In this document: positions 1 through 20,000 of the stretch, one piece after another
Numbering within the stretch: position 1 is the first letter of the stretch
How the letters are laid out: each line of letters starts with the position of its first letter
DNA from: Chiloscyllium plagiosum
Lineage: Eukaryota
DNA: 20,000 nucleotides
Direction of reading: 5' to 3'
Assembly: GCF_004010195.1 (NCBI RefSeq)
Contig: NC_057718.1
Location: forward strand, 59,864,775 to 59,884,774
Translations under genes and position numbers: made by a program
Notes under the pieces: generated by a model
Told to the model about the DNA's origin: nothing
Database searches by the model: none
Seen by the model: the letters and a program-made list of their open reading frames with translations, nothing else

Positions 1-330
1 CAGCTTAATAATATCCTTCCTAAAACTGGGCAACCAGAGCTGGACACATTAGGCCTCACAATGTCCTATACAAAGTCAACATGATTTCCCAACTCCTATA
101 TTCAAAGGACTGAGCAAAAACGACAAGCATGCTAGATGCTTTTTTAACCACCATGCCTATATGTGATACAAACTTCAAATAATTATGTACCTGAACTACT
201 GGGTCCCTCTGTTCTACAACACTACTCAATTGTATAAGCCTCAATTGCATACCATTAATTGTATAAGCCCTACCCTTGATTGTTGCATCAAAATGCACTA
301 CCTCACATTTATCCAGATTGAACTCCATCT
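1..330 (-). mobile_element. CR1/HER1-type LINE fragment, RT C-terminal region (degenerate)
   Basis: ORF 56..328(-) reads MEFNLDKCEVVHF...YTING...EQRDPVVQVH...FEYRSWEIMLTLYRTL, matching the post-FADD region of the CR1 ORF2 at ~10530-10770 in this window (NPDKCDVMHLG...YTMNG...QRDLGVQVH). Confidence 0.9.
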
Positions 331-372
331 GGTTGTCCTGTTTCTGTGCTCAATAATCTCAGTAAATCTTGT

Positions 373-551
373 TAAAATGAACCCAAAGAGCTGTGAATGC
401 TATAAATCAGAAACAAAAACAGAAATTGCTGTAAAAACTCAGCAGGTTTTACAGCATCTGGGGAGGGAAAGCAGAGTTAATATTTCAGGTCCACTGACCT
501 TTCTTCAGAGCTGTTCTGCTGAGATTTTGCTCTAATTTCTGTTTTTGTAAA
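373..551 (-). mobile_element. Short Penelope-derived hammerhead-bearing element, family A, with partial inverted arm
   Basis: 413-445 (acaaaaacagaaattgctgtaaaaactcagcag) is an imperfect inverted repeat of 516-548. The minus strand contains CTGAAGA-A-AGGTC-agtg-GACCT-GAAA. Possible degenerate TSD taa(a/t)tcttgt at 363-372 and 552-561. Homologous to 12460-12660. Confidence 0.7.
478..508 (-). ncRNA. Minimal hammerhead ribozyme motif (type I, PLE-like), CpG-decayed
   Basis: Reverse complement CTGAAGA A AGGTC AGTG GACCT GAAATATTA: both core boxes and a perfect 5-bp stem II. The stem III palindrome is AATATT instead of AACGTT. Confidence 0.6.
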
Positions 552-1199
552 TAATTCTTGTCCCTGCCCTCCATCTGAAATGACCCATTTCAGAGTAAAG
601 AGGAGTTCATCCTAACTTATCCATGGGTTACTTTGGTGGTAGCTCCATTGAAGTTTAGGGTTGCAATTTGCTTTCACTGTCTTAATCTTTTGACTGTCCC
701 CACACACAAAAAATAACTCATCCTTTCCCTACTTCACTAGCTGCTTCACTTTACTGGGCTCCCATTTCTGTTCTATGATTGTTGCCATTCTCGTTTACTG
801 CTACCCAACTGGGATTGACCTTCCAATTCCATACAGGCAGAATCTAATATTCAGACAACTAGACCCAGACATGAAGCAAGCACCTTCAGTTAGTTTGCCC
901 CAGTTGCTAAATTCATAGCTTAGGTTGCAGACCCTTGTAGCCAGCCAGTTTGGCTCCAGATTCCAGTCTACAGTCACAAAGGTCTGGACATTAATCTTCA
1001 GTGCTTACCAAGCCCTGACTTTGACTGCAATTATCAGCATGTAAACCTTCTTTAATAACGCCCAGACATTCACCACCAGGCTCCGGACTCACTAATCAAT
1101 TTTCGGATTCATTCTCTTCAACCGTCAACAGGACCTAGGTTCTCTTCCTTTCTTTCCCCCACCATTAGGCCTAAATATATTTGACTATTATTTGGTCCC

Positions 1200-1291
1200 T
1201 GAAAAGTGTGTTGCTGGAAAAGCGCAGCAGGTCAGGCAGCATCCAAGGAGCAGGAGAATCGACGTTTCGGGCATAAGCCCTTCTTCAAGAA
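1200..1291 (-). mobile_element. Short Penelope-derived hammerhead-bearing element, family B (partial)
   Basis: Reverse complement ttcTTGAAGA-A-GGGC-ttat-GCCC-GAAACGTC-gattctcctgctccttggatgctgcctgacctgctg aligns to 16887-16962. Core C3 is changed to U (plus position 1288). No TSD found. Confidence 0.8.
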
Positions 1292-1309
1292 CATGAGTCT
1301 CCAATAGTT

Positions 1310-1450
1310 CAATGATTCTTCATCATGCTTCAGATTTTCAGCTCATTTGAAAATTGAATTCATGGACATTATGTCCTCACTCAATTTGACTTTCCATATC
1401 AAGTCTCAAATCTTCTACCACAGGGAGTCCCTTGACGTTATCATTGCAAT
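1310..1450 (+). mobile_element. Highly degraded L2-like APE endonuclease fragment
   Basis: Manual translation from ~1357 gives EFMDIMSSLNLTFHIKSQIFYHRESLDVII, resembling the L2 endonuclease segment F..LLSS.NL..HV..PTH..G..LDLVI. Confidence 0.4.
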
Positions 1451-3434
1451 ATTTCCATGTACATTTCCCTGCCTACTTCAATGTCCTTATACCTACTTTA
1501 TGCTGTGACAAAGAAACCTTTCCAGGTCTTTGGTTCCAACTCTCAGATTCTTACCTTTTTCGCCAATGATTTTGTTCATGTTTTAACACCTAAATCCACA
1601 TCAAATGTAGATGACGTTAGACATTGCTGATTTTTCTCATGAGGACCTTTAGATACTGCTCCTAACTCAGCTGAAACATAGATGCCTGTCAGAAGAACTA
1701 GTGGTTTATTAATGAAATTAATTCTGAAATGATTACATAGAATGTATAAAGAAGTATTATTTCTGCTGATTGTATAGACACTGACAGAGGAATTCATAAT
1801 TTAATAGTCCATAAGAATGCAGGAGATCAGATAGAAGAAATTTGTTTTTGCAATGTGCTTAATGAACATAGAGAATGATTGAGGCCAGAGATCATTTTAA
1901 AAGAAATGGACACATTTTTGATTTGAGTAATGATTTAGAAAAACGAGAGGTTAGGGCATTGGGATTAATCATAAATTGCTAGCAATGACATCAAATAAAC
2001 AGAATTATCAGTTGCTTCCCACCCATATGCATTTTCTGCATATGTTTAATTCGTGCTTAGTAACCACACAAAGTTCACCTCAAATACAGAAAAACTCAAA
2101 ATGATTTTCAATGTTGCAGAACATAATGGAATTTACAATTTACCAACAGGCTGACAGTCCACATTATATGTCACAGGAAATTTAAAATGCCCATATCCAT
2201 ATTTTTTTAAAGAAAATTAAACAAAAATTATTTCCATTTCAATCCAACTTGTGTTCTGTCACCAGTAGTGCCAATTCTGGAAGTGAAGCAAAGTGAAACA
2301 AATGATAGATAATTTTTTTTTTTAAATCTAGTGTTTGTTTCACTTCATTTATGTCAAGAAATGTATATCAAAAATGTAGCCAATAAAAATAAACCTTCAC
2401 TGGAAGTACCAGCAGTGCTTATTCCAGGAGATTCCTGCAATAAAAAATTGAAAAGTTAAATATTAGCAATTTGTATGTTGCATTTAATTTATTTCAAAAT
2501 AAACAATAATAAGTATTCCTTTAACCATTAGCTAATTGTAAAAGACTTTGGCCTTAATTATGCTTGTAGCTAAATATGTAGTGGAAGTAATGTCCAGTTG
2601 ATTAGTTCTGACAACCTTCAGTTCCACCTTCTAACTGATTTTGACAGTTGATGCCAACTAACTTTAAATCGAGTGAACACCGCTCCTGTTATTATGAAAA
2701 AAAGTTGACACATGAGCTGAAACGTTCACTTAGAGAATAATATTTGGCAGCTAAGAAAGGACAGGATCAGGTTTAGCTGCGATAACTTCTTGGACCGAAG
2801 AGAATGGCAGCTCTCAAGTTTTGTTCTGGCTGCTATTGTAGCAAGTTATAGCATCCAGCCAATGCTTAACAACATTGTTGTCTCGTCAGCTGATGAGGTG
2901 GTCAATATTCAGTGAACTTTCTGCTGAGGTGACTTGGAAGGCAGAGGGGTACTTAATTATGCACAGAGTGAATTCAGGCTTCTTTCTGGCTTCTGCCCCA
3001 ATTAAGTCGAGGGCAGAAGGACTTGTGGACTACCTTGCTGCAATCCCTTCCAATCAAAGGCAATGAATTCACTCAGTGGTTGCTTTCCTTCCCTGCTGCT
3101 TTTCAACCAGTGGCAGGGACTCTGATAAGCATAAACCTGTCAGGGTGGAGTGGTTCATCATTCAAAGGCACTCAATCCCTCATCAAGGTAATCTGTATCA
3201 GAGAGGGGAAACACTACTCCCCTACTCCTACTCCCTACTCCCAGCAACACCCTCACTTTGCAACTTCCATTGCAACTCACATTGAGCAGTGGCCTGACTT
3301 TAGGCTTCTGGTGGATGCATTGTCAGTGGTTACCACCCAGCCCTGATGTGCCAAACTGCTTAGATAGATCTCACTGAAATACTTGTGTTCTAGAAATAGT
3401 CACACCCTTAACGAAGCAGATCCAGTACATTTAC

Positions 3435-3570
3435 AACACTAGCATCTATCTGGTAATGTGAAAAATTATTTAAGTATGACCTAACCTCAAAAAGGAAGAC
3501 AAATCCAACTCAGTCAATTAATACTCTATTAGTCTCCTCTTGATTTTCAGCAAAATGTTGAAAGGTTTTG
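3435..3570 (+). mobile_element. Degraded non-LTR RT fragment (WK.A.V.PVHKK.DKSNP.NYRPISLL region)
   Basis: aaaaaggaagacaaatccaactcagtcaatta...attagtctcctcttgattttcagcaaaatgttgaaagg is a decayed KK.DKSN..NY..ISLL...SK..EG. It resembles 5355-5465. Confidence 0.6.
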
Positions 3571-3599
3571 AATACAGTTTGTCCATAAACTTTGATTCC

Positions 3600-3770
3600 T
3601 GATTAAAAATCTGTCTCAGCCTTGAATATACTTAATGACCCAACTTTGCCAGTACTGTGAGATAAAGAATTCCACAGATTCACTATCCTCTCTGTGAAGA
3701 AACTCACCCTTATCTCTATCTTAACTGGATGACCTTTACTCTGAGATCATACCCTCTGGTCCTAGACTCT
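3600..3770 (-). mobile_element. CR1-clade LINE 3' ORF2 fragment
   Basis: The reverse complement resembles the CR1 terminal motif SRTRGH.L.....FF..RV.NLWNSL, also present at ~11040-11140 and 18665-18770. Confidence 0.75.
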
Positions 3771-5034
3771 GTAGTAGACATTGACTTCTACGACTTACAG
3801 CAATTAGACTCACACTAGCTGGACGATGAGGGAGAAAAATCCCTTTCTGGAGTAAGACAAAGCTGACATTTGATGCAAAGCAGTGGATGAGCAGTTATTG
3901 AAGCACTGTAGCATGGAGAACTTACAATCTTAGCAATGTTAAGTGAATGCTCCACTGCTGATCTCTGGTGAGAAGAAATAAAATAATTGTCTCTAAATCT
4001 GGCAGACATTGTAAATGTCTCCAGCCCCAATGTGGTAGAGGCCAGATGCATAAATGTTCATTGCAGTCACCTTTACTTGCATTGACAATGTAGTCCTTGC
4101 CTGCTCTGGAATGAAGTTGTGGCACCAGCAGTTGGTAGATTTCAGTGAGTATTTAATCTGTTCTAATAGAGTGAGATACAAGAAACAAGGGGGAAATAAT
4201 GAAGTATATTGAATGCAAAAGTTAAGTTGTTTTATATCTTGAAAAGAAATTTACTGTTTGCAGGATTGAGAATGAATGGTTTAAATTGTTCCCTTTGTGG
4301 ATCAAGAGAGATTGAGTGCCATTGCATCAACTAGTACCATGTCATTAAAAGGGCACTTACTCTATTAATTATGAGCCCTAACTTTCTGACGCAATGTTAT
4401 TGGGCAATTAATTTTCAAATCCAGCAAGCCCTATTAAGGAGGGTAAGGACGAGATGATGTTTGTGTGAGGCACAGAAGTGGTGTAAATCAACGAGTAATT
4501 TGTGGATATTTGCAACTCCTCTACTATCTCATCAATTTAGGATTGCTGACTAATTGACATGTTACAATCGTGAACATGTTAACAGTTATTTTTCCAGCAT
4601 TGCAGGCACAATGTTAACGTTATGCAACCCAGAAGTGGACATGAGTCAGAATATGAGTCTTATTAGCACTGGCTATCCTTGATGTAATAAAGCAGCTTAA
4701 ATCAACAATTATTTTAGCTTATGGTAAATAGGATTTCATTGAAAATTACCAATCCTTAAATGAAATAGGATAAAAGGATGCTGAATGCTAAGCACCTCAC
4801 TTGAAAAGTAATTGAATTTAATCAATTATTTAGCATGGAAAAATAGTTATATTGATTACTTTAAGTTAATTTGAATGACTCTAATTAAATTACCAATTAC
4901 ATGTTGCTGCTGTAATTGTCATGGTTACTTTTATCTTGTAATTGCTACAAGCATCATATATACTACTTGTCTGTTAACCTCTGTGTAAATGAGTTTCTGT
5001 TTCACGCAAATTTAAAGAAGCAAAATTTCAGCTA

Positions 5035-6140
5035 CTGCATCATCGTGCCACATCCAGTCATGAATGATGGTGGACTATTAAACAATGAACTGGAGGAAGA
5101 GGCTCCACAAACATCCCTTTCCCCAATGATGGTGGAGCTTCCAACATGTTGTATGATTTGTACATATCATCAGTCAAAAGTGCCGAGTAGATGGTCTAGT
5201 TTAATTTCCTACTGAGTTCTTTAGTGTCAAATATTGGAATCTTCCCAGGTCCTGTACAATGTGAGCTATGGCAAAAACAATGGACAATACCGGCTGAATT
5301 GTCACCCAAGATCGCCGTAGTCCCTAACCAAGCTTTTCCAGTCCAGATATAATGCTGATATCTGCCTGACAATGTGAAAGGTTGTCAGGTGTGTACTGTC
5401 CACAAAAAAGAAGCAGAATAAAACCAATCTGGTAAATTACTGCTCCCTCTCAATTATCAGCAAAGGGATAAATTGCTGTCAAGTCACGTTTAGTCTGCAG
5501 TGGCCTGCTTACTGGTACTCAGTTTTGGTCCTCAGATCTGGACCATGTTACAGTCTTGGTTCAAACATTGCTACAAAAGCTGAATTCCAGCAACAAAGGG
5601 ATAATGATTGCCCTTGATATCAAAGCAATGTTAAACTGGCTATGGCATCAAGAAAAAATGGTAGAACTGAAGTCAGTGGAAATCAGGTGGCAATCTAACC
5701 AATGTTCAAAGTTGTTCCCATCACAATGGAAAATGTTTGTGGATGTTTGAGACCAATGAGCTTAGAGTCAGGACATTACTGTCAGGGTTTTCTCAGAGGT
5801 GTCCCAGGCTCAGTTATCTTCAGTTGCTTCATTATTGGTCTTGTCTTCATTATATGTTCAGAAGTGGGGATATTTGCACCTTTTCAGATAGTGAAGTCCA
5901 TGCCTGTGTGGAGTAAGACCTGGATAACATTCAGGCTTGGAAAAGCAGCATTCACATCAATTAAGTGCCAGCAATAACTATATCTCACATGAAAGAGTGT
6001 GGTCATTTCTCTGTGATGTTCCACTGCATTGCTAGCATTGAATCCAACACCATCAACATTCTGGTGCAGAGGTTGGGGTTGGGATTCACCAGAAATTTAG
6101 CTGGATCAACCTTACTATGGCTAGAAAAGAAGGCCAGAGG
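5035..6140 (+). mobile_element. Old, heavily mutated non-LTR (CR1/L2-group) RT region
   Basis: Fragments across frames: VHKK..NKTNLVNYC, IALDIKAMLNWLWHQ (cf. ALDIKAAFDRVWH), GVP-GSVIFSCFI (cf. GVPQGSVLGP.IF.CFINDL). Many stops and frameshifts. Confidence 0.75.
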
Positions 6141-6234
6141 CTGTCATTTCTTTGAATATATTTTGACTCCTTGGTTCTAAATCCTTTTTAAAATTATGGA
6201 CTTTCCCCTCTTTATCTTTGTAGTGTCATTGAAT

Positions 6235-6547
6235 CCAACAACCCCATCACTTCTACCTTCTCTGAACTCTTCTTCTTACTCTGGCCTTTTGAGCATTTCC
6301 TTACCACTGTGACAGGCTGAACTTCATGAATCCTGATTCTATTCTGGAGTGTCCTTCTTAAAATACCGTCATGTATCTAGCATGCTCTCATTCTTTAAAA
6401 CTTCCCTTAAAATGCATCGCTTTGACCAGGATTTTGGTAAAATCTTTTAAGCATTTGCCTCGCTTTCACTTTTATTTGATTATGTTCAACCAGTTTCTTT
6501 AATTTCTTTTCTCAATAATGCTGCTGTCTAAATGCATATTGTTATTG
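6235..6547 (+). mobile_element. L2-type LINE/SINE 3' end relic
   Basis: ctttaaaacttcccttaaaatgcatcgctttgaccaggattttggt resembles the L2 FK..LKT.LF terminus, followed by gctgtctaaatgcatattgttattg, similar to the L2 3' tail. Confidence 0.5.
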
Positions 6548-6568
6548 CATACCACACTGTCTGCTTTT

Positions 6569-6621
6569 CCTCCCAAAATGGAGCACCTCACACCTAGGTG
6601 GTGGGTGTATGGAATGAGTTA
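6569..6621. mobile_element. Two tiny abutting CR1 fragments in opposite orientation
   Basis: 6569-6595 on minus encodes RCEVLHFGR; 6596-6621 on plus encodes RWWVYGMS in one frame and VVGVWNEL in the CR1 frame. Confidence 0.5.
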
Positions 6622-6645
6622 CATAGTAGGTTGTTAAGTACAGCT

Positions 6646-6768
6646 AGGAGAAAGTGAGGACTGCAGATGCTGGAGATCAGAGTCAGATCTGGAAAAGCTG
6701 GAAAAGCACAGCAGGTCATGCAGCATCTGAGGAGCAGGAGAAACAATGTTTCAGGCATAAGTCCTTCA
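6646..6768 (-). mobile_element. Short Penelope-derived element, family B, with 12-bp TSD
   Basis: Flanked by identical ttaagtacagct at 6634-6645 and 6769-6780. Homologous to 16887-17008. Decayed hammerhead remnant atgaaggacttatgcctgaaacattg on the minus strand. Confidence 0.85.
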
Positions 6769-6825
6769 TTAAGTACAGCTCTCTAGCCTAGACCTCTCAC
6801 TTCATATACTCAATCCAGACATTGA

Positions 6826-7005
6826 GGAATGCCCTGCCTGCCAATGTAGTTAACTTAGCAACATTAGGGGCATTTAAACAGTCCTTGGATAAGCATATGG
6901 ATGCTGATGGGATAGTGTAGGGGGATGGGCTTAGATTAGTTCACAGGTCAGCGCAACATCGAGGGTCGAAGGGCCTGTTCTGCACTGTATTGTTCTATGT
7001 TCTAT
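6826..7005 (+). mobile_element. 5'-truncated CR1/HER1 3' end
   Basis: Encodes (W)NALPANVVNLATLGAFKQSLDKHMD, followed by the gagggtcgaagggcctgttc 3' stem-loop and a (gttctat)2 tail. Confidence 0.9.
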
Positions 7006-7239
7006 ACTGATATTAGTATCATGTCATCAATTGTATTATCATGCTTTATATGAATCTCATTGTTCCACATTTTCACAAAGCTCTATCTACTTGGTTTTCA
7101 TTTTCTAGTAATTTACTTTCACTTGCTTATACATTCTTTATAATCCATTTTGCCAGAGTGGCGAGGAGAGAAGATGAGGTGAAGTGAGGGCTACCGGGAA
7201 GGTAAAGGCTCAATTTATATTTGGGCAGTGGCTAAGCCC

Positions 7240-7263
7240 GAGACATTACACGTGTAGTATCTC
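7240..7263. promoter_or_regulatory. 24-bp near-palindrome centred on an E-box (CACGTG) in the CR1 5'UTR
   Basis: gagacattaCACGTGtagtatctc: 10 of 12 Watson-Crick pairs, E-box at 7249-7254. E-boxes have been proposed as internal promoter elements of CR1 5'UTRs. Confidence 0.55.
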
Positions 7264-7397
7264 CCTCCCGCCCTGCTCCTCTAACCGGAAGAAAAAGACT
7301 CTGTAAGGTAAGGCTTTTATTTCTTTCTTATCATTCTTTTTCATGTATTTAAGTGCATTGTTTGATTTTAGTTAGTTCATATAAAGCTAAGCTTACA

Positions 7398-8345
7398 ATG
7401 GCCGGGACCTCAGACCCATGGCATGTGCCTCTTGCTTAATGTGGGAGTTAGGAACGTGGCTGATGTTCCTGACTCTTACAGCTTGCAAGAAGTGTGTCCA
7501 GCTGCAGCTGTTGTTTGACTGCATGACGGCTCTGGAGCTGCGGATGGACTCATTGTGGAACATCCGCGATACTGAGGAGGTCGTGGATAGCACGTTTAGT
7601 GAACTGGTAACATTGCAGGTTAGGATTGCTGAGGGAGACAGTGAATGGGTGACCAAAAGACAGAAAAAGAGTAGGAAGGCAGTGCAGGTGCCCCCTGCAG
7701 TCATCTCCTTCCAAAACAGGTATACCGTTTTGGATACTGTTGGGGGAGATGGTTCACCAGGAGAGGGCAGCAGTTGTCAAGATCATGGCACCGTGGCGGG
7801 CACTGCTGTTCAGAAGGGCGGGAAAAAGTCTCGTAGGACCATAGTCATAAGAGATTCTATTGTGAGGGGAGTAGATAGGCGGTTCTGTGGCCGAAAACGG
7901 GACTCCCGGATGGAATGTTGCCTCCCAGGTGCTCGGGTCAGGGATGTCACCAATCGCCTGCAGAGCATTCCAAAAGGGGAGGGTGAACTGCCAGTTGTCT
8001 TGGTGCATATAGGCACCAACGATATAAGTAGAAAATGCGATGAGGTCCTGAAAGAAGAATTCAGGGAGCTAGGAGAGAAGTTAAAGAGGAGGACCTCAAA
8101 GGTAATGATCTCGGGATTACTTCCAGTGCCACATGCTAGCCAGCGTAGAAATGAAAAAAATAGGCAGGGTGAACACATGGCTTGAAGGATGTTGTAGGAG
8201 GGAGGGGTTCAGATTTGTTGGACATTGGGACCGGTTCTGGGGAAGATGGGACTATTACAAAATGGATGGTCTACATCTGAACCAGACCAGAACCAATGTC
8301 CTTGGAGGAGTTTTTGCTACTGCTGTTGGGGAGGTTTTAAACTAA
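7398..8345 (+). pseudogene. CR1 ORF1p (zinc finger, coiled coil, SGNH/GDSL esterase), frameshifted
   Basis: ATG at 7398; CASC...CKKC; LQLLFDCMTALELRMDSL heptads; esterase blocks IVIRDSIVR (GDS changed to RDS), CLPGARV, HIGTND and DGLH. Small indels near 7405 and 7448-7485, and a +1 shift in the A7 run at 8154-8160. Stop TAA at 8343-8345. Confidence 0.93.
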
Positions 8346-10779
8346 TGTGGCAGGGGACTGGGAACCAGAAGAGAAAACAAGTAGGCAGCGAGGTGGAGAC
8401 TGGAGACTGTAAGAATTATGAAGGGAAGAGTAGGCAGACAGCAGATAAGCGCAAAAGAACTGATGGCCTGAAATGCATCTACTTTAATGCCAGGAGTATA
8501 GTGTGTAAGGCAGATGAACTTAGGGCTTGGATTGGTGCCTAGGAGTGTGACGTTATTGCAATCACAGAGACTTGGTTGAAGGAAGGGCATGATGATTGGC
8601 AACTAAAGGTTCCAGAATATAGACACTTCAGACGGGACAGGGAGGGAAGTAAAAGTGGGGGTGGAGTTGCATTGCTGGTCAGGGATGATATCACGGCTGT
8701 GCTAAAGGAGGACACTATGGAGGTCGTGGCTAGTGAGGCATTATGGGTGGAGCTGAGAAATAAGAAGGGTGCAGTTACATTATTGGGGCTGTATTACAGG
8801 CCTCCCAACAGTGAGCTTGAGGTAGAAGAACAAATAGGTAAACAGATTATGGAAAGATGTAGAGGCAATAGGGGAGTGGTGATGGGAGATTTTAATTTTC
8901 CTAACATTGACTGGGATATACTTAGTGTCAGAAGACTGGATGGGGTAGAATTTGTAAGAAGCATCCAGGAGAGTTTTCTAGACCAGTATGTCAATAGTCT
9001 GACAAGGGAAGGGGCCATATTGGACCTGATACTGGGGAACGAGCCAGGCCAGGTGGTAGAAGTTGCTGTGGGGGATTTCTTTGGGAACAGTGACCACAAT
9101 TCTGTAAGTTTTAGTATATTTGTAGATAAAGATAAGAGTGGTCCTAAGGGAAGAGTACTAAACTGGGCCACAGCCAATTATATCAAAATTAGGCAGGAGC
9201 TGGGTAATGTGGATTGGACACAGCTATTTGAAGGGAAGTCCACATTTGATATGTGGGAGGCTTTCAAAGATAGGTTAAAGATAGTGCAGAATAAGCATGT
9301 CCCGTTGAAGGCAAAGGATAGAAAGGGCAAGATTTGTGAACTGTGGATGACAGGAGAAATTATACGACTGGCCAAGAGGAAAAGGGAAACGTACATAAGG
9401 TCAAGGCAGCTAAGAACAGAACAGGCCCTGGAGGAATATTGGAAGAGTAGGACAAGTCTTAAATGAGGAATCAAGCGGGCTAAAAGGGGTCGTGAAATAG
9501 CTTTAGCGAGCAGAATTAAGGAGAATCCCAAAGCACTTTATTCTTATATAAGAAGCAAGCTGGTAACTAGGGAAAGGATTGGTCCACTAAAGGATAATGA
9601 AGGAAGGCTGTGTGTCAGACCTGAGAGAATGGGTGAGATTCTGAATAATTACTTTGCATCAATGTTCACTGAGGAGAGGAACATGGTGAATCTTGAGATT
9701 AGAGATAGAAGTTTAATTAGTCTGGGTCACATTGGCATAAGTAGGGAAGATGTGTTGGGTAGGCTCGAGGTTATTAAGGTGGACAAATCCCCAGGACCAG
9801 ATGGGATCTATCCCAAGTTACTGAGGGAAGCAAGAGAGCAAATAGCTGGGGCCTTGACAGATATCTTTGTGGCATCCTTAAATACAGGTGAGGTGCCAGA
9901 GGACTGGAAGGTTGCTCATGTTGTCCCCCTGTACAAGAAGGGTAGTAGGGATATTCCGGGTAACTACAGACCGATGAGCCTGACGTCGGTGGTGGGAAAG
10001 TTGCTGGAGAGGGTACTGAGTGATAGGATCTATTCATTTTTCGAAAAGGCATACAACAGAGATAGGCAACATGGTTTGGTGCGGGGGAGATTGTGCCGTA
10101 CCAACTTAAAAGAGTTCTTTGAGGAAGTGACCAAGTTGATAGATGAAGGAAGGGCTGTTGATGTCATACATGGACTTTAGTAAGGTGTTTGATAAGGTTC
10201 CCCATAGTAGATTAATAGAGAAAGTGAAGTCACATGGTGTGCAGGGTGTTCTCGCTAGGTGGATAAAGAACTGGTTGAGCAACAGGAGACAGAGAGTAGT
10301 AGTTGAAGGGAGTTTCTCAAAATGGAGAAAAGTGACCAGTGGTGTTCCGTAGAGGTCAGTTTTGGGGCCACTGTTGTTTGTAATATACATAAATGATCTA
10401 GAAGAGGGCACTATTGATATGATCAGCAAGTTTGCAGATGACACGAAGATTAGTGGAATAGCAGAAAGCATAAGGGACTGTCAAAGAATACAGGAGGATA
10501 TAGATAGACTGGAGAGTTGGGCGGAAAACCCAGACAAATGTGACGTGATGCATTTAGGCAAGACTAATTCTAGAGCAAATTATACAATGAACGGAAAAGC
10601 CTTGGGGAAAGTTGATGGGCAGAGAGATCTGGGAGTACAGGTCCATTGTACCCTGAAGGTTGCTGCACAGGTGGATAGAATGGTTAAGAAGGCATATAGA
10701 ATGCTTGCCTTCATTAGACGGGGATTGAGTATAAGAGCTGGCAAGTCATGTTAAAATTGTACAGGACGTTGGTTTGGCT

Positions 10780-10811
<32 letters not shown>

Positions 10812-11253
10812 AACATTACTAAAAAGATGGGGACGCTTTGGAGAGGATGCAGAGAAGGTTTACGAGGATGTTGCCTGATATGGAAGATGCTAGCTATGAA
10901 TGGAGGTTGAGTAGGTTAGGTTTATTTCCATTAGAAAAAAGGAAAACGAGGGGGTCCTGACTGAGGTTTACCAAATCATGAAGAGTATAGACAGGGTGGA
11001 TAGAGACAAGCTTTTTCTCAGGGTGAAGGATTCCATAAAGAGAGGTCATACTTTCAAGGTGAGAGGTGTCAAGTTTAAGGGGGATACATGCGGCAAGTAC
11101 TTCACACAGAGGGTGGTGGGCGTTTGGAACGCGTTGCCAGCAGAGGTGGTAGAGGCAGGCACGGTAGATTCATTTAAGATGTGTCTGGACAGATGCATGA
11201 GTAGGTGGGGAACACAGGGATACAGATGCTTAGGAATTGGGCGACAGGTTTAG
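8345..11253 (+). pseudogene. CR1 ORF2p (APE endonuclease and reverse transcriptase), disrupted
   Basis: YFNARS, ITETWL, GGGVALLV, YYRPP, MGDFN, ILDLILGN, SDHN, SPGPDGI, NYRPMSLTS, MDFSKVFDKV, SGVP*RSVLGP, KFADDTK. In-frame stops at 8540-8542, 9464-9466 and 10350-10352, two more near 10790-10822, and frameshifts near 10168, 10720 and 10950. Confidence 0.96.
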
Positions 11254-11524
11254 ATAGTAGATTTGGATCGGCTCAGGCTTGGAGGGCCGATGGGCCTGTT
11301 CCTGAGTTGTAAATTTTCTTTGTTCTTTGTTCTTGTTTATTAACTCAATAATTTACATTAATATTAGAATCATCACCTGCCCTCCACCTCAAATCTGAAT
11401 CTCACAGGTTGATAAATCTGGAACTGACAGGACATGTTCTCATCTGGTTAATTCAAGTTCAATGCTTGGAAGATGCTTTTGTACTGTGTCTGGAATATTT
11501 AGATCACTCCGTACACCATCTGAT

Positions 11525-11794
11525 CTAGTCCAAGTATGATTGCTCACATCCTCTGACAGCCATACGCAGACTTGCATTGAATAGGGTCAATGCTTTTCTT
11601 TTCATCCTGAAATTCCCTTTAGGCCTTCTGACAATGGAAGATCTCGGCTGATCGGTTAGTCTGATAACTGAGGCTTCTGACTTCCTGTGCCTTAACCAAA
11701 CTTTCTGCTTTAGCTTTAATGTTGACAGAGATTTCACTACTGTTCTTGCTTTTTGTTGGAGAATGCTTTCGCTAAATTGTTTAAACCTCACCAT
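11525..11794 (-). mobile_element. Probable Gypsy/Ty3 LTR-retrotransposon integrase C-terminal relic
   Basis: LSTLKLKQKVWLRHRKSEASVIRLTDQPRSSIVRRPKGNFRMKRKAL resembles the Gypsy integrase tail pattern L..L..G..VW......A.V.....PRSY.V....G..RRNR..L. Confidence 0.5.
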
Positions 11795-11939
11795 AGCTAT
11801 GTTTGGCTTGAGGCTGTGCTTTAAAACTTTACATCTGTTTTTAACCCTGGTGGTTAGGACCTATTATTCAAGCTTAGACCATCTGTAGCTTGTAATATAG
11901 AAGGGAATGTCAGATGAAAATATTGTCATTCAATCCCAC

Positions 11940-12135
11940 CTCAAACACAACCGCAGCAATAGCCCTCCCATTAATGACTGGCTCAATCTCATTCATGAGG
12001 ATATTCCTCCTTCAGTTAGTTCCCACTCTTCTTTACAGAGGGATGTACTTGTCATGGATGAAAAGCTGACAGTGAATGCAAACTGTGCAATGGAGGTGTC
12101 AGACCTCCAGCAGTGCAGTGAATGTGCAAGGTAAG
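11940..12135 (+). mobile_element. Possible Gypsy pol relic (region before and including the integrase CxxC)
   Basis: INDWLNLIHEDIPPSVSSHSSLQRDVLVMDEKL...QQCSECAR loosely resembles I..GWP.....P.....YW..R..L.V.DG.L...C..C. Weak, and opposite in orientation to the adjacent relic. Confidence 0.25.
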
Positions 12136-12459
12136 AGATTCATTCAAGAGGGGAGGGGTGAATACTGATGTCAGTGGTAGGATGTAGCTTTTGAAGGTAC
12201 ACTGACAGATATTGGCAACTTATATGAGGATATTTGACCTCTTCTGCCATCCAGTCACTTGGAATGACATTTTTGGCACTGATCTCCACAGCCATGTTTC
12301 TCAGGTCAATGTCACTTTCTACAGGAACTACCGCAGCCATAATATAACTCCACTTCTAAGTGGTGCAGTCTCATTTTAAGCAGTGCAGAAGAGACTTGGC
12401 TAGTTCTAAGCACTCCTGATTTGGCTCCCTGTAGAGTAATCCAGACTACGAACATTTTT

Positions 12460-12660
12460 GAACAAAAAAATAAAGAATTGCAGATGCTGGAAATCTGAAA
12501 CAAAAATAGAAACTGTTGGGAAAAAAAAAATTGGCAGGTCTGGTAGCATCTGTGAAGAGAACGCAGAGTCCATGTTTCAGATCGACTGACCCTTCATCAG
12601 ATGTTCCAGTCAGGTTCTGGACAGACCTGCTGAGTTTCTCCAATAATTTCTGTATTTGTT
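12460..12660 (-). mobile_element. Short Penelope-derived hammerhead-bearing element, family A, with partial inverted arm
   Basis: Homologous to 373-551. Minus strand 12600-12570 reads CTGATGA-A-GGGTC-agtc-GATCT-GAAACATGG. 12622-12660 is an imperfect inverted copy of ~12499-12542. Confidence 0.75.
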
Positions 12661-13323
12661 ATAACAAATAACATTAGAGTTGTCTGAATATGGAAATAAT
12701 TGAAATGAACAGACAGCATGAAGTGGGGCTGCTGGTTGCATGGGTTAAACCATCCCTGCACCTATAGATGTAATTGTTAACTTTATCTCTTGAGATCTCC
12801 CATCACATGCAGAGCCTTTGGCAGAATTCAATGTGGAGTTTATCACTAGGGGGAGCTGTGCCCTAGCTACTGTACCCAGAAGACAACTCTGATTGGCCGC
12901 AGAAGCCTCTCCTCAGCTGAAAGTGACAGCTGGGCTTTATTCTCGATTTTGTGGGAGGACAGTTAGTAATTTAAAAGGAGCGGTTACTTTTCATGTGCGC
13001 TTTATTTATACACATTATACACAAAGGAATTGAAGATGTTGACTTATCGGTCCAACTGTGTTGTAAACTGCCATAAATCACTTTTGAGGGGTTAGAGGGG
13101 CTTACTTTGAAAAGTTAATATGCTCTTTCTGCATCTGTCCTTGATTAATTTTACCTTTCTTTTATAATTAAACCTCTAATTCCAGTTTGTGCAGTTCTAA
13201 GATGCAGAAGTGGCAAATTCTACATGTATGGCATCATACCTTATGCAAAATGTATTGAAAATAGAGAAACAAAAATGTGACAGAAATGTTGTGGTTCTGT
13301 TCACCAAGCTGGGAATTTGTGTT

Positions 13324-13363
13324 GCAGTCGTTTCGTCCCCTGTCTCGGTGACATCCTCAGTGC
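13324..13363 (-). ncRNA. Hammerhead ribozyme motif, cleavage triplet mutated (GUC to GAC)
   Basis: gca-CTGAGGA-T-GTCaccgagacagggGAC-GAAACGAC-tgc; stem I is gca/tgc. Confidence 0.7.
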
Positions 13364-13617
13364 TTGGGAGCCTCCTGTGAAGTGCTTCTGTGATCTTTCC
13401 TCCGGCATTTATAGTGGTTTGAATCTGCCGCTTCCGGTTGTCAGTTCCAGCTGTCTGCTGCAGTGGTCGGTATATTGGGTCCAGGTCGATGTGCTTATTG
13501 ATTGAATATACCGACCACTGCAGCGGACAGCTGGAACTGACAACCGGAAGCGACAGATTCAAACCACTACAAATGCCGGAGGAAAGATCACAAAAGCGCT
13601 TCACAGGAGGCTCCCAA

Positions 13618-13657
13618 GCACCGAGGATGTCACCTAGACAGGGAACGAAACGTCTGC
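13618..13657 (+). ncRNA. Hammerhead ribozyme motif, core U4 changed to C
   Basis: gca-CCGAGGA-T-GTCacctagacagggAAC-GAAACGTC-tgc; the predicted site would follow 13654. Confidence 0.7.
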
Positions 13658-16600
13658 AACACAAATTCCCAGCTTGGTGAACAGAGCCACAACAACGAGC
13701 ACCCGAGCTACAAATATTGTAACAGAAATTCAAATTTAAATTTCTATTGTAATAACAATGTTTTATTACAATTTCTATTGAGAACAAAGAGGTGCTGCAT
13801 TCTGACTGCTTTTATAACTACTACTTTACAACAATTATCTCTTGATTGGTATTTTGTATCTTATTGTCAATAATCTATGCCCAACAGACTTTTAATGATA
13901 CTCAACAGTAAATTTGTGTTGGATTCAAAATAAATTATCATTTACAAATGCTAGAATACCTAAATACCTTTGCAAAAGACAATAGGAAATTGCAAGATTT
14001 TACTTTACCAAGATTAGTTTTGATCTGATACTTATTTTTTAAAAAGTGTGATTTTAGCCAATTAAAGCTAATTAAATTAATATGCCTCCAACAAACTGCA
14101 TAAACATGACCCAGACAGTTTAAATGTTTGCTGGTATTACTGATTGGCAAATGCTCAAGAAAGATAAAGAATTCAAACTTTTGTTTTTACTTCCTTGTAA
14201 ATGGAGACAAACCAGATTTGATACAAATTGAGTTGAAAATTCATGTTTATGGGCATCCGTAACAGTCACAGTTAATTCAGTAGAAACAAGGGGAGTTGTC
14301 CAAACTGAATTGATTTTTTACATTGAAAGTGAATTTTAGAACAAAAACTTTCACCTTGGTGTTGACTGAAGTTGTGAATAAGATTAATATCAAGATAAAC
14401 CGAATGTTTATTGCATTCATTTGCACATTTTTGCTCTAGGTCAAACATCTATCATGTATTAGGCAAGTAACTTGACGCCTCCCATAGCATGAATTGACTT
14501 GGGCAACTTTCAGCATAAATGTTGGGATCACATTTAATTTGGATTGTAATCATTTAAACTGAAAGTGCTAACAGGTTGAAAATATAAATGGGAATTCAGT
14601 GTTCTAAATAGTTTCTACAAAGTTCCCTGTTAGTTAGTTACAATTGAAATAATTGGCATTATCTAACCAACAAATCTGAGCTGAATGGAAATCTGATGTA
14701 TAGCAGATTTCTTGATGTGTTATTCCAGTGCCCTAACTGAGAGTCAGGATTGAGACATGTTGGCAAACTATAAAAGCAAGTCTCTGGAACAATGAAAGGC
14801 TGCAGACATCTGATAAATGTATAGTGAAATGCCAATGGGAAATGTCAAACAAATCAGGTCACTACAAATCACATTACTTGAGAACTTCAATAAAATAAAC
14901 TTAAATTATGCATTTTTATTTCAGATTATGTAGAGTGGGATCCATGTTAGTAATATCTTCCTATGACCTACATAGAAATAGAAACTGATTCATAGCCACA
15001 GAGAATCTTTAGGTATCCACATAATTATGATCCTATATTTTTTTGACCTGTGAAAAGTAATGATGACTGGAATACAGATTTCAAAGTCATTTGAAATTAG
15101 CTTACCAAATGATTGCTAAAATTGGTATCAACCAACTGATATATTCTGAATAACATTACCCAACCCAGGTTCACTCAAGGACTTTTGAGTTCAGCTGTCA
15201 ACAGATAAAAAAGTTCCTGGCTTGTGACACAGATTGGGATAAACAGTTATTTCTGAGTATGATTTATTATCCAACAGTATGATAATATGATCAACTGACA
15301 GGCTGTAAGATGTACTTCTTTCAATGGATAGTGAAACATACTGGTTAGTGTACTTGATAAATGGGAAACAAGTTCTATCATGGATAATATTGACAGTAAC
15401 AATATAATGGCAACTGGGCTCAATTATTTAAAATTGGCTGGCTACCAGTGTTCTGTACAATTATTGCTGTCTGCAATTTTAACCTACACTTCTGAGTAAG
15501 TCACAAGCCTGTTTGTATGAAACTTTTATGGTTCCTCTTCAAATACACTGATTGGATTCAATTACACAATTGGACTGACTACAGTTTGTACTGGTGTGCT
15601 ATTCTGTAAATTTCGAGGCTGAGAGCTGTTGAATGGAATATGCAACAGCTTGATTCAGATCTGCAAAACAGAGGGATGCAGCGTGAAGGTTGACCTAGAG
15701 CTTGCATTCTTGCAGCTATGGGTTAAGAAAAACAAAGGCATGTTGCTAATAATAAGTGAAGTACATTTCTGTAAAACGATTAGTTGTTAAGTAATCTTGA
15801 AACAAGGCTCTCAGAAGCATTTAAAGAAATTAAAGTTGATTAAAGAAAATATGGAAAGAATTACAACTTCATAAATTATACTTTGCTCCCAAAAAACTAG
15901 AAAGTATTTTTTCCATAATGGATACAGATAAACCAATGTCTCCCAATTTTTCTTTTAGGACTCATTTCAATAACGAAGTGGAATTGAATTCAAAAACAAT
16001 ACTGTAGATTATTTGACTTCTATTTGACACAGAAATACGGTGAAACCTGAAAATTACAGAAACCTAAAGGGACTGGCAGCTGATGTCCTCTTTTATACAG
16101 GTGTCCTTTTTTTCATAAAGGTCATTTTATATGTGTAACTTTATTTCTAATAATCTTTTGTTATGCAATTATGATCATATAATCAGTTGCACAATGAGAA
16201 TTACTGATAGTTTTGCGGAAGGTATAACAAAACGGATGTGGCAAGTGCTGTGCATGCACAGTGGGATATGTTCCTGATAGCAAAATGGAAAATTGTACAA
16301 TATGGGATTAGGTGCTTTTGCATCTTCTGGCCTGCATTGTCAACAATGCTATATTTGGAAGTGGGGAATGTGACTTCAGAAACGATCCAAACTGACAGGA
16401 CCAAAAACCAATCGAGGAGCAATTATCACAATTTCCATTCAAATTCAGTATCATCAATGGAACATTTCAAAGTGTGATTTCAGGTTGTGTCCTGTGTTTT
16501 AGTAGTAAAGGGCTTTGTGCATTGAAAGCTGTCTGTGGTTCATAGCTTGGCAGTCCCTGTTTTCAATGTATCTCCGTTATCTTTTACAATGTAAGTAATT

Positions 16601-16841
16601 TGGGATTGTCAATAAATAGCTGCTTTATGCAGGTTGCTGATTTTTGAAAGTGTTAATTTTTCACAGCAATTACTACACACTGAATTAATATAAGCTGTGC
16701 TAAAGAAAACCTATATTTACTGAAATGACAAAATTCAAAGTACCTTCCAATTACTATATTAGGCTACAATGGCAAATTTGAGACAAATGACAAAGACACT
16801 CCTTGACTACTTACTTTCTGCTTGTGCCCCTGTTGACCTTT

Positions 16842-17008
16842 GGAACAGGAGATTCGACGTTTCGGGCACAGGCCCTTCTTCAGGAATGAAGAAGGGCCTG
16901 TGCCCGAAACGTCGAATCTCCTGTTCCCTGGATGCTGCCTGACCTGCTGTGCTGTTCCAGCAATAAAGTTTCAACTTTGATCTCCAGCATCTGCAGACCT
17001 CACTTTCT
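16842..17008 (+). mobile_element. Young Penelope-derived hammerhead element, family B, with 5' inverted duplication and 15-bp TSD
   Basis: Perfect TSD cccctgttgaccttt at 16827-16841 and 17009-17023. Perfect 41-bp inverted repeat 16842-16882 / 16887-16927 with a ggaa spacer. Confidence 0.92.
16852..16887 (-). ncRNA. Intact minimal type I hammerhead ribozyme
   Basis: attc-CTGAAGA-A-GGGC-ctgt-GCCC-GAAACGTC^gaat: 4-bp stem I (attc/gaat), 4-bp stem II, palindromic ACGT stem III and a GUC triplet. Predicted cleavage between 16856 and 16855. Confidence 0.85.
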
Positions 17009-18153
17009 CCCCTGTTGACCTTTAACTAGTTCTCTCACAACCAGTCTACAATTTAGATAATCTTTAGTTGGTATTTCAACCAGTAAAGGGGCCTTACTTT
17101 CTACACTTTTAAAACACAGCAGAAGAAGTATCAAGTTCCAAGTAAATTATCCATTTAGAGCTTGATGACCAATCTACATGAATCAGATAGATTGATGTAG
17201 CATTGCACTTTAGTTCCATTATCTTCCTGCAGTTGCTGCAGTATAAGTGGATGAGTTTTGCCAATGCAGATCAATTTATCAAATTCTTTTTACCTCCACT
17301 GATAATCACTGTGAAAAAAACTGAACTTCCCTTAGTAGCTGTAACTGTAAAATTAACACCAAATATTTATTTATGTGGATTTCAAACATAAGGTACAAAT
17401 ATTCTCAAAAGGCCACCAAGTAACATAAATTTGCATCTCAAATGAGTACATTCCAATCCAGTAGGAAAACATGAACACAGAACTTGTCTTTAAGGACAGG
17501 GTAAATGTCTAATTTTTTAATATATTTTATATGAATGTGTATTTTGTTCATTCATGAACTGCTACTTAGAATATTAGGAATATTTATCCTACTCCAAGAT
17601 GACTTAACATTTTGCACAGTGAATATTGAAGGTAGGTTACAACATGAAAGTATTGACATCTCTATGCAGACTAGATTGTGGTGTTGCCTACTACACTGGG
17701 GGGAACCACTGAAAAGAAAAGCCCCTGAACGTGGATCCAGGGACCATGATACATTATTAACCTGTACCCTTTGCTTCTGATACAAGCAGCATGTCCGACT
17801 TGCATTGCCTGCTAATTGCATGATTACTGCTTGCAGCCAGCACTACATATGCATTTGAGTGGCTACATGTCTTAGCTGGAGGCCTAAGTTTATTTAAATC
17901 TCATTATCACCAGCATCCCTCCATCTACATAAAATAATGGATGCCTTCATTGGCTTTGGATGGCTTCATATAGTGTACTTTTACTGATGGCTGAAGAGAG
18001 CAATCTATTAGAGAAAGAATCTGCTACAAATGTTGCATATGAGGTTATCGTGTGTCATTGTGGTGCACTATTTGGTATTGGCACCTGACATTGAACTACT
18101 GTAGCCACCAATTAACATGATGGTGTATCTCACCTCATAGATAACATTATCAC

Positions 18154-18300
18154 TTTTAGATTTAGATTTTATTCTCACGTGTATTCGAGTACAGGAAAAC
18201 AGGAGGACAGTGAAAAGTATGCAGAATCGCCATTGTCCAGTGCCACCTGAGTGTGTAAAAGACAGGGTTAAAACCAGTAGCAGAAGGGAAAGCAACAGCT
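18154..18300 (-). mobile_element. Rex1/Babar-like LINE 3'UTR fragment
   Basis: The minus strand ends ...cttttcactgtcctcctgttttcctgtactcgaatacacgtgagaataaaatctaaatctaaa, resembling the ttttcactg...gtgacaataaa-(repeat) termini of Rex1-type LINEs. The upstream boundary is uncertain. Confidence 0.55.
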
Positions 18301-18405
18301 AAAATTAACGGAAATGTCCAGATCACTCCCCTGCCTCCACCATGAGTCTTCACAGCCAGCAAAAGCTACAAAGCCATTTCTCTGTGTTGCTTGTTAGTTT
18401 CTCTC

Positions 18406-18958
18406 ACATTGGTAAGGCCACTGTTGGAATATTGCGAGCAATTCTGGTCTCCTTCCTATCGGAAGGATGTTGTGAAACTTGAAAGGTTTAGAAAAGATTT
18501 ACAAGGATGTTGCCAGGGTTGGAGGATTTGAGCTATAGGGAGAGGCTGAACAGGCTGGGGCTGTTTTCCCTGGAGTGTCGGAGGCTGACCTTATAGAGGT
18601 TTATAAAATCATGAGGGGCTTGGATAGGGTAAATAGACAAAGTTTTTTCCCTGGGATGGGGGAGTCCAGAATAGAGGGCACGGGTTCAGGGTGAGAGGGG
18701 AAAGATATAAAAGAGACCTAAGGTGCAACTTTTTCACGCAAAGAGTGGTATGTGTATGGAATGAGCTGCCAGAGGAAGTGATGGAGGCTACTGTGATTGC
18801 CACATTTAAAAGGCATCTGGATGGGTATATGAATAGGAAGGGTTTGGAGGGATATGGGCAGGGTGTAGGCAGGTGGGACTAGATTGGGTTGGGATATCTA
18901 ATCGGCATGGACGGGTTGGACGAAAAGGTCTATTTCTGTGCTGTACAACTCTATGACT
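18406..18958 (+). mobile_element. 5'-truncated CR1/HER1 copy
   Basis: TLVRPLLEYCEQFWSP...FTRMLPGL...FFTQRVVCVWNELPEEV...FKRHLDGYM, followed by a 3'UTR ending ctctatgact. Confidence 0.95.
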
Positions 18959-19733
18959 TTAAGTGAAAATCAATGTATATAAATTCCATGCTACATTTGC
19001 AAGCATCCTTGAAGTAGAGGCTTTAGGCATTCTACAGTTCTTCTGGGTCTGGCCACCCCTTCATACAAGATATCCTAGAGAATTGCTCCACCTTCCATCT
19101 CGCAAATATGGACAATAGGCACTACAGGAATGCAGAGGTATAGCCAGTTGCCATGTGTGTGTAACATGGTATGGTTTGATTTATACATTTAGCATGTTAT
19201 GTTCACTTGTGGTGGCTATTAACTGTGTGGCCAATGGGCAAGTTGGAGTTGTGTTTGCTGTTAACTCACTTGCATGAGTCAGCCACTAAAACACAGGCTA
19301 GAAAGGCACCGTGTTAGTTGTTTTTATCCTGTGCCTCCTTCTCTTCCTTTGCTCCTTCTTCCTCCTCAGCTCTTGGTTTTCGGCCACTTGCCTACAGTTA
19401 GTGGCGAGGGTTTTGTTGATTGTGGTTGTGCAGCAGGTATCAGATTGCAACAGTATACCTCCAGAGTGGTTCAGGAAGAGACAGCATTATTTTAGCCCAC
19501 CAGTGGTTAGCTCCATTGTATTTTTCATGGCAGCATGACTTTCCTTGTGCATATGCATGGGTACATGTGCATGTACTTGTGCATGGGTTGTGCACTGGAC
19601 CAAGGAGCCATGTCATCATTAAACAGCACTTATTGCCCAGTGGCTATCATCTGTCACCTACATTTGAGTCAAATATCACCAACTTCAGCCTCGAAGGGAC
19701 AAGGTTCCACCTTCGTAGCCATACAGTGCTCTG

Positions 19734-20000
19734 AGACAATAGACAATAGACAATAGACAATAGATGTGGGAGTAGGCCATTCAGCCCTTTGAGCCTGCAC
19801 TGCCATTCAATACAATCATGGCTGATCATTCCTAATCAGTATCCTGTTCCTGCCTTATCTCCATAACCCTTGATTCCACTATCTTTGAGAGCTCTATCCA
19901 ACTCTTTCTTAAATGAATCCAGAGAGTGGGCCTCCACTGGCTGGGCCTCCACTGCCCTCTGGGACAGAGCATTCCACACAGCCACCACTCACTGGGTGAA
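19734..20000 (-). mobile_element. CR1-clade LINE 3' end, continuing beyond the window
   Basis: (agacaat)4 tail at 19734-19761, then gtaggccattcagccctttgagcc (3' hairpin). Minus-strand coding reads FTQ*VVAVWNALSQRAVEA...FKKELDRAL. A 13-bp duplication lies at 19927-19939 / 19942-19954. Confidence 0.92.

Follow-up and report, generated by a model that had tools for sequence, protein, structure and literature searches.

Six short inserts are present in the window, the 20,000-nucleotide stretch of Chiloscyllium plagiosum DNA analysed here. All six are real and lie where a sequence-only reading had placed them, with the end of the last corrected from 17008 to 17010. Five of the inserts belong to two related families, A and B. 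The inserts are identified as pieces of two known kinds of ribozyme-bearing Penelope-like element (PLE), five being Neptune-type pLTRs and one Poseidon-type, and not as a new SINE-like system.

Family A is represented on the minus strand by fold-backs. At 373..551, an old Neptune-type pLTR consists of a long arm (approximately 514-371, minus) and a short inverted arm (approximately 516-548, plus); the hammerhead core (508-483) has kept its letters, stem I carries a mismatch, a CpG has decayed to TpA, and a search for a clean target duplication at this insert found none. At 12460..12660 the long arm lies at approximately 12604-12456 (minus), the short inverted arm at approximately 12620-12660 (plus), and the core (12600-12575) has G at the cut position. 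Family B is represented on the minus strand by a single pLTR arm at 1200..1291, which runs from about 4 bases ahead of the core (at 1288, C3 mutated) to the short 3' site and has no target duplication within 30 bases, and by a single pLTR arm with tail at 6646..6768, which begins within its decayed core and is flanked by a 12-bp target duplication (6634-6645 and 6769-6780). The insert at 16842..17010, not assigned to one strand, is a fold-back of the youngest family B subfamily, B1. Its plus-strand arm (16887-17010) is a full one with a tail and is missing C3, its inverted arm covers 46 bases (16842-16887, minus), and a target duplication of 13-15 bp ends at 16841 and 17023. All 40 scored matches, the window itself included, are 100% identical over 169 bp. 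The inverted arm contains the sole flawless minimal type I hammerhead among the six inserts (16852..16887, minus), in which 16887-16884 pairs with 16855-16852 as stem I, the intact core begins at 16883, and stems I and II are 4 bp each; cleavage is predicted between 16856 and 16855.

The remaining insert (13288..13715, likewise without a single strand) belongs to family C and is a 5'-truncated and inverted Poseidon-type PLE. Its 190-bp arms are 95% alike, and both contain the end of a GIY-YIG frame. The region 13288-13717 is in part coding, as it encodes the C-terminus of a PLE protein (89% identity over 56 aa, E 3e-29). Decayed cores lie at 13360 (minus), without U16.1, and in the partner arm at 13621 (plus), without U4. 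The flanking duplication reads by eye as 14 bp with 2 mismatches (13274-13287 and 13716-13729), of which an exact 8-bp part was computed. Family C has a reverse transcriptase and GIY-YIG domain without the Cys linker, a frame that starts inside the hammerhead and variable truncation, and this is an ordinary truncated Poseidon-type copy.

The CTGANGA..GAAA layout from which the inserts were originally recognised is enriched in the window, with 7 loose matches compared with 2.13 expected, a number reached in 1 of 200 shuffles. Four sites also pair in stem II (508, 12600, 13360 and 16883, all minus strand), whereas 200 shuffles gave 0.17 such sites on average and never more than 2; in the family members at 1200 and 6646 the core has decayed. 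The minimal type I hammerhead genuinely characterises these families and its stems covary, the core, the extra base, stems I and II and the self-complementary 15.2/16.2 positions all being found at the family level. In 15 hand-picked motifs, 86% of cells pair, compared with 13-44% in slid controls, and both sides change in 7 of 8 pairs. The number of cells in which both sides change is 30 compared with 9.7 in shuffles, none of 500 being as high, while the count of covarying pairs was matched by 58 of 500. Nine of the 15 motifs were taken from a scan demanding stem II pairing, so that support for stem II is partly circular, whereas stem I was unselected. The AGGTC/GACCT stem, which had been read as a family difference, belongs to one decayed copy. 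The Rfam check suggested for these motifs returned no hammerhead family at E up to 10, and the microRNA matches that it gave at 16845-16929 were set aside as due to the palindrome. For the fold-back transcript of a sister copy, one long hairpin is predicted in place of the hammerhead (-198 kcal/mol).

The proposals of a Penelope origin and of mobilisation by a PLE reverse transcriptase are both supported. Long sister copies have a zinc-finger and GIY-YIG frame, followed by a 3' UTR, upstream of the pLTR. In a random sample, 13 of 63 family B arms have upstream a pyrimidine-rich UTR and beyond it the GIY-YIG frame. The sister locus L213 has an N-terminal frame, a Cys linker and GIY-YIG together with a pLTR that shares 96% identity with the arm in the window; in L212, L215 and L216, frame start and pLTR lie approximately 3.7 kb apart, with assembly gaps in between. 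Family A sisters have the same kind of upstream frame (L231, E 3e-23; L247, E 2e-20; L068, E 1e-12). The Neptune-type frame matches Pfam GIY-YIG at E 1.5e-4 and 22.4 bits, just below the 22.6 cut-off, and a Cys (CX2-5CxxC) linker precedes the endonuclease in the L213 translation and in family A remnants. Families A and B are presumably of the Neptune clade, a name taken from this linker. None of 16 long loci has an uninterrupted full-length reverse transcriptase and GIY-YIG frame, those of full span containing gaps or insertions, and the reverse transcriptase of the Neptune-type copies was recognised as fragments, by eye (L070, L137). Since sisters run into a GIY-YIG frame and haplotypes are common to short and extended young copies, the proposal that A and B are separate non-autonomous SINE-like families is not supported.

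The very high copy number anticipated for these inserts is borne out, with approximately 88 family B clusters per Mb in a 582-kb sample and PLE copies estimated in the hundreds of thousands, among them 19,180 near-identical B1 arms. In young arms, 5' ends lie 1-8 bases ahead of the core in 71 of 101 cases, 40 of them at 4 or 5, and a further 28 extend beyond this with scattered ends; 5' ends at the ribozyme cut site account for 3 of 82. Non-inverted arms have the same 5' edge, and three of four arrays leading into the frame start begin at the 5' edge base (L157, L171 and L173; not L170). The 3' ends fall at the short site in 30 of 82 arms and 32-42 bases further in 48, forming two classes about 35 bases apart and a one-sided tail of about 35 bases. 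As regards a fixed SINE-like unit, most arms share the 5' edge, but 28 extend past it, there are two 3' ends and junctions vary. Genome-wide the pile-up is less pronounced than it is at the C1 tip: the 25-mer immediately upstream has 5,541 matches and the core 12,971, so that up to 43% of copies may extend. The alternative raised beforehand, that every copy is a variable 5' truncation of an autonomous element, holds in half: the 5' ends cluster at a single position, and the subfamily also has larger non-autonomous derivatives.

A 5' edge 1-8 bases ahead of the core in 71 of 101 arms, with 3 of 82 ends at the cut site, suggests that uncut RNA was likely copied from its start. The six inserts are terminal-repeat pieces of endonuclease-bearing PLEs, likely inserted by target-primed reverse transcription, and we consider it likely that each short Neptune-type copy represents in full the first 93-135 bases of an uncut element RNA. 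The RNA would start at the 5' strand of stem I, from a promoter within the pLTR; Penelope has an internal promoter (PMC2377424). Reverse transcription would have two alternative internal start sites near the 3' end of the pLTR and, when begun in the leading pLTR, would run off the RNA start after approximately 93 or 130 bases. The available text on the anole element PAc describes two internal start sites in vitro, with uncut RNA as the main substrate (PMC11167929), and the tail and 3' ends observed here match the start sites given there and in PMC8557442. Fold-backs would arise if both cut DNA ends primed synthesis and were joined through microhomology, whereas tandems and chimeras would result from a jump onto another RNA. 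In short copies the hammerhead would be carried along as a passenger, inherited and mostly decayed.

The edge could also reflect structure, if copying of the 3' pLTR RNA ended prematurely because the enzyme stalled or fell off at a folded or dimerised hammerhead, or hopped the ribozyme nick while the cut piece was still paired. The edge does coincide with the 5' strand of stem I, the extending arms end at scattered positions and the cap evidence given below is mixed. However, stalling is expected at the 3' side of the structure, some 27-31 bases deeper into the arm, and only the 3 of 82 ends are found there; the observed stop comes after the whole motif has been copied and leading pLTRs start at the same base, and we regard this explanation as improbable. 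A splice acceptor, suggested by an intron end at helix I in Drosophila Penelope (PMC4209133, in the text available), was ruled out as the cause of the edge, as no constant upstream exon meets it.

RNA data were uninformative. One raw poly(A) single-cell run gave 880 reads with no start or end peak and a second gave none; because libraries of this type do not keep 5' ends, the reads are no evidence either way. Among the sequence-record matches listed, none is recorded as RNA. The extra base at 5' junctions is G in 1,322 cases and T in 214 genome-wide, but of 30 G junctions sampled, 17 are inverted and largely accounted for by microhomology. An extra G occurs in 10 of 16 of a mixed set (p 0.006) and in 2 of 9 of a positional set of solo arms (p 0.27), and as a cap-derived signal it was set aside as mixed.

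Fold-backs bear on whether short copies give rise to further copies. Target duplication was found in 29 of 30 examined, and in 26 of 30 the inverted arm ends close to or exactly at the short start site, each copy having a duplication of its own and a unique flank; the window arm at 16842 and two more of the 30 end away from the usual start site. Duplications of 10-17 bp, unequal arms and variable junctions distinguish these inserts from TIR MITEs, as had been expected. The window junction has 880 exact matches, compared with 19,180 B1 arms. A single palindromic master for 217-bp copies, suggested by the 40 identical matches, was rejected as the main source, as the query selects one junction and unbiased copies vary; inverted-pair spacings range from 60 to 378 bases. 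Thus, the variable junctions indicate that there is no single mini-master.

It nonetheless deserves consideration that solo pLTRs are self-sufficient SINE-like units, each with promoter, ribozyme and reverse-transcription start sites, transcribed in place and recopied in trans, with much of the family derived from short copies. The fixed 5' edge, the very high copy number, the 880 copies of one junction and the non-autonomous composites driven by pLTRs of the same subfamily are all consistent with this, and pLTRs suffice in cis in a rotifer (PMC3846280, in the part available). Against it, the 880-copy junction uses a 3-base microhomology and is one of many, the 26 of 30 fold-backs with their own duplication and unique flank are as expected if made anew, and recopied composites show ragged far ends and shared flanks instead. 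Among 166 B1 arms, 109 (90 short, 19 extended) have the same sequence over 88 bases, the single recurrent minor haplotype is present in both classes, and no short-only haplotype was found, in a test that is of low power because the subfamily is so young. In 11 older fold-backs compared arm with arm, the own partner was clearly nearest in only a few. We therefore judge this reading unlikely, as we do the specific form in which a 130-base Neptune pLTR is a complete mobile module, with a promoter start overlapping stem I, the ribozyme and both reverse-transcription start sites, and in which solo and fold-back copies are sources. If that were true, several hundred thousand copies would form a SINE-equivalent layer, and host DNA beside the module would become an amplifying passenger, as in the L220 composite.

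This composite lies outside the window, is of kilobase scale, has been spread by the B1 subfamily and contains captured host DNA. At least 40 identical copies exist (40 of 40 scored matches), with three recurrent junction types. Fold-back copies can be recopied as units, a point against the reading preferred here. Non-autonomous mobilisation does occur, since the B1 subfamily has spread a host-DNA composite; for the mini-copies it is not demonstrated. In Adineta vaga, host DNA was moved in trans between pLTRs, as in L220; the rotifer cases in the available text are single events, unlike the multiple copies and junction types here (PMC3846280).

Tandem arrays of 3-4 pLTR units do occur outside the window (L151 and L218) and fit a definition of retrozymes (bioRxiv 10.64898/2026.07.22.740005, in the available text). 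On a retrozyme origin, the inserts would derive from circular RNAs that had been cut by the ribozyme and then reverse-copied into genomic DNA. There is no direct tandem among the six window inserts, however; 3' ends occupy two fixed sites and 5' ends one edge, rather than the cut site or random positions; and the single-cell run contained no unit-length joined-back reads, which makes a retrozyme origin very improbable. As that source presents them, animal non-LTR retrozymes resemble these copies in deriving from PLE pLTRs, in having a type I hammerhead and dispersed monomers, and in including one sampled chondrichthyan. They comprise at least two tandem ribozyme units, whereas the copies in the window occur singly or inverted, and sisters of autonomous type share their sequence.

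Head-to-head arms, a one-arm tail, target duplication, heavy 5' truncation, partial tandems and a pLTR hammerhead are shared with EN+ PLEs (PMC8557442 and PMC3846280, as available), and the Cys linker before GIY-YIG in families A and B is as in Neptune and Nematis (PMC8557442, available part). The fold-back shape, the one-sided 35-base tail and the 10-17 bp duplications are already described PLE features. Compared with the EN+ PLEs in those sources, the young copies here are mostly only pLTR with one start base, and duplications are 10-17 bp rather than the 8-10 bp of rotifer examples. Metazoan PLE hammerheads of the minimal type I share the core, the extra base before stem II, the G10.1-C11.1 pair, 15.2/16.2 and a short stem I; they occur in fish Neptune, Poseidon and Xena, mostly singly and in some close opposite-strand pairs, and the available text names no cartilaginous fish (PMC4209133). 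Here stem II is 3-5 bp, and the activity of the hammerhead is a prediction. Anolis Poseidon PAc, as described in the sections available (PMC11167929), has two internal reverse transcription starts bounding the tail; like family C, it has its start codon where stem II begins, and its ribozyme is unnecessary for insertion in vitro. Families A and B differ from it in being Neptune-type: a long UTR precedes their ribozyme, and their frame starts past the tail. That text does not describe a 5' pile-up at stem I. A mostly open-access search found no literature on these families in cartilaginous fish or on such a pile-up, and the supplements of PMC4209133 and bioRxiv 10.64898/2026.07.22.740005 may list such motifs.

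The six-insert observation is ordinary, since its parts are described, and its value is mechanistic. What goes beyond the textbook is the 5' start at one point near the ribozyme and the spread of the composite. For PLE transposition and the role of the PLE hammerhead, approximately 19,000 near-identical arms are a record of where copying starts and stops; they indicate that the ribozyme is copied uncut and single out one base as the likely RNA start. The L220 composite shows that a fold-back insertion need not be a dead end and that PLEs can duplicate host sequence in a vertebrate genome.

All six short hammerhead-bearing insertions reported by the sequence-only reading were found again in the window (G000:C9:59864775-59884774 by our genome and contig handles; genome 3.56 Gb). 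Numbering from the U of the CUGA box as 0 puts the start of stem I at -5 and the predicted cut between +26 and +27. A strict descriptor of core plus stem II matched four window sites, all four on the minus strand, where 200 shuffles averaged 0.17 sites and never exceeded 2, and the Rfam check that had been proposed did not detect the hammerhead in the window. A flawless core together with both stems is kept at 16883 alone; the remaining window motifs have lost C3, U4, U16.1, a triplet that can be cleaved or one pair of stem I, or have their start within the core. The suspected stem covariation was borne out in 15 hand-picked motifs from four families, in which 86% of cells are paired (13–44% in slid controls) and both sides are changed in seven of eight pairs. 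Because nine of the 15 motifs came from a scan requiring stem II, stem I is the sole independent test of covariation. The window also contains LINE remains, one long and broken and others shorter 3' pieces (about 7150-11330, 6890-7005, 18390-18960 and 19720-20000), which by eye are probably CR1-type. The hammerhead motifs are laid out like the minimal ones described in PMC4209133. Three loci (L089:9651, L097:4485 and L117:9541) represent an older, fourth family with hammerheads; its stem II is distinct and a GIY-YIG remnant lies upstream.

Families A and B had been interpreted as SINE-sized PLE (Penelope-like element) derivatives, a reading that is upheld in part: the PLE kinship stands, while sister copies reaching the GIY-YIG frame indicate that both families are instead terminal repeats (pLTRs) of Neptune-type elements. 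Among 63 family B arms, each one pLTR copy within an insert, 13 extend into a pyrimidine-rich UTR, 30 begin at the ribozyme and 20 begin within the arm; several extend as far as the GIY-YIG frame, as do family A sisters. L213, a sister locus of the youngest B subfamily (B1), carries an N-terminal frame, a Cys linker and GIY-YIG, and its pLTR shares 96% identity with the window arm. Three further B1 loci cover ∼3.7 kb, interrupted by assembly gaps, and no intact frame was observed among 16 long loci. The B1 N-terminal frame contains a variable 36-bp tandem repeat encoding a proline-rich unit (L160, L220:5144-5657), probably the cause of the assembly gaps in long B1 copies. As arms continue into the UTR and GIY-YIG frame, families A and B are therefore, judged from sequence, Neptune-type pLTRs, the clade name being taken from the Cys linker, not from a tree.

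Abundance was estimated from 60 evenly spaced 10-kb stretches comprising 582,046 called bases. Family B formed 51 clusters or 88 per Mb, a few being family A cross-hits, while a decayed family A query and family C gave 22 and 6 clusters, respectively; extrapolated genome-wide, these correspond to ∼300,000 B, >100,000 A and ∼37,000 C copies. GIY-YIG frame fragments are present in 11 of the 60 stretches. By hand arithmetic, the window, with six inserts in 20 kb, has about twice the sample average.

The family C insert (13288-13715) reads as a Poseidon-type insertion, truncated and inverted, with the end of the GIY-YIG frame encoded in both arms (89% over 56 aa against a sister copy). In 30 sister loci the distance to the inverted arm varies widely and RT and GIY-YIG coding pieces are reached upstream. 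Its structure matches PLE insertions drawn in PMC8557442. The inserts belong to PLE kinds already described, as new or unlisted members, and their ribozyme is likewise a known one; a literature search, with Dfam, Repbase and two supplement sets outside its reach, returned no paper on these families.

The ends of most B1 arms cluster. Of 82 arms chosen by position within the first 16 Mb of contig C1 (two L122 matches, both upstream-extending, omitted), 30 end at the short 3' site, the nearer of two, 48 end 32–42 bases beyond and 4 are intermediate. These two classes correspond to the PLE tail, which PMC11167929 traces to two internal reverse-transcription starts. At the 5' side, 49 of the 82 begin at -8 to +1, 7 past -15 and 3 at the cut site. 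A second, partly overlapping set of 101 core-bearing arms, from loci spanning the first 100 listed places, gave 71 at -1 to -8 (40 of these at -4 or -5), 2 at -9 to -15 and 28 scattered farther upstream. The same 5' edge is observed in non-inverted arms and, among four pLTR arrays leading to a frame start, in three. Genome-wide, the core has 12,971 exact matches and the adjoining upstream 25-mer 5,541, which suggests that up to 43% of B1 arms may extend; these counts are only rough since a 25-mer farther upstream, common to other subfamilies, has 8,424 exact matches.

The bases at the 5' edge are initiator-like. Penelope has an internal promoter (PMC2377424), the rotifer pLTR an initiator-like motif (PMC3846280), and in L1 an extra G is the trace of a copied cap (PMC11702581). 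At the B1 edge the extra base is G in 1,322 and T in 214 cases genome-wide; inverted junctions account for 17 of 30 sampled G sites, and an extra G occurs in 10 of 16 arms of a mixed set and 2 of 9 of a positional set. Evidence for a copied cap is mixed. RNA reads at B1 yielded no RNA ends, the library type being one that does not retain 5' ends. At L213:2546, close to the short 3' site, 60 RNA reads have loose ends and a long T run directly beyond the AATAAA of the B1 pLTR (agreement 0.57); the B1 pLTR may supply a poly(A) signal.

Most likely, RNA starts at -5 and the enzyme begins at either of two positions at the 3' end of the pLTR, running in the leading pLTR to the RNA start, ∼93 or 130 bases. 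The template would be the 5' end of full-length RNA. Fold-backs, head-to-head pairs of a full arm and a shorter inverted arm, would result from priming at both cut DNA ends, and tandems and frame-pLTR chimeras from jumps onto a second RNA. PMC3846280 proposes alternatively that inversions arise by self-priming on an antisense template. Whether by two-end priming or self-priming, the ribozyme lies within the copy and the template would therefore be uncut.

All 40 scored matches to the B1 fold-back at 16842 are identical across 169 bp, and in the 30 of these loci that were examined the usual form is a 217-bp head-to-head unit. A target duplication of 10–17 bp flanks 29 of these 30 fold-backs, and in 26 the inverted arm terminates at the short 3' site or close to it. 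In three (window 16842 and sister loci L023 and L027) it ends far before the usual start site, and these could be truncated recopies of fold-back RNA. The 40 identical matches had suggested a single master behind the 217-bp units, an explanation rejected for the main source because a 169-bp query picks its own junction. Genome-wide, the window junction has 880 exact matches and B1 arms 19,180; inverted-pair spacing ranges from 60 to 378 bases across the first 100 places listed. Among 166 B1 arms, the main haplotype is common to 90 short (pLTR only) and 19 extended copies, and the sole recurrent minor haplotype to 3 short and 1 extended. The fold-back transcript is predicted to form a single hairpin (-198 kcal/mol), which in this model would block the ribozyme.

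Direct tandem arrays of B1 pLTRs with intact hammerheads occur at L151:938-1788 (4 units) and L218:1286-1774 (3 units), with periods of ∼205–290 bp; they fall within the retrozyme definition (bioRxiv 10.64898/2026.07.22.740005) and are the best candidates for dimeric cleavage. B1 copies with an internal deletion fusing the frame start to the UTR share one junction at separate loci (L157, L159, at -113, and probably L166), a possible second non-autonomous lineage. Outside the window, an identical 233-bp three-piece fold-back junction is present in six C1 loci.

Non-repetitive sequence past one arm is common to nine separate loci. In L220 this stretch is 1.4 kb and matched nothing in the random sample; a search with 183 bp of it gave 107 candidates, with 40 of 40 scored identical. 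The young composite at L220:2525-5143 (G000:C10 near 5.886 Mb) combines a B1 fold-back with the 1.4-kb non-repetitive host stretch, a family B piece of greater age and additional host DNA, and recurs at L192/L193, L366-L376 and L378-L407. All 30 composite loci match back as far as the B1 arm, with ragged far ends and junction types of 10, 13 and 6 copies plus one other. Identical copies with three recurrent junctions indicate that transcripts crossing host DNA into a B1 fold-back were copied repeatedly, in more than one round, for which PMC3846280 offers a precedent in kind. A shared flank and a ragged far end mark recopied fold-backs; most 217-bp units lack these marks. The composite shows a true non-autonomous derivative, and that pLTRs act in trans.

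Follow-up and report, generated by a model that had tools for sequence, protein, structure and literature searches.

Within the window, i.e. the whole stretch of 20,000 nt of Chiloscyllium plagiosum DNA analyzed here, an insertion of 167–169 nt lies between two direct repeats on the plus strand at 16827–16841 and 17009–17023. The repeats are identical at 15/15 positions, and the left one is the copy of the site that pre-dates the insertion. An earlier note on this DNA had proposed a perfect target-site duplication (TSD) of 15 bp. The identity holds, but the length is really 13–15 bp because the first two nucleotides of the right copy (17009–17010) also equal the element’s own end. The perfect 41 bp hairpin described in the same note is present: the arms at 16842–16882 and 16887–16927 comprise 41 nt each, are 100% complementary and enclose a loop of 4 nt (16883–16886). 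The fold computed for 16842–17008 reaches −107.8 kcal/mol (z −13.35), and 0 of 200 shuffled sequences folded as well.

If hammerhead C3 is numbered as position 0 of the element, the insertion resolves into two pieces of a pLTR. Arm A (16842–16889, minus strand) is an inverted piece covering element positions −6 to +41 (blastn identity 100% over 48 nt), and arm B (16887–17010, plus strand) is a direct piece covering +1 to +124 (100% over 124 nt). The two blastn matches overlap at 16887–16889, where the arms meet head to head with a microhomology of 3 nt. Arm A contains a complete minimal type I hammerhead (16852–16887, minus strand), recognized from its sequence with the feature list of PMC4209133, for which the monomer fold gives helices I and II; the copy in arm B is without C3 and helix I. 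Arm B furthermore carries an AATAAA hexamer, located in the pLTR of the young subfamily (16962–16967, plus strand), and is the only arm with the PLE ‘tail’ (16976–17010, plus strand), a segment of about 35 nt between two outer-end sites that runs into the ORF's beginning in longer copies.

Assignment to a Penelope-like element family and age of the insertion

The insertion is a recent, stump-sized product of a Penelope-like retrotransposon (PLE) and consists of two head-to-head copies of its hammerhead-bearing pLTR end. At least 40 copies are 100% identical to the locus over 167 nt (40 scored), an exact 47-mer of the tail end has 9,363 matches in the genome, and the exact junction of this locus is found in 238 genome copies. 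In longer copies, the 3′ end of an ORF lies ahead of the pLTR sequence and an ORF start lies behind it. At locus L274, the ORF contains RYIDD, a CX4CxxC linker and GIY-YIG, with the same pLTR downstream, while Pfam searches returned RVT_1 (3.9e-08) and GIY-YIG (9.8e-05) at locus L277 and GIY-YIG at locus L243. As in EN+ PLEs, the pLTR is tied to one ORF that encodes RT and, at its C terminus, GIY-YIG, a cysteine pair stands between GIY and YIG in the L274 translations (a feature taken from the available part of PMC8557442), and an inverted, 5′-truncated pLTR is combined with a one-sided tail of 30–40 nt and a TSD of variable length. [quoted passage not shown] The 21 fetched stretches were all gapped, truncated or interrupted, and none of them held a gap-free full-length element.

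A MITE or other DNA transposon was ruled out by the asymmetric ends and by TSD lengths varying from 11 to 17. Non-LTR retrozymes, as described in the available portion of bioRxiv 10.64898/2026.07.22.740005, resemble the locus in being non-coding, in their type I hammerhead and in their origin from a PLE pLTR, but they are head-to-tail tandems cut at the ribozyme, whereas the insertion here is head-to-head, has a single complete core and runs through the cut site, and a retrozyme was likewise ruled out. Tandems of this pLTR do occur elsewhere: at locus L174:2900-3800, a retrozyme-like array has four hammerhead-bearing units arranged head to tail with spacings of 224, 224 and 291, all within a single short duplication.

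The inverted pLTR, the one-sided tail, the junction palindrome and the TSD are all features that have already been described for EN+ PLE insertions such as Pen2a_Av in the available parts of PMC3846280 and PMC8557442. These published insertions share with our locus the head-to-head inverted pLTR, the tail of 30–40 nt on one arm and an initiator-like motif in the pLTR, and differ from it in that the short insert here is without an ORF or a second direct pLTR. Moreover, TSDs of 13–17 bp in this family compare with 8–10 bp in the rotifer examples, as far as the text at hand of PMC3846280 reports them.

The earlier note considered the insertion recent and named the lack of an empty orthologous site as evidence to the contrary; empty sites were found in two relatives and bear out a recent origin. 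Contigs of related organisms were aligned to 16200–17700 in four runs, of which one (X6) gave no coverage at the junction. A contig of organism C has 16826 followed immediately and without a gap by 17009, i.e. a clean empty site with a single copy of the duplication, and a contig of organism B passes from 16841 to 17041 across 18 letters, again an empty site. In another sample, presumed from its share of sequence words to be of the same species, a contig begins at 17009 from its 21st letter. The bin 16761–16811 has a depth excess of 0.42, equal to 5/51 of the contig depth, as would fit a left flank of 20 letters. From this contig start and depth, an empty allele probably exists in another individual of the species. 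An assembly artefact specific to this locus, which had been raised as a possibility, is ruled out by the 238 exact junction copies and the clean empty sites in the relatives. Arms free of mismatches are common in the subfamily, with 29 of 50 two-arm copies matching the reference fully in both arms in a sample that was chosen by an exact 47-mer and is biased to young copies. The locus itself is an ordinary one among thousands of short PLE insertions. Its site is usable as a presence/absence marker. The family is of recent origin and probably polymorphic to this day, which could allow fresh insertions to be caught.

End sites and junctions across the family

The parsed family sample comprises 90 of the first 100 tail matches listed, all on one contig, and includes two loci (L062 and L175) that look duplicated. 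An inverted arm is present in 50 of these 90 loci. The outer end of the inverted A arm falls at +88 to +91 in 36/50 and that of the tail-bearing B arm at +124 to +126 in 73/90; these two fixed sites (~+89 and ~+125) are separated by about 36 nt. With its end at +41, arm A of our locus is shorter than usual; 4/50 A arms of the family end under +80. TSDs of 13–17 bp flank 37 of the 50 two-arm copies. The inner ends cluster at −6 to −1 (31/50 A arms, 25/90 B arms), a stretch of the pLTR that we take to be a match to the initiator consensus. At +26 to +30, the expected start of ribozyme-cut RNA, there are 3/90 inner ends of B arms and 0/50 of A arms. One single-arm copy, L156, has a 5′ end that fits the ribozyme cut site if overlap with the TSD is allowed. 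Of 27 copies that were scored to be without a partner, 13 have an extra G before position −4 (p 0.01, mixed sample), which is a weak hint at a trace of the RNA cap.

The junctions between the arms are diverse, with 41 distinct types among the 50 two-arm copies, of which 24 show microhomology, 8 are blunt and 18 contain inserted letters. In 33/50, arm A extends further 5′ than arm B while only arm B bears the tail. Therefore, neither arm is a copy of the other, since A has 5′ sequence absent from B and the tail belongs to B alone. Single A arms exist as well: among 31 loci fetched because they had no listed tail match, 10 end at +87 to +92 and possess a TSD of 9–16 bp but no partner, so that +89 also serves by itself as the end of an insertion. 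Insertions consisting of B only, with a TSD of their own, are also present among the parsed loci. When 30 of the 238 loci were picked solely by the junction found here, 13 had the ends A–B and 9 the ends B–A, none had A–A or B–B, and 8 had an odd end. Hence, the loop occurs in both polarities, and the two ends of an insertion are anticorrelated.

A neutral variant at N7 is carried by 359 of 11,934 arms (3% background). Its first 30 matches include 7 informative insertions, i.e. ones in which the site is covered by both arms; 6 of these carry the variant on both (p 5e-9) and one is discordant (L212), while 4 others are uninformative. The insertions bearing it have several different junctions. 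Close head-to-head pairs numbered 12 in the first 100 variant matches versus 8 in the first 100 common matches.

Possible origin of the head-to-head ends

These family statistics bear on the open question of how PLEs make head-to-head inverted ends, which are attributed to self-priming on an antisense template in PMC3846280 and called undefined in the available part of PMC8557442. We consider it probable that two reverse transcriptions, primed from both ends of a staggered cut, built the insertion; all steps of this proposal are read from finished insertions. The GIY-YIG nuclease would cut the target strands about 14 nt apart. One target 3′ end would prime at site B (+125), yielding the tail, and the other at site A, usually +89 and at this locus +41. 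From both primers, synthesis would proceed on one and the same uncleaved sense RNA in the direction of its 5′ end at the initiator-like motif (−6 to −1). Host end-joining would link the 3′ ends of the resulting cDNAs via microhomology, and gap filling would then yield the TSD.

In LINE-1 twin priming, similarly, both target ends prime, the cDNAs join by microhomology and an inversion results inside the TSD. There, each cDNA represents a different part of the RNA, whereas in the present proposal they overlap, which leads to a palindrome, and the second start has a fixed position. Within the openly accessible papers searched, none applied twin priming to PLEs. For Poseidon of the anole (Anolis), the accessible text of Frangieh et al. 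2024 (PMC11167929) reports in vitro cutting and extension of both strands and RT starts at two sites flanking the tail; the protein is predicted to be dimeric, and ribozyme cleavage is not required, uncleaved RNA being used. The two internal RT starts bounding the tail, the processing of both strands and the uncleaved RNA are as in our proposal. The family studied here differs from Poseidon by its linker of the Neptune/Nematis type, and within that same portion of PMC11167929 no link is drawn from the two start sites to inverted pLTRs.

In a more general form, we lean slightly toward the idea that PLE insertion is two-headed: a protein dimer on one capped, uncleaved RNA would prime from both cut ends with one subunit per fixed site and in this way yield an inverted pLTR as well as a tail on one side and a TSD. 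If true, two-headed insertion has left a quantitative record in the thousands of young copies of this genome. The anticorrelated ends, the single-arm copies from each site and the shared variants provide sharp predictions for an in vitro assay.

According to the self-priming explanation, in the version found in the available part of PMC3846280, one cDNA or antisense RNA folds back at a small TCA/TGA hairpin and copies itself, and later trimming and deletions at the centre give the asymmetry. The junction at our locus is a perfect snap-back motif, zero-loop palindromes occur in the family (L045, L052, L152, L159), shared variants between the arms would follow automatically, and the templated insertions seen at junctions are consistent with broken cruciforms having been repaired later. 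Nevertheless, a single fold-back cannot yield an arm with extra 5′ sequence opposite an arm with the tail, the +89 site also ends single insertions that have no hairpin, and the two polarities of the loop are about equally common; we therefore regard fold-back as unlikely. Priming from both ends on one uncleaved RNA is favoured over it by the anticorrelation of the ends, the shared rare variants, the variety of junctions and the two fixed sites that are each also used alone. Some observations count against the favoured mechanism, namely palindromes with B at both ends (L040, L030), arm-specific changes in 18/50 loci, one long junction that recurs in 3/50 loci, and, at our own locus, an A end that lies away from the modal site and without microhomology to the target. 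Shared variants would also be expected if two RNAs came from one source locus.

The three loci with the recurrent junction (L067, L077, L171) have different flanks and the common junction −149/−76, hinting that some palindromic copies act as sources. Together with the discordant variant insertion L212, this recurrence suggests that some palindromic copies may be re-copied as units. If carried further, a few palindromic master copies would be transcribed and retrotransposed whole as non-autonomous elements. Such masters would fit the fully identical 167 nt copies, the many instances of one junction and the long junction found three times. They are very improbable as the general source, however, for 238 copies are about 2.5% of the tail copies, the 50 two-arm copies differ widely in their junctions, the same junction appears in both polarities, and a single variant lineage bears several junctions.

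The hammerhead motif, transcripts and other features of the window

On the minus strand, the 5′ strand of helix I lies at 16887–16884, C3 at 16883 and helix II at 16875–16864, and the predicted cut is between 16856 and 16855. The motif is made up of a 4 bp helix I, CUGAAGA plus an extra A, a 4 bp helix II and GAAAC-GUC, without loop III. On the plus strand, A replaces C3 and arm B begins at U4, so that the earlier note was right in placing the complete core on the minus strand only. With its conserved core, helices I and II, the missing loop III and the extra base after A9, the minus arm has the features of the minimal hammerheads (min-HHRs) of metazoan PLEs. It shares with the min-HHRs of PMC4209133 also the palindromic 15.2/16.2, G10.1-C11.1 and the helix I of 4 bp, and differs from them, as judged by sequence alone, in a helix II of 4 bp instead of 7–8. 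Pairs of min-HHRs on opposite strands, 100–700 bp apart, were noted before in PMC4209133. Rfam returned no hammerhead family at E 1, the matches being sub-threshold chance hairpins. Among the 50 two-arm copies, the complete core is found in arm A only in 22, in both arms in 15, in arm B only in 6 and in neither in 7, and this varies with the junction; in copies without an inverted arm, the core is kept in 26/40 and the core plus helix I in 21/40.

The duplex had been suggested to bury the ribozyme, and the computed fold agrees: the probability of helix II is 0.99 for the minus motif alone and about 4e-19 within the whole insert, in which the hammerhead fold costs about 53 kcal/mol. The further claim that this lock explains why the host tolerates the insertion fared less well. 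In that reading, the hairpin is retained because it keeps an otherwise harmful ribozyme silent within a host transcript and supplies ADAR or Dicer with a substrate. It draws on the burial of the core on either strand and on family sequence in poly(A) RNA, but complete unlocked motifs are frequent among the single-arm copies (the 21/40 above), minimal PLE hammerheads did not cleave as monomers in vitro (Cervera and De la Pena 2014, PMC4209133), and neither a host gene nor an intron, as assumed in the earlier note, was found around the locus. Family-level reads showed no A-to-G pattern beyond one known subfamily variant at a mapping identity of 96%, which would miss heavily edited reads. We hold silencing to be most improbable. 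The hammerhead is likely a passenger, and the hairpin that buries it in read-through RNA a by-product of insertion and not a silencing device.

In RNA run X21, of which 2% was sampled, 419 reads fell on the element only, a family-level signal, and 0 on the unique flanks of the locus. At family level, 63 RNA reads carry the native upstream sequence of the element and 31 end in an A-rich stretch just after +90 (16976), about 9–12 nt behind AATAAA. At some loci, a poly(A) signal may come from the young subfamily. With regard to the hexamer and these 31 loose ends, site A was considered as a poly(A) end and rejected, as the inserts are without poly(A) and the inverted arm stops there too in an older subfamily that lacks the hexamer (L034, L046, L052, L058).

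For the stretch around the locus, no RNA record of a host gene is listed. A crude splice-site scan of 60 kb gave five exon candidates, one of them on the plus strand within the window. This exon-like segment (12039–12130, plus strand) combines strong acceptor and donor sites with a frame that is open and rich in cysteine; neither Pfam nor phmmer gave a match. Older relatives of the element lie on the minus strand at 1203–1291, a single A-type arm at 88% identity, and at 6646–6767, a tail-bearing arm at 80%. Other subfamilies are represented by two head-to-head stubs in a decayed state, at about 413–548 and 12470–12660. An older fold-back of another family occupies 13287–13694, with arms of 190 nt that are 95% complementary and 28 nt apart; within it, a hammerhead-like motif was noticed by eye at about 13620–13655. 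A broken LINE of the CR1/L2 type extends over about 7390–11250 on the plus strand, with an esterase-like ORF1 and pieces of endonuclease and RT.
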